From contig JAHECO010000005.1 in assembly GCA_024641705.1 (NCBI GenBank), positions 98,188 to 162,187 of the forward strand: DNA of 64,000 bases, given 5' to 3'. A program made the translations under genes and the position numbers. The DNA comes from Candidatus Kryptoniota bacterium. Lineage in GTDB: Bacteria > Bacteroidota > Ignavibacteria > Kryptoniales > JAKASW01. This document shows positions 1-64,000 of this stretch, in pieces; position 1 is the first letter of the stretch, and each line of letters opens with the position of its first letter. The notes under the pieces were generated by a model, which saw only the letters and a program-made list of their open reading frames with translations, was not told the DNA's origin and did no database searches.

Positions 1-716
1 TTCCCCAGGTAATACAGGAATGTGTTCAAGCCACCGACGACGACGAAAGGCTTGTGATGTTCAATTCCATAGAACGCCTTCCGGATGACAAGCGACGGGG
101 GGTGCACTCTCAGGAAAGTCTTTGGCTTTGCCATGCCGGCATTCCTGAAAAAACTTGTGTCGACGGGGCCGGGACAAAGAGCCATGACTTCCACTCCGGT
201 GCCTCGGAGTTCGTTCCTCAACGCAAGACTGAAACTGAGGATGAACGCCTTAGTCGCAGCGTACGTCGCCATGTAGGGAACGGGCTGGAAAGCGGCCGTA
301 CTTGCAAGGTTGATTACGGTGCCTTTTCTTTTCCGGAGGAACATCTCGATAAAGTAGCGGCTCAGTTCCTGGACCGCGATGCAGTTGAGCTCCGTCATTT
401 GCAATTCGTTCGCGAGATCGAGGATGTCGAACGCTCCGTTTGATCCATAGCCTGCGGAGTTAACGAGATAGGAAACGTCCAGTTCGTTCTCGGTGCAATA
501 TTCCGCAAGTCTCTTTCTCTCTCCGCTCTCGGCGAGATCGAGCGCCAGGCCGATGGACTCGATCCCAAAGGTTGTGCTGAGTTCAGCCGCGATGGCTTTA
601 AGTCTTTCTTCTGATCGGGCGACGACCACTATGTTCACGCCTCGTTTGGCAAACTCGCGGGCGAATTCCAGGCCGATTCCGGCCGAGGCCCCGGTTATGA
701 CAGCGTACTCTTTCAT
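1..716 (-). CDS. short-chain dehydrogenase/reductase (SDR), C-terminus cut by window edge
   Basis: Absent from the ORF track because it runs off the window. Reverse-strand translation from the ATG at 716-714 reads MKEYAVITGASAGIGLEFAREFAKRG (TGxxxGxG Rossmann motif). It later reads PYMATYAATKAF (YxxxK catalytic motif). The frame stays open to position 1. Plus-strand ORFs 54..443 and 493..756 are antisense shadows. Confidence 0.85.
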   Translation of the reverse strand, partial: MKEYAVITGASAGIGLEFAREFAKRGVNIVVVARSEERLKAIAAELSTTFGIESIGLALDLAESGERKRLAEYCTENELDVSYLVNSAGYGSNGAFDILDLANELQMTELNCIAVQELSRYFIEMFLRKRKGTVINLASTAAFQPVPYMATYAATKAFILSFSLALRNELRGTGVEVMALCPGPVDTSFFRNAGMAKPKTFLRVHPPSLVIRKAFYGIEHHKPFVVVGGLNTFLYYLG

Positions 717-861
717 TGGCCTTCAATTTTGTGGTAACGTTGTGCGGATCAGATGAAGGGCAGGGTCCGACACCTGCGTATTTTATGCGCAAACGGCTGA
801 AAAAGCAAAGGATCTGCCGGGTGCTCTAACTTGAGGTGCGAATCAGATCGACCGGTTCACC

Positions 862-890
862 TTGCATTTATTCCGGCGCTTCGATATATT
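862..890 (+). promoter_or_regulatory. sigma70-like promoter candidate (TTGCAT - 17 nt - TATATT)
   Basis: TTGCAT lies at 862-867, followed by a 17-nt spacer and TATATT at 885-890. The site sits in the divergent intergenic region between the SDR gene and nif3. It is a sequence match only, and the promoter consensus of this organism is unknown. Confidence 0.35.
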
Positions 891-896
891 TTCCAT

Positions 897-1019
897 GTAA
901 TTTAGAAAAAATGACAAGCAGAAAAGGCGAGTATCTGATCAGGAAGTTTTTAAGAGATAATTCGAAGGTTGGTCAGAATATATGAAGTGTTCCAATGAGA
1001 AGCGGAACACTTTTTTTTT
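897..1019 (+). ncRNA. candidate short transcript (sRNA, 24-codon small-ORF mRNA, or leader/attenuator of the nif3 operon)
   Basis: Bounded by the promoter-like element at 862-890 and the intrinsic terminator at 987-1019. It contains ATG 911 .. TGA 985 (MTSRKGEYLIRKFLRDNSKVGQNI) with no obvious Shine-Dalgarno. I recognise no known RNA family. Confidence 0.3.
987..1019 (+). terminator. rho-independent terminator
   Basis: A 7-bp stem GTGTTCC (987-993) / GGAACAC (1004-1010) with a 10-nt loop is followed by a run of nine T (1011-1019). It lies 12 nt upstream of the nif3 ATG. Confidence 0.7.
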
Positions 1020-1031
1020 GCCCTTTCATAA

Positions 1032-2132
1032 ATGAACCTGGTTGACGTAGTAAAGAAGATCAAAGAGAAACTTCCTGTCGAGCTAGTTGCGGACCAAGAT
1101 AACGTCGGGTTAATAGTTGGTGATTATGATGATGACTGCGGCACGATGATCGTGGCGTATGAACTGAACGGCGGTGTTGTCGACGAAGCAGTCAATTCCG
1201 CGTCGAATTTGATTGTGACGTACCATACCCCTCTTTTTCGAGCTGTAAAGTCTCTCACGTCGTCAAAGTCGAACCCCGATCCTCTCTTGAAAGCAGCACA
1301 GTCGCGTATCAACGTCTTTGCCGTCCACACTGCCCTGGATGTGCCGAGCTACGGGTTGAATTTTGACCTTGCCTCCCGACTCGGTCTGACTGGCGTCAGG
1401 ACCCTGTCGGCGCTGTCGGGAACACTCTACAAGATTGTCGTCTTCGTACCGGCAGACCATCTTGACAAAGTTCGGGACGCAATGTCCCGCAGCGGGGCGG
1501 GAAGGATCGGCAACTACACCGAATGTTCGTTTGCCGCTGAGGGCGAAGGATCTTTTTTGCCCGGCGAAGGAAGCTCTCCTTTCATAGGCCGACCGGGAAA
1601 ACCGGAAAGGACAAGCGAGTCGAGACTGGAAATGGTCGTGGAAAAATCTTTCGCGGGAAAGGTGATCGAGGCGATGCTCAACGCCCATCCTTACGAGGAG
1701 GTTGCCTACGACATCTACGCTCTGGTCAATAGCTCGGTTAACTACGGATTCGGAGCCGTTGGAGAACTCGACGAACCTCTGGAGGTGAGAAGGTTTCTCG
1801 ATCGCGTCAAGAAGGTGCTCGGGATCTCTTCGCTGAGATTGTCGCACATCCCGGAGTCAAAGGTCAGGAAAGTGGCGCTCTGCGCCGGTTCGGGAATGCC
1901 TTTCTACAGGGACGCCGTGCGTGAGGGTGCGGACATATTCCTGACCGGTGACGTTAAACACCACGACTTCAGGGAAGCTAGGTCGGGACGCACGATACTC
2001 GCGGATGCGACCCACCGCGCCACGGAGAAATTCGCCGCAGAACTCCTTCATAAAATTTTGAGAGAAACATTTGAAGATAGAATCGTTGTCAGTTTAAGTA
2101 AGCACGAATATGACAGTGCCGTCATTTATTAA
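1032..2132 (+). CDS. Nif3-like dinuclear metal centre protein (GTP cyclohydrolase 1 type 2 / YbgI family) with central PII-like insert
   Basis: 366-aa ORF. N-terminal DNVGLIVG and VTYHTPLF/AVHTALD His motifs and a C-terminal DATH motif are typical of NIF3/DUF34. The downstream COG1579 partner is the usual neighbour. Confidence 0.85.
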   Translation: MNLVDVVKKIKEKLPVELVADQDNVGLIVGDYDDDCGTMIVAYELNGGVVDEAVNSASNLIVTYHTPLFRAVKSLTSSKSNPDPLLKAAQSRINVFAVHTALDVPSYGLNFDLASRLGLTGVRTLSALSGTLYKIVVFVPADHLDKVRDAMSRSGAGRIGNYTECSFAAEGEGSFLPGEGSSPFIGRPGKPERTSESRLEMVVEKSFAGKVIEAMLNAHPYEEVAYDIYALVNSSVNYGFGAVGELDEPLEVRRFLDRVKKVLGISSLRLSHIPESKVRKVALCAGSGMPFYRDAVREGADIFLTGDVKHHDFREARSGRTILADATHRATEKFAAELLHKILRETFEDRIVVSLSKHEYDSAVIY

Positions 2133-2150
2133 CTTATCCAGGAGATCAAG

Positions 2151-2891
2151 GTGGTTGTTAAGGATAAACTGAAGACTCTTTACCAGCTTCAGCAGGTTGA
2201 CCTCAAGCTAGACGGACTGCTTGAGGAAAGAGGCGATCTGCCGGCGGAGGTTGAAGATCTCGAGAAGAAAATTACGACGTTGAAATCGCAAGTCAAGGAA
2301 AACGAAGATTACCTCAAGAAGGCCGTCGTACGCAAGAAGGAGATCGACAAGGAACTCGACGAGGTGCGGAAAAGGATCGATAAGTTCACCGACATGCGCA
2401 TCAAGGTGAAGACCAACAGAGAATACGACGCCCTCAGCAAGCAGATAGACAACTCGAAAGAGAAGCTGCAGGACCTTCATAAAGAACTCGAAAACATCCA
2501 GGCCAAGGAAGCCGTTTCATCGAGGGATGTAGAGAAACTCAAGGTTGAGTTCGAGGAGGAGGAAGAAGTATACTCATCGAAGAAGGTGGAGCTGGAGGAG
2601 CTCGTCTCCCTCACGCACGACGAGGAGAAAAGATACGTCAAGGAGCGCGACAAATACGCGCAGAAGATCGACCGGCAGACGATATCCAGATACGAGATGA
2701 TACGCAAAGCTACGAAGGGAAAAGCTATCGTTCCGGTGGTCCGGCGCAACGCCTGCGGCGGGTGCTACAATGTTCTTCCTCCTCAGAGACTCCTTGACCT
2801 TCGGCAGATGGAGAAGATTTTTACCTGCGATCATTGCGGACGGATTCTCGTTCCGAACGAGATTGTCGAGGAAACGGCCCACGATGTATGA
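2151..2891 (+). CDS. coiled-coil C4 zinc-ribbon protein (COG1579/DUF164 family)
   Basis: 246 aa. It has a long K/E-rich coiled coil followed by CGGC..(x)..CDHCGR zinc-ribbon cysteines. It sits in the classic position after nif3. Confidence 0.8.
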   Translation: MVVKDKLKTLYQLQQVDLKLDGLLEERGDLPAEVEDLEKKITTLKSQVKENEDYLKKAVVRKKEIDKELDEVRKRIDKFTDMRIKVKTNREYDALSKQIDNSKEKLQDLHKELENIQAKEAVSSRDVEKLKVEFEEEEEVYSSKKVELEELVSLTHDEEKRYVKERDKYAQKIDRQTISRYEMIRKATKGKAIVPVVRRNACGGCYNVLPPQRLLDLRQMEKIFTCDHCGRILVPNEIVEETAHDV

Positions 2892-3292
2892 AATTGACCG
2901 CGAACATAGACGGAGCGTCGTTCGGCAACCCGGGCGCCAGCGGGCTGGGAGTCGTCCTTAAGGATAGCGAAGGAAAAGTCCTAGTAGAGCACTTCGAACA
3001 CCTCGGACACGGCACGAACAATCGTGCCGAGTATATGGCTTTGCTCAGAAGCATAGAACTTGCGGAAAAGCTCGGCGGTGACGAACTTGAAGTGCTGTCG
3101 GACAGTCAGCTGGTTGTTTCGCAAATGAACGGCGTCTATAAGGTCAAAAACGGCGATATAAAGGCGCTCGTTCTCAAGGTCAGGGAAAGGCTGGCGCGGT
3201 CAGGATTGAAATTCAGGATTGTCCATGTCCGCAGGGAATTCAATAAAGAGGCGGACAAACTTGCAAAGAAAGGAGCAGGGCTTGTTGTTTAG
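2888..3292 (+). CDS. ribonuclease H (RNase HI-type fold)
   Basis: The ORF track gives 2834..3292. The likely start is ATG 2888, overlapping the preceding TGA (ATGA). Translation reads MKLTANIDGASFGNPG...NNRAEYMALL...LSDSQLVV...NKEADKLA, which matches the DEDD RNase H catalytic pattern. Confidence 0.8.
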   Translation: MKLTANIDGASFGNPGASGLGVVLKDSEGKVLVEHFEHLGHGTNNRAEYMALLRSIELAEKLGGDELEVLSDSQLVVSQMNGVYKVKNGDIKALVLKVRERLARSGLKFRIVHVRREFNKEADKLAKKGAGLVV

Positions 3293-3740
3293 GAGTGAGC
3301 CAGGCAGCCGCTCCGACTTCGGTCGGGGAGGAAAGTCCGGACTCCACATGGCAGCGGGCTCCGGTGTTCGCTTCGGCGAATGTCGGAGGCGGGGCGACCC
3401 GACGGAAAGTGCCACAGAAAATATACCGCCCCGATCCAACTCGTTGGATCGGGGTAAGGGTGAAAAGGTGGGGCAAGAGCCCACCGTTCCCGGTGGTGAC
3501 ATCGGGATGCACGGTAAACCCCCCGCGGAGCAAGACCAAGTAAGGGAGAATTCCCGAACGGACTTTGTCCGCTCGGGAGCGAGGCTGCCAGTCTCGCTTT
3601 CCCGAACACGAGGTTCGGGATCCCGATCATCACACGATGTGAAAGGATCGGGAGACTCCCGGGTAGGTCGCTCAGATAAATGGCTGCCTCTTCTCCGCCT
3701 CGGCGGAGAAAAGACAGAATTCGGCTTATCGGCTCACTCC
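3292..3740 (+). ncRNA. rnpB: RNase P RNA, bacterial type A
   Basis: P1 pairs GGAGTGAGCC (3292-3301) with GGCTCACTCC (3731-3740). Universal blocks are present: GGAGGAAAGTCCGGACTCCACA (about 3325-3348), GAAAGTGCCACAGAAAATATACCGCC, AAGGGTGAAAAGGTGGGGCAAGAGCCCACC, AGATAAATGGCTGCC and ACAGAATTCGGCTTAT (3714-3729). All ORFs over this span are spurious. Confidence 0.93.
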
Positions 3741-3772
3741 GCTTCTTGTTTCGGCTTGTCGGAAAGAACCAG

Positions 3773-5521
3773 ATGAACTACAGCTGGAAACTATCGGAGC
3801 AGGCAGACGACAGGGTCACTGGTGAGTTGGCCCGGCAGCTGAACGTGAAGCCTATCATCGCGAAACTCCTGGCGCAGCGGGGCCTGGACTCGGTCGAAAA
3901 GGCAAAGACGTTCTTCTTCTCAAGCCTTAATGACCAGCACGACCCGTTTCTCATGGACGGAATGAATGCGGCCGTGGACCGCGTATTCGAGGCACTCGAA
4001 AGGTACGAGAAGATTCTCGTGTACGGTGACTACGACGTGGACGGTACCACAGGTGCGGCATTGCTCTACATGTTTTTCAGGAAGCTCGGAGCCACCGTCG
4101 AGTTCTATATTCCGGACCGGCTGAAGGAAGGGTATGGAGTAAGTACGACGGGGGTCGAGTTTGCCTCCGCGGGAGGATTCACGCTTCTCGTCACTGTCGA
4201 CTGCGGAGTCGCCGCCGGCAAGGAAATCGCTTATGCCGCCTCGAAAGGGATAGACACGATCGTCTGCGACCACCACGAGGTCGAGGATTGCCCCGATGCC
4301 GTGGCCGTGCTCGACCCGATCAAGCCGGGATGCGATTACCCCTTCAAGTACCTCTCCGGCTGCGGTGTGGCATATAAGTTTGCGAAAGCCATATCGATCA
4401 AGCTTGGAAAGAGCGAACTTCCCGACGAATATCTGGATCTGGTAGCAATCGCGGCGGCGGCGGACGTCGTGCCGCTGGTCGGGGAAAATCGGATCTTCGT
4501 CCAGGCGGGATTCAATGCAATAGCAAGTCACCCGAGGGCAGGCATCAAAGCGCTTCTCGAGAGTGCCCGGCTTGAAGTCGGAAGGCTCACCACCGGTCAG
4601 GTTTCGTTCAATATCGCCCCGCGCATCAACGCGGTGGGACGGCTTGGAGATGCCAAACGGGCCGTGGAACTACTTATCACGGACAACGCGGACGTCGCGG
4701 AGGATTTCGCGCAGGTACTCGAAAGCGAGAACTCGCACAGGAAGCTTCTCGACGAAAAGACGTTTAACGAAGCCCATGAACTCGCGCTCGAAATGTTGTC
4801 GAAGAAGAATCTGAACTCGCTCGTCCTTCACAGGGAATCGTGGCATCCGGGCGTTGTCGGGATAGTGGCTTCAAGAATAGTTGAGACTTTTTACCGTCCG
4901 ACGATCATGCTTGCGACCGTAGACGGTGTGGTGCGGGGCAGCGCGAGGAGCGTCGCCGGTTATGACATCTTCGCGGCGATCAGAGAGTGCTCGGATCTCC
5001 TGCTGCAGTTCGGTGGTCACAAGGTCGCGGCGGGAATGGCCCTTATGCCGGAGAACCTCGGGCGTTTCGCGGAGAAGTTCGAAGAGGTGGTCGCCGGTAC
5101 GATTACTGAAGACCTTAAGACTCCGGTGATATCGATCGATGCCGACCTCGACCTCGGCGATGTCAACGGCGATTTCATGAAGAAGCTGAAGCTGTTTGAA
5201 CCGTTCGGGCCGCACAATGCAAAGCCGGTGTTTCGCACGATGAATGTGTATCTTTCGGACGCGCGAATCGTGGGGAACTCCCATCTCAAAATGAAACTGA
5301 GATCGAACGGCGTCACATTCGACGCGATCAAATTCAGGAACGGCGATAGCACCGTTAAGGCCGGTACGATGCTCGATGTCGTTTATTCGGTGGATGAAAA
5401 TCACTACGCGGGTAATGTATATTATCAATTGCAGCTAAAGGATTTTAGAAACGCTTCCGAATCCTCACAATCCCGGACTTCGACGGGACCGGGCTTCGGA
5501 AAAGAAAGCTTAGGAGGTTGA
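3773..5521 (+). CDS. recJ: single-stranded-DNA-specific exonuclease RecJ
   Basis: The track ORF 3680..5521 overlaps rnpB at its 5' end, so ATG 3773 (MNYSWKL) is preferred. DHH motifs are present (YGDYDVDG, VTVDCG, ICDHH), and a DHHA1 region (GGHKVAAG). Confidence 0.9.
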   Translation: MNYSWKLSEQADDRVTGELARQLNVKPIIAKLLAQRGLDSVEKAKTFFFSSLNDQHDPFLMDGMNAAVDRVFEALERYEKILVYGDYDVDGTTGAALLYMFFRKLGATVEFYIPDRLKEGYGVSTTGVEFASAGGFTLLVTVDCGVAAGKEIAYAASKGIDTIVCDHHEVEDCPDAVAVLDPIKPGCDYPFKYLSGCGVAYKFAKAISIKLGKSELPDEYLDLVAIAAAADVVPLVGENRIFVQAGFNAIASHPRAGIKALLESARLEVGRLTTGQVSFNIAPRINAVGRLGDAKRAVELLITDNADVAEDFAQVLESENSHRKLLDEKTFNEAHELALEMLSKKNLNSLVLHRESWHPGVVGIVASRIVETFYRPTIMLATVDGVVRGSARSVAGYDIFAAIRECSDLLLQFGGHKVAAGMALMPENLGRFAEKFEEVVAGTITEDLKTPVISIDADLDLGDVNGDFMKKLKLFEPFGPHNAKPVFRTMNVYLSDARIVGNSHLKMKLRSNGVTFDAIKFRNGDSTVKAGTMLDVVYSVDENHYAGNVYYQLQLKDFRNASESSQSRTSTGPGFGKESLGG

Positions 5522-5524
5522 GTC

Positions 5525-6274
5525 ATGTCCGGACATAATAAATGGGCCAAGATCAAACACAAGAAGGCAGGCACCGACGCACAGCGCGGGAAACTGTTCA
5601 GTCGCCTCATCAAGGAAATCACGATCGCTGCGAGAAGCGGCGGGGGAGACGTCAACGGGAATCCCAGGCTTCGGCTTGCCGTTCAGACCGCCAAGGACAA
5701 CAACATGCCGGCTGACAACATCAAGAGAGCTGTCCAGCGCGGTACAGGCGAACTTCCCGGAGTTCAATACGAAGAGATTACCTACGAATGCTACGGACCC
5801 GGAGGCGTCGCTCTCATGATAGAGCTCGTCACGGATAACAAGAACAGGACGGTTGCAGAGCTCCGTCACCTCCTCGACAGGAACAACGGGAAGCTCGCGG
5901 AGGCGGGATCGGTCGCGTGGATGTTTCAGAAAAAAGGGAGCATCGAGATCCCGAAATCTGTAATCGGGGAAGATGACCTGATGAACATAGTTCTCGAGGC
6001 GGGCGCGGACGACATGAGAACGGAGGAGGATTATTACGACATCACGACTTCATTCGAGGCCTTTGAGACCGTGAAAAAAGCGATTGAAGACAAAGGGCTG
6101 AAGATCAACAATGCCTCGGTTCAGCTCTTGCCGCAGAACATGGTTCGCGTGGAAGGGAAGGAAGCCGAACAGGTACTTAAGCTGATGGAGGCGCTCGAGG
6201 AGCATGAGGATGTGCAGAACGTCTATGCGAACTTCGACATAGACGATAGCGTCCTGGCGCAACTCAATCAATGA
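5525..6274 (+). CDS. yebC: YebC/PmpR family DNA-binding transcriptional regulator
   Basis: 249 aa. The N-terminus MSGHNKWAKIKHKKAGTDAQRGKLFSRLIKEI is near-invariant in this family. It is followed by ruvC and ruvA, as in many bacteria. Confidence 0.92.
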   Translation: MSGHNKWAKIKHKKAGTDAQRGKLFSRLIKEITIAARSGGGDVNGNPRLRLAVQTAKDNNMPADNIKRAVQRGTGELPGVQYEEITYECYGPGGVALMIELVTDNKNRTVAELRHLLDRNNGKLAEAGSVAWMFQKKGSIEIPKSVIGEDDLMNIVLEAGADDMRTEEDYYDITTSFEAFETVKKAIEDKGLKINNASVQLLPQNMVRVEGKEAEQVLKLMEALEEHEDVQNVYANFDIDDSVLAQLNQ

Positions 6275-6457
6275 GTTCAAAGACGCCGGAGGAACCCCGA
6301 AAGGCTGGATTCGCAGGACGTTCGGGCTATGATTTTAGTTGTACCAAGGCATGCCTCTTTTTGACGGTTGAGGAGACTTGCCGGGCCTCTGCGGCAAAGA
6401 CCGGTTTCTCCCATGCTGCGGGAACTTGTCTCATAAGAAGCTGATTGAGAATTTTGG

Positions 6458-7021
6458 ATGATCATTCTTGGTATCGACCCCGGTTCACGGAAAACCGGAT
6501 ACGCGGTAATAGATTCCGAGAACAACCGGATGACCATCCTGGATTTCGGGACGATAGTGCTCACGGATACGAATGTGATGCCCGAGAAACTTGTCAGAAT
6601 TTACACGAAGGTCGGGGAGCTTTTCCGACGGTTCCCGATAGGGAGCGTCGCAGTCGAGGCAGGCTTCTACGGAAAGAACCCGCAGAGCGCGTATAAACTC
6701 GGATACGCCCGGAGTGCCGCGGTGCTTGCCGCCGCCCTGGAGAATGTCGAGGTCATGGAGTATTCTCCCAGAAAAGTCAAGCAATCGGTTACCGGAAACG
6801 GTAACGCATCCAAAGTCCAGATCAAATATATGGTCAAGAGACTTCTCGCCGGTGCCGCGGATCTTCCTCTTAAGGAGGACGAAGCCGACGCTTGCGCAGT
6901 TGCGATATGTCACGCACAGAACCTTGCCGGCGGGAAGGCGAGGCACAGGAGCTGGAAAGAGTTCGTCGAAAAGAACAAAGGTCTCGTCGTGAAGTCTGCC
7001 CGGCTGGAGCGTGTGAAGTGA
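6458..7021 (+). CDS. ruvC: crossover junction endodeoxyribonuclease RuvC
   Basis: 187 aa. MIILGIDPGSRKTGYAVID carries the catalytic Asp motif, and DEADACAVAICH lies near the C-terminus. Confidence 0.9.
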   Translation: MIILGIDPGSRKTGYAVIDSENNRMTILDFGTIVLTDTNVMPEKLVRIYTKVGELFRRFPIGSVAVEAGFYGKNPQSAYKLGYARSAAVLAAALENVEVMEYSPRKVKQSVTGNGNASKVQIKYMVKRLLAGAADLPLKEDEADACAVAICHAQNLAGGKARHRSWKEFVEKNKGLVVKSARLERVK

Positions 7022-7614
7022 TTTACGGTCTTAAGGGACGGCTCGCTGTGAAGGCGCCCACGGCACTGGTCATAGATGTGAACGGCGTCTCGTACGAAGT
7101 GAACGTCCCGATATCCACTTACGATGCGGTGGGGAAAGTAAACGACGAGGTTTCGGTGTTCACGGTCCTGGTCGTGCGCGAAGACGATCTGCAATTGTAC
7201 GGATTCGCGACGGAAGATGAACGGAAATTGTTCAAACTGCTCATCGGGGTAACGGGTATCGGACCGAAGACGGCACTTGGACTCCTTTCTTCGGCAAGCG
7301 TGGCGGATATCTACGGCTTCATTTCGGGTTCGAACTCGCAGGCGCTCATGTCTATGCCCGGGATCGGGAGAAAGACGGCCGAGCGGGTCGTCCTGGAACT
7401 GCGGGACAAAGTCCAGCGCGCCGATATTTCCGTGTCCGGCGAAGTGCTGGAGGGCAAAGAAGAAGTCAGAGCGGGGGCGGTGGATGCGCTCGTCGCACTC
7501 GGTTACTCGAGGGCCCAATGCGAGCGGGCGATCAGGGAAGTGCTGAAGATCGATGCTTCGGCCGCGAAATCTGTGGAAGATCTCGTCAGGGCGGCATTGA
7601 GAGAGGTTAAGTAA
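7018..7614 (+). CDS. ruvA: Holliday junction branch migration protein RuvA
   Basis: The track ORF begins at 6892 inside ruvC. A GTG at 7018 (GTGA overlap with the ruvC stop) gives (M)IYGLKGRL..., the canonical RuvA N-terminus. HhH motifs GIGPKTA and GIGRKTAERV are present. Confidence 0.88.
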   Translation: MIYGLKGRLAVKAPTALVIDVNGVSYEVNVPISTYDAVGKVNDEVSVFTVLVVREDDLQLYGFATEDERKLFKLLIGVTGIGPKTALGLLSSASVADIYGFISGSNSQALMSMPGIGRKTAERVVLELRDKVQRADISVSGEVLEGKEEVRAGAVDALVALGYSRAQCERAIREVLKIDASAAKSVEDLVRAALREVK

Positions 7615-7793
7615 GACTGTCCGGGGAATCTGCACCCGGCTGTCGGGGCTGGGTGAAGGGCTGCCCATCGTTTTGTTTTGAATCGGGGATATTTCTTGCG
7701 GGAACTTTAGTGCAATGGATGCGCTTATCTCTATCGGTGCAATCTGCAGGCAGTGTCAGCCGATGTCGTCAACAAACCGGAGGGAGGAGAGCG

Positions 7794-8018
7794 ATGAGCA
7801 GCAAGGAGGACATAACCAGATCAACACGGTGGTTCAAGTACAGGCCGTGGATCGGCGTGCTGATCGGTATTGCCGCAGGAATATGGATCGGGCTCACTAT
7901 GCACAGCGCGCTTGACGGAGTTGTCGTAGGCATTGCGGAAATCCTTGCCGTCGGCATCACCGCCCGGCAGCAGAGGAATACGCAGGGCATGAAGGGTGAG
8001 GATGTTTCAGGCACCTGA
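7794..8018 (+). CDS. hypothetical small membrane protein
   Basis: In-frame ATG 7794 is preceded by GGAGGAGAG. Hydrophobic segments WIGVLIGIAAGIWIGL and VVVGIAEILAVGI suggest 2 TM helices. I recognise no family. Confidence 0.35.
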   Translation: MSSKEDITRSTRWFKYRPWIGVLIGIAAGIWIGLTMHSALDGVVVGIAEILAVGITARQQRNTQGMKGEDVSGT

Positions 8019-8096
8019 GTCCTACTTCTGCAATCCTCTGCTGGGGGGAGCGGGGCAATCAGTCTATTTCTGTTTCGCGACGCGACAGATGCTGTT

Positions 8097-8645
8097 TCAA
8101 TTCACATAAATCCAGAGACGTGAGTCCTGCTTGTAGTCGCGGATGTAAAGAACGCCTCCCCGGTCAAGAGCTGCTTCTATCCTGTCAATCGCATCGTCGA
8201 GGTTGCTGGATCCGATCATCGCCAGAACGATTCCAACTGCCTCTATCGATTCGACTCTCACCTTCGTAATCTTCTGCGCCCTGCCGCTGTCCGTGCTTTC
8301 GACTATCAGGTAATTGTGTCGTTCCGTCTCTTCCTTCATCGTCAGGTCGAACTTACCGCCGAATATCCTGGTCTCTCCGTTTCCCGTGCTATCCTCGATC
8401 CGGACTGTCGAACCGCTCTTGTAAATTGTCATCAGGGAATCGAAGTTCATCTTTGTGTCGTCGAGGGTCCATGTGCCCTTGGATGTTGCAAGAAGCTTGA
8501 GAAGGTGCAGAGACAACCCCGCTCTCTGCATAACGCTCCCATTTTCGGATTTCTCGATCCAAATGCATTTTGTTTGTGAATGAGCTTTGGCTGCCATGCC
8601 TGAGAGAAGAAGAAAGCATGCAGCCGCGATCAACGTGCTTTTCAT
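8097..8645 (-). CDS. hypothetical secreted protein
   Basis: Internal ATG 8645 is preceded by AGGAGG on the minus strand. It gives MKSTLIAAACFLLLSGMAAKAHSQ, a signal peptide. I recognise no family. Confidence 0.5.
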   Translation of the reverse strand: MKSTLIAAACFLLLSGMAAKAHSQTKCIWIEKSENGSVMQRAGLSLHLLKLLATSKGTWTLDDTKMNFDSLMTIYKSGSTVRIEDSTGNGETRIFGGKFDLTMKEETERHNYLIVESTDSGRAQKITKVRVESIEAVGIVLAMIGSSNLDDAIDRIEAALDRGGVLYIRDYKQDSRLWIYVN

Positions 8646-8977
8646 TTCGGACCTCCTTGAGTCATTCCTGGTGGGTAAGACGATTCTCGAAAATCTATAA
8701 GACCTAAAACCAGCCACGCGTCGTAATACGGTTGATCCCCGGGCGATGTTACGTTCAGCAGCGCCCTCGCCGGATAAACATTTGCACTTCGGCGGTCAGG
8801 CGGATAAATTATGCGCAAACAGAGAGACTCTTGTTCGAACGCGCAGCACAATATTGCGGCACCCGGCTGAGGACGCCGCGCACAGCAGGAGGATTTCGGC
8901 CGATTCGCTCGCCAATAGCAACCTGCCCACCACCCCTGAACAGATCACACCAACCTTAAAAAGGAGATGCAAATCCC

Positions 8978-10234
8978 ATGGAACAGTCAGCGTACAAGAT
9001 CTATGGCTATAGATGGCTCATTCTTGTCGTTTTCATGCTGGTTGCGGCATTCAACCAGCTTGTGTGGATCACGTTTGCGCCGGTAACCGACGCCGCCGCG
9101 GCCTATTACCACGTTTCCCAGCTGGATATCGGGCTTCTCTCGATGAGTTTCATGATTGCCTTTCTGGTGTTCTCCATCCCCGCATCGTGGATGATCGACA
9201 CTTACGGTTTTCGCGTGGCCGTTGGGATCGGCGCCGGCTTGACAGGTGTGTTCGGCCTGATGCGCGGACTCGTTGCATCGGACTTCACCCTTGTTATGAT
9301 CGCACAGATCGGTACCGCCGTCGGTCAGCCGTTTATCCTGAACGCTCTCACGAAAGTTGCAGCACGGTGGTTCCCGATCGAGGAACGGGCAACGGCTTCC
9401 GGGCTCGGATCTCTGGCCATGTACCTGGGGATTTTAGCAGGGCTGGCATTAACTCCATCGCTTACAGAAGGGGCCGGTTTCTCCAATATGCTGCTTTACT
9501 ACGGTATCGGGGCCCTCGTCGCCGGAATAGTATTCATTCTCTTTGCACGTGAACATCCTGCGACTCCTCCCGGCCCGGCGGACCAGGAAGAACGCGCACT
9601 CATGTTCGACGGTATGAAACAGATTCTTCGGAACAGGAATTTCCTCCTTCTCATGGCGATCTTCTTTATCGGACTTGGAGTCTTCAACAGCGTAACTACA
9701 TGGATTGAAGACATCATCAGCCCGCGCGGCTTTACGGCGACACAAGCTGGCACAGCAGGAGGTCTGATGATAGTCGGGGGGATCGTCGGAGCCGTGATAC
9801 TTCCGACTTTGTCGGATAAATATCGCAAGCGTGTGCCGTTCATAATCATCGGACTTGTCGGCACGATTCCTGGTCTGCTCGGAATCACCTTCGCCACAAC
9901 GAGCGCCCTTCTCTACGCCGGTTCGTTTGCGCTGGGTTTCTTCTTGCTTAGCTGTGGACCGATCGGCTTCCAGTACGGTGCAGAGATCGGCAGACCTGCA
10001 CCTGAAGGGACATCGAACGGGCTCCTCCTGCTGATGGGACAGATCTCGGGGATCGCCTTCATTTTCGGCATGGCTGCGTTCAGAGTCGGACCTAAGGGCT
10101 CGATGACGCCGTCTCTCCTTGTCATGAGCGGGTTGATCGTGGTGGGCCTGTTCATGGCAGCGAGGTTGCGGGAATCCGATCTTGTCGCCGGCGCGGGGAC
10201 GCGGGTACAGGAGGCAACTGAGGCGTCGCAATAG
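8978..10234 (+). CDS. MFS transporter
   Basis: 418 aa and about 12 hydrophobic helices. AAGGAG lies upstream of the ATG. The general MFS topology is clear, but the substrate is unknown. Confidence 0.8.
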   Translation: MEQSAYKIYGYRWLILVVFMLVAAFNQLVWITFAPVTDAAAAYYHVSQLDIGLLSMSFMIAFLVFSIPASWMIDTYGFRVAVGIGAGLTGVFGLMRGLVASDFTLVMIAQIGTAVGQPFILNALTKVAARWFPIEERATASGLGSLAMYLGILAGLALTPSLTEGAGFSNMLLYYGIGALVAGIVFILFAREHPATPPGPADQEERALMFDGMKQILRNRNFLLLMAIFFIGLGVFNSVTTWIEDIISPRGFTATQAGTAGGLMIVGGIVGAVILPTLSDKYRKRVPFIIIGLVGTIPGLLGITFATTSALLYAGSFALGFFLLSCGPIGFQYGAEIGRPAPEGTSNGLLLLMGQISGIAFIFGMAAFRVGPKGSMTPSLLVMSGLIVVGLFMAARLRESDLVAGAGTRVQEATEASQ

Positions 10235-10487
10235 TCTTCGACCTGGAGCACCTCACCCGCCGGGCTAAGCGCCTGTTGTTCTCTCTCAGCAGGGCAAATC
10301 GAAAGGGGGTGGAGCTTCCGATAAGTGCTGTTGAATAAATCCGGCGGGGCGGTTATGTTCCTCCGTTCGCGATGGCGGGCCGTCATGTCAGAGCCGGGCT
10401 ACTGTCGGCACATCTTGACCGTCGGTTCAAATGATACGTGCCCGAGTCGTGGCTTTCAATCGAACTATTGGTCAAGAGGACAACACG

Positions 10488-12593
10488 ATGAAAAAGTTTT
10501 CACTTCAGGCTGCTTTTCTGCTTTTCCCATTTCAGATCTTAATGTCACAGACCCTACCTGCGGACTCGTTGGAGTATAGATATCCCGGTGAGGTCGTCAT
10601 TACAGCTCCCAGGGTAAGCGTGCCGCTGGGCAAAGCTCCGTTTTCTATAACCCTTGTTGATTCGGAAGAGCTGGATGTTCTTCCGCGGGCGGTCGCGATG
10701 GATGAGCCGCTGAGACTCACGCCAGGTGTCAAGGTGGATAACCAGGCGAACGGAGAGAGAGTGCATCTATCCATCCGGGGCCAGGGAATACTCACCGAGA
10801 CGGGAATACGTTCCATCAAAGTTCTCCTCGATGAAATCCCCGTCAATGACCCCACCGGATTTGCGCCGGACTTCTATGATGTGGATCTCCACACCGTCGA
10901 GAGGATCGAGGTACTGCGCGGACCGGCCGCGTCGCTTTACGGCGGAGGTGCGGCAGGCGGGATAATCAATATCGTCACTGAGAATTCTCCGAACACTCCG
11001 CTATTTGGAGAAGTTTCTTCCACGGGCGGCTCGAACGGTTTCTGGAATGGGTTTGGCCAATTCGGCGGCGACGTACGCGATGTCAACTACCGGGTCTCTC
11101 TCTCACGCACCGTCGGGGACGGGTATCGCGTCCACACACATTTCTGGCAGAACAAGGCTTACGCAAAAGCTACGTACACTCCGGGCTCGTCGGTTCAGTT
11201 GATGCCGCTTTTCTCATGGTCGCACACCTATCATGAAAATCCTGAGGGATTAAGCCTTGCCCAGTATCTGCAGGATCCGAAGCTGCCTAACGACGATGCT
11301 ATCCCGTACAACGAACACATGGAAACCAACCGAACGATCGAGGGGATTACCGGATTGATACGTTTCGAAGATCGCCACGAAGTCCGGTTCAACGGCTACG
11401 TGAAGCAGTCTCAGTATACGGAGGTCAACAACCATGTGTTCGACCACCAGTCTCTGACTACACCGGGGATGTCGATTCAGTACACGCTTCGCCCGGGCCC
11501 GGACGAGGGCAAAATCAGAAACGAGTTCAGCGTCGGGACAGACCTCCAATGGCAGACAAACAATGAATATTTGACCCCCAACGACTATTCCGTCGAGGTA
11601 GATTCGGTACTTGCCCGTCAGGAAATACGGCAATCGGGTGAAGGATTCTTCCTGATCGACGTGCTCAGCATCGCTCGCGATTGGAACATCATGGCAAGCG
11701 TGAGGTACGACAGAATCCACAACGAACTTACTGATTTGATGAAAACGGATTCGACCGACCATTCCGGCTCGGCCGACTTTTCGAATTTCACCGGAAAGCT
11801 CGGAGTAGCTTTCTCCCTGATGCCGGAGCTGACTCTTTTCGGAAACTGGGGGGAGGGGTTCATACCGCCTTCCACAGAGGAGCTCGGCAATAACCCTGCC
11901 GGGTATGGAGGTTTCAATTCGAGCCTGAAGGCCGCCACGTCTTCATGTTTTGAAGCCGGCGCGCGCGGGACGATAGGACGAAAGCTCCGCTACGATCTCA
12001 CCGGGTTTTACATGACTACGAAGAACGACTTCGACAGGTATCGGATACCCGGACGCGGCCACGGGGAAGAAGGTACATTCTACCAGAACATCGGCGCGAG
12101 CCGTCGCCTGGGTCTCGAGCTTTCTGCCGGATATAAACCTTTCAAACCGCTCCTCATCCAGATCGCGTACACGTACTCAAATTTCAAATACGATGTCGGT
12201 TCTCCGATACCGATTCTGATGGACGATACTACGATACATAAATACATTGAAAACGGAAACTGGCTTCCCAATTCCCCCATGCATCAACTGGCCGTCGACA
12301 TCGGTTACGAAATTCTACCCGGCGTATCGGTCGGCCTGACGTCGGAGACATTAAGCAAGTCATACATCGATGGGGCTAACGTGGAATCGGAAGCGGCGCC
12401 CGGATATACGCTGTTCGGCGCGCGCCTCGTTTACCGTTGGCACTTCGGAGACATATCGGGTGATATGATGTTCAATGTGAAGAACATTGCCGACACTCGC
12501 TACATTGCCTTCACTGAACCGGATCCGGGCGGAAACTCGTACCAGCCGGGAGCGGGAAGAGAATTCTTCGGCACTCTGAGGATCTTGTTGTAG
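10488..12593 (+). CDS. TonB-dependent receptor
   Basis: Preferred start is ATG 10488 (MKKFSLQAAFLLFPFQILMSQ, a signal peptide). A plug region is present (VVITAPR...ITLVDSEEL...LRLTPGV...IRGQG...VERIEVLRGPAASLYGGGAAGGIINIVT). A long beta-barrel follows. Confidence 0.9.
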   Translation: MKKFSLQAAFLLFPFQILMSQTLPADSLEYRYPGEVVITAPRVSVPLGKAPFSITLVDSEELDVLPRAVAMDEPLRLTPGVKVDNQANGERVHLSIRGQGILTETGIRSIKVLLDEIPVNDPTGFAPDFYDVDLHTVERIEVLRGPAASLYGGGAAGGIINIVTENSPNTPLFGEVSSTGGSNGFWNGFGQFGGDVRDVNYRVSLSRTVGDGYRVHTHFWQNKAYAKATYTPGSSVQLMPLFSWSHTYHENPEGLSLAQYLQDPKLPNDDAIPYNEHMETNRTIEGITGLIRFEDRHEVRFNGYVKQSQYTEVNNHVFDHQSLTTPGMSIQYTLRPGPDEGKIRNEFSVGTDLQWQTNNEYLTPNDYSVEVDSVLARQEIRQSGEGFFLIDVLSIARDWNIMASVRYDRIHNELTDLMKTDSTDHSGSADFSNFTGKLGVAFSLMPELTLFGNWGEGFIPPSTEELGNNPAGYGGFNSSLKAATSSCFEAGARGTIGRKLRYDLTGFYMTTKNDFDRYRIPGRGHGEEGTFYQNIGASRRLGLELSAGYKPFKPLLIQIAYTYSNFKYDVGSPIPILMDDTTIHKYIENGNWLPNSPMHQLAVDIGYEILPGVSVGLTSETLSKSYIDGANVESEAAPGYTLFGARLVYRWHFGDISGDMMFNVKNIADTRYIAFTEPDPGGNSYQPGAGREFFGTLRILL

Positions 12594-12735
12594 CCCTTCA
12601 GGTCGACGCGCCTGGAAAGGTTTTTTCCTGCTTCTGAGCCGGAACCGCCGGTTGGAATTTGGCGGTCTTTTCTATAACATCAGCTAAGGAAATCGTAAGA
12701 CCACTGGGCGTCCATTGAAAAGAAGGAAGGGTAAC

Positions 12736-15700
12736 ATGCGTCTCACCTTTGTCTTATTGCTTGCGCTGCTCGTGTCGTTCGGTCAGGGTTTCGGGAAAAC
12801 CGTGATTTTTTTTGAGAAAGGTTTTCCTTCAGTCGGCAATAATGAAATCAGCCGGGCCACACTGGAAGACGCGTTGGCACCGATGGATCCGGTCTTTGCC
12901 GGTATGGACAGCCTATCCGCCGCGCTCGCTCCCGGCGACCTTCTTGTACTTCCGTACGGCTCTGCTTTTCCGGCAGACTGCTGGGAGGCGATCAGCCATC
13001 ACCTCAGGAGCGGAAACTTGCTGGTGATCGGCGGAAGGCCGTTCTACGTACCGGTGTATCGCGACAGTACGGGCTGGCGAGAAGGATCTCCTCAGAACAG
13101 CTTCTCCAGGAATATCGGGATAATGTATGCCTACGAAGCTCCCCAGCACGGGCCATGGACGCTCAAGTGGGATGTCGACGCGCCGTTCTTTCACGTTAAG
13201 TCGCTCGACCCGCAACGTGTGTTCGTGAATGCCGGCTTCAGCGGAAGGTACCGAGGTCTGGGTTACATGGTAGACGCGCAGGGGAATCGGCTGTCTGCTC
13301 CCGTGACGGCGGAAGACATGGTGGGATTCGGTCCGCCGCGCCGCGGAGTGTTTCTCAGTTTCGATGCCAAGGCAGAATACTGGGATTCCGGTCAAGGTAA
13401 GGAATTGATAAGAGAGGCCGCGCAGTATGCAACCTACGGCGGGGTGAGAATCTATCTTAACATGCGGAGCCTTTCAATCGATCCGGCCGACCGCGTTACC
13501 GGTTCTGTGGATGTCCTGCGCGAGGGGAGACCGGCGAAGCTGACGGTCCAGCTGCTGAACGGCTCAAAGCTGATCGAGATGACGACGATGGATTGCGGCA
13601 ACTCGCTTCATCAGTCGATCAGTTTCTCGCATCGGCTAACGAAGCCCGGAATGTACACTGTCCGTGCGGTCCTCTCGATGGGCGATACGGTGATCGACCA
13701 ATATACTTCCGGGGTAGAAGTCCGTCAGCCCGGTTTGCTCCAGTCCGGAGAACGGCTGGAAGCGGGGCGAGACTACTTCAGGTTGGGAAAGAAACCGTAT
13801 CTGCCGGTGGGACTCAACTACTTCTCGACGGACCCGTACGGCCGTGCTTTTTTCCTCGGTCAGAGCATCGGTGGAAATCCGTATATATGGGAGCGAGACT
13901 TTTCAGTGATGGAGAAGGCCGGCGTGACGATGGTGCGGACCGGAATATGGGCCAATCGTTTTCGATATCTTGAACAGGTAAGCGGGGCGTCGGATGAACG
14001 GCTGCTTGATGCGATAGAGGCATATCTCGACGCGGCGGCACGTCATCACATACAGGTGATCTTTACATTCTTTGCATTTAATCCGGGTGGTGAGATGCGA
14101 CCCGGTCGCGGGCCGGGGGACAATGGTTTTGAACGTGCGTCGAATCCCTACGTGGATCCGATGGAGATCGAACGGCAGACTACTTATGTCCATTCAATTG
14201 CGTCGCGGTTCAAAGATGTCCCGTTCCTCAGCTACGACCTCATTAACGAACCGAGTTACGCAAACATCGAGCATATATGGAAGGGAAACTCGCCGACAGG
14301 CAGTCCTGCGGAGACATCAGCCTGGCAGCGCTGGCTCAAGATGCAATATGGCACTGTAGACAAGCTTGCGGGGGCGTGGCATGTCCCGCCTTCAGAACTT
14401 GGCGGCTTTGACCGAGTGCCGCTGCCTGACTACGACGACATACAGCAGACACGCGACAATAATTCGATGAACGTCCGCGCGGTAGACTACAACCACTTTG
14501 CCCAGTTCGCGTTCAATAACTGGGTTACAGATATGATCAATGCGATTCGCTCGACCGGCTCGAAACAGGCAATCACGGTCGGACAGGATGAAGGGGGAAT
14601 CACAAACCGAGTGCTCGATCAGTTCATCGCCAAGACCGACGTGACCTATACGGTAAACCACACATGGTGGCAGGACGATGCGCTGCTATGGGACTCGGTG
14701 GTTCCGAAGACTCCCTACAAGCCCAATCTCGTCGAGGAGACGGGGCCGCAGCCCGTGTGGACCGTCGACGGGATTTGGAAGCTTGACGACATGAACGGTC
14801 TGGGACTCGAGGAGCGCAAGCTCGTCCTGGCCTTTGCAAACGCGGGGGCGGGAGTCCTTCACTGGGATCTGACTCACAGCGATGATTTCGGGATAATGAG
14901 ACGCGACGGTTCGGAGAAAGTGTGGATGGACGCACTAAAGGGAGTTGCGTCCTTTGCTCGCGAGGCTGAGCCCTATGCCACCGACGCGAAACTTCCCGAG
15001 ACGGCGATCGTTTTGCCCCAGTCCCTTCAACTGTCGACGTTCAACAGGTATTCGATAGAGGTCCAGCAGAAAGCGGTCCGGGCACTTTACCAGTATGTGC
15101 GTGGTACGGCATTCGCGATCGGAGAATACCAGCTTTCTGACATGCCGGCAGCCAAGCTTATAATCGTTCCTGCACCCTGGGTGTTGAATCAGAATGCCTG
15201 GGATGAACTGATGGCAAAGGTGAAGGCGGGTGCGACCCTCCTGATATCGGGAAGAGTCGATGCGGATGAGCACTGGCAATCCGTTCCGGGGAGGACGACC
15301 GGATGGAACGTCGGCTACCGGGAAGAGGCTTTAAAGACGCGATACGCAGAAGTGAACTGGCCCGGCGATTCCGCGCGGTTGAGCTACTCGGGCGACAAGA
15401 CGACGTATCTCGACCGGGGAGTCCTCAGCGGTAGCAAGACGTTTGCCGACATATCCCTCGGAAAAGGGCACGTGCTTTACTTTGCGCTGCCTCTGGAGAT
15501 GTGCGATCAGATGAGCGCAATAGGGCGTGTGTACAAATTCGCCATGAAGAGGGCGGGGGTGACGGAGGCTTACACGACGGCATGTAAAGACCCGGGTATC
15601 CTGATCGCCCCTACGCAACTTCCGGACGCTACGTTGTACGTGTTGACATCCGAAACCACGGACACGTCGCCCATGGAATTCCGCGACAAGTTGAGTGGAG

Positions 15701-15792
15701 CCGATTTTACCGTCCACCTCGCTCCGGGTAGAGGTGCCCTGATGCTCATCGGTAAGAGCGGGAAGATTATCGCCTCTTATGATGTGAAGTAG
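12736..15792 (+). CDS. large secreted glycoside hydrolase, clan GH-A (GH5/GH42-like TIM barrel plus GH42-type C-terminal domains)
   Basis: ATG 12736 follows GAAGGAAGG and gives the signal peptide MRLTFVLLLALLVSFG. The catalytic-type motif YDLINEPS (the NEP acid/base of clan GH-A) is present. The later segment AKLIIVPAPWVLNQNAWDELMAKVKAGATLLISG resembles a beta-galactosidase trimerisation domain. Exact family and substrate are not determinable here. Confidence 0.6.
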   Translation: MRLTFVLLLALLVSFGQGFGKTVIFFEKGFPSVGNNEISRATLEDALAPMDPVFAGMDSLSAALAPGDLLVLPYGSAFPADCWEAISHHLRSGNLLVIGGRPFYVPVYRDSTGWREGSPQNSFSRNIGIMYAYEAPQHGPWTLKWDVDAPFFHVKSLDPQRVFVNAGFSGRYRGLGYMVDAQGNRLSAPVTAEDMVGFGPPRRGVFLSFDAKAEYWDSGQGKELIREAAQYATYGGVRIYLNMRSLSIDPADRVTGSVDVLREGRPAKLTVQLLNGSKLIEMTTMDCGNSLHQSISFSHRLTKPGMYTVRAVLSMGDTVIDQYTSGVEVRQPGLLQSGERLEAGRDYFRLGKKPYLPVGLNYFSTDPYGRAFFLGQSIGGNPYIWERDFSVMEKAGVTMVRTGIWANRFRYLEQVSGASDERLLDAIEAYLDAAARHHIQVIFTFFAFNPGGEMRPGRGPGDNGFERASNPYVDPMEIERQTTYVHSIASRFKDVPFLSYDLINEPSYANIEHIWKGNSPTGSPAETSAWQRWLKMQYGTVDKLAGAWHVPPSELGGFDRVPLPDYDDIQQTRDNNSMNVRAVDYNHFAQFAFNNWVTDMINAIRSTGSKQAITVGQDEGGITNRVLDQFIAKTDVTYTVNHTWWQDDALLWDSVVPKTPYKPNLVEETGPQPVWTVDGIWKLDDMNGLGLEERKLVLAFANAGAGVLHWDLTHSDDFGIMRRDGSEKVWMDALKGVASFAREAEPYATDAKLPETAIVLPQSLQLSTFNRYSIEVQQKAVRALYQYVRGTAFAIGEYQLSDMPAAKLIIVPAPWVLNQNAWDELMAKVKAGATLLISGRVDADEHWQSVPGRTTGWNVGYREEALKTRYAEVNWPGDSARLSYSGDKTTYLDRGVLSGSKTFADISLGKGHVLYFALPLEMCDQMSAIGRVYKFAMKRAGVTEAYTTACKDPGILIAPTQLPDATLYVLTSETTDTSPMEFRDKLSGADFTVHLAPGRGALMLIGKSGKIIASYDVK

Positions 15793-15931
15793 CCAATCAC
15801 CAGAATAGGACGATCCTGAAGAGAATGTTCTAGCGAGAGTCTTGCCGTTTATGGGAGCGTTTGACCATGCCGTCGCGGCATCGCGGTACATTGATCTTTG
15901 AAAAGTTTTACGGCGGGGTTATATTTTTTCG

Positions 15932-17062
15932 ATGAGAGTAACGCGAGCTGAAGTCGATCTATCTGCCATAAAGTACAATATAAACCAGGTTGCAAAGAGA
16001 GTAGGGCCGAACGTCCGAATACTCGGAGTGATGAAGGCCAACGCTTACGGGCATGGTCTCGTCCCGGTTGCGAAGGCCGCTATCGACGCCGGCGTCAGTT
16101 ACATGGGTGTCGCGCTTGCCGATGAAGGTATAGAACTCCGTCAGCATACCGCTGTCCCGATCCTTGTCTTCTCCCCACCTTTCGAGAACTCTCTCGAATC
16201 GTACGTTCGCTTCAACCTGGATGCCACGATAACCTCGGTCGAGACCGCGCACGCGCTTAATGAAGTCGCAAGGACGGCACACAAGAAAGCCCGGGTACAG
16301 ATAAAGGTTGACACCGGAATGGGGAGAATTGGCTTCCTTCCGGAGGTCGCCGTCGACGCTATAAGGGCGGTTGCAAACCTGGATTCGATCGAGGTTACGG
16401 GAGTCTATTCGCACTTTGCCACGTCGGATGAATCGAACAAGGAATTCGCGCGCAGGCAGCTGTTGGGTTTCAAAAAAATAGTTGCGGCAGTGAAGGACCT
16501 CGGCCTTACGTCGGTACTATTCCATATGGCAAACAGTGGAGCCATCCTGGACATGCCCGACACATTCTTCGATATGGTACGTCCGGGGATCATGTCGTAC
16601 GGCTATTACCCATCCCCCGATACTTCGGAATCGGTCGACATCAGGCCGGCACTCAATCTTAAATCGAGCGTTGCGCTGATAAAGAACGTGAAAGCCGGTA
16701 CGAGCGTCAGCTACGGGAGGAAATATTTTACCAAACGGGACAGCAGAATAGCCCTGGTTCCGATCGGTTATGGAGACGGTTTCACAAGACTCCTTACCGG
16801 AAAGGGAGCGGTGCTCATAAAGGGAAAAAGATATCCTATTGCCGGTACGATAACGATGGATCACCTGATGGTCGACGTGGGAAGTGATTTTGAAGTCCAG
16901 CAGGGTGACGAAGTCGTGCTGATCGGCAGGAGCGGCGCGGAATCGATAACCGCTTGGGAGATCGCATCGAAGCTCGGGACGATCCCATACGAGGTCCTTT
17001 GCATGCTAAACAACCGAATCCCGAGGATTTACACCAACCAGGATCAAGCATTAGGAGATTGA
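15932..17062 (+). CDS. alr: alanine racemase
   Basis: 376 aa. GVMKANAYGHG carries the PLP-lysine motif. The C-terminus IPYEVLCMLNNRIPRIY is typical. Confidence 0.92.
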   Translation: MRVTRAEVDLSAIKYNINQVAKRVGPNVRILGVMKANAYGHGLVPVAKAAIDAGVSYMGVALADEGIELRQHTAVPILVFSPPFENSLESYVRFNLDATITSVETAHALNEVARTAHKKARVQIKVDTGMGRIGFLPEVAVDAIRAVANLDSIEVTGVYSHFATSDESNKEFARRQLLGFKKIVAAVKDLGLTSVLFHMANSGAILDMPDTFFDMVRPGIMSYGYYPSPDTSESVDIRPALNLKSSVALIKNVKAGTSVSYGRKYFTKRDSRIALVPIGYGDGFTRLLTGKGAVLIKGKRYPIAGTITMDHLMVDVGSDFEVQQGDEVVLIGRSGAESITAWEIASKLGTIPYEVLCMLNNRIPRIYTNQDQALGD

Positions 17063-17066
17063 CGCC

Positions 17067-18149
17067 TTGAAAGTTTTCGCCGTCATTATGGCAGGGGGAG
17101 TAGGAGCGCGCTTCTGGCCCCAGAGCCGGGAGAACATGCCGAAACAGTTTCTGAACGTTTTCGGCGAGCGCACGCTCATCCAGCGAACCTTCGACAGGAT
17201 AGCGTCCCTGATCTCGCCGGAGAATGTGTTCGTGGTGACGAACACCGTTCAACGTCTCCTGGCTGCCGCGCAGCTTCCGCGGCTTCCGGAGAGGAACATA
17301 ATCGCCGAACCTTTCGGCCGCAATACTGCGCCCTGCATTGCAGCCGCCGCATCGGCAATTTCCTCTGTCACGCAAGATGCCGTAATGGTCGTGCTTCCCT
17401 CGGATCACCTGATCTCCGAAGAGGACAGGTTCATCGCGCAGCTTAAGGATGCCATACGGCTCGCGGACAAACAAAGGGCTCTCGTTACGATAGGCATAAG
17501 GCCCACGCATCCGGAGACAGGGTTCGGGTATATTCACTTCGACGACGGGGCAGTGGAAAAGGAAATCTCCGACCACGGCGGGCGACGTGTCCTGGAGTTC
17601 AAGGAAAAACCGGATTACGATACTGCCGTGAAATTCCTTGGCAGCGGCCGCTATCTATGGAACAGCGGCATGTTCGTGTGGCGCGTCGATGTGATTCTCG
17701 AAGAGCTCAGAAAGAACCTGACCCACTTCTCTGACTTCTGGTCACAGCTGAAAAACTCTTTCGGGAAAGCGGAATTCGAGAAGGTCCTTGAAGAGTTCTA
17801 TCTTCGCGCTGAATCGATATCAGTTGACTACGCCGTAATGGAAAAGGCGTCGAACGTGCTGACGATCCCCAGCAATTTCATGTGGAGCGACGTCGGATCC
17901 TGGGATGAAGTCTACAGACTGAGCGACAGGAATGGGGAGGGTAATTCGTTCAAGGGCGACGTCGTCAGCCTGAGAACGTCAAACAGCCTCGTGTGGGCGG
18001 AAGAAAGAACATACGGACTCATCGATGTGGATGATCTCATAGTTGTTGAGACGAAGGATGCAATCCTCATCTGCCGGCGAGGCAAGTCGCAGGGGGTGAA
18101 GGAAATTGTGGATGTGCTTAAGAAAGGGGACAGGCAAGATCTGATTTGA
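17067..18149 (+). CDS. mannose-1-phosphate guanylyltransferase (nucleotidyltransferase domain only)
   Basis: The TTG start follows AGGAG. MKVFAVIMAGGVGARFWPQSR is the G-rich NTP-binding loop, and GFGYI and WNSGMFVW motifs of the ManC/CpsB family are present. Confidence 0.8.
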   Translation: MKVFAVIMAGGVGARFWPQSRENMPKQFLNVFGERTLIQRTFDRIASLISPENVFVVTNTVQRLLAAAQLPRLPERNIIAEPFGRNTAPCIAAAASAISSVTQDAVMVVLPSDHLISEEDRFIAQLKDAIRLADKQRALVTIGIRPTHPETGFGYIHFDDGAVEKEISDHGGRRVLEFKEKPDYDTAVKFLGSGRYLWNSGMFVWRVDVILEELRKNLTHFSDFWSQLKNSFGKAEFEKVLEEFYLRAESISVDYAVMEKASNVLTIPSNFMWSDVGSWDEVYRLSDRNGEGNSFKGDVVSLRTSNSLVWAEERTYGLIDVDDLIVVETKDAILICRRGKSQGVKEIVDVLKKGDRQDLI

Positions 18150-18616
18150 AATCCGTTTACCTGCTCGCGTTGCTGGCTCTCTCTTTCTACCTTATCGGAT
18201 GCTCTGCCGCAGAGCGGTTCACAGGGTCGGGCCCTTCTCCGTCGGGAACGTCCGGCTCGGGTTCGGCACCGACACGCTTCAGCGGCAAAGTGCTGCTCAC
18301 CGTGGAGGGGACGGCATCATACTATTCATACGGTTTCGACGGGAAGAAGACGGCAAGCGGGGAGATATTCGACAAGAACGCCTACACCGCTGCCCATCGG
18401 GAATTTCCCTTCGGAACACTGCTCCGGGTCACAAATCTCGACAACGACAAGAGTGTCGAGGTCACTGTCAACGATCGAGGCCCCTTCGCGAAAGGGAGGA
18501 TAATCGATCTCTCCGAGGCTGCAGCAAGAGCCATCGGGATGATTCAGACGGGGACCGCCAGTGTGAGGATTGAGGTGTTGAAATGGGGGAATAACCAGTA
18601 CCAGAACGGTAATTGA
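18146..18616 (+). CDS. rlpA: septal ring lytic transglycosylase RlpA-family lipoprotein (DPBB domain)
   Basis: The TTG start overlaps the preceding stop. The lipobox is LIGC. ASYYSYGFDGKKTASGEIFD...AAHREFPFGTLLRVTNLDNDKSVEVTVNDRGPF is the RlpA double-psi beta-barrel signature. Confidence 0.85.
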   Translation: MKSVYLLALLALSFYLIGCSAAERFTGSGPSPSGTSGSGSAPTRFSGKVLLTVEGTASYYSYGFDGKKTASGEIFDKNAYTAAHREFPFGTLLRVTNLDNDKSVEVTVNDRGPFAKGRIIDLSEAAARAIGMIQTGTASVRIEVLKWGNNQYQNGN

Positions 18617-18635
18617 AAGGGCAGGTGCGGACGAC

Positions 18636-19157
18636 TTGCGCGACCCCTCACCCGAAGATGTAAGAAACGAGTTCAGGACCCAACGGGGCTTCAACGACCT
18701 ATTTGAGGTTTTCAGGAAGGCCATCGAGCTCCGGATCGAAGATGTCGACATATACAGGGAACTTTTGTGGAATAATTCTCTCAAGTCTGAGGAACTTCTC
18801 TTCTTTGCAAAAAGGATCGGCGAGCTCTTCCCGAAGATAGGTTTCGAAATATATATGTGGCTATCGGGTGTTTTCGAATCACGGCCCGCCGACGTCGACG
18901 GGCTTGAAATGGCGTTCCTCTGCCTGAAGAAAGCGGCCGAGTTTGACCAGAAGGCTGAAGAGCCTTACATCAGTTCGTGCAACCTTTACAATCCCGACCT
19001 GAGGATCCCTACGCTGCAAAGCATCATGTCATTCCTGAAAGGCGGTGTGGACAGGGTGGAAGACCCTTTGCCTATTTACGAGCGTCTGTCCATTTTCTAC
19101 AAGATGCTGGGGAACGACGAGATGTTCCGTTTTTATAAACAGAAATCTGGCCGCTGA
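18636..19157 (+). CDS. hypothetical protein
   Basis: 173-aa ORF whose only upstream start is a TTG. It looks helical and I recognise no family. It is retained because it fills the gap between co-oriented genes. Confidence 0.4.
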   Translation: MRDPSPEDVRNEFRTQRGFNDLFEVFRKAIELRIEDVDIYRELLWNNSLKSEELLFFAKRIGELFPKIGFEIYMWLSGVFESRPADVDGLEMAFLCLKKAAEFDQKAEEPYISSCNLYNPDLRIPTLQSIMSFLKGGVDRVEDPLPIYERLSIFYKMLGNDEMFRFYKQKSGR

Positions 19158-19159
19158 TC

Positions 19160-20035
19160 TTGAATTCGCGGCTCCGGGGTTACGCGAGTATATTTGCGGC
19201 GGCTTTCTTTTGGGGATCATCGGCTACCGCGGCGAAATTTCTTTTCCAGCACGACATCTCACCGATGCTCCTCGTCCAATCGCGGGTTATCATCGCCGCC
19301 CTTCTCCTGGCGGTCATCCTTCTTCTGGTAAACAGGAGACTCCTTATTGTATCGCCGCGGGACATCATAGACTTTGCATTGCTGGGGGTTATAGGAGTTG
19401 CCGGGGCGAACTACGCCTACTACATGGCGATCCAGGTGACGAACGTCGGTATCGCGATCCTGATGCAGTATACCGCCCCTGTATTGGTCGCCGTGTACAT
19501 GCTCGTTAGTGGGCAGGAGAAGATCAGCAGGATCAAAACGCTCGCGATAGTACTTTCGCTCGGGGGAAGCGCCGCGATGCTCGGTGCATTCAGTCCGGGT
19601 GTTCACATTACGGCGGTGGGGATATTTCTCGGCATCGTCTCGGCGGTGTGTTTTGCCTTTTTTAATGTCTACAATAAAATAGCCAGCAAGCAATATTCGA
19701 TCTGGACAGCCGTCACCTGGACACTCATCTGTGCCGGCATCTTCTGGATCGCACTTGATTGTGTTACGGGAACCGCGGCAGCGCATCTCGGTTATTATGA
19801 ACTTGCGATGCTCGCAGGTTTTTCGATCAGCTCCGTACTTATTCCTTACTATTTCTATTTTACCGGCTTGAAACATCTCGCCGCTTCCACTGCCATAATC
19901 GTTTCCACACTGGAACCTGTTGTGGCGATCTCAACTTCGTTTCTTTTCCTCGGAGAAAGCATGCAGCTGTCGCAGATAGCGGGAGGAATATTCATCGTCG
20001 GGGCTGTAATTTTGCTCGAGGTGTTCAAGGAATGA
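19160..20035 (+). CDS. EamA/DMT family transporter
   Basis: 291 aa and about 10 TM helices in two EamA-like halves (FFWGSSATAAKF..., ...STLEPVVAISTSFLFLGE). Confidence 0.8.
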   Translation: MNSRLRGYASIFAAAFFWGSSATAAKFLFQHDISPMLLVQSRVIIAALLLAVILLLVNRRLLIVSPRDIIDFALLGVIGVAGANYAYYMAIQVTNVGIAILMQYTAPVLVAVYMLVSGQEKISRIKTLAIVLSLGGSAAMLGAFSPGVHITAVGIFLGIVSAVCFAFFNVYNKIASKQYSIWTAVTWTLICAGIFWIALDCVTGTAAAHLGYYELAMLAGFSISSVLIPYYFYFTGLKHLAASTAIIVSTLEPVVAISTSFLFLGESMQLSQIAGGIFIVGAVILLEVFKE

Positions 20036-20613
20036 AGTCCGATAGAAGGATCGAGAAGTTGTCAAGGGCGTTGAGGCTCACGCAGCCCGATTTGACAGTG
20101 GTACTCGAAAACATACATGACCCCCATAACGTCAGCGCCATACTCCGGACATGCGATGCCGTCGGTGTGAGGAAGGTGAACTTACTGTACACGGCCGAGT
20201 CATTCCCGAAGATCGGCAAGAAGAGTTCGGCAAGTGCATATAAGTGGGTTGAAAGAAGGAATTTCAGATCGGTAGAAACATGTTATAAAACGCTGCACGA
20301 AGAGGGGCATGTTGTCGCTGCAAGCGTCGTCGGCGAGGGTTCCGTTTCCCTCTACGACGTCGACATGGTCGGCAAGGTTGCGCTGGTGTTCGGCAACGAA
20401 CACAGGGGAGTTACGCAAGAGGCGGCTTCATCCGCGGACGTGCGCTTCCAGATTCCGATGCACGGGATGGTACAGAGCCTGAACGTCTCCGTTGCCTGCG
20501 CGATAACTCTCTACGAGGCTCTGCGCCAGAGGATCAAGTCCGGGGACATCGGGAGAGTGAAGCTGTCGGAATCGGAGTTTGAAAAGACTCTGGAGGAGTG
20601 GCAGAGAAAGTGA
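20032..20613 (+). CDS. SpoU/TrmH family RNA 2'-O-methyltransferase
   Basis: 193 aa. SPOUT motifs are present: LENIHDPHNVSAILRTCDAVG, LVFGNEHRGV and IPMHGMVQSLNVSVA. The ATGA overlaps the previous gene. Confidence 0.88.
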   Translation: MKSDRRIEKLSRALRLTQPDLTVVLENIHDPHNVSAILRTCDAVGVRKVNLLYTAESFPKIGKKSSASAYKWVERRNFRSVETCYKTLHEEGHVVAASVVGEGSVSLYDVDMVGKVALVFGNEHRGVTQEAASSADVRFQIPMHGMVQSLNVSVACAITLYEALRQRIKSGDIGRVKLSESEFEKTLEEWQRK

Positions 20614-20818
20614 GAAGCTCTCCGTGCGGTAAGTGATTATCTTCCCCTGGAAGGCCTCGCCCCGCTGGATGCACCGCCGGGGGCACGGCACCGCAGGGAG
20701 GTCAACCGGTGGAAGAAGAGGGTAGAGGCTCGAGGCCGGGTCGTCGCGCCCGGGTGAGAAATCCAGTCGGTTGACTTTCTCCGAATCGTGAAGTAAAATT
20801 CGATGAGTCGAGACCGCC

Positions 20819-21874
20819 ATGGCAGAAATCCTAACTCTCAAGAACATTCTTCAGGAACACACGGTCGAGGGGGAATTATATCGCAAACTCGAGGACGAAT
20901 GGGTGCTTTGCTACGCCTGCGGTCACAGGTGCAAGATAAAGCCCGGCCGTGACGGAGTCTGCAGGGTACGCTTCAACAGGGGAGGTAAACTCATGGTGCC
21001 TTCAGGCTACGCGGCGGGCATCCAGCTCGATCCGATCGAGAAGAAACCCTTCTTCCACGCTTTCCCGGGCGGTAATGCGCTTAGTTTCGGAATGCTCGGC
21101 TGCGATTACCATTGCAGCTACTGTCAGAACTGGATCACGAGCCAGGCATTAAGGGACCCTGCGGCGAGCGCTCTCCCCGAATTCATCAGCCCGGAGAAGA
21201 TTGTGGAACTGGCGCTCGTCTACAAGTCGCCTGTCCTTGTATCCACCTACAACGAACCCCTGATCACGAGTGAATGGGCGGTCGAAATACTGAAGCTTGC
21301 GAAAGCCTACCGGATACATGGAGCTTATGTCTCCAACGGAAACGCCACGCCCGAGGTGCTGGAGTACATCCGTCCTTACGTCGATCTTTACAAGGTCGAC
21401 CTGAAGGGTTTCGACGACAGGAGATATCGACAGCTTGGAGGGAGGCTGGACGTCGTGCTTGATGCCATACGGATGCTCAAGGAAAAAGAGTTCTGGGTCG
21501 AGATCGTGACGCTGATAGTACCCGGGTTTAATGACGGTGAGGACGAGTTGAAAGGCATTGCGAAATTCATCGCGTCCGTATCTCCTGAGATACCGTGGCA
21601 CGTAACCGCGTTTCACCAGGATTACAGGATGCTCGGCAGGGGCAGCACGAGCGTGAAGTCGCTACAGAGGGCTGCCAGGATCGGCAAAGAGGCCGGACTA
21701 CATTATGTCTATGCAGGGAACCTGCCCGGCATGGTAGAGAGTCTCGAGAATACATACTGTCCGGGATGCGGGACCCTGCTTATCGAAAGAGAAGGTTACA
21801 GGGTAATGAGGAACAGTCTGGTTGACGGGATGTGTCCCGGCTGTTCGAGGAGGATTCCGGGAGTATGGAAGTAG
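20819..21874 (+). CDS. amrS: AmmeMemoRadiSam system radical SAM enzyme
   Basis: 351 aa. An N-terminal C-rich segment CYACGHRC...GVCRVR is present, plus the radical-SAM CxxxCxxC motif (CDYHCSYCQN) and a C-terminal CPGCG...CPGC. AMMECR1 and MEMO genes follow directly. Confidence 0.88.
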   Translation: MAEILTLKNILQEHTVEGELYRKLEDEWVLCYACGHRCKIKPGRDGVCRVRFNRGGKLMVPSGYAAGIQLDPIEKKPFFHAFPGGNALSFGMLGCDYHCSYCQNWITSQALRDPAASALPEFISPEKIVELALVYKSPVLVSTYNEPLITSEWAVEILKLAKAYRIHGAYVSNGNATPEVLEYIRPYVDLYKVDLKGFDDRRYRQLGGRLDVVLDAIRMLKEKEFWVEIVTLIVPGFNDGEDELKGIAKFIASVSPEIPWHVTAFHQDYRMLGRGSTSVKSLQRAARIGKEAGLHYVYAGNLPGMVESLENTYCPGCGTLLIEREGYRVMRNSLVDGMCPGCSRRIPGVWK

Positions 21875-22464
21875 AATTCACATTCACACCGGAGGAGAAG
21901 GCCAGACTCCTGACGATAGCCAGGGAGTCCGCAGTCGCAGTCGTCTCCGACAAAGAGTATAACCCGGCAGAACCTGCAGAAGCCGGCTTGCGACAGAAGG
22001 CCGGGGCATTTGTGACGCTTCACCTCCATGGCGAGCTGAGAGGATGCATCGGCATCATCGAGCCGTACCTGCCTGTCTATCAGGCGGTATCGCAGATGGC
22101 GGCAAAAGCCGCCATTGCAGATCCGAGGTTCGAGAGTGTCGCGCAATCCGAAATGGGCGAGATCGAAATCGAAATCTCGGTTCTCTCTCCGCTTAAGAAA
22201 ATCGACAGTCCGGAAGAAGTGGTCGTGGGAAAACACGGTGTCCTTATCGAGAAGGGATATTATCGTGGACTCCTTCTTCCGCAAGTTGCGACAGAAAACG
22301 GCTGGGACAGGGAACAGTTCCTGAGGTATGTTTGTCTGAAAGCTGGACTGGATAAAGAGGACTACAAAGATCCCGCTTCGAAGCTTCTCGTTTTCACGGC
22401 TGAGGTTTTCGGAGAGGGAGAAGTAAAGAGAGAACAGGAGAAGAAAATCGTTGAAAGAACGTGA
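21865..22464 (+). CDS. amrA: AMMECR1 domain protein (AmmeMemoRadiSam system protein A)
   Basis: Preferred ATG 21865 overlaps the amrS end. GAFVTLHLHGELRGCIG and LSPL...GKHGVLIEKGYYRGLLLPQV are AMMECR1 hallmarks. Confidence 0.88.
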   Translation: MEVEFTFTPEEKARLLTIARESAVAVVSDKEYNPAEPAEAGLRQKAGAFVTLHLHGELRGCIGIIEPYLPVYQAVSQMAAKAAIADPRFESVAQSEMGEIEIEISVLSPLKKIDSPEEVVVGKHGVLIEKGYYRGLLLPQVATENGWDREQFLRYVCLKAGLDKEDYKDPASKLLVFTAEVFGEGEVKREQEKKIVERT

Positions 22465-23290
22465 CTACGTTCGCCCTCCCGCCGTTGCCGGGCTCTTCTA
22501 TCCTTCGGAGAAGGACGAGCTGCAGAAGACCTGCTTGAAGTTTATCGAGAACTCGAGGGCGGAATTGAAGACTAAGCCTCACGTCAAACTGTTCGGGATC
22601 ATCTCGCCGCACGCAGGCTACCCGTACAGCGGATTCACTGCGGCGCACGGTTACTCTCTCCTGAAAGAAAATGAATTTGAGACTGTCGTGATCATCGCGC
22701 CCAGCCACCGGGAGTACTTCGACGGGATTTCCGTTTTCTCAGGGAAGGCATATTCTACACCGCTGGGGGAAATTGAGGTGGACAACGCCCTGCGCGACGC
22801 TTTCATCGAGACTGCGGGTGAAATCGTGATCGAGTCACGGGCGGGGCATAAGTCCGAACATGCGCTGGAGGTTCAGCTCCCTTTTCTTCAACTCACGCTT
22901 GGAAGGTTCAAGCTCCTCCCGATCATAATGGGTGATCAGAACCGGAGATATTGCAGGATACTGGGGAAGGTCATCGCGGACATAACCGCTGGTGTTAAGG
23001 CGCTGGTCGTCGCGAGTTCAGACCTGTCGCATTACTACGATTATGATACTGCCAACGATATTGACAGCATCTGCATCTCAGATATATCCAGCCTTGACCC
23101 CGACAAGCTGATGGATGACCTTGAAAGCCGGCGTTGCGAAGCGTGTGGGGGAGGCCCGATATCTTCTCTACTCTATGCTGCCAGGAACGTCGGTGTCGGT
23201 AAGTCTGATATTCTTTATCACTGCAATTCTGGCGACACCACGGGAGATAAGAGCGGAGTTGTCGGGTACTTGTCGGCTGTTATCTCATGA
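22451..23290 (+). CDS. amrB: MEMO1-family protein (AmmeMemoRadiSam system protein B)
   Basis: The TTG start gives (M)KERDYVRPPAVAGLFYP, the typical MEMO N-terminus. ISPHAGYPYSG, APSH and SSDLSHY metal-site motifs are present. Confidence 0.88.
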   Translation: MKERDYVRPPAVAGLFYPSEKDELQKTCLKFIENSRAELKTKPHVKLFGIISPHAGYPYSGFTAAHGYSLLKENEFETVVIIAPSHREYFDGISVFSGKAYSTPLGEIEVDNALRDAFIETAGEIVIESRAGHKSEHALEVQLPFLQLTLGRFKLLPIIMGDQNRRYCRILGKVIADITAGVKALVVASSDLSHYYDYDTANDIDSICISDISSLDPDKLMDDLESRRCEACGGGPISSLLYAARNVGVGKSDILYHCNSGDTTGDKSGVVGYLSAVIS

Positions 23291-24180
23291 GCCGAAAAGG
23301 TGTCCGTTTCTCAATTGTGGGCCCCGGCAGGGTCGGCTCAAGTCTTGGCAGGGCGCTGGTCGAGGAAGGGTGGTGTTGCGACACTGTCATTGGGGCGATC
23401 GACCGGGTATCGGAAAGACGTGAAGTCAAGAAGTACCTTGGTGCAGCAAGGTTTGCCGCTTCTCTGACCGGGCTCGGGCCGGAGTTCGACATACTTTTTG
23501 TTACTGTAGGGGACGACCAGGTAGAGAATGTCGCGAAGGCACTGGGGGATGTTCCCGGAATTAGTTGGGACGGTAAGGTGGTACTCCATGCCAGTGGAAT
23601 CGTCGAAGTGGATGCCCTGAGTAGACTCAAGAACTCCGGCGCCATGACAGGGGCTTTGCATCCCGTATCGGCTTTCGCCTCGAGGTTCGCTGCCGATGCT
23701 GCACGTGATATATATTATGATTTTCTTGGCGATCCGCAGGCTCTTCCGATAGCGCGTAGAATAACAAAGCTTCTATCGTCAAAACTGCTGCTCATGCGGA
23801 CGGAGAAGGACCGTCTGCTCCTTCACACCGCGAGCGTTGTCGTCTCGAATTTCACTGTAATAGGAATGCTTACCGCTCGCAGAATGATCTCGGGTTTCAG
23901 TAAAGAGAGCGATGCTAAGGTTCTGTTAGATAAACTATTAAAGTCGACCGTCGGGAATCTCGCCAGGCGGACTGGATCGGGGTCTTTGACCGGGCCACTG
24001 GCAAGGGGTGATCTGAGTGTGATCAGGAAACATCTCGAATCGCTTGAAAGTGATAGTTCATTGTTGCAGTTTTACAAGTCGGCGTCGTTGCTCGGGATAA
24101 AAAGCCTCCTGGCTGATGAGCTGGACCCGGACAGGAAACGGAATCTGTTGAAGATCAAAGACTTGTTGGAGGCAGAATGA
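23287..24180 (+). CDS. Rossmann-like plus DUF2520 domain protein (predicted oxidoreductase)
   Basis: 297 aa. SIVGPGRVGSSLGRAL is the dinucleotide-binding loop, and the C-terminus carries LTGPLARGD, typical of DUF2520/COG5495. ATGA overlaps occur at both ends. Confidence 0.7.
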   Translation: MSRKGVRFSIVGPGRVGSSLGRALVEEGWCCDTVIGAIDRVSERREVKKYLGAARFAASLTGLGPEFDILFVTVGDDQVENVAKALGDVPGISWDGKVVLHASGIVEVDALSRLKNSGAMTGALHPVSAFASRFAADAARDIYYDFLGDPQALPIARRITKLLSSKLLLMRTEKDRLLLHTASVVVSNFTVIGMLTARRMISGFSKESDAKVLLDKLLKSTVGNLARRTGSGSLTGPLARGDLSVIRKHLESLESDSSLLQFYKSASLLGIKSLLADELDPDRKRNLLKIKDLLEAE

Positions 24181-25253
24181 CTTTTAAGGCGCTTATCGCC
24201 AGCGGTGGACGCGGAACACGGTTAAGACCCATTACTCACACCCAGAACAAACACCTCATACCAATTGCAAACAAGCCCATTCTGCATTATGCCATAGAAG
24301 CGGCTGTTTCTGCGGGAATAAAAGAGATCGGGATAGTGACGAATGCTGACAGCGACGAAGTCCCCAAAGCGATCGGCGACGGCTCCATGTGGGGAGTGCG
24401 GATGACGTATATCCCTCAGGACGCTCCCAGGGGGCTGGCACACGTTGTAAAAATAGCCGAGCCTTTCATCGGAAAGGATAATTTCATCTTCTACCTCGGA
24501 GACAACATGGTTGTCGGCGGCGTGAAGAGATATCTTGATGAATTTGAGAAGAGTGGAACGAACTGTTACCTCACTCTGGCGAAGGTCAAGGACCCGGAGA
24601 GGTTCGGCGTTCCGGAGATCAAGAAGGGAATGATCGTAAGGGTAGAGGAGAAGCCGAGGAAGCCGAAGAGCAGTTATGCAGTTGCCGGAATCTACATCTA
24701 CGATAGCAGTATCTTCGAAGCCGTAAAGAAGATAAAACCGAGCGCACGCGGCGAACTGGAAATCTCCGATGCCCATCAATATCTGATCGATCACGGCCGC
24801 AAGATAGGTTTCTCGGAGATTACCGGGTGGTGGAAAGACACCGGAAAGCCTCTGGATCTCCTCGAGGCAAATAGGCTGATACTCGAGAATACTGATCCCG
24901 GGATCGAGGATGGAGTCGAGGTCGACTCCCACAGCGACATCGCGGGGAGGGTCGTACTCCAGAAGGGGTGCAGGGTTGTCCGCAGTAAAGTCAGAGGACC
25001 TGCGATAATTGGAGAGGGCGCTATCATCGAGAACAGCTATATCGGCCCCTTTACATCGATTGGCGCCGGCACTCAAGTGATAAACAGCGAGGTTGAATAC
25101 AGTATCGTGCTGAAAAGCTGCAGGATCCTTGACGCTGGTATGCGAATTGAGGGGAGTCTTCTCGGGAACGATGTTGAAATCGTCCGGGCGGACGGGAAAC
25201 CCAGGGTTCAGCGCTTCATGATCGGAGACCAAAGTCGTGTCGAGGTTGCCTAA
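24177..25253 (+). CDS. sugar-1-phosphate nucleotidyltransferase, long form (glucose-1-phosphate thymidylyltransferase-like with C-terminal left-handed beta-helix)
   Basis: 358 aa. ASGGRGTRLRPITHTQNKHLIPIANKP is the nucleotidyltransferase signature. Hexapeptide-like repeats occupy the C-terminal third. Confidence 0.8.
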   Translation: MTFKALIASGGRGTRLRPITHTQNKHLIPIANKPILHYAIEAAVSAGIKEIGIVTNADSDEVPKAIGDGSMWGVRMTYIPQDAPRGLAHVVKIAEPFIGKDNFIFYLGDNMVVGGVKRYLDEFEKSGTNCYLTLAKVKDPERFGVPEIKKGMIVRVEEKPRKPKSSYAVAGIYIYDSSIFEAVKKIKPSARGELEISDAHQYLIDHGRKIGFSEITGWWKDTGKPLDLLEANRLILENTDPGIEDGVEVDSHSDIAGRVVLQKGCRVVRSKVRGPAIIGEGAIIENSYIGPFTSIGAGTQVINSEVEYSIVLKSCRILDAGMRIEGSLLGNDVEIVRADGKPRVQRFMIGDQSRVEVA

Positions 25254-25270
25254 CGAAAGGAGGAACAGCC

Positions 25271-26053
25271 ATGGACTTCAAGGCTGTCATTTACAAAAAG
25301 GTTGAACACGCGGCGGTCGTTACAATCAACCGTCCGAACAAACTGAATGCACTTGACGCGGAAATCATAGATGAGCTGGACCAGGCTCTCGGGGTTGCCG
25401 AGACGGACAAGGACGTCGCGGCAGTAGTGATTACCGGGGCGGGCGATAGGGCGTTCGTCGCGGGTGCGGACATATCGAAAATCAAGGAGCTTACCGTAAT
25501 CACGGCGAAGGATTTTTCCGAACGCGGACAGGCGCTCTTCAACAAAATAGAGAAATTCAGGAAGCCAGTGATTGCTGCCGTCAACGGCTACGCGCTCGGA
25601 GGCGGGAGCGAACTCTCCTGGGCATGCCATATCCGCATCGCTTCCAGCGCGGCCAAGTTCGGACAGCCCGAGGTGAACCTCGGAATAATTCCCGGTTACG
25701 GAGGTACGCAAAGGCTCTCGAGGCTGGTCGGCCGCGGTATTGCCACTGAGCTGATCGTAACCGGCGAACAGATTGATGCAGCGACCGCGTACCAGATGCA
25801 CCTGGTGAACAAGGTCGTGGAGCCGGCCGAGTTGATACCAACCGCACTGAAGATTGTCGAATCGATAGCCCAGAGAGCCCCGATCGCAGTACGCCTTGCG
25901 CTGCAGGCGCTCGACGCTTCCGTCCAGCTTCCCCAGGACGAAGGGATGAAGATCGAAGCGCAGCTCTTCGCTCTTTCTTGCGGCACCGCCGACCAGAAGG
26001 AAGGAGTAGCGGCATTTCTCGAGAAGCGCAAACCGGTTTGGAAAGGGGCCTGA
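25271..26053 (+). CDS. enoyl-CoA hydratase/isomerase (crotonase family)
   Basis: 260 aa. ITGAGDRAFVAGADI and AAVNGYALGGGSELSWACHIR form the oxyanion hole and catalytic Glu region. AAGGAGG precedes the ATG. Confidence 0.9.
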   Translation: MDFKAVIYKKVEHAAVVTINRPNKLNALDAEIIDELDQALGVAETDKDVAAVVITGAGDRAFVAGADISKIKELTVITAKDFSERGQALFNKIEKFRKPVIAAVNGYALGGGSELSWACHIRIASSAAKFGQPEVNLGIIPGYGGTQRLSRLVGRGIATELIVTGEQIDAATAYQMHLVNKVVEPAELIPTALKIVESIAQRAPIAVRLALQALDASVQLPQDEGMKIEAQLFALSCGTADQKEGVAAFLEKRKPVWKGA

Positions 26054-26114
26054 TTCCGCCACGGACGGGGTTCATCTTTCATAAGCCTGCGCATTTTCGT
26101 ACATTATTGACGAG

Positions 26115-27224
26115 ATGTCGACCGGCGCAAAGAATAGAGTGATTGTCGCGATGAGCGGGGGCGTTGATTCCTCCGTCGCCGCTGCCATCATGGCCAAACA
26201 GGGGTATGAGGTAGTCGGGGCTACAATTAAGACTTACGATTACGAGGATGTCGGCGGCAATGACAGCCGGGAGTCTAGTTGCTGTTCGATCGACGGGATC
26301 AATATGGCCCGGAGCATCGCGAGCAAGTTCGGTTTTCCCCACTACGTCTTTGACTTCAGCGACAGATTCAGAACAGAGGTTATCGATCAATTTGTCGGCG
26401 AGTACCTGGCGGGTCGCACCCCCAATCCGTGCGTCATCTGCAACAGAAAAATAAAGTGGGAGTATCTTCTTGAGAAGGCGGACAGCCTGGGAGCCGATTT
26501 CATCTGTACCGGTCATTACGCGAGTGTGAGGCACGACGAAAGCCTTGGGCGATACGTCCTCTCCCGCGGCAAGGATGCGGGCAAGGATCAGTCGTATGCG
26601 CTCTACGGTCTGACGCAGGCGAGCCTGAGCAGGACCATCTTTCCGCTTGGAGCGATGTCGAAGCCGGAAGTTCGTCAGTTGGCGCTCGAGTACGGCGTTG
26701 CCAGCGCGATGAAGCCGGAGAGCTACGAAATATGCTTTGTCGCGGACAACGACTACGGGCGGTTCCTCCGCGATGCGGTCCCCGGCCTTGGTGATAAGTT
26801 AGGCGGCGGCGAGATCGTTCTCGACGGCGAAACTATCGGGAAGCACAATGGCTATGCTTTTTACACGATAGGACAGAGGAGAGGGCTCGGCGTCAGCCAT
26901 GAAGAACCTTTGTACGTGAAGAAGATTGACGCAGCTCACAACATCGTGGAAGTAGACGTCGACGAGAAGTTATATTCCAGAGTCCTGACAGCCGAGCGCG
27001 TGAACATGGTCAAATACGCGACGATTCCGCAGGGAAGGAAACTAAAAGCGAAAATCCGATACAAAGACAGCGGGGCAGACTGTGTCGTCAGACAGATTGC
27101 GGACGACAGAATCGAAGTAGAGTTTGCCTCGCCGCGAAGGGCAATAACACCGGGACAGAGCGTCGTTGTTTACGAAGGCGACGATGTTGTCGCGGGCGGC
27201 ATAATATCCAACATACTGGAATGA
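26115..27224 (+). CDS. mnmA: tRNA 2-thiouridine(34) synthase MnmA
   Basis: 369 aa. VAMSGGVDSSVAA is the PP-loop. The TPNPCVICNRKIKW and TGHYA motifs are present. Confidence 0.92.
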   Translation: MSTGAKNRVIVAMSGGVDSSVAAAIMAKQGYEVVGATIKTYDYEDVGGNDSRESSCCSIDGINMARSIASKFGFPHYVFDFSDRFRTEVIDQFVGEYLAGRTPNPCVICNRKIKWEYLLEKADSLGADFICTGHYASVRHDESLGRYVLSRGKDAGKDQSYALYGLTQASLSRTIFPLGAMSKPEVRQLALEYGVASAMKPESYEICFVADNDYGRFLRDAVPGLGDKLGGGEIVLDGETIGKHNGYAFYTIGQRRGLGVSHEEPLYVKKIDAAHNIVEVDVDEKLYSRVLTAERVNMVKYATIPQGRKLKAKIRYKDSGADCVVRQIADDRIEVEFASPRRAITPGQSVVVYEGDDVVAGGIISNILE

Positions 27225-27225
27225 C

Positions 27226-27633
27226 ATGGCGAAATATTCGGTATTGATCGCCGACGACGACGAATCACAGCGGAACGTACAGAAACTAGTGTTTGCGGAA
27301 GTCGCCAAAGCTCTGGGTGCCGAGCTCAAGATCGACGAGTCGGCAGACAGCCTGGAAACCAGGAAATGCCTCGAAGAGAAGGCGTACGATCTCATCATCA
27401 TGGACAACGAGTTCAAGGATGATTCGGCCCCGGGACATCTACCGGGAATTGCGCTCCTACAGATCATGAGAAAGAGCGGCCCAAATGCTGATGCCGCAGC
27501 CGTCTTCTGCAGCGGAGATCCCTACGACACACTTAAGCCGATGGCTGAGAAGTACAATGCGGTCTACTATCCGAAGGCGAAGGCCGACGCGGAAGAAATG
27601 ACCAATATGTACGTGAGATTGCTTAAGAAGTAA
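27226..27633 (+). CDS. single-domain response regulator (receiver only)
   Basis: 135 aa. It has the acidic pair LIADDDE, a phospho-acceptor context DLIIMDNEF, and downstream CSGD and YYPKA (conserved Ser/Thr and Lys positions). The start lies 1 nt after the mnmA stop. Confidence 0.75.
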   Translation: MAKYSVLIADDDESQRNVQKLVFAEVAKALGAELKIDESADSLETRKCLEEKAYDLIIMDNEFKDDSAPGHLPGIALLQIMRKSGPNADAAAVFCSGDPYDTLKPMAEKYNAVYYPKAKADAEEMTNMYVRLLKK

Positions 27634-27750
27634 CCGCCTGCGGTCTTTCGTCGTACTCGCAGTCCGTCAGCGTGAGTGATGGAGACTTACCTGCCCGCCA
27701 GTCCCCGCACTCAATTCCGTTTTTCCACAACGCATATGGAAGACCAACCC

Positions 27751-28458
27751 CTAGCGTGATGCGGCGTCTTTCTCAACAACCACTACGATGTGTTGAGCCT
27801 TGTCGACGAGACCTATGAGTACCCTGTCGATGATCCTCCATGTCCACAATGGTAGTTTTGTGAATATCCTTGGCATCCTCATTGTCGTCAGGATTTTGCT
27901 GCCGAAGACGAAGGACCTCTTATCGGCAGCGGCGGGGAAGTAGGATAGAAGTGTCGCACGGTCGAAACTGTGAAGATGAGCGTTCCATGGCGTTACTTGA
28001 TTGCAATGGATGCAGAGTGCGTATCTTATCTTTTCTTTGTACGGGGTCGACACGATCGCTCTTCCACCGGGCTTGAGCACGCGCCATATTTCGCCGGCAG
28101 CGGTCGCGGGATCGTTGAGGTGTTCGATTATCTCAGACGCGATGACGAATTCGACGGAGTCATTCCTGAAAGGGAGCCGCTGTGCATCGGCCATCACCGG
28201 CCCGGATGTATCCGACCTCAGAGACGCAAGGTTCTTCGGCGAGAGATCGACGTAAAAAATGTTGTCGTGCGGGATAGCCGAGGTCCAGCCCCCGCCGCTA
28301 CCTATGTCTACAATAGTGCGCGGCTGGCGGGCAAGTCCGACGATGAATTTCCTGAAGATCTTTTCATACGCACGGTCGTCGGGGTCCTGGTTCGTGAAGT
28401 AGTCGAAGTTTTCGGCGTCCGTGCGGTAGTGAGCTATGTAATCGGAACAGCGGTTCAA
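27751..28458 (-). CDS. class I SAM-dependent methyltransferase
   Basis: 235 aa. IVDIGSGGGW is motif I and LKPGGRAIVSTP is the post-II motif. A CIHC segment is also present. The gene overlaps the macro gene stop by 4 nt. Confidence 0.8.
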   Translation of the reverse strand: MNRCSDYIAHYRTDAENFDYFTNQDPDDRAYEKIFRKFIVGLARQPRTIVDIGSGGGWTSAIPHDNIFYVDLSPKNLASLRSDTSGPVMADAQRLPFRNDSVEFVIASEIIEHLNDPATAAGEIWRVLKPGGRAIVSTPYKEKIRYALCIHCNQVTPWNAHLHSFDRATLLSYFPAAADKRSFVFGSKILTTMRMPRIFTKLPLWTWRIIDRVLIGLVDKAQHIVVVVEKDAASR

Positions 28459-28982
28459 TTCTTTAATTCCTTCGCGCGCGTCGCGAATATCTCGTAGGCC
28501 TCCCGCCCAAACAATACGAACGTTACCCTTCTCAGCGACTTGGAACGGCGCAGGAAATCGGCCGTGGCCCCGATCATTATGTCAGCGGCTTCTGTCAGCG
28601 GGAATCCTCCGACACCTGTGCCCAGGGCCGGGAATGCCAGTGATCCAATTTTTTTGGATTCAGCCAGCTGAAGTGATGATCGGGTGGCGTCGAGAATCAT
28701 TTTGGAGTTCGTGGCTAAATCCTGTCCCATCACCGCGGCGTGTATGACATGTTTGGCCCGGAGAGCACCGCCGCTTGTTATCACCGCCTCGCCGACGGGC
28801 TTCGGCCCGTATCGCATTGCTTCCTGCTCGATTACCTGGCCGCCCTTCCGCTTGATGGCGCCCGCAACTCCGCCGCCCATCCAGAAGTGGTTGTTCGCGG
28901 CATTGACGATTGCCTCGCCTTCGTACTCGGTGATATCTCCCTCGGTGATCTCTACCGATTTATCCCCGAGATTAACGATCAT
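28455..28982 (-). CDS. macro domain protein (ADP-ribose / O-acetyl-ADP-ribose binding or hydrolysing)
   Basis: 175 aa. GDITEYEGEAIVNAANNHFWMGGGVAGAI and FPALGTGVGGFP are the canonical macrodomain phosphate-binding loops. Confidence 0.88.
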   Translation of the reverse strand: MIVNLGDKSVEITEGDITEYEGEAIVNAANNHFWMGGGVAGAIKRKGGQVIEQEAMRYGPKPVGEAVITSGGALRAKHVIHAAVMGQDLATNSKMILDATRSSLQLAESKKIGSLAFPALGTGVGGFPLTEAADIMIGATADFLRRSKSLRRVTFVLFGREAYEIFATRAKELKN

Positions 28983-30592
28983 CCGGCCTTGTTCTGCTTC
29001 AACGGCAGGGTGATCGTCATAGTTGTTCCCTTGCCGAGTTCCGAATCGATGTCTATCGTGCCCTGGTGATCATCGATGATCTTCTTCACGATCGCCATGC
29101 CCAGTCCCGTTCCGTGTTTCTTTCCGAAAGTGACGAAAGGTTCGAATATCTTGCGGCGAATTTCTTCGGGCATACCGCTCCCCGTGTCCTGGAGCTCGAT
29201 TACGAGGTTTTCCCGGTTCGCGCGCGTCTTAACGAAGAATTTGCCGCCGGTCGGCATTGCGTCGCCGGCGTTGCCCCCGATATTCAGAATTACCCTCGTG
29301 ATCTTGTCGGCGTCGATCTCGACGTCACCTGTATATTCGTTCCGGACTATCAGCTCGACATTCCGCTTTTCGAAGTCCTTTTCAAGGAAGACTAAAATCC
29401 CCGACAGGAACTCGTCGAACTTAATCGGCTGCACGTTGAGCTGAGACACGCCCCTGGAGAAGTCCAGGACCTCCTGCGCCATATTCACGAGGCGGTCGAT
29501 CTGTTTGATGATCTGATCGACGAGCTCGGCAGCCTCTTCGTTGCCGGCTTTCTTCTTCAACACCTGGGCGTAAACCCTTATGGTGGACATCGGATTCTTG
29601 ATGTCGTGGACTATAGTGCCAGCCATCCTGCCGACGGCAGAAAGCCGCTCGCTCTGAACCATCTGCAGGGCAATCCTTGAATTCTCTATGGCGATGGCCG
29701 CGTTGACCGAGAACGCCTTCAGGAAGTTCTCATCCTCCGAATCGAAATCGAATGTACCGTGCCGCTTATTTATGAGTTGAAACACTCCGATGATCTTGTT
29801 ATCCCGGTTTCGCATCGGCATACAGAGGATATTCTTTGTCTTGAACCCGGATCTCCTGTCGAACTCCGGGTTGAACCTCCCGTCGTTATAAGCGTCGGCG
29901 ATATTTACGGTCTCGCCGGTTTGGGCGACGTAACCGGAAATGCCTTTGCCGATTGGCTGCCTTATTTCGTTTATCTCGTTTCCAGCAATTATTCTCGCCC
30001 ATATCTCGTTGGTGTTCTCATCCACGAGATAGATCGTGCCGCGCTCCGCGAAAGTGATTCTTATCGCCTCCTGCAGTATCAGCTGAAGCACACGATTGAT
30101 CTGGAGAGATGTGTTGACCGTCTGTGTGGCTTCGACGATCGCGTGAAGTCTCGAGATTTCTCTTTGATCTACAAGACGCTGGATCACTATTTGGTTTTGC
30201 AGAGCGTCGTTCGAAGCGCGGAGCCGGTCGGAAAGAGCCCTGGCTACGTTCCATGAAATCCGCGGGTACTTCGCGACCATCCTTGAGAAGACTTTCGGGT
30301 CAAATGATATTACCGTCGATTTCCGAGTCGCTATAGCAGATGTGGAATTCCTTTTCCCCTTTATTCCCGCAAGCTCACCGAAGAAGTCGTTTTTCCGGAT
30401 GGTTGCCAGAACTTCTTCTTTTTCGTCAATTTGTTTGCGGATTTCCACTTCGCCGGACTTGAGTATGTACAGCCCTTCGACAGTTTTCCCCTCGGCCAGG
30501 AGAATCGTCCCCTCCGGAACATGGTCCACCCGGGCTTGCTTCAACAGTCCGGATACTTCCGCAGTCTTCAGCCCTTCAAATAACGAGTACAT
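28979..30592 (-). CDS. cytoplasmic sensor histidine kinase: cNMP-binding (CAP_ED) + GAF + HisKA + HATPase_c
   Basis: 537 aa with no TM segment. The N-terminal CAP_ED-like segment reads GLYILKSGEVEI...FFGELAG. A central GAF-like region follows (GTIYLVDENTNEIW...GISGYVAQTGETVNIADAY...ILCMPM). The H-box is AGTIVHDIKNP. N/G boxes are ILNIGGNAGDAM, LQDTGSGMPEE and GTGLGMAIV. Confidence 0.85.
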   Translation of the reverse strand: MYSLFEGLKTAEVSGLLKQARVDHVPEGTILLAEGKTVEGLYILKSGEVEIRKQIDEKEEVLATIRKNDFFGELAGIKGKRNSTSAIATRKSTVISFDPKVFSRMVAKYPRISWNVARALSDRLRASNDALQNQIVIQRLVDQREISRLHAIVEATQTVNTSLQINRVLQLILQEAIRITFAERGTIYLVDENTNEIWARIIAGNEINEIRQPIGKGISGYVAQTGETVNIADAYNDGRFNPEFDRRSGFKTKNILCMPMRNRDNKIIGVFQLINKRHGTFDFDSEDENFLKAFSVNAAIAIENSRIALQMVQSERLSAVGRMAGTIVHDIKNPMSTIRVYAQVLKKKAGNEEAAELVDQIIKQIDRLVNMAQEVLDFSRGVSQLNVQPIKFDEFLSGILVFLEKDFEKRNVELIVRNEYTGDVEIDADKITRVILNIGGNAGDAMPTGGKFFVKTRANRENLVIELQDTGSGMPEEIRRKIFEPFVTFGKKHGTGLGMAIVKKIIDDHQGTIDIDSELGKGTTMTITLPLKQNKAG

Positions 30593-30766
30593 TTTTGCCT
30601 TTCGAGATTCGCAAGAGAAGTTAATTTAACCTGTGTATATTCGCAACCGGCAGGTGTGAACTGGCGCTCCGTGGTTGGACTTCACCCTTCGGGGGGAGTT
30701 CCGGTTGGAAGGCCGATGCGCCTTGATTTTGACTCGCACGCGCTACTATTTTGTTCGGTAAATCCA

Positions 30767-32788
30767 GTGAAAAGAAAGACTGTTTCCTTCTTCGCTCTGA
30801 TAATCGTCGTGTCGGCGGCGTTCGCAGGCTGCTTTGTATGGAACTACGTCAAGGAGGGCTATGATAATTTCTCCGCGTACTTCAATACCTACTACAACGC
30901 GAGCAAAGCATATGAGGATGGCCTCCAGGACGTAGACGACAGCAAGAAGGCATACGAGCTGAGTGTAATAGCGGGTGCCAATCCTTCTCCATTCAGCATA
31001 AGCGCCAAGGCGAAGCAGGATTTCGACATTGCCATAACAAAAGCCTCGAAAGTCCTCCAGCTGCATCCTGAATCAGAATACACTGAAGACTGCCTTTTCA
31101 TGATCGGCATTAGCTACTACTACGAAGGGGATGACATAAGGGGTGAGAGGAAGTTCCTGGAAATCGAATCGACATTTCCCAACTCCGGAAGGTACGACGA
31201 AGCCGAGATGTACTACGGCGCGTTCCAGCTGTCGGGACAGGAAAACGAGACCGGGCGTGACAGGGTACTCAATGCCATTCAAATCGCAAGACAGAAGAAG
31301 GACAGGAAGATTGTTGCCATGTCGTGTGATATCCTGTCGGACTATTACCTGAAAGGCGGAGACACACTGAGTGCGGCCGCCTACCTGGATACTGCGGCCA
31401 CGTTTTCAACGGGAGACGACGCCGCAATTTATGCCTGTCACTCGGGAAACCTCTACTCGAGCTTGGGAAACTATGCGTCTGCGCGCGAGGAGTACTTACG
31501 GGCGAGAGACCAGGCCCGAGATATCAAGCTCCGATTCTACTCGGTGTACTACCTTGCAAGAGTACACCGGATGTTTGGAAAGTACTCCGTGGCTCTGGAA
31601 AGTCTGAACTACCTCAGGTCTGACGACAAGTTCTTTGATTTCTTTCCCCTTATAGATTATCAGGAAGCCGAAGTGTTGTACGATTCCGGAGCCGTCTCCA
31701 AGGCGGTGACCATGTTTGAAAAGATCGACACGGCATATGCCAGCACCGAAGCTGCAACGCGGAGTGCCTACAAACTTGCCAATATCTACCTCTATGTCGT
31801 CGGCGATTTTCCCACCGCACTCAAATACTACCAGAGAGTCGTAAGCCATCCCAAAGTGTATATGATCAGCGAGGACGGGCAACAGATATCCCTGGCGCTT
31901 CAAAACTATCTTGTAGCCGGCTACAAGGTGCTCCTCAGCGACAGCCTCTACAGGAACGCCGCCGCTGCTGTAGAGCGGCACGATACGACTGTCAATTATT
32001 CCGAGGCCACTCTTGATTCGCTATACGAACACGCCGCAGTGGCACGTCAGCAACTTGCCGGGATGTTCATGTTCAAACTTCAGATGCCCGACTCGGCCGT
32101 CAGATCGTATAAGCTGGTACTTTCCGATTTCCCGAACTCGAAAGTCTATCCGTCCGTTCTCTATACCCTGGGCGAGTATTATTACTCGAAGGGAGACTCT
32201 GCTGAGGGGAAGAGGTATCTCGAGGATCTGGTCACGAAATATCCGCAATCGGGCTACGCGGCTTCAGCCTGTTCGGTGCTGAGGCTTCCTCCTCCAGTGA
32301 ACATTGACTCCGCGCAGATCAGTTACTCAGAGGCGGTCGCACTAACGAAGAATGGCCAATATGCAGAGGCCGTGGACACCCTGCTTGAGGTGGTGCGGCG
32401 GAATCAATCAGGGATCGTCCCGCAAGCGCTGTATACGATAGGCTGGATATATGAAAACAAGCTGATGGAACCTGATTCGGCTTATGCGTACTACAAGGAG
32501 CTCTCCACAAAGTATCCCGGAAGCACTTACAGTCCGAGCGTGACACTTGCGCTTGCGGGTTATGAATCGGCACAGCGCGACAGCGCCATGGCGAGGAAGC
32601 AAAGAAGCGATTCAATTGCGGCCGCCCGTGCCGTCAAAGAGAAAGCTGATTCCACCGCACACCATCCCGAACAACTCCATTCTCCGGAACAGAATATTAA
32701 AATGCCTACGACACCTGCCGATACGACAAAAGATTCCGTGAAAACCAGAGCCACACCTTCACGCGAAATCGAAAAGAAGGGGAGATAA
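30767..32788 (+). CDS. large TPR-repeat lipoprotein
   Basis: The track ORF starts at 30656. An in-frame GTG at 30767 gives (M)KRKTVSFFALIIVVSAAFAGC, a lipoprotein signal with a lipobox. Many TPR-like A/Y-rich helices follow (EAEMYYGAFQL, YTLGEYYYSKGD, YTIGWIYENK), and the tail is K/S/T-rich. The start is uncertain. Confidence 0.7.
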   Translation: MKRKTVSFFALIIVVSAAFAGCFVWNYVKEGYDNFSAYFNTYYNASKAYEDGLQDVDDSKKAYELSVIAGANPSPFSISAKAKQDFDIAITKASKVLQLHPESEYTEDCLFMIGISYYYEGDDIRGERKFLEIESTFPNSGRYDEAEMYYGAFQLSGQENETGRDRVLNAIQIARQKKDRKIVAMSCDILSDYYLKGGDTLSAAAYLDTAATFSTGDDAAIYACHSGNLYSSLGNYASAREEYLRARDQARDIKLRFYSVYYLARVHRMFGKYSVALESLNYLRSDDKFFDFFPLIDYQEAEVLYDSGAVSKAVTMFEKIDTAYASTEAATRSAYKLANIYLYVVGDFPTALKYYQRVVSHPKVYMISEDGQQISLALQNYLVAGYKVLLSDSLYRNAAAAVERHDTTVNYSEATLDSLYEHAAVARQQLAGMFMFKLQMPDSAVRSYKLVLSDFPNSKVYPSVLYTLGEYYYSKGDSAEGKRYLEDLVTKYPQSGYAASACSVLRLPPPVNIDSAQISYSEAVALTKNGQYAEAVDTLLEVVRRNQSGIVPQALYTIGWIYENKLMEPDSAYAYYKELSTKYPGSTYSPSVTLALAGYESAQRDSAMARKQRSDSIAAARAVKEKADSTAHHPEQLHSPEQNIKMPTTPADTTKDSVKTRATPSREIEKKGR

Positions 32789-32791
32789 CCT

Positions 32792-33571
32792 TTGCCGGGC
32801 AACTCAGTGCTTGAAACCGCCATAACCATAGACACCCTCGAAGTTGCGAATCGAACGTTCATCACGAGGTTTCGCTCCCCGAAGATCGCATGCATGGTGA
32901 CGCCTGGTCAGTTCCTCATGGCTTCATTCCCCGAAACTTCGGATCCGCTTCTGCCCAGAGCATTCTCCGTCAGCGACGCGCAGGAAGAGACGATGTCTCT
33001 CCTTTACGTGGCCGTCGGAAAAGGGACCGGTAGGATCGCGAAACTCAAACCGGGAGAGCCCGTCGTGATGAACGGTCCTCTTGGAAGGGGCTTCCCCGAT
33101 ATGAAGGGAGGAACCTCCGTTTGGGTCGCGGTTGGTGGATCCGGTGCGGCGCTCATCCCGATCCTGGACAGGGCGGCACGAAAGACGGGCACCGAAATTA
33201 CTTTCTACTACGGTGCAAGAACCGGCGCGCAGCTCGTCAACTTGGACGGCATAAAGAATATCAATCATGCGACCGATGATGGTTCGAAGGGCTTTCACGG
33301 GAATGTTGTGGAGATGCTGAAGGAAGAGATGAAAAAGGGAAGACCTGGACAGCTGTTCGGGTGCGGCCCGACTCCGATGTTGGTTGCCATGAAAAAAGGA
33401 TTCGAATCACAGATTCAGACTTACCTGTCGGTTGAAACGCCTATGGCATGTGGCATGGGATTCTGCCAGGGCTGCCCGGTCAGGAAGTCCGGCGAAGGAG
33501 ATTATTACCTCGCCTGTAAGGATGGCCCGGTCTTCAGCGCAGCGGACATTGAATTCGAGGTGGGCAGATGA
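32792..33571 (+). CDS. pyrK: dihydroorotate dehydrogenase (class 1B) electron-transfer subunit
   Basis: 259 aa. An FAD/NAD-binding fold is present (PGQFLMASF, RAFSVSD, GGSGAALI), with the C-terminal 2Fe-2S cysteines CGMGFCQGC...C. The TTG start follows AGGGGAG. GTG 32807 is an alternative start. Confidence 0.85.
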   Translation: MPGNSVLETAITIDTLEVANRTFITRFRSPKIACMVTPGQFLMASFPETSDPLLPRAFSVSDAQEETMSLLYVAVGKGTGRIAKLKPGEPVVMNGPLGRGFPDMKGGTSVWVAVGGSGAALIPILDRAARKTGTEITFYYGARTGAQLVNLDGIKNINHATDDGSKGFHGNVVEMLKEEMKKGRPGQLFGCGPTPMLVAMKKGFESQIQTYLSVETPMACGMGFCQGCPVRKSGEGDYYLACKDGPVFSAADIEFEVGR

Positions 33572-34515
33572 GCGCCGACTTGAGAGTACACATAGGTGGG
33601 CTTGAGCTCAAAAATCCTTTGATGACGGCTTCCGGCACGTGCGGCTACGGGGACGAGCTCGGCGATTATTTCAACGTTTCGATCCTCGGCGCGGTGGTCT
33701 CCAAATCGCTCACGCTCAAGCCCAAAATAGGGAACGAGCCTCCCCGCGTCGCAGAAGTGTCATGCGGCATGCTCAACTCAATCGGACTTGCGAACATAGG
33801 AGTACAGAGATTCATATCGGAGAAGCTGCCGAAACTTGAGAAGCTTGGAGCGCTCCTTATCGTCAACATCGCAGCGAAGCGCGCGGAGGATTACGTTTCG
33901 CTTGCAGACGCTCTCGCGAAAGTCTCGTTTGTGCGCGGTCTCGAATTGAATCTCTCCTGTCCAAACGTAAAGGAGGGAGGGATAGAGTTCGGGACGGACT
34001 TAGGGACCCTGTCGTCCATTGTCAAGCTTGTGAGGAAGGTCTTCCCCCGGACGTTGATCGTCAAGTTGACGCCGAACGTGACGCGCATTAGCGAGTTCGC
34101 GAAGGCGGCTGAGAACGAAGGGGCAGACGGCGTCACAGTCGCCAATACCTATGTCGGCATGGCGATCGACATCCACTCTCGTCTGCCGAGGATACATACG
34201 GTGACCGGCGGGATGTCCGGACCGGCCATAAAACCGCTGACAATGGCGAAGGTTTTCGAGACTTCGAAGGCTGTGCGCATACCTATCGTCGCGAGCGGTG
34301 GAGTATTCGTGTGGCAGGATTTTGTCGAATACCTGATGGCCGGCGCGACGGCCGTCGAAATTGGAACCGCACTGTTCACCAAACCGGATGCGCCTGCGAG
34401 ATTTCTTGAGGGCATCACCGACTACCTGTCGAAGGAAAACATAAAACGTATAGATGAGCTGATAGGGAGTCTGAGAGTCAATCCGGAAAACGTCCCTCAC
34501 CTAAAACGCAATTGA
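33568..34515 (+). CDS. pyrD: dihydroorotate dehydrogenase (class 1B) catalytic subunit
   Basis: 315 aa. Family motifs are present: LKNPLMTASGT, NSIGLAN, LNLSCPN and ANT..G. An ATGA overlaps pyrK. Confidence 0.92.
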   Translation: MSADLRVHIGGLELKNPLMTASGTCGYGDELGDYFNVSILGAVVSKSLTLKPKIGNEPPRVAEVSCGMLNSIGLANIGVQRFISEKLPKLEKLGALLIVNIAAKRAEDYVSLADALAKVSFVRGLELNLSCPNVKEGGIEFGTDLGTLSSIVKLVRKVFPRTLIVKLTPNVTRISEFAKAAENEGADGVTVANTYVGMAIDIHSRLPRIHTVTGGMSGPAIKPLTMAKVFETSKAVRIPIVASGGVFVWQDFVEYLMAGATAVEIGTALFTKPDAPARFLEGITDYLSKENIKRIDELIGSLRVNPENVPHLKRN

Positions 34516-34600
34516 ATTAGAATTCCGGCCCGGAGGCTGATTTCACAAAGAATTTCCAATATGCATCCATTTACGGATGAAACCCCGTTGAATTCCAGCC

Positions 34601-35941
34601 ATGGAAAATAAGATCACAGAAATGCATAGTGACCCGCATTTGAGAGATTCCACTGAATTCCTCTACGGTCTAGAGAAATTCGGGATGAAAATGGATCTCG
34701 ACAACATCGGGGCACTGATGGAATTCGCCGGGAATCCGCAGAAGAGATTGAAGGTCATCCATGTAGCGGGGACCAATGGAAAAGGGAGCACGTGTGCCGC
34801 TCTGGCAAGCGTCCTGATGGCACAGGGATACAGGGTAGGTCTCTACACCTCGCCCCACCTGGTGAACTTCACCGAAAGATTCAGAATAAATGGTACGCCG
34901 ATATCCGGGGAAGACGTGTCGTCGCTGACCGCATTCTTCCGCGATGAGATTATCAGGCTACGCGCAACTTTCTTCGAAGCGACGACTGCAATCATGTTCA
35001 AGTACTTCTCCGACAGCAATGTGGATTTCGCCGTGATTGAGACCGGGCTCGGCGGGAGGCTGGATGCTACCAATGTCGTTGATCCGCTTGTCTCGGTCAT
35101 TACCGGCATCGGGCGCGATCATACGGAGATACTCGGGGACACACTGGAGAAGATCGCATTCGAAAAGGCCGGGATAATCAAGCCGGGCCGCCCGGTCGTG
35201 GTCAATGCGACATCGCCTTCGCTAAAAGAAGTGTTCGATACCGCTGCATCGAAGGTGGGCTCGGAAATATTCTACGTTGACCGGATCGCCTCATGCGTGC
35301 GCCGGAACCTCGGGCTCGACTACTCGGAGTTCGACGCGCAAGTCTTCGGGACGGAGTTCAAGTCGCTGAAGTTGGACCTGGGAGGAAATCACCAGATCAC
35401 GAATGCCTTAACGGCTCTCTCAGCCCTGGTCGTGTTGGAGAAGGGGGGTGTGAAGATAGACAGGGAGTCCATCTCGGAAGGCTTGGCAAAAATACGGATC
35501 AACACCGGTCACCGGGGAAGGCTCGAGGTACTCTCGCGTAACCCATTGATAATACTAGATGTTGCGCATAATCCCGATGGGGCGAAAGTGCTGAACGACG
35601 GGCTGGGCCTCCTCGATGGCATGAGGCAGGGGACGCTCCTGTTTGGCGCGATGCGGGACAAGGATGCGGTTTCAATGCTTGATATCTTGCGGGAAAGGTT
35701 CTCACATATTATCTTGACGAAGCTCCAAACTAGCCGCTCATTGGGGGTTGCGGAGTTGAAGAAGATAAGCAACGATATTAAATTAGAGTCGCAAGTTTTT
35801 GATAATTCCGCCGACGCGTTGAGAGCTGCAATTAGTCAGACGAACAATGATAGTTTCCTTTTGATTACAGGATCACACTACTTGGCTGGAGAAGTGCTCC
35901 CTGTGATCGAGAAATCGGAAAAGGGTTTTGAAAGCCTTTAG
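34601..35941 (+). CDS. folC: bifunctional folylpolyglutamate synthase / dihydrofolate synthase
   Basis: 446 aa. HVAGTNGKGST is the P-loop. ETGLGGRLDATN and the Mur-ligase C-terminal domain are present. Confidence 0.9.
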   Translation: MENKITEMHSDPHLRDSTEFLYGLEKFGMKMDLDNIGALMEFAGNPQKRLKVIHVAGTNGKGSTCAALASVLMAQGYRVGLYTSPHLVNFTERFRINGTPISGEDVSSLTAFFRDEIIRLRATFFEATTAIMFKYFSDSNVDFAVIETGLGGRLDATNVVDPLVSVITGIGRDHTEILGDTLEKIAFEKAGIIKPGRPVVVNATSPSLKEVFDTAASKVGSEIFYVDRIASCVRRNLGLDYSEFDAQVFGTEFKSLKLDLGGNHQITNALTALSALVVLEKGGVKIDRESISEGLAKIRINTGHRGRLEVLSRNPLIILDVAHNPDGAKVLNDGLGLLDGMRQGTLLFGAMRDKDAVSMLDILRERFSHIILTKLQTSRSLGVAELKKISNDIKLESQVFDNSADALRAAISQTNNDSFLLITGSHYLAGEVLPVIEKSEKGFESL

Positions 35942-36109
35942 TCATTTCGCCCGTTCTTTTTGATCCCCAACCTAACAGGATCCCTCAATTGAACCTGATG
36001 AAGGGTAAATAGATCACGCACAGAGTTTCTTTGACGATGCCCGGACGCCGTTGTCAGGATGATTTTCAACATTTCAAAAGTAACAAAATCTCTTAGGAGG
36101 TAGTTTTCG

Positions 36110-37414
36110 ATGACTGTAGATCTTGCGGAGCTGCAGGGAATGAAGGTCGCAGAGTTGCACAAGTTGGCAAGAGAGCTGGAGATACCCGGCTACAGCGGAC
36201 TCAGAAAAGAGGAAGTCATTTTCAAGATCATGGAGAAGCAGAGCACGATGGTGAAGGAGCCTCCTCCCGTTGAGGCTGCAGCACAGGCGCAGCCTGAATC
36301 GCCGGGAATTTCGGTGAGCGCCGGAGTGCTCGACGTTCACGGCGACGGCTACGGTTTCCTCCGTTCCCCAAAATATAATTATCTCTCTTCTCCGGACGAC
36401 ATCTACGTCTCCCCATCCCAGATCAAGAAATTCGGCCTCATGACGGGTGACACTGTCAGCGGACAGATCCGTCCGCCCAAGGAAGGCGAGAAGTTCTTCG
36501 CCCTCCTGAGGGTCGAGCGAGTCAATTTCCGCGACCCGGAGTTCACGCGGGAAAGGGTGATGTTCGACAATCTCACGCCGCTCTATCCCAACCAGAAGCT
36601 TCACCTGGAATCGGTCCCGGGTGAGTACTCCATGAGGATAATCGACCTTCTTGCTCCAATAGGCATGGGCCAGCGCGGTATGATCGTTTCTCCTCCCAAG
36701 GCAGGAAAGACTATACTGCTGCAGAAGATTGCCAACAGCATAACGCGCAATCACCCCGACGTGAGACTGATAGTGCTTCTGATCGACGAACGTCCGGAAG
36801 AGGTCACCGATATGGAGCGGTCCGTCAACGCTGAAGTGGTCAGCTCCACCTTCGATGAAGAGCCTCAACGTCACACGCAGGTTGCCGAGATGGTACTTGA
36901 AAAGGCGAAGCGTCTTGTAGAGGCAAAGAACGATGTCGTTATCCTCCTGGACAGCATAACGCGCCTGGCGAGGGCGTACAACGCGACGGTCCCCCACAGT
37001 GGCAAGATACTTTCCGGCGGTATCGACTCGAACGCCCTCATCAAGCCGAAGAGGTTCTTCGGTGCGGCGAGAAACATCGAAGAAGGCGGAAGCCTCACGA
37101 TCATTGCGACGGCACTCATCGAGACCGGGAGCAGGATGGATGAGGTTATCTTCGAAGAATTCAAGGGAACCGGCAACATGGAAGTCGTGCTCACGCGCGA
37201 GCTTGCCGACAAGAGAATATTCCCTGCGATAGACGTCAACCGGAGCGGAACGAGACACGAAGAACTCCTTCTGTCGCCGGACGAGCTCAACAGAATATGG
37301 GTGTTGAGAAAGATATTGAGCGATTATTCACCGGTAGATGCGATGGACTTTCTGCTTGACAAGATGCGCGGGACCAAAAACAACAAGGAATTCCTCAAAG
37401 CAATGAATAGTTAA
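36110..37414 (+). CDS. rho: transcription termination factor Rho
   Basis: 434 aa. AGGAGG precedes the [28 protein letters not shown] is the N-terminal helical domain. [14 protein letters not shown] is the RNA-binding domain. [15 protein letters not shown] is Walker [11 protein letters not shown] and the R-loop are also present. Confidence 0.97.
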
Positions 37415-37428
37415 AGAAGGAGGTCCAT

Positions 37429-38604
37429 ATGAGACAGGTTGTCATCACGGGCGCCTGTCGCACTCCGATCGGTTCTTTTCAGGGGGCTCTAAGCAGTCTT
37501 ACTGCGCCGAAATTGGGTTCGATCGCAATCAAGGAAGCGGTCAGGCGTTCCGGCCTGACTCCAAACCAGGTTGAAGAAGTATTCATGGGCTGCGTTCTGA
37601 CCGCCGGTGTCGGCCAGGCGCCGGCAAGACAGGCGGCGATCTTCGCAGGCCTTCCGAACAACATTCCCTGTACCACCATCAACAAAGTATGCGGCTCCGG
37701 GCTGAAGTCCGTCATGCTGGCCGCTCTTACGATCATGACCGGAGAAGCTGATATTGTCGTGGCCGGCGGAATGGAGAGCATGTCGAATGCACCTTACCTG
37801 CTGGACAAGGCACGGACGGGTTACAGGATGGGCGACGGGAAGATCGTCGACTCTATGGTGAAGGACGGGTTGTGGGATGTCTACAACGACTTTCACATGG
37901 GAAGCGCAGCGGAGCTGTGCGCGCGCGAGTGTCATATCCCGCGCGAGGCGCAAGACGAGTATGCGGCAATGAGCTATCGCCGGACACTCGGTGCGATGGA
38001 CAAGGGATTCTTCAAAGATGAAATTGTCCCTGTCGAAATTCAGGGGAAGGGCGGGACTGCGACGCTCGTCGAGGAGGATGAAGAGCCCAGGAAAGTGAAA
38101 TTCGAGAAGATGCCTCAGCTGAAGCCGGCTTTCCAGAAGGACGGGACCGTGACGGCCGCAAACGCAAGCAAGCTGAACGACGGTGCATCGGCGCTCGTGC
38201 TGATGTCCGAGGAGAAGGCGAAGGAACTCGGGATCACGCCTCTCGCCCGGATGGTTGCACAGGCTTCGGTCGCACAGGCACCCGAGTGGTTCACGACCGC
38301 CCCTGCGACGGTAATCCAGAGGCTCTTCGACAAGACGAAATTCAAAAAAGAAGACATTGACCTATTTGAAATTAATGAGGCCTTTTCGGTCGTATCACTC
38401 GCGGTGAAGCAGATGCTTGATCTCGATGTCGAGAAAGTGGATGTCCACGGCGGTGCCGTCGCTCTAGGCCATCCCATAGGCGCCAGCGGCGCGAGAATTC
38501 TCACCACGCTTATCTACGCGATGCGGAGACGCGATGCCCACCGCGGTATCGCCGCAATCTGCATAGGCGGAGGAGAAGCCGCGGGAGTAATAATAGAAAG
38601 GTGA
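37429..38604 (+). CDS. acetyl-CoA C-acetyltransferase (thiolase II)
   Basis: 391 aa. NKVCGSGLKS carries the active-site Cys. NEAFS, GGAVALGHPIGASGARIL and CIGGGEA are also present. Confidence 0.93.
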   Translation: MRQVVITGACRTPIGSFQGALSSLTAPKLGSIAIKEAVRRSGLTPNQVEEVFMGCVLTAGVGQAPARQAAIFAGLPNNIPCTTINKVCGSGLKSVMLAALTIMTGEADIVVAGGMESMSNAPYLLDKARTGYRMGDGKIVDSMVKDGLWDVYNDFHMGSAAELCARECHIPREAQDEYAAMSYRRTLGAMDKGFFKDEIVPVEIQGKGGTATLVEEDEEPRKVKFEKMPQLKPAFQKDGTVTAANASKLNDGASALVLMSEEKAKELGITPLARMVAQASVAQAPEWFTTAPATVIQRLFDKTKFKKEDIDLFEINEAFSVVSLAVKQMLDLDVEKVDVHGGAVALGHPIGASGARILTTLIYAMRRRDAHRGIAAICIGGGEAAGVIIER

Positions 38605-38607
38605 TAC

Positions 38608-39474
38608 ATGGAACCAGCTAATGTAGCGGTTATCGGGGCAGGGACAATGGGAAACGGAATCGCCCACGTCCTGGCACTGTCGAAGTTCAGCGTGAATATT
38701 ATCGATGTAAGAAGGGATGCCGTCGAAAGAGGAATGGGATACATACGCCACAACATGGACAGGCAGGTCAACAAGGGACTCCTTACCGAAGACCAGAAGA
38801 ACGAAGCACTGGGGAGGATTTCGCAGTCGACCTCACTTGAAGGAGGCGTTAGGGACGCAGACTTCGTGATTGAGGCGGCTACCGAAAATATCAAAGTTAA
38901 GAAGGATGTGTTCCACACACTCGGGGAGATCTGTAAACCCGAGACCATTCTCGCGAGCAACACGTCGTCGATTTCCATAACCGACCTTGCGTCGGCAACG
39001 TCGAAGCCCGACAAGGTAATCGGCATGCACTTCTTCAACCCGGTTCCCGTGATGAAACTTATAGAGATCGTCAGGGGACTTGCTACCTCGAACGAAACGT
39101 ACGAATCGGTGCGCAACCTGGCCTACAAGCTGGACAAGGTGCCGGTTGAGGTGCAGGACTACCCGGGGTTCGTATCGAACCGCATACTCATGCCGATGAT
39201 CAACGAAGCCGTCTTCTGCGCGATGGAGAACGTCGCGACGCCGGAGGCAATCGACACCGTCATGAAGCTGGGCATGAACCATCCGATGGGGCCGCTGGCA
39301 TTGGCTGATCTAATCGGCCTGGATGTGTGCCTCGACATAATGAATGTCCTGTTTCACGGAACAGGCGACTCGAAATACAGGCCGTGCCCCCTTCTCAAAA
39401 AGATGGTGGCCGCCGGATATCTTGGCAGAAAAACCGGAAAAGGCTTCTACACTTACGAAATGAGAAACCAGTAG
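38608..39474 (+). CDS. hbd: 3-hydroxybutyryl-CoA dehydrogenase
   Basis: 288 aa. [16 protein letters not shown] is the NAD-binding loop. [31 protein letters not shown] and [18 protein letters not shown] are family motifs. Confidence 0.92.
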
Positions 39475-39515
39475 CACTTTTTCCCGCCTTCACAGTCTCA
39501 AAACAGGAGAGTGAA

Positions 39516-40664
39516 ATGGTAGATTTCGACTTCACTGAAGAACAATTAATGATTAAAGAAGCTGCACGCGACTTTGCCGAGAACGAACTTGCCGGCGGGG
39601 CGGCAGAGCGCGATGAGAAGGAACAATTCCCGTTCGAGCAGGTCAAGAAAATGGCCGAACTTGGATTCATGGGTATGATGGTTCCGCAGGAACACGGCGG
39701 TGCGGGCCTCGACACGGTCAGCTATGTCCTGGCACTCGAGGAGATCAGCAAAGCCGACGCATCCGCAGGAGTCATCATGAGCGTCAACAATTCGTTGGTT
39801 TGCTGGGGGCTCGAGAAATTCGGCTCGCCTGCTCAGAAGGATAAATATCTCAAGCCCCTCGCTTCCGGAAAGCAGCTCGGGGCTTTCCTCCTCTCGGAAC
39901 CCGAGGCTGGAAGCGACGCGGTAAACCAACGGACAACCGCCGCGCGTGACGGCGAATTCTATGTACTGAACGGAACGAAGAATTTCATTACGAACGGAGC
40001 AAACGCAGACGTACTTCTCGTCATGGCGACGACAGACAGGACAAAGGGACCTCGAGGCGTCAGCGCCTTCATAGTCGAGAAGAAGTTCCCCGGTGTCTCG
40101 GTCTCGAAAAAAGAGCACAAACTAGGCATACGCAGCTCAGATACCGCCCAGATCACCTTTCAGGACTGCAGGGTGCCGAAGGAGAACCTGATTAAGGAAG
40201 AGGGGTTCGGATTCAAGTTTGCGATGATGACCCTGGACGGGGGGCGGATAGGGATAGCCTCCCAGGCCATCGGGATAGCGCGGGCGTCGCTGGATGCCTC
40301 GTTGAAATACGTGAAAGAGAGAAAGGCGTTTGAGAAGTTCCTCCACGAATTCCAGGCCATTCAGTTCAAGCTGGCCGATATGCACACAAACATTGAAGCG
40401 GCGCATCTTCTTACTCTCAACGCCGCGCTTAAGAAGGACAAAGGCGAAAGATTCACGAAGGAAGCTGCGATGGCCAAACTCTTCGCCTCAAGAGTAGCGG
40501 TAGATTCGGCCCTTGAGGCAATCCAGATCCACGGCGGCTACGGATACCTGAAGGATTTTCCCGTGGAGCGTTACCTCAGAGACGCGAAGATCACGGAGAT
40601 ATATGAGGGAACTTCCGAGATTCAGCGAATAGTTATCGCAAGGGAAGTGCTGGAGCTTAAGTAG
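39516..40664 (+). CDS. acyl-CoA dehydrogenase (short/butyryl-chain type)
   Basis: The track ORF 39327.. overlaps hbd. ATG 39516 follows AGGAGAG and gives MVDFDFTEEQLMIKEAARDFAE. The C-terminus reads RDAKITEIYEGTSEIQRIVIAREVL, which carries the catalytic Glu motif. Confidence 0.9.
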   Translation: MVDFDFTEEQLMIKEAARDFAENELAGGAAERDEKEQFPFEQVKKMAELGFMGMMVPQEHGGAGLDTVSYVLALEEISKADASAGVIMSVNNSLVCWGLEKFGSPAQKDKYLKPLASGKQLGAFLLSEPEAGSDAVNQRTTAARDGEFYVLNGTKNFITNGANADVLLVMATTDRTKGPRGVSAFIVEKKFPGVSVSKKEHKLGIRSSDTAQITFQDCRVPKENLIKEEGFGFKFAMMTLDGGRIGIASQAIGIARASLDASLKYVKERKAFEKFLHEFQAIQFKLADMHTNIEAAHLLTLNAALKKDKGERFTKEAAMAKLFASRVAVDSALEAIQIHGGYGYLKDFPVERYLRDAKITEIYEGTSEIQRIVIAREVLELK

Positions 40665-40762
40665 GCGTCCTCTCACGGCTTTCCGAGGACGCCGGGACCT
40701 TGCACGCAATAGTTGTCTGTCGGATGAAATGCCTAACAGCAAATGTGATAGAAGGACGAGCT

Positions 40763-43222
40763 GTGAGAAAATACATAATGCCGATTGCGGCGCTGCTGGT
40801 TCTGCTTTCCAACTGCAATCTAAGGGCTGATGTGGACGTAATCCCGACGCCGAAGTACGCGAAAGAGAGAAAGGGAAACCTCTCCTTCGGGCATGTCTCG
40901 CTCGATTTTTCTCCCCAGGCAAAAGACCAGGCCGCGGAAGACGAGCTGAAGAGTTTCTTCGGGAAGAACCTTGTCCCTGCACGCATCGCCGGGGCGGATG
41001 CTATCACAATCCACGCACGCATGATTGCCGACAACGGCTTCATGGATTCCAGTATTCCGGTCACCGCCTCGGACAGCGCCCTGGCATCGGACGACGGATA
41101 CATACTTCTGATAGAGAACGGGACCATCGATATACTCGCGAAATCAAGGACGGGGGTCTTCTACGCCGTGGCGACGTTCCTTCAATTGGTCGACAGGAAC
41201 AAGAAGGGGTACATCGCGCCTCTTGTATCGATTGCCGATTACCCGTCCTTGGGAATGCGCGGCATAAGCGACGACATAAGCCGCGGGCAGATTTCCACGA
41301 TGGAGAACTTCAAGAAGATCATCCGGTTCCTGGCGACGCACAAGATGAATACCTATATGCCCTACATCGAGAACTTGTTCGCCTTCAAGTCCTATCCCGG
41401 CTTCAGCGAAGGGAGAGACCCTCTCACTGCCGCCCAGGTGTCCGAGCTCGATGCGTACGGCAGACTTTATCATGTGCAGGTGATCCCAATCTTCGAAACG
41501 CTGGGCCACCTGGAAGACGTCCTCGAGAAGCCCGAGTTCTCGAAGTACGCAGAATTCTCGGGAGTTGCGTGCCTCAACATCTCGAGCGACTCGGCGTTTG
41601 CCTTCATGAAGAATCTTCTCGCTGAAATTTCCCCCGCCTTTTCCAGCGACTACTTCAATATGGCCGCCGACGAGAGTTTCGACGTCGGACTGGGTGCGAG
41701 TAGAGCGCTTGTCGACTCAGTCGGCATAGCCGAGGCTCACGCTCAGTATTACGTGAAATTGTACAGGGTGCTGAAATCGCTCGGCAAGAAAGTGATGATG
41801 TACGGCGATATCATACTGAAGAACCCGCAGATTCTCTCCGAGATTCCTAAGGACATCACGATTGTCGATTGGCATTACGGCGCCTCCTTCGGTTATCCGA
41901 GCATGAAGGAGCTGAGGGATGCGGGGTTCAACGTCGTGGCTTCTCCTGCCGTATGGAATTTCACGGGTCCGTTTCCGAATTTTTACAACAGCTACGCGAA
42001 CATAGAGAACTTCGCCCGCGACTGCTTCGAAGAGGGTGGAATGGGACTCATCGTCTCGACCTGGAACGATAACGGTTCTGCCGAATTGCGGGAGCTCAAT
42101 TATCCCGGCTACGCGTGGGGCTCGGAGTGCGCGTGGAACCCGGAGGGCGCTTCTCCGGCTCATTTCGAGACGGTCTTCTTCCGTCAATGCTTCCAATCGA
42201 ACACTTCGCTCACAAGAATCGCGTACGAGCTCCTCAGTTCCGGGAGCAACCAGATAACGTGGAACGAGTTTTGGCGAGTCCCCTTTCTGGATCCACGCGA
42301 GGCAGATGCTCCCACGCGTGTAGAGAGTATCGAAGCTACCATGCCCGAAGTGATCGCCCTTGCCACACAGGCCAGCAGGTTCGTGAGGGCCAACAGGAAC
42401 ATCTTAGATATTTATATGCTCGTCGCCAGGATGAACTATTACTGGGCCAGGCGGGTTCGCGGGATCATGCAGATGAGACGTCTTGCCGGCGACTCTGCGC
42501 TTTCGGCGAAGGAGAGCGGCGAGGAGATCACCGCGATTGAAAAGGACCTCCTCGACATGCTTGCGAAGATCAGGCGCGAGTATGTCAGGATTTACCTGCG
42601 GACAAACCGCCGCCCGCTGCTTCAACTTATCGAGCAGAGGTTCGACGATCAGGAGGCGTCACTCAGGGCGGGTACAGAGCAGCTTCTCGGCGGCAACGCG
42701 AAGTTCGATCAGAAGCTCGTCTCCAAGTTCATCTATTACCCTGAGAGCCTCCCTTGTTCCCAGGGAAAAACGCAAGTGGATTCGGCAACCTTTGTGAAGA
42801 CAGTGAACTTCGGCAACTTGCAGGACAATGCCGAGGTCCAGTTGATCGGCGACACTTACTGCAGGCTCTTCATAAACGGCGCTCTCGTAGGCGATGTGAA
42901 GGCAAGGCGCACGCTTACCTGGGATGTGGAGATGAAGAGAGTCAAGTTCTTCTACGTGCGGAAATTTCTCCGTAAAGGGAAGAACACGTTCGTGATCCAG
43001 GCCGCAAACTACGACCGCGACGGTTCTGCAGGGTACAACCTGCTTGCCGTCGTAGGTCGGGATACGCTTACCACGGACAGTACATGGCAGGTGGTGAAGG
43101 GAATAGCGCCGGTCGAGAGTACAGGGCGGAGGCGCGCGGTTAATGCCGCCGCGTACGACAACGGCTGGACGGTCTCGGCTCCCGACTTCGGGCTGAAACT
43201 GAAATCGTGGATCGAGAGATGA
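40763..43222 (+). CDS. GH20-like beta-N-acetylhexosaminidase-family glycoside hydrolase with extra C-terminal domains (lipoprotein)
   Basis: In-frame GTG 40763 gives (M)RKYIMPIAALLVLLSNC, a lipoprotein signal. ATG 40778 is an alternative. GMRGISDDISRGQISTMENFKKIIRFLATHKMNTYMPYIE and the acidic pair in FNMAADESFDVG fit the GH20 TIM barrel. The C-terminal ~200 aa (VQLIGDTYCRLFINGALVGD) looks like a galactose-binding-like or rhamnosidase-N-like domain. Confidence 0.65.
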   Translation: MRKYIMPIAALLVLLSNCNLRADVDVIPTPKYAKERKGNLSFGHVSLDFSPQAKDQAAEDELKSFFGKNLVPARIAGADAITIHARMIADNGFMDSSIPVTASDSALASDDGYILLIENGTIDILAKSRTGVFYAVATFLQLVDRNKKGYIAPLVSIADYPSLGMRGISDDISRGQISTMENFKKIIRFLATHKMNTYMPYIENLFAFKSYPGFSEGRDPLTAAQVSELDAYGRLYHVQVIPIFETLGHLEDVLEKPEFSKYAEFSGVACLNISSDSAFAFMKNLLAEISPAFSSDYFNMAADESFDVGLGASRALVDSVGIAEAHAQYYVKLYRVLKSLGKKVMMYGDIILKNPQILSEIPKDITIVDWHYGASFGYPSMKELRDAGFNVVASPAVWNFTGPFPNFYNSYANIENFARDCFEEGGMGLIVSTWNDNGSAELRELNYPGYAWGSECAWNPEGASPAHFETVFFRQCFQSNTSLTRIAYELLSSGSNQITWNEFWRVPFLDPREADAPTRVESIEATMPEVIALATQASRFVRANRNILDIYMLVARMNYYWARRVRGIMQMRRLAGDSALSAKESGEEITAIEKDLLDMLAKIRREYVRIYLRTNRRPLLQLIEQRFDDQEASLRAGTEQLLGGNAKFDQKLVSKFIYYPESLPCSQGKTQVDSATFVKTVNFGNLQDNAEVQLIGDTYCRLFINGALVGDVKARRTLTWDVEMKRVKFFYVRKFLRKGKNTFVIQAANYDRDGSAGYNLLAVVGRDTLTTDSTWQVVKGIAPVESTGRRRAVNAAAYDNGWTVSAPDFGLKLKSWIER

Positions 43223-43413
43223 GCGGCACACTGTCAGGGAAGCTATGAAATGTGCCGGCCCGGCATCGCGCGAACAGACCGTTCCTGTTTTTGCCGTTGC
43301 CTGGAGGTGCCGGAATCGGGCCGGTGGCGCGCCGTGCAACCGTACTGGTGATCTCGCAAGTGCAGTAGTTCGCATCGCAGTGACAGGCTAACCCAACTTG
43401 AGGAGGAGTCGAG

Positions 43414-45084
43414 ATGGTCGGGACCAGAATAATCCGAGGCGAACCTGAAGCTTATCAGTTCCAGCTTCTGGTGAAGAATATCCTGAATTCGGGGATGAGG
43501 TACGAACCGGATAGGGAAATTGTTTACAGGGACAGGCTGAGATACGACTACAGGGAGCTTTACCGTCGCATCTGTCGGCTCGCGAACCTTCTGACTCGGC
43601 TGGGTGTCGGGCCGGGCGACACCGTCGCGGTACTCGATTGGGACAGTCATCGCTACCTGGAAGCGTACTTTGCCGTTCCGATGATCGGTGCGATCCTACA
43701 CACCGTGAATATCAGACTTTCGCCGGCGCAGCTAGTCTACACGATGAAACACGCGGAAGACAAGGTGGTCCTCGTAAATGCGGAGTTCGTCCCGGTTCTG
43801 GAAAACGTGTCGGCCGACCTCCATTCGGTCCAGGAATACATCCTACTCACGGATACGGGGGCGGCACCTGCCCGAAAGCTGAAGTTCGCCGGTGAATACG
43901 AGAAACTTCTATCCTCATCCGAGTCGGTCTATGATTTTCCTGATTTCGATGAGAACAGCGTCGCGACCGTGTTCTATACGACAGGCACGACCGGTGAACC
44001 AAAGGGGGTGTACTTCACTCACCGGCAGCTTGTCCTTCATACGCTATCCGTGGCGGGGGCGGTAGGGGCATACCAGACACAGGGAAGGTTTCGTTCAGAT
44101 GACGTCTACATGCCGCTCACCCCGATGTTCCACGTGCACGCCTGGGGATTGCCCTACATCGCCACGCTTCTGGGAGTGAAGCAGGTCTATCCCGGGAAGT
44201 ACGAACCCGAGATGCTCCTGAAACTTCTGCAGGTGGAAAAAGTCACACTGTCGCATTGTGTCCCGACCATATTGCATCTTGTCACTACATTCGCGGCGTC
44301 TAAGTCGGTTGATCTATCCAGGTGGAAAGTGATCATCGGAGGATCGGCGCTCCCGAGCGGGCTCGCGGAAGCCGCACTCAAACTTGGGATCGACGTTTAC
44401 TCCGGCTACGGCATGTCGGAAACCTGTCCTGTCCTGACGATTACCTATCTGACACAGGAGATGCTCAGCAAAGACGCCGCATCACAGATTGAGTACAGGG
44501 TGAAGACCGGCATCCCCGTCCCCTTTGTTGATTTGAAGATCGTAGACGAGCAGGGGAACGAAGTTGCCCACGACGGCAAATCCGTCGGCGAAATAATCGT
44601 CCGGGCGCCATGGCTCACGAACGGTTATCTCAAGGACATAGAGGGCAGCAAGATTCTCTGGAGAGACGGATGGCTCCATACGGGAGACATGGCGAACATT
44701 GACCCCAAAGGGTACGTCCAGATAACCGATCGCCTGAAAGACATGATGAAGACTGGAGGCGAATGGGTATCCTCCCTGGAAATTGAAAGCATGCTGACGC
44801 GGCACGATGCCGTGTCGGAGGCGGCTGTAGTCGGCCTTCCCGATGAAAGATGGGGAGAACGCCCTTATGCCGTGGTCGTGTTGAAGAAGGAATTCGAGGG
44901 CAAGGTGAAGGAAGGAGACCTGATCGAATTTCTCAAGGACTTCGTTAAACAAGGAACACTCAATTCTTGGAGCGTGCCGGATCGAATCGGCTTTGCCGGC
45001 TCGATCCCGAAGACCAGCGTCGGCAAGATCGACAAGAAACAGATTCGGCAGAGCCTTTCAACGGGCAACGAGCGCCGCAAATAA
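43414..45084 (+). CDS. long-chain fatty acid--CoA ligase (AMP-forming)
   Basis: 556 aa. GAGGAGG precedes the ATG. YTTGTTGEPKGV is the AMP-binding P-loop. GYGMSET, TGDMA..D..GYVQITDRLKDMMKTGGEWVSS and the terminal GK are present. Overall it reads much like Thermus-type LC-FACS enzymes, judged from memory. Confidence 0.88.
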   Translation: MVGTRIIRGEPEAYQFQLLVKNILNSGMRYEPDREIVYRDRLRYDYRELYRRICRLANLLTRLGVGPGDTVAVLDWDSHRYLEAYFAVPMIGAILHTVNIRLSPAQLVYTMKHAEDKVVLVNAEFVPVLENVSADLHSVQEYILLTDTGAAPARKLKFAGEYEKLLSSSESVYDFPDFDENSVATVFYTTGTTGEPKGVYFTHRQLVLHTLSVAGAVGAYQTQGRFRSDDVYMPLTPMFHVHAWGLPYIATLLGVKQVYPGKYEPEMLLKLLQVEKVTLSHCVPTILHLVTTFAASKSVDLSRWKVIIGGSALPSGLAEAALKLGIDVYSGYGMSETCPVLTITYLTQEMLSKDAASQIEYRVKTGIPVPFVDLKIVDEQGNEVAHDGKSVGEIIVRAPWLTNGYLKDIEGSKILWRDGWLHTGDMANIDPKGYVQITDRLKDMMKTGGEWVSSLEIESMLTRHDAVSEAAVVGLPDERWGERPYAVVVLKKEFEGKVKEGDLIEFLKDFVKQGTLNSWSVPDRIGFAGSIPKTSVGKIDKKQIRQSLSTGNERRK

Positions 45085-45099
45085 TCAAGGGAAAGAAAA

Positions 45100-45543
45100 A
45101 TGAATTTGTCAAGCACTGGGCCACTTTTGAGAAACGTTACGGTCGGCGACCTCAATTCACTGACTGCCAATACAATGTCCGAGAAAATAGGGATCGAAAT
45201 TACCGGGATAGGGGAAGATTACCTGACGGGAAGAATGCCTGTAGACGAAAGGACGGTCCAGCCATATGGAATTCTTCATGGAGGCGCCTCGGCGGCACTG
45301 GCCGAGACTTTAGGGAGCCTGGCCGGCGCGCTCACGCTCGATCCCGAGAAGGAGTATTGTGTTGGGATGGAGATCAACGCAAATCATGTCAGGAGCGTCC
45401 GGAGCGGATATGTCTACGGGAAGGCGACCCCCATCCACATCGGGAGCAGGACGCAGGTCTGGGAGATCAGGATCGAAGACGGCTCTCAGAAGCTTGTGTG
45501 CATCAGCCGCCTGACGCTTGCCGTGATTCCCAGACCGAAGTAG
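45100..45543 (+). CDS. PaaI-family hotdog-fold thioesterase
   Basis: 147 aa. QPYGILHGGASAALAETLGS is the signature helix of the PaaI / 1,4-dihydroxy-2-naphthoyl-CoA hydrolase family. Confidence 0.85.
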   Translation: MNLSSTGPLLRNVTVGDLNSLTANTMSEKIGIEITGIGEDYLTGRMPVDERTVQPYGILHGGASAALAETLGSLAGALTLDPEKEYCVGMEINANHVRSVRSGYVYGKATPIHIGSRTQVWEIRIEDGSQKLVCISRLTLAVIPRPK

Positions 45544-45547
45544 CGAA

Positions 45548-46564
45548 TCACGCGACGCGGTCGGCTCTCTTGCCGGTTATTTCGGAAACGAGTACGGCCA
45601 TAGCCTCGGAATCTTCGAAGCCGCCGGACTTGAGTCTGGTATCCACATCGAGCAGCACGCCGACGGCATTTTTAAGTTCATTGATCGAGTATGCGCGGGC
45701 GGCCGAGACATATTCGTTGATGAAGGGGTTGTATCGTCCGAAGACCGCTGTCGAGATGTCCTTCGGGTTCATGTGTTTGCTCAGGTCGTGCTTTACTTCC
45801 AGCAAATTCAGAAAATACTTTGCGAGCATGAAATTAATGTAAACCGGTTTCTCGCCCGTCTCGAGCATCTTGGCCGCAACCTCATGCGCGCGTTTGGCGT
45901 CGCGCTGTCCGATCGCTCGCTGCAGTTCGAATATGTTGAACGATCTCGATTTCCCGACGACCGTGCTGATGTCGTCTATCTCTATCTTCTTGTTGTCTCC
46001 CACGTACAGCGACAGCTTCTCTATCTCCGAGATTAGGTCGCCAACTGAGTCACCTGCCATGTCGACAAGCAAGTCTGCTGCCCCCGTGCCGAGCTCCTTC
46101 CCGAGAGCCTTTGAGGTGTCGATTAGGTATTCCGACAATTCAGGTCCCCTGAGTCTGTTAAATGCCAGTAGTTCACCAATCGTTCCGATGCTTTTGTATG
46201 GCTCGTCGGACGGCTTGATCTCGCCTGCGACGAGACACACTACGTTTGACTCGGGTACATCGCTGAGGTGTGAGGCTATGTCGAGGCGGTGCTTCCTGTC
46301 CATCTTGTCGAACCGTCGAACGACGGTAAGTCTCTTTTCACCGACGAAGGGGAAGCTGAGTATCGATGACAGTACCTCCTCGGACGTCGATTCGGTTCCG
46401 TCGAACACGTCAAGGTTGAAAGAGCGCTGCTCCGGTCCAACGACATGCTCCATCAAGAGGTCGACGGAACGGGAGATGAAGTAATCTTCGTTGCCGTGGA
46501 TCAGACAGATTTTCGGAAACTTACCCTTCTTGACGGAAGCAGCAAATTTCCCCAAATCGCTCAT
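45548..46564 (-). CDS. holA: DNA polymerase III subunit delta
   Basis: 338 aa. The HolA N-terminal pattern is present (ICLIHGNEDYFI) and the family's C-terminal helical domain. The gene is convergent with the thioesterase. Confidence 0.8.
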   Translation of the reverse strand: MSDLGKFAASVKKGKFPKICLIHGNEDYFISRSVDLLMEHVVGPEQRSFNLDVFDGTESTSEEVLSSILSFPFVGEKRLTVVRRFDKMDRKHRLDIASHLSDVPESNVVCLVAGEIKPSDEPYKSIGTIGELLAFNRLRGPELSEYLIDTSKALGKELGTGAADLLVDMAGDSVGDLISEIEKLSLYVGDNKKIEIDDISTVVGKSRSFNIFELQRAIGQRDAKRAHEVAAKMLETGEKPVYINFMLAKYFLNLLEVKHDLSKHMNPKDISTAVFGRYNPFINEYVSAARAYSINELKNAVGVLLDVDTRLKSGGFEDSEAMAVLVSEITGKRADRVA

Positions 46565-47112
46565 TTTTCGACGTAGGCTTTCAGGATGTACACGGGATCG
46601 ATGGGTACATTGTTGGCGTCCCGCGGAAGCTTGGAGATGCTGTCCGCTACATCCATGCCTTTGACAACCGTACCGAAGATTGTGTATTTCCCGTCGAGCT
46701 GGGGAAGGTCGCTCAGACAGATGTAGAACTGGCTTCCGTTAGAGCGACGCTGCGGGTTGACCTGATCCCCTTCGCGCGCCATTCCGACCGACCCTCGCAG
46801 ATGTGGCTCGCCGATCTCGGCGGGCAAAGTGTACCCAGGGCCACCCTGGCCGTAGGTCATCCTGTTGGGAGTCTTCGAATTCGGGTCGCCGCCTTGTATC
46901 ACGAATCCGGGGACTATCCTGTGGAACTGAAGACTGTCGTAGAAACCTTCGGACACGAGTCTTCTGAAGTTCTCGCTCGTGACCGGAGCGGCGTCGTCGA
47001 ACAGTTTGATCTCGATTGTCCCATAGTTTGTTTCCAGTATCACGTTGTGGCCTTTCATGCTGCACCCGGCAATCGATAACGAAATGGCGAGCGCGAGGGT
47101 TACTTTGTTCAT
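46561..47112 (-). CDS. cyclophilin-type peptidyl-prolyl cis-trans isomerase (lipoprotein)
   Basis: 183 aa. The lipobox is IAGC. FHRIVPGFVIQGGDP, GSVGMAREGD..NPQRRSNGSQFYI and the FG.V motif are present. Confidence 0.92.
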   Translation of the reverse strand: MNKVTLALAISLSIAGCSMKGHNVILETNYGTIEIKLFDDAAPVTSENFRRLVSEGFYDSLQFHRIVPGFVIQGGDPNSKTPNRMTYGQGGPGYTLPAEIGEPHLRGSVGMAREGDQVNPQRRSNGSQFYICLSDLPQLDGKYTIFGTVVKGMDVADSISKLPRDANNVPIDPVYILKAYVEK

Positions 47113-47119
47113 GGTCGGT

Positions 47120-47941
47120 TCACCTTATGTAAAAGAAGATAATGATTACGGCGGCAAAGAGAAACCGGTACCAGACGAACACGTTCAAAGTGTGCCGCTG
47201 CAGATACTTCATGAAGTATTTGATCGCGAGGAAACCGAAGAGGGCGGAGAAGATCGTTCCGAATGCGAGAGGAGCGACATCGTCGGCCGGTATTCCGTGA
47301 AAGAAAACTCTGAGTTTCAGGATGGCCGCGCCCGCAATCACGGGAATGGAGAGAAGGAAAGAGAACCTCGCCGCATCTTCACGGTCATATCCGAGAAACA
47401 GGCCTGACGAGATTGTTATTCCTGAACGCGACGTTCCCGGCACCAGCGCCAGAGCCTGTGAGAAGCCTATGATCAACGCATCCTTCACGGTCATGGAATC
47501 GGTTTTCTTCATCCTCTTCGCGCGTTTTTCTGCGTACCACATGACAATGCCGATAACGATGAGAGTCGTTGCAAGAACCGCCGGAGTCCGGAACTTAGTC
47601 TCCACCCACTTCTCCAGGAGCACCCCGAAAAAGCCCGCCGGAATGGTTCCCAGGAAAACAAGGTATGAGAAACGTGTTTTCGCATCGGCCCCGAAGTCCC
47701 GTTTGTAAAGACCCCGGACGAACCCGGATATCAGGTCAACTGTGTCTTTGTAGAAGTAACCCACTACAGCCAGCAACGTGCCTAGATGGAGCGCAACATC
47801 GAAGGTGAGACTGTTGAGCAGCGGGGAATTCCAGTTGAAGAGGTCGGGGAGAATGACCAGATGTGCCGTGCTGCTTATCGGCAGAAATTCTGTCAAGCCT
47901 TGTACCACGCCTAGTATAATACTCTCTATTGCTGAGCCCAT
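47120..47941 (-). CDS. uppP: undecaprenyl-diphosphate phosphatase
   Basis: 273 aa. GVVQGLTEFLPISSTAHL and PGTSRSGITIS are the two BacA/UppP signature motifs. Confidence 0.93.
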   Translation of the reverse strand: MGSAIESIILGVVQGLTEFLPISSTAHLVILPDLFNWNSPLLNSLTFDVALHLGTLLAVVGYFYKDTVDLISGFVRGLYKRDFGADAKTRFSYLVFLGTIPAGFFGVLLEKWVETKFRTPAVLATTLIVIGIVMWYAEKRAKRMKKTDSMTVKDALIIGFSQALALVPGTSRSGITISSGLFLGYDREDAARFSFLLSIPVIAGAAILKLRVFFHGIPADDVAPLAFGTIFSALFGFLAIKYFMKYLQRHTLNVFVWYRFLFAAVIIIFFYIR

Positions 47942-47968
47942 TGATACTCCTGATTGTTTCTGCGAAGG

Positions 47969-48676
47969 TTAAAAATAGTATACAAGCCCCAATGAAACAC
48001 CTGCGCCGACGAACTCCATATTCACGGCCGTCTGACCCCCCGAGTAGTAATCGGTGTAAGTCAATCCGCTGCCGTCGGCTGCTTTGGGTTGTCCGATGAG
48101 CTCCGCGACTACATGGACACCCACCCGTGCGTACAGCTTCTCGTCGAGCTTGGTATCGAGCGAGCCGTCGAGCTTCATGCCGAAACCCGTCGCAGTGTAA
48201 TCCTGCGTTTGATTCGAGTAAGGCGAGGAGACGCTGAGGCTGCCGAAGTGGTAGCCGAAGGCGCCGCCGAACCTGAGCGAGTAGCCCTCTCCGCGGATTA
48301 GTCGGCGAACCGTCAGTGAGGGGATAAGATAAGAGAGGCTTACCTGTTGGGACCCTAAACCGCTGTTGCCTGTGTAACTGTTGATCATGTAGTCGAGCTC
48401 CGCCCCGACCTCCCAATCGCTCGTCACCGCGTAGCCGGCGCCCAGAAAGAACTGTACGGCCGAAGTGCATCCTCCCGGCCTGACGCTTCCGATGCCGTTC
48501 GAATTGAGAAAATTAGTGATTGAGTTTGCCTTGTAATAATTAACGCCAAGGCCGCCGTAAGCAGACACCCGCTGCGCATATGACTCCCGGGAAATTGTCA
48601 TAAGGATGGCCGCACCGAGCAACAGAACTCTGAAAGCATAACCGAGTCGTGGACTAGTGCTGTCTCCGGTCTTCAT
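47969..48676 (-). CDS. outer-membrane beta-barrel protein (OmpA-N/porin-like), function unknown
   Basis: 235 aa. It has a signal-like N-terminus ending SYAQ and alternating G/Y/S/V-rich beta-strand pattern. The C-terminal ...GLVYYF ends in an aromatic residue, as in OMPs. Confidence 0.65.
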   Translation of the reverse strand: MKTGDSTSPRLGYAFRVLLLGAAILMTISRESYAQRVSAYGGLGVNYYKANSITNFLNSNGIGSVRPGGCTSAVQFFLGAGYAVTSDWEVGAELDYMINSYTGNSGLGSQQVSLSYLIPSLTVRRLIRGEGYSLRFGGAFGYHFGSLSVSSPYSNQTQDYTATGFGMKLDGSLDTKLDEKLYARVGVHVVAELIGQPKAADGSGLTYTDYYSGGQTAVNMEFVGAGVSLGLVYYF

Positions 48677-48714
48677 AGTACTCCTGCCGCTTGAGATGGT
48701 GATTGAATTGTCCT

Positions 48715-50904
48715 TTACAGTACGACCGGCTCGCCTACGGACAAGGATGTCGTCACCTTGAAGGTCGCAAGTGTCGTATTTACGAGATCGTCGAAGGGAA
48801 TGAGACGGTGGCGATCAGTCATAGCCGAAGCAAGGAACGCGCGCACTTCATTCTGAATTCCCTTATCGAGTTTTCCGGTCCCGGCCTTACTTTCCTTACC
48901 GTTGCTGTAGAAATAGGCCTTCTGGAAATTATCCAGAACGGCCGCCCTGTTTCCTGATGTGACCTCTATGCGTTCTTTTGGAAGGGCGGAATCGCCGTTG
49001 GCTATGTACGTTATTATGCCGAGCGACCCGTTCGCCATCCTGAGACTTATGTTCACATTATCGCTGTTCGTCACGGCGGAGCTTCCGCTGCTTATCGATT
49101 CCGCATACACCTTCTGCACCTTCGAGCCCGTCAGGAATTGGATCAGGTCGACGAAATGGCAGACTTCTCCGATTATCCTTCCGCCCCCCTCGGCAGGGTC
49201 CTGTGTCCAGTGATTCTTAGGTATGTAGCCGGCGTTGACCCTGTAGTTGACGACGACCGGCTCGCCCGTGTGCGCGAAGAAGTCCTTTACCTGCCGGCTC
49301 AACGGGGCGAACCTCCGGTTGAAGCCGACCATGAGCAAAGGCATGTTGAGCTCGTCGCTGCCCCTGTAGAATTGAGCCAGTGAGATGAGTCCTTCTTCAT
49401 TCAGGGCAAGCGGTTTCTCCACAAACACATTCTTGCCAGCCTTCAGTGCCTCAAGTGCAAGGGAAGCATGGAGATTATGCCTGGTCGCTATGAAAACCGT
49501 GCCGATCTTTCCGTTCGAGAATATCTCCCGGGAGTCGGTGGTGATCGACCCGAAGCCGAACTGACTCTGCGCAGTCTTTGCGCTTACGCCTGACGCCGTG
49601 CATACCGTTTCGAGGATTACACCTTGAATACTCTTGACGGCCGGAAGAAGATTAGCCCGTGCAAAACTCCCTGCGCCGATGAACCCCACAACGGAAGGAT
49701 TTTTTCTGAACGCCTCCGTTTCCGGAGTGAATACCGTGGCGGCAGGTTTCGTGGGTTCAGCTGGCACGAGTGGGGAAGTTTCCGTGTCATACTCGAGCAG
49801 GATTCCGATATATCTTTCGGTCTTCTTTCCGCTTATTAATTTGTAGGCATGCCCGGCATCGTCGATAGGGAAGCGGTGGGTGGTGAGAGCTTTCACATTG
49901 ACCTTGCGGTCCTTAAGCAGCTGCACGAACTCCTTCATATTCCTGTTCTCTGTCCACCGTACGAATCCTATCGGGTAATCATTCCCATGTTCTTCATAGG
50001 CGGGGTCGTATCTTCCCGGACCGTACGAGCGCGAGAGCTTGAATTCCAGTTCCTTCATGTAGTACGGGCCTCTCGGCATGTTCATTCCGGTCAAGCCTAT
50101 CATGATGACCCGTGAACGGTCCCTTGCTATTTCGCCTGCCAGCGAGAGCGGGTCGCTGGATTTTGTCGCCGCAGCAATAATGACGGCATCGGCTCCGTAT
50201 CCTTCTGTGAAGGAGCCTGCAATCGAAGCGACATCGGCGGACCGCAGGCAAGCCTCGTCTGCGCCGATTTCTCTTGCCAGTCTGACGCTGTCAGGATCCA
50301 TGTCGACTCCGAGTACGCGGCATCCGTTGGCTTTAAGTATTTGAACCGCAAGCAAGCCGACAAGCCCCAGTCCTATGACGACTACATTTTCGCCGAGAGT
50401 CGGTGCGGCCTGGCGAACCCCTTGCATCGCTATGGCTCCGAGCGTCGTGTACGCAGCTTCATCAAGTCCTACTTCGTCCGGGACCTTTACGGCGAGGTTT
50501 CTGGGCACAAAGATTATATCAGAGTGGGTTGCGTATCCGGCCCCCGCACAAGCCACACGGTCACCCGGCTTGAATTCCGAACCCACCGCGTCGACTGCCA
50601 GTACCACACCGGCGGTGCTGTAGCCGAGCCCTTTTCCTGCATCAAGCGTCGTCATCACTTTCCTGTAAGTCGCCATGAAGCCGTTGCGCTTCATTTCCTG
50701 CAGGACTTTCTTCACGTCGTCCGGCCTCGAGCGCGCTTTCTGGAGCAGGTTCTTCTTTCCCATGTCGACGGAGGTCTTCTCCGTTCCGGCGCTGATCAAC
50801 GAGTAGTGGTTCTTGACAAGCAATCCTCCCGATCTCATCGCCGGCGGGGGAAGTTCCTCAACCTTAATTTCTCCGGACTTCATGTTTTGAACGACTTGTT
50901 TCAT
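48715..50904 (-). CDS. bi-domain oxidoreductase (N-terminal MDR/Zn-alcohol-dehydrogenase-like + C-terminal Gfo/Idh/MocA)
   Basis: 729 aa. The N-terminal half has GDRVACAG and GLGLVGLLAVQILKANGCRV (MDR Rossmann fold). The C-terminal half has VGFIGAGSFARANLLP...VFVEKPLAL (Gfo/Idh/MocA). Confidence 0.8.
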   Translation of the reverse strand: MKQVVQNMKSGEIKVEELPPPAMRSGGLLVKNHYSLISAGTEKTSVDMGKKNLLQKARSRPDDVKKVLQEMKRNGFMATYRKVMTTLDAGKGLGYSTAGVVLAVDAVGSEFKPGDRVACAGAGYATHSDIIFVPRNLAVKVPDEVGLDEAAYTTLGAIAMQGVRQAAPTLGENVVVIGLGLVGLLAVQILKANGCRVLGVDMDPDSVRLAREIGADEACLRSADVASIAGSFTEGYGADAVIIAAATKSSDPLSLAGEIARDRSRVIMIGLTGMNMPRGPYYMKELEFKLSRSYGPGRYDPAYEEHGNDYPIGFVRWTENRNMKEFVQLLKDRKVNVKALTTHRFPIDDAGHAYKLISGKKTERYIGILLEYDTETSPLVPAEPTKPAATVFTPETEAFRKNPSVVGFIGAGSFARANLLPAVKSIQGVILETVCTASGVSAKTAQSQFGFGSITTDSREIFSNGKIGTVFIATRHNLHASLALEALKAGKNVFVEKPLALNEEGLISLAQFYRGSDELNMPLLMVGFNRRFAPLSRQVKDFFAHTGEPVVVNYRVNAGYIPKNHWTQDPAEGGGRIIGEVCHFVDLIQFLTGSKVQKVYAESISSGSSAVTNSDNVNISLRMANGSLGIITYIANGDSALPKERIEVTSGNRAAVLDNFQKAYFYSNGKESKAGTGKLDKGIQNEVRAFLASAMTDRHRLIPFDDLVNTTLATFKVTTSLSVGEPVVL

Positions 50905-50913
50905 CAGTTCCTC

Positions 50914-51564
50914 TTATCGTTGGACGAAAACTACGGTTACTTCTTTAGGCCCGTGAACACCTGTAACGAGCTCTTTTTCGATGTCTGCGGTGCGGCTTGG
51001 TCCCGTTATCAGCAGCAAATTACTTCCCTCGAAATTACCGAATCTGTCCGTGAAAAGCTCGTCGAGTGAGCCGAGAAGCTGACGCTCTTCCGCCACGACA
51101 AAAAGGCTTGTGGCCAGGGCGGCAGGAAGGCGCATGTCGGTCTTGATTACAGCACTCCCCGTCTCTGCGATACAGGCGACACAACCGGTTACGGCAGATT
51201 CGAAAGACGCAGCCTCACGCTTGTCGTACCCGCGGCCGAACTCGAGGCCGAATCTTGCTTCCCGCGACTCGGTGAGGAGAGAAGTGAACGTCCCGTATCC
51301 GGTCCTTATGTCGTCGTAGACGAAGATGGCTCCGGTTTTCTTCGCCGTTACGATGTCGGCGAGATCTGTTTCGCTGCCGGCTGTCGCCGCCTCACCGCCG
51401 AGGGCCGACAGCTCTGCCTTGAAGTGCGCGAAGCGTGACGCGAAGTCGGCGTCCGGTTCGGTTAGAAGCGGTGATTTGGCACTCCTGCCGGCGGAAGGTC
51501 TTTCAGTACCGCGCAGGCCGCGCCTGATCGATGCGAGTATCTTCTCCCGGTCGTCTTCTATCAT
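50914..51564 (-). CDS. lutC: LUD-domain lactate utilisation protein C
   Basis: Preferred ATG 51564 (MIEDDREKILASIRRGL) overlaps the lutB stop (ATGA). A LUD/YkgG-like region follows (GCVACIAETGSAVI...). It completes the lutA-lutB-lutC order. Confidence 0.75.
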   Translation of the reverse strand: MIEDDREKILASIRRGLRGTERPSAGRSAKSPLLTEPDADFASRFAHFKAELSALGGEAATAGSETDLADIVTAKKTGAIFVYDDIRTGYGTFTSLLTESREARFGLEFGRGYDKREAASFESAVTGCVACIAETGSAVIKTDMRLPAALATSLFVVAEERQLLGSLDELFTDRFGNFEGSNLLLITGPSRTADIEKELVTGVHGPKEVTVVFVQR

Positions 51565-52940
51565 TTCGCCTTTGCAGATTTGTAGATTTCCCGGAAAGAC
51601 CTGGAGGGAAACCGGGGGAGTTCGCGATGCTGGGTCCAACCTTTTAGAAAGTACCGGAGCAAGGGAGTTTTCGAAAGGCCGCGCGCAATCTTACCTGCGA
51701 GCCTGTATCTTCCCGGCCGCAACATGGCCTTTCTGTAGTTTCGGAAAATGAATCTCTCCACGCCGCCTTTCTTTGCGGATTTGATTTCATGCCGGACCGC
51801 CAGCAGCTGATGATGTATATCTATCCCGACAGGGCACACCTCGGTGCAATTCCCGCAGAGTGAGGAAGCGAAGGGCAGATCCGGTGCATTTTGTTCTCCG
51901 AAATAGAGCGGAGTGACGAGTGACCCGATCGGGCCGGGGTAGACGGAGCCGTACGCGTGGCCGCCTATGTTCCTGTACACGGGGCAGACGTTCAGACAGG
52001 CGCCGCAGCGTATGCAGTGAAGAACCTCCTGGTGGTCTGTCCCCAGGAGGCCGCTCCTTCCGTTGTCCAGAAGGATGATGTGGACTTCCTCAGGACCGTC
52101 TTTCTCATCCTCTGTGCTCGGACCGCGCAGCAGCGAGACATAGCTCGTAATTTTCTGCCCCGTGCTGCTTCGGCCGAGAAGACGCATGAATATCCTCAAA
52201 TCGGAAAACTTGGGTATTACCTTCTCGATACCGGTCACCACGATATGGACTTTCACCGCGGAGGTTGAAAGCCTCGCGTTGCCTTCATTCTCGACTATGA
52301 CGATATCTCCGGTCTCGGCAACAAGGAAGTTGGCCCCCGAGATTCCAATGTCTGCGGACAGGAACTTCTCCCGGAGGACGCGCCTTGCCTCGGCCGTAAG
52401 GAACGCCGGATCGCTGTTGAGCTCCGTTCCCAATTTATCATGGAACAGTCGAGAGATTTCAGTCCTCGACTTATGGATTGCCGGCGTCGTGATGTGAGAC
52501 GGGGTTTCGCCTGCGAGCTGGACGATGTATTCCCCCAGGTCTGTCTCCACCGTCTCTATCCCATTCCTTATAAGGAACGGGGCAAGCCCGATTTCCTCCG
52601 TCACCATGGACTTCGACTTGACGGCGGTCCTGGCGCCGTATCGTCTTGCTATGTCAAGGACGTATGCGTTCGCCTTCTCGGGAGTCTGTGCGTAGAAGAT
52701 CCTGCAATTATTCTTTCTTGCGCTGTCCTCAAACTGGGAAAGGAGGTCATTAAGACGGGAGAGCGATTCCTGTTTGATCTTCTTTGCCTCGTCCTGCAGA
52801 AACTTGAAGTCGACTTCGGCGAACGACTGTCCTCTCTTATCCACGGCTTGAAGGGTAGCCTTGCTGAGGTTGGCGCGGAGTTGAGCGTTGCCGACTTCCG
52901 TCTTATAGAGCGTGCGGAACTTCCGCGATCTTAGTTCCAT
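51561..52940 (-). CDS. lutB: iron-sulfur lactate utilisation protein B
   Basis: 459 aa. Two ferredoxin-type clusters are present (CIRCGACLNVCPVY and CGNCTEVCPVGIDI), plus a LUD domain. Confidence 0.85.
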   Translation of the reverse strand: MELRSRKFRTLYKTEVGNAQLRANLSKATLQAVDKRGQSFAEVDFKFLQDEAKKIKQESLSRLNDLLSQFEDSARKNNCRIFYAQTPEKANAYVLDIARRYGARTAVKSKSMVTEEIGLAPFLIRNGIETVETDLGEYIVQLAGETPSHITTPAIHKSRTEISRLFHDKLGTELNSDPAFLTAEARRVLREKFLSADIGISGANFLVAETGDIVIVENEGNARLSTSAVKVHIVVTGIEKVIPKFSDLRIFMRLLGRSSTGQKITSYVSLLRGPSTEDEKDGPEEVHIILLDNGRSGLLGTDHQEVLHCIRCGACLNVCPVYRNIGGHAYGSVYPGPIGSLVTPLYFGEQNAPDLPFASSLCGNCTEVCPVGIDIHHQLLAVRHEIKSAKKGGVERFIFRNYRKAMLRPGRYRLAGKIARGLSKTPLLRYFLKGWTQHRELPRFPSRSFREIYKSAKAK

Positions 52941-52942
52941 CT

Positions 52943-53713
52943 TCAGCTTCTTTCGGCCGGAAGGCTTTCCGCCATGATTTCTGCGATGTGGGCGAATCGT
53001 TTTGGCAGGCCGGTTCGACGCGCCCGTCCCTGCAGATGCATCAGACAGCTGGAGTCTCCCGACACCATGATATCGGCTCCGGTGCCGGCAAAATTTCTCA
53101 GCTTCTCGTCCGCCATTGCGGCGGATATCTCAGGAAACTTAACCGAGAACGTCCCACCGAAGCCGCAGCAGACCTCAGTGTAGGGTAGCTCGATCAGTTT
53201 CAGGCCTTCGATTCTCCGGAGGATTTTGCGCGGTCCCTCCTTGATGCCGAGCTCGCGAAGTCCGTGACATGAATCGTGGAAGGAAACTGTCGTATTCAGT
53301 TCCCCCTTAAAATTGTCAATGCCGATTATCTTGTCGATGAATTCCGAAAACTCGTACACCCTCTTGCTCAAGTCAAGCGACAGCTTCGAGTACCTTTCGT
53401 CTTCCGAGAACAATTCCGGGTAAGAATTTCTTATCATGGCCACGCACGAACCGGACGGTCCCACGATGTAGTCATGTTTGAAATCGAACTCCGATTTGTC
53501 CGAAACCATCCCGATGAGCGAGTTGACCTCGTGCATTGCCATCAACCTTGCCTCGTCAAAATAGCCGGTGTTATAAGCGGGCTGGCCGCAGCATGTCTGG
53601 CTTTCCGGAAATACGACGTCACAGCCGAGATGCCGCAAAACCTTTAAAGTGCTTACGGCGACATTGGGGAAAAGCTGATCGATGAAGCAGGGGACGAAAA
53701 GATGGACGCGCAT
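52943..53713 (-). CDS. lutA: (Fe-S)-binding CCG-domain protein, lactate utilisation protein A
   Basis: 256 aa. It has two CCG motifs (TCCGQP, VCCGFGG) and the FHDSCH pattern typical of LutA/GlcF-like subunits. Confidence 0.85.
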   Translation of the reverse strand: MRVHLFVPCFIDQLFPNVAVSTLKVLRHLGCDVVFPESQTCCGQPAYNTGYFDEARLMAMHEVNSLIGMVSDKSEFDFKHDYIVGPSGSCVAMIRNSYPELFSEDERYSKLSLDLSKRVYEFSEFIDKIIGIDNFKGELNTTVSFHDSCHGLRELGIKEGPRKILRRIEGLKLIELPYTEVCCGFGGTFSVKFPEISAAMADEKLRNFAGTGADIMVSGDSSCLMHLQGRARRTGLPKRFAHIAEIMAESLPAERS

Positions 53714-53936
53714 TATTTGCAGAATATAAGCCTATCCCCAAATAAATTCAATTTGCCAGGATTGTCGGCGGATTGCCAATATGGCATCCGTTTGTATGTA
53801 ACTGTCAAATCTGAGGGAACCGGGACTAAACGGATCGGCCAATCCACTGCAATTTCGCGTGTTATATCCGGCACATCCGTTGCAAAAGAGATAAGGAAAG
53901 AAACAGGAATTACTTCAAGCAAAGGAGAGATATGAG

Positions 53937-55874
53937 ATGGCAAAAATAATCGGTATCGACCTCGGCACGACGAATTCGTGCGTGGCGGTCATGGAGGGGA
54001 ACACCCCCACCGTGATAGCGAATTCCGAGGGAGTAAGAACGACACCTTCGGTGGTCGCCCAGTCGAAAACAGGCGAATGGCTGGTCGGCGCTCCGGCGAA
54101 ACGTCAGGCCATAACCAACCCACAGAACACCGTTTTCTCAATCAAGAGGTTTATGGGCCGCTTCTTCAACGAAGTGACGGAAGAGATGTCGCGCGTACCT
54201 TATAAGGTAGTAGCGGGCCCCAACAATACTGCGCGCGTCGAGATAGGCGGACGTCAGTACTCACCGCCCGAAATAAGCGCGATGGTGCTTCAGAAGATGA
54301 AACAGACCGCCGAAGATTTTCTCGGCGAGAAAATTACAGAAGCAGTGGTCACCGTCCCGGCATATTTCAACGATGCGCAGCGCCAGGCTACAAAGGAAGC
54401 CGGTGAAATCGCAGGGCTGAATGTCCGCAGGATTATCAACGAACCGACGGCCGCCGCGCTCGCCTACGGTCTGGACAAGAAGAATAAGAATCTGAAAGTC
54501 GCGGTTTATGATCTTGGCGGCGGAACGTTCGACATATCCATACTCGAACTGGGTGAAGGCGTGTTCGAGGTGAAGTCGACGAACGGCGACACGCATCTTG
54601 GCGGCGACGACTTCGACATGAAGATAATGGATTACATTGCAGATGAGTTCTACAAGATGGAGAAGATCGACCTGCGTAAGGATCCGATGGCGCTGCAGAG
54701 GCTGAAGGATGCCGCTGAGAAGGCGAAGATGGAACTTTCATCGCAGCTTCAGACTGAAGTCAATCTCCCGTTCATCACCGCAACGGCGGACGGGCCAAAG
54801 CATTTGAACATGACTCTGACGAGAGCGAAGCTGGAACAGCTCGTGGATGAACTCGTGCAGAGAACGGTACTTCCGGTCCGGAAGGCTCTGGAAGATGCCA
54901 AGCTGACACCGTCGGAAATCGACGAAGTCATCTTGGTCGGCGGCATGACGAGAATGCCCAAGGTCCAGGAAGTCGTAAAGAACCATTTCAACCGCGAACC
55001 TCATAGGGGAGTAAACCCCGACGAGGTCGTCGCAGTCGGAGCGAGCATACAGGGTGCCGTGCTCACCGGCGACATCAAGGACGTCCTTTTACTAGACGTC
55101 ACGCCTCTCTCGCTCGGTATAGAAACTCTCGGCGGTGTGATGACTAGTCTTATCCAGGCTAACACCACGATACCAACCAGGAAGAGCGAGATTTTCTCGA
55201 CGGCTGCGGACAGCCAGACCTCTGTGGAGATTCACGTTCTACAGGGCGAGCGTCCGATGGCGGTAGATAACAGAACACTCGGAAGATTCATACTCGATGG
55301 GCTTCCGCCCGCACCGAGGGGAATCCCCCAGATCGAGGTAACATTCGATATCGACGCGAACGGATTACTGCATGTGGCCGCGAAAGACAAGGCGACGGGC
55401 AAAGAGCAGAGTATCCGCATCACTTCTTCGAGCGGCCTGAGCCGTGAGGAGATCGAGCATATGAAGAAGGCTGCGGAAGAACATGCCGCTGAAGACAAGT
55501 CCAAACGCGACGAAGTGGAGACGAGAAACCAGGCGGACAATCTGGTGTTCCAGAGCAAGAAGCAAATGCAGGAGTTCGGAGATAAGATTCCTGCCGACAA
55601 GAAGAAGGTCCTGGAGGATGCCATACAGAAACTCGAGAGTTCCGCTAAGACTGCTTCGCTAGCACAGTTGAAATCGGAGATAGAAGCGCTGAACAAGGTA
55701 TGGGGGGAGGCTGCTTCCTACATGTACCAGCAACAGGCGCAGTCTGCGGAGCCGCAGCCCGGAGCTGAACAGCCGGGTGGCCAGCAAGAGGGTCCCACCG
55801 AACCGAAAGGGAAGGCGGCGGAGAATGCGGAATACGAGATAATCGATGACAAGGACAAGAAACAACAAAACTAA
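53937..55874 (+). CDS. dnaK: molecular chaperone DnaK (Hsp70)
   Basis: 645 aa. [23 protein letters not shown] and [13 protein letters not shown] are present. AAGGAGAG precedes the ATG. Confidence 0.98.
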
Positions 55875-55901
55875 CTGGATAAATATGTGACAATGGCAAG
55901 C

Positions 55902-55937
55902 GGGAGCCGCCCGGCACTCACGGGCGGCCCCGTTTGA
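55902..55937 (+). terminator. stem-loop terminator candidate after dnaK
   Basis: GCCGCCCG (55906-55913) pairs with CGGGCGGC (55921-55928) over a 7-nt loop. The following T tract is weak (CCCGTTTG). Confidence 0.4.
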
Positions 55938-56110
55938 AGACAAGGCCCATACGAAAAGAAGACCAAACACCTGAACCGCAGGCCGCAGATTCAGAGAGTA
56001 ACACGGAGTACTGATCAGGATCTTACCATCGACACTAGCGGCGGACGGAGGAGACTCGGCAGCGCCATAAATTGAATATCTGCCGGAGTCCTGGAGAACA
56101 GAGGCAATAA

Positions 56111-58753
56111 ATGAACTTGAATAAACTGACAATCAAATCACAGGAAGCGCTTGAAACCGCGCAGGCGATCGCGGGCGAAAACTCTCAACAGGCGATCGAA
56201 CCCGAGCACCTTCTGATTGCACTTCTTAAGGACGACGAGGGCATCCCCTCGCTGGTACTCAAGAAGGCGGGCGCCAACATCGAGTATATCCGCGCCAAGA
56301 GCGAAGAGGCCGTTCAGAAATTTCCAAAGGTCAGCGGCGGAGGAATCGCTAATCACTATCTCTCGCAGCCGCTGGCAAAAGCGCTTGATTCGGCCGAAAA
56401 AGAAGCCTCGCAGATGAAGGATGAGTATGTGAGCACGGAGCATCTGCTTCTCGGCCTGCTCGGCGATCGCAGTATAGACGCGTACAAGATCCTGAGCTCG
56501 CAGGGGGTCAACCGCGAGATTGTGTTAAAGGCATTGCACGAGATCAGGGGTACACAGCGGGTGATCGATCAGAACCCGGAAGAGAAATACCGGTCTCTCC
56601 AGAAATTCGGAAGGGATCTGACCGACCTCGCAAGGAAAGGCAAGCTCGATCCGGTCATAGGGCGCGACGACGAGATCAGGCGCGTGTTGCAGGTGCTTGC
56701 GAGGCGAACCAAGAACAATCCGGTTCTCATAGGCGACCCGGGTGTCGGAAAGACCGCTGTCGTCGAGGGAATTGCCAGACGCATCGCAAGCGGCGATGTC
56801 CCGGATGGGCTGAAGTCCAAGAGAATAGTCGAGTTGGACATGGGCAGCCTCGTGGCCGGCACATCCTATCGGGGACAATTCGAGGACAGGCTAAAGTCGA
56901 TCATCAAGGAGGTCGTCGAGTCCGAAGGAGAGATAATCCTTTTCATGGATGAACTCCATACTCTCGTAGGTGCAGGAGCTGCACAGGGTTCCGTGGACGC
57001 ATCGAACATGTTGAAGCCGGCACTTGCCCGCGGCGAACTCCGGGCCATCGGGGCCACGACTATCAAAGAGTACAGAAACCACATTGAAAAAGATCCTGCA
57101 CTTGAGAGAAGGTTCCAGCCGATCATGATAGATGAGCCATCCGTCGAGGACACGATCTCCATACTTCGCGGACTGAAAGAACGGTATGAAATCCACCATG
57201 GCGTCAGGATAACCGACGGGGCGATTGTTGCTGCGGCACAGCTCAGCAACCGGTATATCACAGACCGCTTCATGCCCGACAAAGCGATCGACCTCATCGA
57301 CGAAGCGGCATCGAAGCTCCGTATCGAGATGGACTCGCTGCCTGAAGCCCTTGACGAGGTCGAGAGGAAAACGAAACAGCTGGAAATTGAAAGAGAAGCT
57401 ATCAGGAGAGAGAAGGACGAAGAGTCGAAGAAGCGGCTCGGCATAATCGAGCATGAGCTCGCAGATCTTCGCGAACAGGGCGCCCAGCTTAAGGCTCACT
57501 GGCAGATCGAGAAGGATCTTATACAGACCATCCAGAAGTCGAAAGAAGATATTGAACGCCTCAAGCTCGAGGCCGACAAGGCGGAGCGTGCGGGGGATCT
57601 GGGGAAGGTCGCTGAAATCCGTTACGGGAATATTACGGCGGTTGAAAAAAGACTCAAGGAGTCGACGCAGCGACTTGCCGAAGCGCAGAAGAACAGCAAG
57701 ATGCTGAAAGAAGAAGTGGAAGCAGAGGACATTGCAGAAATAGTCTCGAGGTGGACAGGAGTACCCGTTTCAAGAATGCTCGAGAGCGAGCGAAGCAAGC
57801 TCCTCCACCTGGAAGAGAAAATACACGCTCGTATGGTCGACCAGGAAGAGGCCGTCTCCGCGGTCGCTAATGCCGTGCGGCGTGCAAGGGCCGGACTGCA
57901 GGATGAAAAACGCCCGATAGGATCGTTCATATTCATCGGCTCGACCGGAGTCGGCAAGACCGAACTGGCACGGGCGCTGGCGGAAGCTCTCTTCGACGAT
58001 GAAGACGCCATGGTACGCATCGACATGTCGGAGTACACCGAGAAGTTTTCCGTTTCCAGGCTTACCGGAGCACCTCCCGGATACGTCGGATACGAGGAGG
58101 GAGGCCAGCTTACCGAGGCAGTGAGGAGGAAACCTTATTCAGTGGTGCTCCTGGATGAAATTGAAAAGGCTCATCCGGAGATATTCAACGTCCTTCTCCA
58201 AGTACTCGACGACGGCCGGCTCACGGACAGCAAGGGGAGGACGGTCAATTTCAAGAACACAATCATCATCATGACCTCCAACCTCGGTTCGCAGCTCGTG
58301 CAGCAGAAAATAGAGACGACCAAGGAGCGCGAGAGGGCGGAAATGATGGAGAACCTGAAGAGCGAACTGTTTTCTCTCCTCAGACAGACAATCAAGCCGG
58401 AATTCTTGAACAGGCTCGATGAGATTATCGTGTTCAAACCGCTTACTCGCAACGAGATCAGAAGCATCGTCGATCTTCAGTTGGCCAGGATCATCTCGAG
58501 ACTGAAAGAGAACAACAGCCTCACGCTTGAAGTAACCGAACGGGCGAAACTGTTCCTTGCCGACGCGGGCTACGACCCGCTCTACGGCGCGAGGCCGCTC
58601 AAACGCACCATCCAGAAGTACATATCGAACCCGCTGGCCGAGAAGGTCCTGGCAGGCAACTTCGGGCCGGGGGAGACCGTTGAAGTAGACATTCGCGAAT
58701 CGGGGAAGATAGAGTTCACCAAAGTCAAGGAACAAGCGGAGCCGGTGAGCTAA
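56111..58753 (+). CDS. clpB: ATP-dependent disaggregase ClpB
   Basis: 880 aa. It has a Clp_N repeat, two AAA+ modules (GDPGVGKT and [11 protein letters not shown]) and the long middle coiled-coil. Confidence 0.98.
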
Positions 58754-58798
58754 ACACGCAGTCGATCTTGCAACATTAACATCTCATTATCTCTTTTG

Positions 58799-58835
58799 AG
58801 TCCGCCCGGTCGAAAACGGGCGGACTTGCTTTTGG
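58799..58835 (+). terminator. rho-independent terminator of clpB
   Basis: A 10-bp stem AGTCCGCCCG / CGGGCGGACT (58799-58808 / 58817-58826) with an 8-nt loop is followed by TGCTTTTGG. Confidence 0.7.
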
Positions 58836-59179
58836 AGCGTGCGAAAAGTTTCTACAGTTTTCCTGTTGCATTGACCGATCTCTTTACATTACATTTCATC
58901 GACGTAGATAGAAGTCAGGTGAAGAGGTAGCAGATCGTCCGCGAGCTGGGTAGCAGCCGCGGAGTACCAGGTAATTCCAAACCATACATAACATAACCAA
59001 GACTAGCGTAAGTCTGTCGAGTAGTTAAGACCGGCTGGATCAGTTGATGGCTCATGCCGGACTGCGCAATTGCGCTGGCCGCATTTTGGCACTTGGCCGC
59101 CGAAGTGGCCGTCCAAGTGTGAAAATTGGCCATTCTTGCGCTGTGCGGAGGGATTTCATTGCTGGCGGGAGAAAAGTCG

Positions 59180-59452
59180 ATGGCGATAATAGTCAGGTCC
59201 ATGCGGAGAGATCGGGGCTCGATTCAAAAAGGTGGCGGGTGAACGAGTAGAGAATGGATTTCAACGTGAATAGTTGACAAGTGAATGCGGAGAGATGCTG
59301 ACTCGATGCGGAAAGATCGATAGTCCATGCAGAAAGATGACGGCGCTCCTTGGAAGGAAGCTGGCTCAATGGATAAAGAAGAGATCTTGATGTCAGAAGA
59401 TAACCTGTTGATTCGAAAAGATAGGATATCGATGTCGTAAGTTGCGACACGG
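59180..59452. repeat. degenerate tandem array with strict 21-nt phasing (box ATGCGGAAAGAT)
   Basis: Box ATGs fall at 59180, 59201, 59285, 59306, 59327, 59369, 59390 and 59432, so every spacing is a multiple of 21. The best boxes are ATGCGGAGAGAT (59201 and 59285), ATGCGGAAAGAT (59306) and ATGCAGAAAGAT (59327). Weaker in-register copies lie at 59222, 59369, 59390 and 59411. Confidence 0.75.
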
Positions 59453-59568
59453 ACGAAGAGAGTTAACCCATGAAAGTCGAAAGTTGCATGTTGACTGCTC
59501 ACCTTGACCGCGAAGAGCTTTCAATGGTCCTCTTGCGAGCGACGCAGCGCCGCACCCATGCCTTTACC

Positions 59569-59860
59569 GTCATTGCGAGGAGCTTGGGAGTACATCCGAT
59601 GCGCGAGGAAGCAATCTGCTACCCATGGTGAGTGGTGGTGAAGGGAAGGGGATTGCTTCGAGGTTGTCCCAAAACAAGGAAAATGTCATTCTGAAGGAGC
59701 GGAGCGACTGAAGAATCCACTTATTCGTTCTGAAAAATGGATGCTTCACTTCGTTCAGCATGACAGACAAGACTTTCTGGACAGCCTCTCGCAATGACGG
59801 GTGGAGGAGGGGATTGCTTCGCCCGTCCGTCCAATGTCGGGACGGACTCGCAATGACGGA
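59569..59860 (+). repeat. composite hairpin-repeat block, left copy (outer stem GTCATTGCGA/TCGCAATGAC, inner stem GAAGCAATC/GATTGCTTC, nested variant element, GTCCGTCC/GGACGGAC hairpin)
   Basis: Four modules recur downstream of the GIY-YIG ORF. The 51-nt module 59569-59619 matches 60188-60238 with 3 mismatches. The 15-nt module 59648-59662 equals 60259-60273. The 29-nt module 59789-59817 equals 60290-60318. The 20-nt module 59832-59851 equals 60377-60396. Confidence 0.85.
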
Positions 59861-59880
59861 TTTATGATGGTGCTGAAGAA

Positions 59881-60168
59881 ATGGATAAGACCTTTTGCGT
59901 TTATATCATGACAAACAAATACAACACGGTGCTGTATACCGGGGTAACGAGCGATCTGGCAAGAAGAGTGAGGCAGCACAAGGAAGGAGTTTACCCTGGA
60001 TTTACGAAGAAATACAACGTCACGAAGCTGGTCTACTACGAGGTATGTGATGGCGCTAATGAGGCAATACGACGGGAGAAGCTGATCAAGGGAGGCTCAA
60101 GGAAGAAGAAAGAGGCATTGATCAACAGTGTTAACAGCGAGTGGAGGGATCTGAGTGAAGACATCTGA
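59881..60168 (+). CDS. GIY-YIG nuclease family protein (small stand-alone URI-domain type, COG2827-like)
   Basis: 95 aa. FCVYIMTNKYNTVLYTGVTSDLARRVRQH gives the GIY...YIG motif pair and conserved Arg. YYE...REK follows. Confidence 0.85.
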   Translation: MDKTFCVYIMTNKYNTVLYTGVTSDLARRVRQHKEGVYPGFTKKYNVTKLVYYEVCDGANEAIRREKLIKGGSRKKKEALINSVNSEWRDLSEDI

Positions 60169-60187
60169 TGCACACCGTACCCACAAC

Positions 60188-60405
60188 GTCATTGCGAGGA
60201 GCCTGGGAGCACATCCGATGCGCGACGAAGCAATCTGCTGCGGCGGTGGTTGCGTGAAGGGGATTGCTTCGAGCCGCTGCCGCGGCTCTTCGCAATGACG
60301 GGTGGAGGAGGGGATTGCCCGTCAAAGCCGGATCTCATCCTCCCTAGCCGGGCGGACTCAACTTCGTCCGTCCCTCCAATGTCGGGACGGACTCGCGATG
60401 ACGAG
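60188..60405 (+). repeat. composite hairpin-repeat block, right copy
   Basis: This is a direct repeat of the modules listed for 59569-59860. The double-stem element spans 60188-60299 (112 nt) without the nested insert. An extra ~48 nt lies between the GGGGATTGC module and the GTCCGTCC hairpin. Confidence 0.85.
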
Positions 60406-60418
60406 TTGATTGGCACGC

Positions 60419-60525
60419 GTCCGCCTGCGCCAGGGGCTTCGGCGGACTTTGTGGTCAATTACAGAGCGTCAGTTTCTTTGCATTTCAGTCCGCCTGCGCC
60501 AAAGGCTTCGGCGGACATTGTGGTT
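60419..60525 (+). repeat. two direct copies of a 38-nt hairpin repeat (GTCCGCC-15 nt-GGGCGAC-type stem GTCCGCC/GGCGGAC)
   Basis: Copy one is 60419-60456, GTCCGCCTGCGCCAGGGGCTTCGGCGGACTTTGTGGTC. Copy two is 60488-60525, GTCCGCCTGCGCCAAAGGCTTCGGCGGACATTGTGGTT. Each forms a 7-bp stem. Confidence 0.8.
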
Positions 60526-60586
60526 TCTTGAGGGTCAATGGTTTTATTGCATTTCTGCAAAAATTTCGGCATTTTGAATTAAAAAA

Positions 60587-61174
60587 GTGAAAAGAAAATC
60601 CTCCCTCAACCGCGTAACTCGGGAAACCCAGATTGCGTGTGACGTCAATCTGGATGGAATCGGGAAATACCAGGTTTCGACCGGTATAAAATTCTTCAAC
60701 CACATGCTGGAACTCTTTTCTAAACATAGCCTTATCGACCTGACTCTGAAGGCAAGAGGCGATGTGGAAGTCGATGACCACCATACGGTCGAAGATGTCG
60801 CGATTGTGATAGGAAAATGTGTCGACAAGGCGCTCGGAGACAAGGACGGAATAAACCGCTATGGCAATGCTTACGTGCCGATGGATGAGTCGCTCGCGCG
60901 GTGCGTGATAGATCTGTCGGGAAGAGGACACTGCGTGTTCCACGCGGATTTTTCCCGGCCTAAAGTAAGTGACCTTTCGACCGAAATGATCGAACACTTC
61001 TTCAAATCCATGGCGGAGAATCTTAAGGCGAATATTCATGTTGAGTTACTTTACGGGAAGAATAACCACCACCGCTCGGAGGCAATCTTCAAGGCGTTCG
61101 CCCTCGCCCTCCGGGAAGCGGTCTCTCTGAATCCCCGTATTGTCGGAGTGCAGTCGACGAAAGGGAAGTTGTAG
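60587..61174 (+). CDS. hisB: imidazoleglycerol-phosphate dehydratase
   Basis: 195 aa with a GTG start. RETQIACDVNLDG, FFNHMLELFSKHS, DDHHTVEDVAI and HHRSEAIFKAFALALREA are the IGPD metal-binding motifs. Confidence 0.93.
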   Translation: MKRKSSLNRVTRETQIACDVNLDGIGKYQVSTGIKFFNHMLELFSKHSLIDLTLKARGDVEVDDHHTVEDVAIVIGKCVDKALGDKDGINRYGNAYVPMDESLARCVIDLSGRGHCVFHADFSRPKVSDLSTEMIEHFFKSMAENLKANIHVELLYGKNNHHRSEAIFKAFALALREAVSLNPRIVGVQSTKGKL

Positions 61175-61175
61175 G

Positions 61176-62012
61176 ATGCTAGACAGTAAGAAGATCGGTG
61201 TAATAGGAGCGGGACATATCGGAACGGCCGTCATAGGCGGGCTCGTGCGGGCGAAGCTGACATCTCCGAAGAACATAATTGCCTCGAGGAGAAGCACGAA
61301 CAGCCTCGACGATGTTTCGAAGAGCCTCGGAATTCATATAACGACCGACAACAAGAAGGTCGTCAAGTCGTCGGAAATCGTAATACTAGCCGTGAAGCCG
61401 ATGAACGCGCGCGACGTGATGACGGAAATTAAGGATCTCGTTACGCCGGACCATCTCATCATAAGTGTAATGGCGGGCATTAAGACTTCGTTCATAAATA
61501 ACTTCATGGGGGTGTCGTGTCCGGTCATACGGTCCATGCCCAACACGCCCGTTCTCGTCGACACGGGAGCAACCGCCGTCAGCAAGGGAAGTTTCGCTAC
61601 GGATGAGCATCTTAAGCTGGCGCTTACCATCTTCAAATCGGTGGGGACTGTCGAAGTCGTTCCCGAGAATCTCCTCGATGCCGTGACGGGTCTGAGCGGC
61701 AGCGGTCCGGCCTACATCTACATGGTCATAGAGGCGATGACCGACGGTGGTGTAAAGATGGGAATTCCCAGGCAGATCGCCTTCAGGCTCGCCGCGCAGA
61801 CTGTGCTCGGCGCCGCGAAGCTTGTCATCGAAACCGGAAAGCATCCTGCGATACTGAAGGACGAAGTGACGACTCCGGGCGGTACTGCCATCGCGGCAGT
61901 GCACGAGCTGGAGACTCACGGTCTGCGGACGATGCTGATCAACGCCGTCTCGACGGCGACGGTGAGAAGCAAAGAGCTGAGCAGGATCATAGAAGAGAAT
62001 GAAAGTATCTGA
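61176..62012 (+). CDS. proC: pyrroline-5-carboxylate reductase
   Basis: The track ORF starts at 61140 inside hisB, so ATG 61176 (MLDSKKIGVIGAGHIG) is preferred. RSMPNTP, GSGPAYIYMVIEAM and VTTPGGTAIA motifs are present. Confidence 0.9.
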   Translation: MLDSKKIGVIGAGHIGTAVIGGLVRAKLTSPKNIIASRRSTNSLDDVSKSLGIHITTDNKKVVKSSEIVILAVKPMNARDVMTEIKDLVTPDHLIISVMAGIKTSFINNFMGVSCPVIRSMPNTPVLVDTGATAVSKGSFATDEHLKLALTIFKSVGTVEVVPENLLDAVTGLSGSGPAYIYMVIEAMTDGGVKMGIPRQIAFRLAAQTVLGAAKLVIETGKHPAILKDEVTTPGGTAIAAVHELETHGLRTMLINAVSTATVRSKELSRIIEENESI

Positions 62013-62613
62013 AGTCACGGTCGTAAATTACAGGACCAGCAACCTCCTCTCCATCACCAAGGCACTGGAGACGGTCGGAGCGGACGTGGCGCTGACGCAG
62101 GACCCCGATAGGATAGCAAGGGCCGAGAGGGTGGTGCTCCCGGGAGTCGGCGCGTTCGGAGCCGCGATGCGGAACGTGGACTCGCTCGGTCTTAGGGAGG
62201 CGCTGGTCACGTTCGGGAAGAGCGGGCGCCCGATGCTCGGCATCTGTCTGGGGATGCAGATCCTTTTCAGTGTCAGCTTCGAGCAAGGGATATATTACGG
62301 ACTGGCGCTTGTCCCGGGTGAGGTGGTTGCGTTCCCGAAAGATTCGGCTTTGAAAGTCCCGCACATGGGATGGAACCAGGTCGGGTTCCGCAGGGATTCG
62401 AGACTCTTCGACGGCCTGCGGGACAAACAGTACGCATATTTTGTTCATTCATATTATGTCCGGGCAAACAAGGATTACGTGGCAGGCGCGACAGACTACG
62501 GCGTGGTCTTTCCGTCGATTGTAGAGAGCGGGAATATTTTCGGAATACAATTCCATCCCGAGAAGAGTCAGAGCTTTGGTTTGAAAATATTGGAGAATTT
62601 CCTGAGTGTTTAG
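61999..62613 (+). CDS. hisH: imidazole glycerol phosphate synthase, glutamine amidotransferase subunit
   Basis: 204 aa. LPGVGAFG, GICLGMQ (nucleophile Cys) and FHPEKS form the triad region. Confidence 0.92.
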   Translation: MKVSEVTVVNYRTSNLLSITKALETVGADVALTQDPDRIARAERVVLPGVGAFGAAMRNVDSLGLREALVTFGKSGRPMLGICLGMQILFSVSFEQGIYYGLALVPGEVVAFPKDSALKVPHMGWNQVGFRRDSRLFDGLRDKQYAYFVHSYYVRANKDYVAGATDYGVVFPSIVESGNIFGIQFHPEKSQSFGLKILENFLSV

Positions 62614-63378
62614 ATGATACTTGTTATACCCGCAATTGACTTGAGACAGGGGCGCTGCGTGCGGCTTGTGAAGGGTGAGGCCGGGACCGACAAAATCTAC
62701 TCCGACGATCCCACCCGCATGGCTGTCATATGGCGCGGTGAGAACTTCAAGGCGCTCCATGTCGTGGATCTGGACGGTGCTTTCGAGGGAAGGCCGATAA
62801 ATTTTCCGGCACTGAAGGCCATCGTCGAGGCCGTGGATATACCGGTCGAGTTCGGCGGAGGTCTCCGGTCTTATGAGACCGTGAAGCAGGCGTTTGAAAT
62901 CGGCATTTACCGTGCGATAATCGGGACTGCAGCCGTCAAAGATGAGGATCTCCTCATGAAGCTTCTGCAGGAGTACGGACCGCGGAGAATCGCCGTCGGT
63001 ATAGACATGCTGGATGGAATCGTTCAGATAAAAGGCTGGCAGGACTCGAGCGGGCTCTCCGCCGTGGAGCTCGGGAAGAAGTTGAAGGAGCGCGGTGTGG
63101 CGAGGGTGATTTATACCGACATATCCCGCGACGGCACGCTGAAGGGCGCGAACACCGAGGCGATGAAGGAATTCGCCGTAGAAACCGGTTTGCGTGTGAC
63201 TGCATCCGGTGGCGTTAAATCGTACGAAGACCTGATACGGCTGCAGGAACTCGAGCCGTTCGGTGTCGACTCCGTCATAGTCGGGAAGGCCCTCTACGAA
63301 AACAAGTTTCCGTGCGTCGACCTCTGGCGGCAGAACGAGAAAGTGCTCGACGATCTCGGCCCGACGCGTAGAAGCTAG
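62614..63378 (+). CDS. hisA: 1-(5-phosphoribosyl)-5-[(5-phosphoribosylamino)methylideneamino]imidazole-4-carboxamide isomerase
   Basis: 254 aa. MILVIPAIDLRQGRCVRL, HVVDLDGA, EFGGGLR, YTDISRDGT and GVDSVIVGKALY are present. Confidence 0.92.
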   Translation: MILVIPAIDLRQGRCVRLVKGEAGTDKIYSDDPTRMAVIWRGENFKALHVVDLDGAFEGRPINFPALKAIVEAVDIPVEFGGGLRSYETVKQAFEIGIYRAIIGTAAVKDEDLLMKLLQEYGPRRIAVGIDMLDGIVQIKGWQDSSGLSAVELGKKLKERGVARVIYTDISRDGTLKGANTEAMKEFAVETGLRVTASGGVKSYEDLIRLQELEPFGVDSVIVGKALYENKFPCVDLWRQNEKVLDDLGPTRRS

Positions 63379-63535
63379 CGGGCTTGCTCATATCGGGAAC
63401 GCATTGCCTGAATCGAAGACGTTTCCCATGTCTCCCTTCGCCCGGGGAGCTTACTGCAGTTAAACACAGACATTCTGAAGGTTCGATTTACATGATAGAG
63501 AACTCGGCCACGAGTGAAGTACAGGGGCTCGCGAG

Positions 63536-64000
63536 ATGCTAGCGAAGCGTATAATCCCGTGCCTGGATGTTAACGCCGGGAGAGTGGTAAAGGGAATTAA
63601 TTTCGTAAACCTGACGGACGCCGGCGACCCGGTGGAATCGGCGAAGCTGTACGAGAAGGAGGGAGCCGATGAGATCGTCTTCCTCGACATAACGGCAAGC
63701 GTCGACAATCGTGCCACGATGGTGAATGTTGTCCGGCGGACTGCGGAGACTATTTTCCTGCCGCTGACGGTCGGCGGCGGCATCAGGACCGTTGACGACA
63801 TACGACGCATGCTTTCCAACGGGGCGGACAAGGTGAGCCTCAACACCGCTGCCGTGCGTGACCCCGACCTGATCTCGCGCGGCGCCGAGGAGTTCGGAGT
63901 ACAATGCATAGTTGTGGCTATCGATGCCAAGCGAACGAATGGAACAAGCGATGCGCAGCCTGCAGACGCGGAGTTAATCGAGAAGGTTGGACATCCCGTG
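63536..64000 (+). CDS. hisF: imidazole glycerol phosphate synthase cyclase subunit, 3'-truncated by window edge
   Basis: Absent from the ORF track because it runs off the window. From ATG 63536 it reads [55 protein letters not shown]...LTVGGGIRT...[12 protein letters not shown]. The frame is open to 64000. Confidence 0.9.

Follow-up and report, generated by a model that had tools for sequence, protein, structure and literature searches.

Theta-type plasmids and phages carry iterons, represented by the seven 22-bp repeats of R6K, the 17-mers of RK2 at a 22-bp pitch, the 19-mers of P1 and F, and lambda ori. Phased direct repeats are also present in partition centromeres, including R1 parC (10 × 11 bp), pSK41 (4 × 20 bp) and F sopC (12 × 43 bp). 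Intergenic minisatellites of the MIRU/VNTR type consist of tandem units of tens of bases located in the spacer downstream of a gene.

The window analysed in this work is a 64-kb stretch of DNA from a Candidatus Kryptoniota bacterium, in which the spacer between clpB and hisB contains an array of boxes repeated every 21 nt. Like iterons, these boxes are co-oriented direct repeats with a pitch of about two helical turns (within the 17-22 bp range), and within each unit variable positions separate two conserved patches that lie about one turn of the helix from each other. In contrast to iterons, the array has 16 slots instead of 3-8, its units are only about 48% alike, and it occupies a chromosomal spacer between housekeeping genes that lacks an adjacent initiator (Rep) gene, an AT-rich element for unwinding with DnaA boxes, and a skew switch. 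With partition centromeres the array shares a similar repeat number and many phased direct repeats fit for a continuous protein-DNA filament, but it consists of degenerate repeats in a non-plasmid setting, and no parA/parM or centromere-binding protein gene is found within 5 kb. Small length differences among strains are common to the array and the MIRU/VNTR minisatellites, whereas the old, diverged units in exact register with conserved boxes, and the single copy with no other loci, are not. The features of the locus are as follows (window coordinates, with the strand where one is assigned).

58859-60540: lineage-specific insertion in the clpB-hisB spacer, enclosing the array and all other features listed
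58866-58898, plus strand: promoter-like element TTGCATT-N17-18-TACATTTC, directed into the array
58975-59000: AT-rich CATAA micro-repeat with a 5-nt strain length difference (5 nt missing at 58986 in X3, X4 and X5)
59062-59148, plus strand: long imperfect hairpin or palindrome just 5' of the array, from the folding of 58895-59165
59159-59494, plus strand: 21-nt box array, 16 slots, boxes co-oriented, plus strand 64% purines
59222-59284, plus strand: three degenerate slots within the array, where strains vary at a neutral-like rate, with a 1-nt deletion in X3 and X4
59285-59452, plus strand: best-kept run of eight slots with ATG-N3-ARAGAT boxes, holding a 37-codon ORF
59495-59566: unique tail separating the array from the hairpin repeats, with 2 strain changes in 66 nt
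59567-59870: REP-like hairpin repeats (GTCATTGCGAGGAGC... / ...CTCGCAATGAC)
59881-60168, plus strand: small GIY-YIG nuclease gene, 95 aa (PF01541, E = 1e-17)
60187-60410: second block of REP-like hairpin repeats
60419-60555, plus strand: 69-nt tandem duplication 'GC hairpin + TTGCATTTC' adjoining the hisB promoter

The preliminary description had placed the array in a gene-free gap downstream of clpB. The position is right, but the gap is really an insertion that includes the small GIY-YIG gene. The clpB-hisB spacer is 1833 nt long here, compared to 198-443 nt in five relatives (L001, L003, L006, L007 and L066), 572 nt in L207 and at least 805 nt in L208, and no array is present in this spacer in seven related species (spacers of 0.2-0.8 kb) or in the relatives with HisB proteins of 89-91% identity (L207-L209). 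Thus, the array lies within a lineage-specific insertion of approximately 1.7 kb. The divergence of strain X3 falls sharply at 58858/58859. In the 64-kb window, the REP-like hairpin repeats are confined to the two blocks listed above, and the contig depth in run X1 reached 2400-3400x over the first block versus 12x in its flanks. The GIY-YIG protein has 4495 homologues, mainly on very short contigs, and the 'GC hairpin + TTGCATTTC' unit is present in three copies in L207 and about six in L208. A kinship between the array and the neighbouring hairpin repeats, suggested earlier from inspection by eye, was not borne out (best local alignment score 20, versus a mean of 20.3 for shuffles and 20.8 for real-sequence controls).

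Searches with the array itself returned no relatives. With blastn, 72,556 plasmids and 50,697 phages yielded no match; scanning the window and 17 related loci with a weight matrix detected no phased boxes other than the array itself; and skeleton pattern scans of viral contigs detected only unrelated perfect 21-nt tandem repeats. Literature searches on repeat arrays and on Kryptonia revealed no description of such an array. Several identities were rejected: an origin of replication, since the array is missing from syntenic relatives and is accompanied by no skew switch and no DnaA boxes; a his-operon leader, since the GIY-YIG gene and hairpins intervene before hisB, which retains its own promoter; and CRISPR, since a 21-nt pitch is too short to hold a repeat plus a spacer.

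All boxes listed in the preliminary description are present at their positions and share a single register (59180 + 21n), which was said to fail after about 59452 and actually extends from about 59159 to 59494. About ten boxes are recognisable, and the slots at 59222-59284 are degenerate. Autocorrelation of 59158-59505, the check proposed at the outset, produced a peak above shuffled expectation, with identities of 0.483, 0.477 and 0.425 at lags of 21, 42 and 63 nt (z = 9.1, 8.2 and 6.4 against 500 dinucleotide shuffles) compared to a 99th percentile of 0.362 for the best-lag identity in shuffles. Tandem Repeats Finder missed the array. Allowing up to two mismatches, the 12-mer ATGCGGAAAGAT has nine sites in the 64 kb, close to the chance level of 7.1, with five of the nine inside the array and in one register; only four boxes are within one mismatch of it.

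The consensus unit, ATGCGGAAAGATGACAGGTCG, combines conserved and free positions. Pairwise column identity is 0.66-0.88 in columns 0, 2, 6, 8, 9 and 18, about 0.5 in columns 1 and 11, and 0.23-0.43 in the rest, so that eight columns (T18, ATG, A6, A8, G9 and T11) are conserved and the remaining ones are random. They form two patches in each 21-bp unit, T18..ATG and A6.AG.T11, approximately one helical turn apart and followed by a free 6-bp spacer. None of 5000 simulations in which divergence was uniform reached this unevenness among columns. The four best boxes are identical at 10 or more of 12 positions while their spacers are nearly random, which, together with the uneven columns, argues for selection on the boxes. 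In this genome the register is uninterrupted by indels even though the spacer columns have reached saturation, suggesting that the spacing was also under selection.

The array is retained in three strain variants. Its well-formed part diverges by 2.9% and the degenerate slots by 14% between strains, while two neutral proxies, clpB third codon positions and the post-clpB spacer, diverge by 12-13.5%. Nine changes were counted in the 63 nt of 59222-59284 versus eight in the 276 nt of 59285-59560 (p = 0.001), and only two of the nine strain changes in 59285-59452 fall in box columns (p = 0.04). Indels between strains occur about once per 16 substitutions, and the 1-nt deletion in X3 and X4 is located at 59234. 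The low divergence could stem from recent spread or recombination instead of selection. Clusters of SNPs at 58827-58858 and 59232-59283 resemble imported patches.

The array is non-coding. As noted previously, it holds no convincing CDS, and TGA, TAG and TAA interrupt the frame that starts on the ATGs. Stops are present in all three plus frames. It is very unlikely that the array is the stop-broken relic of a gene for a heptad-repeat protein (M-x-K/R-D/E-x-x-S in the plus ATG frame, preceded by a short hydrophobic start at 59126) of which an ORF of 37-51 codons may persist in use. Such an origin would agree with a pitch of seven codons, with variable blocks (columns 3-5 and 12-17) in codon alignment with the ATG, with an A/G switch in column 7 that yields K or R, and with the free third base of TCN. 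The 37-codon ORF at 59327-59440 has an ambiguous codon score of 0.12, although only 7% of open off-frame segments score as high; it extends to 51 intact codons in X3 because of a TAG to TGG change at 59322, and the set of stops present varies by strain. However, the period-3 index of the array is -0.022 compared to +0.037 ± 0.016 in 35 gene segments, lower than in every one of them, and GC is flat over the three codon phases. The strain substitutions are distributed 7/6/9 by codon phase with no bias, and the 1-nt and 5-nt indels between strains break the minus frames. At the wobble position, K codons are fixed for A and D codons for T (GAT 7:0, AAA about 6:1), against the host preference for GAC and AAG, and codon-usage scores are non-gene-like in all six frames. 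Frame 1 contains eight stops versus an estimate of about seven from composition, and thus shows no apparent stop avoidance. Database searches likewise disfavour the decayed heptad-repeat gene of the preliminary description: searches of 5.8 billion and of 1.84 billion proteins recovered no homologue of the array ORFs, Pfam and NCBIfam gave no family match, the 37-aa plus ORF had no homologue among 1.84 billion proteins, and a protein search with the 92-aa minus ORF gave no match.

An unlikely alternative at the nucleic-acid level is a plus-strand non-coding RNA of about 0.65 kb, starting from the promoter-like element (about 58900) and binding a single-strand RNA-binding protein as its multivalent scaffold or sponge, with a long 5' hairpin followed by unstructured, purine-rich AUG-N3-ARAGAU boxes. 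The boxes are confined to one strand, the purine excess of that strand extends to the unconstrained columns (134/208, p = 4e-5), and folding of the array is weaker than that of shuffles for either strand (z = +0.5 and +1.0), whereas the 5' region 58895-59165 is structured (-101 kcal/mol, z = -3.0). The hairpin at 59062-59148 has a strain divergence of only 1.6%, and the two stem substitutions seen between strains (59090 C>T and 59123 A>G) preserve pairing as G.U on the plus strand only, an outcome expected by chance in one of four cases. The promoter-like element, which can be read as an FCB-type promoter (-33/-7 boxes), resembles the hisB promoter of the same genome (TTGCATTT...CATTTTG, 60546-60575). 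The element, earlier described as promoter-like, is invariant between strains, with no changes in 39 nt of X3 (58859-58897) versus 11 in the 32 nt immediately before (p = 5e-5), but it fails sigma-70 criteria. The array also shares with the CsrB/RsmZ sponge RNAs a length of about 340 nt, a purine-rich, weakly folded character and many short same-strand motifs. In contrast to these RNAs, it keeps a strict 21-nt spacing, which is not expected for known sponge RNAs, and its motifs lie outside hairpin loops. The proposal of a CsrB/Rsm-like sponge has lost its basis, since GGA is not enriched (10 versus 10.9 ± 2.7 expected), lies outside the conserved columns, and no Rfam family was matched; across 58700-60600, neither the gathering score nor a threshold of E up to 10 yielded Rfam hits other than chance-level hairpin matches. 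A search for a terminator-like site found none, and three small metatranscriptomes from the same sample had zero coverage of the array and likewise of the organism's clpB. A plus-strand transcript is possible. We regard it as distinctly unlikely that the array is a slippage minisatellite that was never functional, formed in a repeat-prone spacer and hitch-hiking with the GIY-YIG/REP-like island. A lineage-specific, single-copy array with no homologues would fit this origin, as would the accumulation of repeats in the same spacer of relatives, the neutral rate of decay in the central slots and the loss of register in a strain through a 1-nt deletion. However, neutral decay predicts equal divergence across columns, which the simulations reject, and register-breaking indels once the spacers saturate, of which this genome has none. 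Moreover, the array is missing in species at 85-91% protein identity although its units are about 50% diverged, so it did not originate in place recently.

From the options in the preliminary description, a DNA-level binding array is the best remaining fit. We tentatively favour, as a possibility well short of an even chance, an orphan array on DNA, iteron- or centromere-like and made of phased putative protein-binding boxes. The array would have taken shape at the level of nucleic acid, as successive recognition boxes in phase, with co-oriented units repeating every two helical turns, along which one sequence-specific protein would bind cooperatively on a single side of the duplex, much as happens at the iterons of plasmids and phages or at partition centromeres. 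We infer that this protein would act on DNA rather than on RNA. The array may be of foreign origin, having arrived on a block of about 0.7 kb (58859-59566) of the 1.7-kb insertion, and the gene for its binder would lie elsewhere in the genome or may have stayed behind in a donor. The genes within 5 kb are dnaK, clpB, the GIY-YIG gene, hisB, proC, hisH and hisA, and this interval contains no rep, par or other DNA-binding genes. No DnaA box (TTATCCACA, up to one mismatch) is present between 52.9 kb and 64 kb, the cumulative GC skew climbs steadily without a switch, and the sole AT-rich feature is the 26-nt stretch at 58975-59000. Several observations count against DNA binding: the boxes, with a mean unit identity of about 0.48, are far more degenerate than working iterons; the purine excess in unconstrained columns is not predicted by recognition of double-stranded DNA; and the array is single-copy, with no relatives in plasmid, phage and viral collections. 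There are hints of a plus-strand RNA in the conserved promoter-like element and in the stem changes that allow G.U pairing.

A second 21-nt phase-locked array, which counts in favour of the binding-box interpretation, was found in an unrelated metagenomic organism (L222:1060-1540, about 23 units; identical in L223 and L224). It is located about 0.5 kb upstream of a small GIY-YIG gene (a homologue with 73% identity), behind REP-like hairpins. Like the window array, it has two conserved patches per unit (here 10.5 bp apart, with the palindromic sub-motifs TCCGGA and GTGnCAC) and no period-3 signal. In contrast to the window array, its box is GTGTCAC-N4-CATCCGGACG, it shows no purine skew when counted on the consensus unit, it is more strongly folded than its shuffles (z = -3.3 and -3.8), and it has a 42-nt super-period. 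Homology between the two arrays was not significant, either in the best of 42 profile rotations (z = 2.7) or in the best of 252 heptad-profile comparisons (z about 3), and descent from REP-like hairpins was rejected for both. No array outside clpB itself was detected in 1.29 Mb of control loci, and no comparable array was found at other GIY-YIG loci (five further homologue groups and 19 viral loci); lag-21 signals in the viral loci come from coiled-coil genes. With L222 as the one independent case besides the window, there is only a slim chance that 21-nt box arrays recur as companions of small GIY-YIG and REP-like hairpin islands across bacterial phyla. If they do, the arrays would be an undescribed island module, such as a platform on which proteins bind or a landing pad for the element.

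The evidence does not separate working sites, an island component and a decaying repeat, and the three differ in what they would mean. A decaying imported repeat would have no wider consequence. If the link to GIY-YIG and REP-like islands is true, the array would be a new component of widespread, poorly understood small selfish or domesticated elements. If the boxes function as binding sites, the locus would represent an orphan chromosomal iteron- or centromere-like array in the barely studied phylum Candidatus Kryptoniota.

The array comprises 16 consecutive 21-nt slots on the plus strand (59159-59494). Its self-identity at lags of 21, 42 and 63 nt is 0.483, 0.477 and 0.425 (z = 9.1, 8.2 and 6.4), with z of 2 or less at all remaining lags. 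The boxes listed in the preliminary description were all found, in a single register, and the lag-21 peak lies above the 99th percentile of best-lag identity in shuffled sequences (0.362). The register extends to about 59494, beyond the end near 59452 proposed earlier. An independent 12-mer search returned five in-array sites, all in this register, with a chance-level count over the whole window. The array was absent from the output of Tandem Repeats Finder, no second array was found in the window or related loci by a phased weight-matrix scan, and at 85% identity or more the array is single-copy within its own metagenome.

The consensus of the unit is ATGCGGAAAGATGACAGGTCG. Pairwise column identity is high at A0 (0.76), G2 (0.68), A6 (0.66), A8 (0.77), G9 (0.88) and T18 (0.76). 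T1 and T11 take intermediate values, and columns 3-5, 7, 10, 12-17 and 19-20 do not rise above background (0.23-0.43). This unevenness was matched in none of 5000 simulations preserving the mismatch number per unit and randomising the columns, and A[AG]AGAT occurs six times in the array against 0.5 expected. The unit thus consists of a bipartite box, T..ATG-N3-A.AG.T, and a free 6-nt spacer. Its two conserved patches are spaced by about 9 and 12 nt, roughly one helical turn.

The best genome loci for ClpB are 85-88% identical and labelled Kryptoniota or 'Bacteroidetes' MAGs; on this comparison the window is placed in Candidatus Kryptoniota. The distance from clpB to hisB-proC is 198-443 nt in five related loci (L001, L003, L006, L007, L066), and window sequence matches relatives' spacers only in the hisB promoter region (60544-60598) and, for L002, the clpB terminator. 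In two closer HisB relatives (L207 and L208, 89-91%) the spacer measures 572 nt and at least 805 nt, respectively; it is packed with a 'TTGCATTTC + GC hairpin' unit repeated in tandem and lacks the array. The window spacer is 1833 nt long and contains, from left to right:

58866-58898 (+), promoter-like element
59033-59158, long hairpin
59159-59494 (+), array
REP-like hairpins, including GTCATTCTGAAGGAGCGGAGCGACTGAAGAATCC at 59653-59826
GIY-YIG gene, 95 aa (PF01541, E = 1e-17)
more hairpins
69-nt duplication adjoining the hisB promoter

Because the relatives' spacers are shorter and without the array, it belongs to a lineage-specific insertion of about 1.7 kb. In wastewater run X3, a contig of a more divergent relative (~84% identity in clpB) skips 1702 nt and joins window 58718 to 60421, passing almost directly from the clpB end to the hisB promoter region, the insertion-free state. 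The module of TTGCATTTC, the -33-like box of the hisB promoter, and GC hairpin GTCCGCC...GGCGGAC is tandemly multiplied directly upstream of hisB (two copies at window 60419-60555, three at L207:4700-4990, about six at L208:1190-1890), possibly a case of a hairpin element duplicating the promoter. An origin of replication was ruled out, as GC skew shows no switch and DnaA boxes were not found nearby. The sole Rfam match in the window at gathering score is a class A bacterial RNase P RNA (3292-3744, +; 250 bits, E = 3e-80).

In run X1 the GTCATTCTGAAGGAGCGGAGCGACTGAAGAATCC hairpin, at which assemblies break, reaches a contig depth of 2400-3400x while its flanks stay at ~12x, so this family is hugely multi-copy across the community. 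At another locus, L216, REP-like half-elements CCCGTCTTTGCGAGGAGCACAGCGACGAAGCAATCTCCTCTGG form 43-nt tandem arrays (2770-2930 and 3330-3900) that flank a GIY-YIG gene on either side. The kinship of array and neighbouring hairpins previously suggested by eye is at chance level (best local alignment 20; shuffle mean 20.3, real-sequence control mean 20.8).

The GIY-YIG protein has very large numbers of homologues, the majority on very short contigs; the neighbourhoods of about ten independent loci were inspected. One of these, near-identical DNA in three metagenomes (L222-L224; GIY-YIG 73% identical), has a phase-locked 21-nt array of its own, with about 23 units (L222:1060-1540). This array precedes the GIY-YIG gene by some 0.5 kb and is separated from it by REP-like hairpins, to which it likewise shows no local alignment above controls. 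Its box, GTGTCAC-N4-CATCCGGACG, is unlike that of the window array, with conserved patches 10.5 nt apart and palindromic cores, and it folds better than shuffles, whereas the window array does not. Both lack a period-3 signal, and no homology between them was detected by profile or heptad comparison. The L222 array also shows a 42-nt super-period, and its minus frame is almost open (290 codons, 2 stops), running into a hydrophobic tail; gene callers split it into two ORFs, neither with a known family. The same position in L236 (2190-2280) is taken by four near-palindromic, AT-rich repeats of 22 nt (AAAACATTTCGAAGTTTTTGGA), which lie between the terminator of a HU-HIG gene and REP-like hairpins with a GIY-YIG gene.

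In control loci totalling 1.29 Mb, lag-21 signals occurred only in clpB's own coiled-coil part, and none was seen outside genes in 19 viral GIY-YIG loci. With one independent case in ~80 kb and zero in 1.29 Mb (p roughly 0.05), the association of 21-nt arrays with GIY-YIG loci is suggestive, not established. About 1.15-1.35 kb into clpB (L047, L050, L068 and others), in the coiled-coil middle domain of GC-rich genomes, lag-21 identity is 0.48-0.52, equal to that of the array, so a scan at lag 21 alone will also detect coding heptads. The coiled coil differs from the array in showing raised identity at lags 18 and 24 as well.

Two variants of the locus were found in wastewater runs (X3/X4 and X5).

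Divergence of the X3 variant from the window
clpB third codon positions: 13.5%
58754-58858, spacer after clpB: 12.4%
58859-58897, promoter-like element: 0 changes in 39 nt
58898-59032: 6.7%
59033-59158, hairpin: 1.6%
59159-59221, slots 1-3: 6.3%
59222-59284, degenerate slots: 14.3%
59285-59494, slots 7-16: 2.9%
59495-59560, tail: 3.0%

Divergence in the block 58859-59560 is about threefold below neutral proxies (p = 5e-5), and box columns of the eight best slots take two of nine changes (p = 0.04). Both would fit purifying selection on the boxes; they are supportive only, since the sharp 58858/58859 boundary and clustered changes would also fit recent block spread or recombination patches. Indels among the variants comprise 5 nt at 58986 and a 1-nt deletion within the array at 59234.

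Six lines of evidence speak against coding, bearing out the earlier judgement that no convincing CDS covers the array. All three plus frames contain stops; two minus frames are open, as expected of a pyrimidine-rich strand, and are broken by strain indels. Strain changes by codon phase are 7/6/9 in the array, against 15 of 20 at third positions in clpB. Codon-usage scores in six frames are -0.35 to -0.67 (genes +0.24 +/- 0.09); a 37-codon ORF (59327-59440) scores ambiguously, at the 16th percentile of genes, a score reached by 7% of open off-frame segments. The period-3 index (-0.022) is below all 35 window gene segments (+0.037 +/- 0.016), and GC by codon phase is flat (0.43/0.47/0.50; clpB 0.61/0.36/0.68). 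In the ATG frame, 'K' codons are AAA (~6:1) and 'D' codons GAT (7:0), whereas the host favours AAG (121:60) and GAC (87:57), so columns 8 and 11 are fixed as bases, not amino acids. Searches with all ORFs and a read-through of the array found no protein homologue or family. A decayed heptad-repeat gene would account for variable blocks codon-aligned to the ATG and for an intact 51-codon ORF in strain X3, but it fits the tests less well and is a minor, quite improbable rival. A functionless minisatellite, which also fits less well, is slightly less improbable.

A plus-strand RNA scaffold is somewhat likelier than either, if still doubtful. Such an RNA would explain the upstream features as well as the purine bias, but leaves the strict 21-nt spacing unexplained. 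The plus strand of the array is 64% purine (flanks 42-60%), and unconstrained columns are likewise purine-rich (134/208, p = 4e-5), a strand-specific property unpredicted by a duplex-binding model. Region 58895-59165 folds well (z = -3.0), and the two strain changes in its long stem leave the bases paired, as G.U, in the plus strand but not in the minus strand. That hairpin also holds a 12-nt mini-repeat TGGCCGCCCAAG (59094-59119, 2.2 copies) and four TGGCC motifs (59075, 59093, 59105, 59126). The promoter-like element resembles the genome's own hisB promoter and the Bacteroidota-group -33/-7 type; it fails sigma-70 criteria. The array itself is unfolded on both strands relative to shuffles (z = +0.5 and +1.0) and matches no Rfam family. 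The CsrB/Rsm analogy of the preliminary description found no support, as GGA occurs 10 times against 10.9 from composition and does not belong to the conserved columns of the unit. Three small metatranscriptomes of the source sample gave zero coverage, the organism's clpB included.

The best, if tentative, reading is a protein binding cooperatively along one face of the DNA, because the array is built like iterons and partition centromeres: one orientation, two-turn pitch, two patches one turn apart and a free spacer. Unlike these, the array has degenerate units and lacks a cognate gene and an origin context; since tests for membership of either family were negative, it would work like them rather than be one of them. 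Boxes kept, spacers randomised and no register-breaking indel accumulated, at an indel rate among strains of ~1 per 16 substitutions, together imply a history of selection on specific bases and spacing. As relatives at 85-91% protein identity are without the array, this selection probably acted elsewhere, in which case the block would have been imported.

Follow-up and report, generated by a model that had tools for sequence, protein, structure and literature searches.

Single-domain GIY-YIG proteins of ~94 amino acids (SsnA/Ssn; CDD model cd10448, GIY-YIG_unchar_3) are site-specific single-stranded DNA (ssDNA) endonucleases (Chenal et al. 2025, Nat Commun 16:2388, PMC11893778). Ssn proteins bind the CGTC-headed hairpin repeats (NTS/SRM) that flank their genes and cut a few nucleotides upstream of them, acting on neither dsDNA nor RNA, and SsnA binds neither double-stranded NTS nor RNA of the same sequence (PMC11893778). 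Chenal et al. also draw an analogy to IS200 and RAYT-REP systems (PMC11893778). Of the CGTC-tagged REPs, among them Neisseria dRS3/NIME and Rickettsia RPE, Di Nocera et al. (2013, PMC3733652) wrote that they "apparently lack a dedicated transposase."

Here, we describe a GIY-YIG gene with flanking hairpin repeats in a 64-kb stretch of DNA (i.e., the whole stretch analyzed, referred to here as the window) from an uncultured sediment or wastewater bacterium, a host unlike the Neisseria host of SsnA. The locus is a new example of the already described Ssn system. It is very probably an Ssn/SRM pair in which the protein is an ssDNA-only endonuclease and the six flanking units are its cognate SRM. 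The original prediction proposed a nuclease-plus-hairpin system comparable to RAYT/REP, which Chenal et al. have established for the family (PMC11893778); its statement that no function had been assigned to such stand-alone genes or repeats has been outdated since March 2025.

The ssn gene between clpB and hisB

The ssn open reading frame (ORF) stands alone between clpB (56111-58753) and hisB (60587-61174). Its 95-aa product has PF01541 as its sole Pfam match (residues 5-77; E, 1.1e-17), i.e., a single domain with no extra domains. It was 48% identical to the SsnA orthologue of Neisseria gonorrhoeae (tblastn E, 9e-17 in a 7.3-Gb database), and pairwise BLASTP gave a gap-free alignment of 90 aa (E, 3e-28); the homology criterion of Chenal et al. 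2025 for Ssn is an E value of <1e-10, and both values satisfy it. The N. gonorrhoeae gene encodes 94 aa with Y6, Y17, and E64 at exactly the positions numbered in that paper, and it has flanking CGTCATTCCCGC..GCGGGAATC repeats. Y8, Y19, and E66 of the window protein align with these three residues in invariant columns (alignment A1), and their mutation in N. meningitidis SsnA abolished cleavage (PMC11893778). Like N. meningitidis SsnA, the window protein thus combines a single GIY-YIG domain of ~94 to 95 aa with this level of identity and the Y/Y/E residues. Judged by its sequence, it is a member of the Ssn family, and we infer from the published enzymes that it would cleave ssDNA itself. NCBIfam has no model specific for the Ssn family, and the match to TIGR01453 scored 16.9 bits (cutoff, 56). 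A weak second GIY-YIG-like tblastn match in the window (53446-53225) belongs to a LutA CCG-domain protein and is hence a chance match.

The protein shares the GIY-YIG catalytic domain, and possibly selfish behavior, with homing endonucleases of the I-TevI type. Unlike those enzymes, it lacks both a DNA-binding extension (NUMOD, zinc finger, or HTH) and an intron or phage context, its gene lying between chromosomal genes, and its putative substrates are hairpins in ssDNA, whereas homing endonucleases have a dsDNA homing site.

Oriented repeat units on both sides of ssn

The original prediction described an ordered set of repeat modules on both sides of the 95-aa ORF. These modules were recovered at the predicted positions and, within the window, were confined to the surroundings of the ORF. 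A repeat search identified a 53-nt module at 59568-59620 and 60187-60239 (94% identical; 3 mismatches), a GGGGATTGCTTCGAG block at 59634-59662 and 60245-60273 (86%), a 29-nt block at 59789-59817 and 60290-60318 (100%), and a 49-nt hairpin block at 59817-59865 and 60362-60410 (88%). The motif GTCATTGCGAG (≤1 mismatch) occurred six times in the window, always within 59569-60402 (expected, 1.5; 0 of 100 shuffles reached 6), and all three occurrences of GGGATTGCTTCG were at the ssn locus (expected, 0.5). No ATTGC-type unit was found outside the ssn locus within the 64-kb window, and a literature search with the repeat sequences returned matches to primers only.

The modules resolve into six oriented units, three upstream and three downstream of ssn (Table 1), with the form YGTC-ATTGC-GAG…(variable)…CGAA-GCAAT-C. 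All six begin with (C)CGTC-AT or TGTC-AT. The layout around ssn is (-,+), with heads toward the gene; the head of unit C lies 22 nt upstream of the start codon, and that of unit A' lies 18 nt past the stop codon. In the fold of unit B', a GAA/GAA internal loop separates the 5-bp stem (ATTGC:GCAAT) from a distal stem of 7 bp. The CGTC-ATCGC head of unit C' mismatches its GCAAT tail, and its interior has extra sequence.

Table 1. Positions of the ssn gene, the SRM-like units, and the nested element in the window
Feature	Positions	Strand	Basis
ssn, single-domain GIY-YIG SsnA homologue	59881..60168	+	Pfam; SsnA identity; Y8/Y19/E66
SRM-like unit A, CGTC-ATTGC-GAGGAGC...GGAA-GCAAT-CTGCT, long interior	59568..59620	+	94% identical to A'
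SRM-like unit B, CGTC-ATTGC-GAG...CGAA-GCAAT-CCCC	59648..59799	-	Termini match B'
SRM-like unit C, distal stem TCCGTCC/GGACGGA	59808..59858	-	Repeat match; DNA fold
SRM-like unit A'	60187..60239	+	Repeat match to A
SRM-like unit B'	60258..60300	-	DNA fold, -12.5 kcal/mol, z -3.0
SRM-like unit C', degenerate	60309..60403	-	Unit comparison; joint 60289>60382 in runs X3-X5
Nested composite element, 128 nt	59661..59788	.	Outer inverted ends AGGTTGTCC/GGACAGCCT
N1, inverted unit of other stem type, GTC-ATTCT...AGAAT-CC	59685-59718	+	Inside nested element
N2, inverted unit of other stem type, GTC-ATGCT-GA-ACGAAGT-GAA-AGCAT-CC	59738-59765	-	Inside nested element

A two-stem structure of 112 nt had been proposed as the repeated element. 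The structure is present: positions 60186-60302 (117 nt) folded as DNA at -37.1 kcal/mol vs -23.4 kcal/mol for shuffled sequences (z, -5.8; 0 of 200 shuffles were as good). It is an inverted pair of units (A'+B'); taken singly, units A and A' had no folding advantage over shuffled sequences (z, +0.7). As ssDNA, A' and B' together would favor one long duplex-like hairpin, a form not bound by SsnA in the Neisseria work (PMC11893778). Double-stranded NTS is not bound in the Neisseria system. The recognized unit is probably a single oriented hairpin (i.e., YGTC head, palindrome, and C) and not the dimer.

In unit B, a nested composite element with two inverted units of other stem types either takes the place of the interior or lengthens it. 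This element had a depth of ~2000 in the source run vs ~12 on its flanks, a 79-nt unitig within it (59683-59761) had a depth of 811, and it was also present on three other contigs with a depth similar to that of the flanks (8 to 11). The nested ATTCT/ATGCT-type element is thus a high-copy element in the metagenome. A Logan contig break falls within it, at 59686-59763.

Contigs from runs X3-X5 gave partial information on a related wastewater strain, with flanks ~95% identical, ssn ~90% identical, and equal depth. The original prediction had asked whether gene or repeats occur without the other in relatives; this strain has both at the same site, with the array rearranged. Its unit-level joints include tandem A units and a missing downstream hairpin, and it does not have a 92-nt part of unit C' (60290-60381). 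On this evidence, ssn behaves as a resident, vertically kept locus with an array that gains and loses whole units, and such turnover at a fixed site between strains offers a handle on how the repeats multiply. A metagenome scan with HisB found a nearest relative at 80% identity, on a contig that begins at hisB; the others were at ≤57%.

Gene-repeat association across related loci

For comparison, we used 80 related loci of this protein clade from >12 phyla. The published SRM pattern, HGTCWYN(0-2)YYVSBRHN(0-5)WNVSBRGN(0-2)RNCYNB, had 0 matches at 59500-60450 and one unrelated match at 51408; it found 9 sites in 6 kb of the Neisseria locus and 4 in Azospirillum, and it matched in only 3 of the 80 loci. 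A generalized unit definition recovered 291 units in 73 of 81 loci. The published pattern therefore underdetects the repeats of a major Ssn clade, and the Ssn-SRM association frequencies reported so far (one or more SRMs in 71%, SRMs on both sides in 42%; PMC11893778) are probably underestimates for this reason. Repeat-side membership of the window locus rests on the generalized architecture, not on the published definition, and the window repeats appear to be an undescribed SRM variant.

A C directly followed the palindrome in 93% of the 291 units, and a C or T preceded GTC in 92%. Neither feature was part of the search definition, and both coincide with the positions most critical for binding and cleavage (PMC11893778); the AT at the stem start was imposed by the definition and is a selection criterion, not a clade-wide measurement. 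GTCAT heads near the gene had their own complementary tail in 69% of cases vs 6.8% for other triplets, and non-ATTGC heads considered separately did so in 44% vs 7.3%. The contiguous stem was 5 bp, the interior was 5 to 70 nt (median, 21), and the tail consisted of C plus variable bases. The base pair of the distal mini-hairpin covaried (GC, 22; AT, 10; CG, 1). In an underpowered comparison of protein similarity with SRM stem type, same-type non-ATTGC pairs (only 3) had a mean identity of 0.67 vs 0.58, and 36 of 2,000 permutations gave a value as high.

Whether the modules are enriched near GIY-YIG genes had been posed as a test of the association, and across the 80 loci, units were ~30 to 50 times denser at distances of up to 100 to 500 nt from the gene than at distances of >1 kb. 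With the loose definition, the density was 8.8 units/kb in the 100 nt next to the gene vs 0.28 units/kb beyond 1 kb. With the strict definition, the values were 3.14 units/kb near the gene, 0.066 units/kb far from it, and 0.006 units/kb in unrelated loci totaling 480 kb; at >1 kb from the gene, the 80 loci were 10 times above this unselected background. Units lay on both sides of 59 of 74 genes and in both orientations on both sides, the commonest layout being unit(+)-gene-unit(-) (29 genes). The same gene-repeat layout was found in Sinorhizobium meliloti and Azospirillum. Family membership, unit architecture, and gene-repeat association are direct observations.

The window falls within a large Ssn clade that crosses phyla and whose cognate repeat is probably a distinct ATTGC-type bipartite SRM. 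The clade proteins are 57 to 77% identical and come from Cyanobacteria, Bacteroidota, Chloroflexota, Nitrospirota, Omnitrophota, Alphaproteobacteria, Patescibacteria, and others. Close homologues are present in the complete genomes of Calothrix NIES-2100 (AP018178.1), Balneolaceae (OZ244932.1 and CP030887.1), and Mucilaginibacter (CP183228.1). Their SRM has near-invariant termini, YGTCATTGCGAG...CGAAGCAATC, that enclose an arbitrary insert or else a mini-hairpin of the d(GCGAAGC) type; the short canonical unit is YGTCATTGCGAGCGAAGCGAAGCAATC (also YGTCATTGCGAGCGAAGCGAAGCAATCTC). Hirao et al. reportedly found the d(GCGAAGC)/GNA-type mini-hairpin, with its tandem G-A mismatches, to be stable in DNA.

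As in the Neisseria system, the repeats flank the gene on both sides as oriented units with a (C/T)GTC-AT start and a C after the palindrome, in arrays of alternating orientation. Unlike the Neisseria SRM (8-bp stem and 4-nt loop), the window-type unit has a stem of 5 bp (ATTGC:GCAAT), next to which lie a conserved internal loop of purines, GA(G)/(C)GAA, and a variable distal part of 5 to 70 nt. Also in contrast to SsnA, the window clade has no known link to natural transformation. With the CGTC-tagged REPs, the units share the terminal CGTC/TGTC tag, a stem starting with A-T and T-A, and the occurrence of inverted dimers and arrays, and the REP hosts named (Neisseria, S. meliloti, Azospirillum lipoferum, and sphingomonads; PMC3733652) overlap those in which ssn homologues were found. 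Those REPs differ in having an 8- to 9-bp stem, a 4- to 5-nt loop, and a CCA tail, whereas the window units have 5 bp, a long interior, and a tail of C plus variable bases.

The likeness to RAYT/REPIN and IS200/IS605 TnpA systems lies in a single resident nuclease gene flanked by hairpin repeats recognized as ssDNA; further common features are the inverted doublets, the conserved tetranucleotide beside the hairpin foot, and possibly the dispersal of the repeats. Ssn is, however, a GIY-YIG hydrolytic nuclease and not an HUH/Y1 transposase, the tag is CGTC and not GTAG, no covalent intermediate or strand transfer is known for Ssn, and mobilization is hypothetical. The resemblance is an analogy of layout only.

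Proposed mechanism and alternative explanations

The following mechanism is extrapolated from enzymes of Neisseria, N. elongata, N. wadsworthii, and Wolbachia for which data have been published. When unit-bearing DNA becomes single stranded (e.g., in replication, in repair, or as incoming DNA), a unit would fold into a hairpin with a conserved base consisting of the YGTC head, a 5-bp AT-NNN stem, an internal loop of purines (GA/GAA), and a C directly past the stem. Ssn would bind this base and cut the same strand a few nucleotides 5' of the YGTC head, while the distal hairpin would be free to vary from the 7-nt d(GCGAAGC)-type mini-hairpin to inserts of ~60 nt. The predicted cut sites are just 5' of 59568 and 60187 on the + strand and just 5' of the heads at 59799, 59858, 60300, and 60403 on the - strand. 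Cleavage of unit-bearing ssDNA would modulate ssDNA recombination, and the pair is probably a domesticated or selfish nuclease-repeat system of the RAYT/REPIN type. Spreading of the units by Ssn is a hypothesis, here as well as in the Neisseria work.

An alternative, possible but unlikely, is that the unit-ssn-unit cassette is an autonomous IS-like or homing element, possibly moving via ssDNA intermediates; Ssn would then serve the element, as its transposase or homing nuclease, and not the host, and solo unit dimers would be nonautonomous derivatives. An IS-like architecture was noted by Chenal et al. (PMC11893778), and the commonest unit(+)-gene-unit(-) layout resembles terminal inverted repeats, whereas the window layout, with heads toward the gene, does not. 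The gene lies within conserved neighborhoods of unrelated genomes (sufB-ssn-sufC in Azospirillum, gltA-ssn-lpxB in S. meliloti, and clpB-ssn-hisB here), yet neither a target-site duplication nor a clean empty site was found. In S. meliloti, a truncated 3' ssn fragment with a repeat occurs in a tandem duplication, and a high-copy composite unit dimer is nested in unit B; on the other hand, the window has a single ssn copy, and only 3 of the 80 loci have two copies within 20 kb. Horizontal spread is suggested by DNA termini that are nearly identical among proteins of 57 to 77% identity over >12 phyla, but retention at the same site in a strain with ~10% ssn divergence fits vertical residence, and strand-transfer or ligation activity is not known for Ssn. 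It is quite unlikely, in our judgment, that the clade actively spreads by horizontal transfer as a mobile system based on ssDNA, whose nuclease seeds and multiplies unit dimers, nested insertions, and tandem arrays; if true, this would be a transposition-like mechanism without an HUH or DDE enzyme.

Transcribed RNA hairpins (i.e., terminators, mRNA stabilizers, small RNAs, or cis-regulators), with a regulatory association to the gene, would offer a very improbable account of the repeats. In other bacteria, REP-type repeats are known to work at the RNA level (Di Nocera 2013, PMC3733652), and the units do occupy the 5' and 3' flanks of ssn, but they occur in both orientations on both sides, and SsnA did not bind the corresponding RNA (PMC11893778). 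The metatranscriptome of the source sample yielded no RNA at the locus, a result that says nothing about expression. No intrinsic terminator-like site was found in 58700-60700 (2.0 expected), a promoter/terminator scan gave no signal above shuffles, and no Rfam family matched the repeats in a gathering scan of the whole window or at an E value of ≤10 in 58700-60700. The conserved core is, moreover, the DNA-stable mini-hairpin with tandem G-A mismatches described above.

That the protein is a nuclease of the Slx1/UPF0213 (YhbQ) type with a general function in repair or recombination, placed by chance in a repeat-rich intergenic region, is scarcely credible: the UPF0213 protein BH0048 (PDB 1zg2), with a similarly minimal GIY-YIG domain of ~100 aa, is the best solved-structure match, and earlier classifications put such stand-alone proteins in the Slx1-like cluster (PMC1564403), but this match is distant (E, 3e-6) and SsnA is far closer (E, 3e-28), UPF0213 proteins are not known to have a repeat association, and a chance neighborhood cannot hold with units in 73 of 81 loci across phyla at 30- to 500-fold enrichment.

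With the locus read as an Ssn/SRM pair, a class of very common "hypothetical GIY-YIG" genes gains a correct annotation. Any further Ssn-SRM pair is a candidate reagent for cutting ssDNA at specific sites, and the acceptance of arbitrary distal inserts by the ATTGC-type unit could help design. Small spurious ORFs translated from such repeats (…SLRSFRMT…, …VMLNEVKHP…, and VIASEAKQS-like) are also flagged; as had been pointed out for this locus, ORF 59570..59794, on the - strand, exists and carries ...VMLNEVKHP...SLRSFRMT... from the repeats.

The ssn gene and its flanking repeat units

The 95-aa product of ssn contains a Pfam GIY-YIG domain (PF01541; E = 1.1e-17). As the original prediction had stated, the gene is solitary: it occupies a 1.8-kb spacer between clpB and hisB, without companion genes. 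Beyond the spacer, the histidine biosynthesis cluster includes a proC-like gene (window 61140-62012; F420_oxidored/P5CR_dimer domains) flanked by hisB and hisH, and a bacterial class A RNase P RNA is located at window 3292-3744 (RF00010; 250 bits).

A repeat search recovered every module of that prediction at the expected sites, namely, a 53-nt module (the intervals of units A and A'; 94% identical), a 29-nt block (59789-59817 versus 60290-60318; 100% identical), the GGGGATTGCTTCGAG block, and a 49-nt hairpin block (88% identity between its copies). The six sites of GTCATTGCGAG in the 64-kb window (≤1 mismatch; 1.5 expected by chance) were all inside 59569-60402, and the three sites of GGGATTGCTTCG in the window were all at the ssn locus. 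A better description divides the modules into six oriented units resembling the Ssn-related motif (SRM), (C/T)GTC-ATTGC-GAG…variable interior…CGAA-GCAAT-C. Given that the unit order is the same on each side (A-B-C and A'-B'-C'), the ordered set is directly duplicated around ssn. The previously proposed 112-nt two-stem structure was retained as a strong DNA fold (60186-60302; -37.1 kcal/mol; z, -5.8) and is now read as the inverted pair A' and B'. Unit B' alone also folded (-12.5 kcal/mol; z, -3.0), while DNA folding of A alone and A' alone was not significant. In long units, such as those at this locus, the hairpin base is kept and the distal part varies.

Genes and repeat units of the clpB-hisB region (window positions)
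Feature	Positions	Strand	Remarks
clpB	56111-58753		
Unit A	59568-59620	+	upstream of ssn
Unit B	59648-59799	-	upstream of ssn; holds the composite element
Composite element	59661-59788		128 nt; nested in B; outer inverted ends AGGTTGTCC/GGACAGCCT
Unit C	59808-59858	-	upstream of ssn
ssn	59881-60168	+	
Unit A'	60187-60239	+	downstream of ssn
Unit B'	60258-60300	-	downstream of ssn
Unit C'	60309-60403	-	downstream of ssn; degenerate
hisB	60587-61174		

The interior of the composite element consists of two inverted units with the stems ATTCT:AGAAT and ATGCT:AGCAT; each stem is self-complementary inside its unit, yet the sequence differs between the two. In the source sediment metagenome (run X1), depth was ~2000 over 59638-59871 versus 10 to 12 across ssn, its ATTGC-type units, and the flanking sequence, a 79-nt unitig (depth, 811) spanned 59683-59761, and the element was also present on three other contigs (depth, 8 to 11). 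The high depth and the additional contigs indicate a high-copy element, at which the short-read assembly breaks. Its depth in wastewater run X3 was >1000 (27 on the flanks). No cognate ssn gene for the ATTCT or ATGCT stem types was found in the window.

Relationship to the Ssn/SRM system

The Neisseria meningitidis enzyme SsnA, a 94-aa protein with a single GIY-YIG domain (cd10448), binds the Neisseria repeat (NTS; CGTCATTCCCGCGMAVGCGGGAATCYRG) solely as ssDNA, on one strand only, and cuts a few nucleotides upstream of it (Chenal et al. 2025, PMC11893778). [quoted passage not shown] The Neisseria orthologue is 48% identical to the window protein (E = 3e-28), in which Y8, Y19, and E66 align with these three residues. 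The original nuclease-plus-hairpin reading was therefore essentially right; its statement that no function had been assigned was superseded by the 2025 publication, whose authors had already pointed out that NTS-ssnA-NTS is arranged like an IS and had compared the system with RAYT/REP (PMC11893778).

A tblastn search of a plasmid collection that includes mislabelled chromosomes detected homologues in Neisseria gonorrhoeae, Sinorhizobium, Azospirillum lipoferum, Novosphingobium, Sphingobium, and Rhizobium, among others. These hosts overlap those named for "CGTC-tagged REPs," which apparently lack "a dedicated transposase" (Di Nocera et al. 2013, PMC3733652). Repeats of the dRS3 type (CGTCATTCCCGC…GCGGGAATC) surround Neisseria ssn (94 aa), S. 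meliloti ssn (gltA-lpxB interval) is flanked by CGTCATCCTCGGG…CCCGAGGATCC, and the A. lipoferum 4B homologue (plasmid AZO_p3, 255506-255799), inside the suf operon between sufB and sufC, has repeat dimers on either side. Whole chromosomes filed as plasmids in PLSDB included N. gonorrhoeae (2.17 Mb), S. meliloti (3.7 Mb), and Aeromonas (4.9 Mb), and the Neisseria ssnA orthologue has no annotated feature in its PLSDB record (NZ_CP119140.1).

In the published survey, 71% of Ssn homologue loci had one or more SRMs, and 42% had SRMs on both sides (PMC11893778). Applied to the Neisseria and Azospirillum loci, the degenerate SRM pattern from that work finds matches, but it recognized 0 of the six window units, and just 3 of the 80 loci in this protein clade gave a match. 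The window locus shares the architecture (i.e., YGTC head, AT-initiated palindrome, and 3' C), whereas its repeats lie outside the published operational definition; thus, the repeat side fits the functional architecture and not the operational definition. We file the locus as a probable Ssn/SRM pair with a variant SRM (ATTGC-type, bipartite). The novelty is limited to a member from an uncultured bacterium, the ATTGC-type SRM clade, and strain-level unit turnover.

Units beside ssn across phyla

Protein homologues (5,484 matches) included proteins with 65 to 77% identity in very distant phyla. Scanning one genome per species resulted in 80 loci (57 to 71% identity) from Thermodesulfovibrio, Nostoc/Calothrix, Ignavibacteria, Balneolaceae, Bacteroidota, Chloroflexota, Nitrospirota, Omnitrophota, Alphaproteobacteria, Rickettsiales, Patescibacteria, Elusimicrobia, and others. 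Loosely defined units (GTCAT-NNN-(4-70 nt)-N'N'N'-AT) peaked beside the gene, bearing out the proposed co-localization: 8.8 per kb within 100 nt, 4.5 at 100 to 200 nt, and 0.28 beyond 1 kb. Under a stricter definition, densities were 3.14/kb within 500 nt and 0.066/kb beyond 1 kb, and unrelated loci selected by HisB (480 kb) had 0.006/kb. Units occurred ≤400 nt from the gene in 73 of 81 loci and on both sides of 59 of 74 genes. The termini CGTCATTGCGAG…CGAAGCAATC were common to flanks in Calothrix, Flammeovirgaceae, Villigracilis, a Pseudobdellovibrionaceae MAG, and Balneolaceae.

Among 291 units, the stem was ATTGC in 71% (the rest including ATTCT, ATCGC, ATCCT, and ATTCC), C followed the palindrome in 93%, and C or T preceded GTC in 92%; neither of the latter two features was part of the search definition. 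For GTCAT heads near the gene, a tail complementary to that head was present within 75 nt in 69% of cases (6.8% for the other 63 triplets); for non-ATTGC heads, the rate was 44% (7.3%). The evidence points to a large cross-phylum Ssn clade using an ATTGC-type SRM unseen by the published pattern.

Most strict units >1 kb from ssn were in Omnitrophota (L069, L027, L081, and L079) and Spirochaetes (L020) loci, at up to 8 per 10 to 20 kb, which suggests that units have multiplied greatly and become dispersed in some lineages.

Unit turnover and the nature of the locus

Wastewater runs X3 to X5 contain a related strain with ~95% identical flanks. A 373-nt contig over 59844-60205 (~90% identical) had a depth equal to that of the flanks, indicating that the gene is resident at this site. 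Joints at 60239>60180 and 60245>59565 represent head-to-tail A-type units, which reached 15 to 20 times the flank depth, and 60290-60381 is missing. These joints and missing stretches indicate that whole units are gained and lost around a stable ssn; in this same-site comparison, gene and repeats remained associated, in keeping with the originally proposed association, with the repeats rearranged. Tandem duplication of ssn-repeat cassettes is seen directly at locus L083 of S. meliloti (CP090106.1): 116 nt at locus positions 2697-2812 and 3193-3308 (96% identical; spacing, 496), comprising a truncated ssn 3' fragment, its downstream repeat, and spacer, are duplicated upstream of the intact gene.

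The locus very probably comprises an Ssn nuclease and its cognate SRM units. By analogy with characterized homologues, Ssn would bind ssDNA at the base of the folded hairpin, cutting 5' of YGTC. We favor a resident RAYT/REPIN-like nuclease-repeat pair that may modulate ssDNA recombination or fate. An autonomous IS-like element would accord with the spread across phyla, insertions within operon contexts, a common layout resembling TIRs, and the partial tandem duplication in S. meliloti; we consider it unlikely, since no target duplication was found and the position is stable in the diverged strain.

The short canonical unit reads YGTCATTGCGA-GCGAAGC-GAAGCAATCTC, with a C-GNA-G mini-hairpin at its center; covariation is seen in the closing pair of this mini-hairpin (GC, 22; AT, 10; CG, 1). 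Because d(GCGAAGC) is a classic extra-stable DNA mini-hairpin and tandem 5'-GA/3'-AG mismatches are stable in DNA, this core points to a unit acting as DNA structure, not RNA. An RNA-level function of the repeats is accordingly very improbable: the motifs are DNA-type, units occur in both orientations, no Rfam family covers the repeats, and a terminator scan of the locus found none. A generic repair nuclease is less probable still.

The spacer holds other repeats. Downstream of the array are two copies (60419-60455 and 60488-60524; 92% identical) of a different palindromic repeat, GTCCGCC-N15-GGCGGAC with TTGTGGT after it, which is not an SRM; a hairpin akin to it directly follows clpB (58800-58825), and the related strain lacks one of the two downstream copies (joint 60453>60541). 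A palindromic stretch (59058-59081) underlies sub-threshold Rfam matches on both strands of 59026-59116 (Atu_Ti1, E = 0.033; Ms_AS-1, E = 0.55), which are probably due to chance. Three ~46-nt direct repeats (…ATGCGGAGAGATCG…; 61 to 72% identical) occupy 59186-59336, between clpB and ssn.
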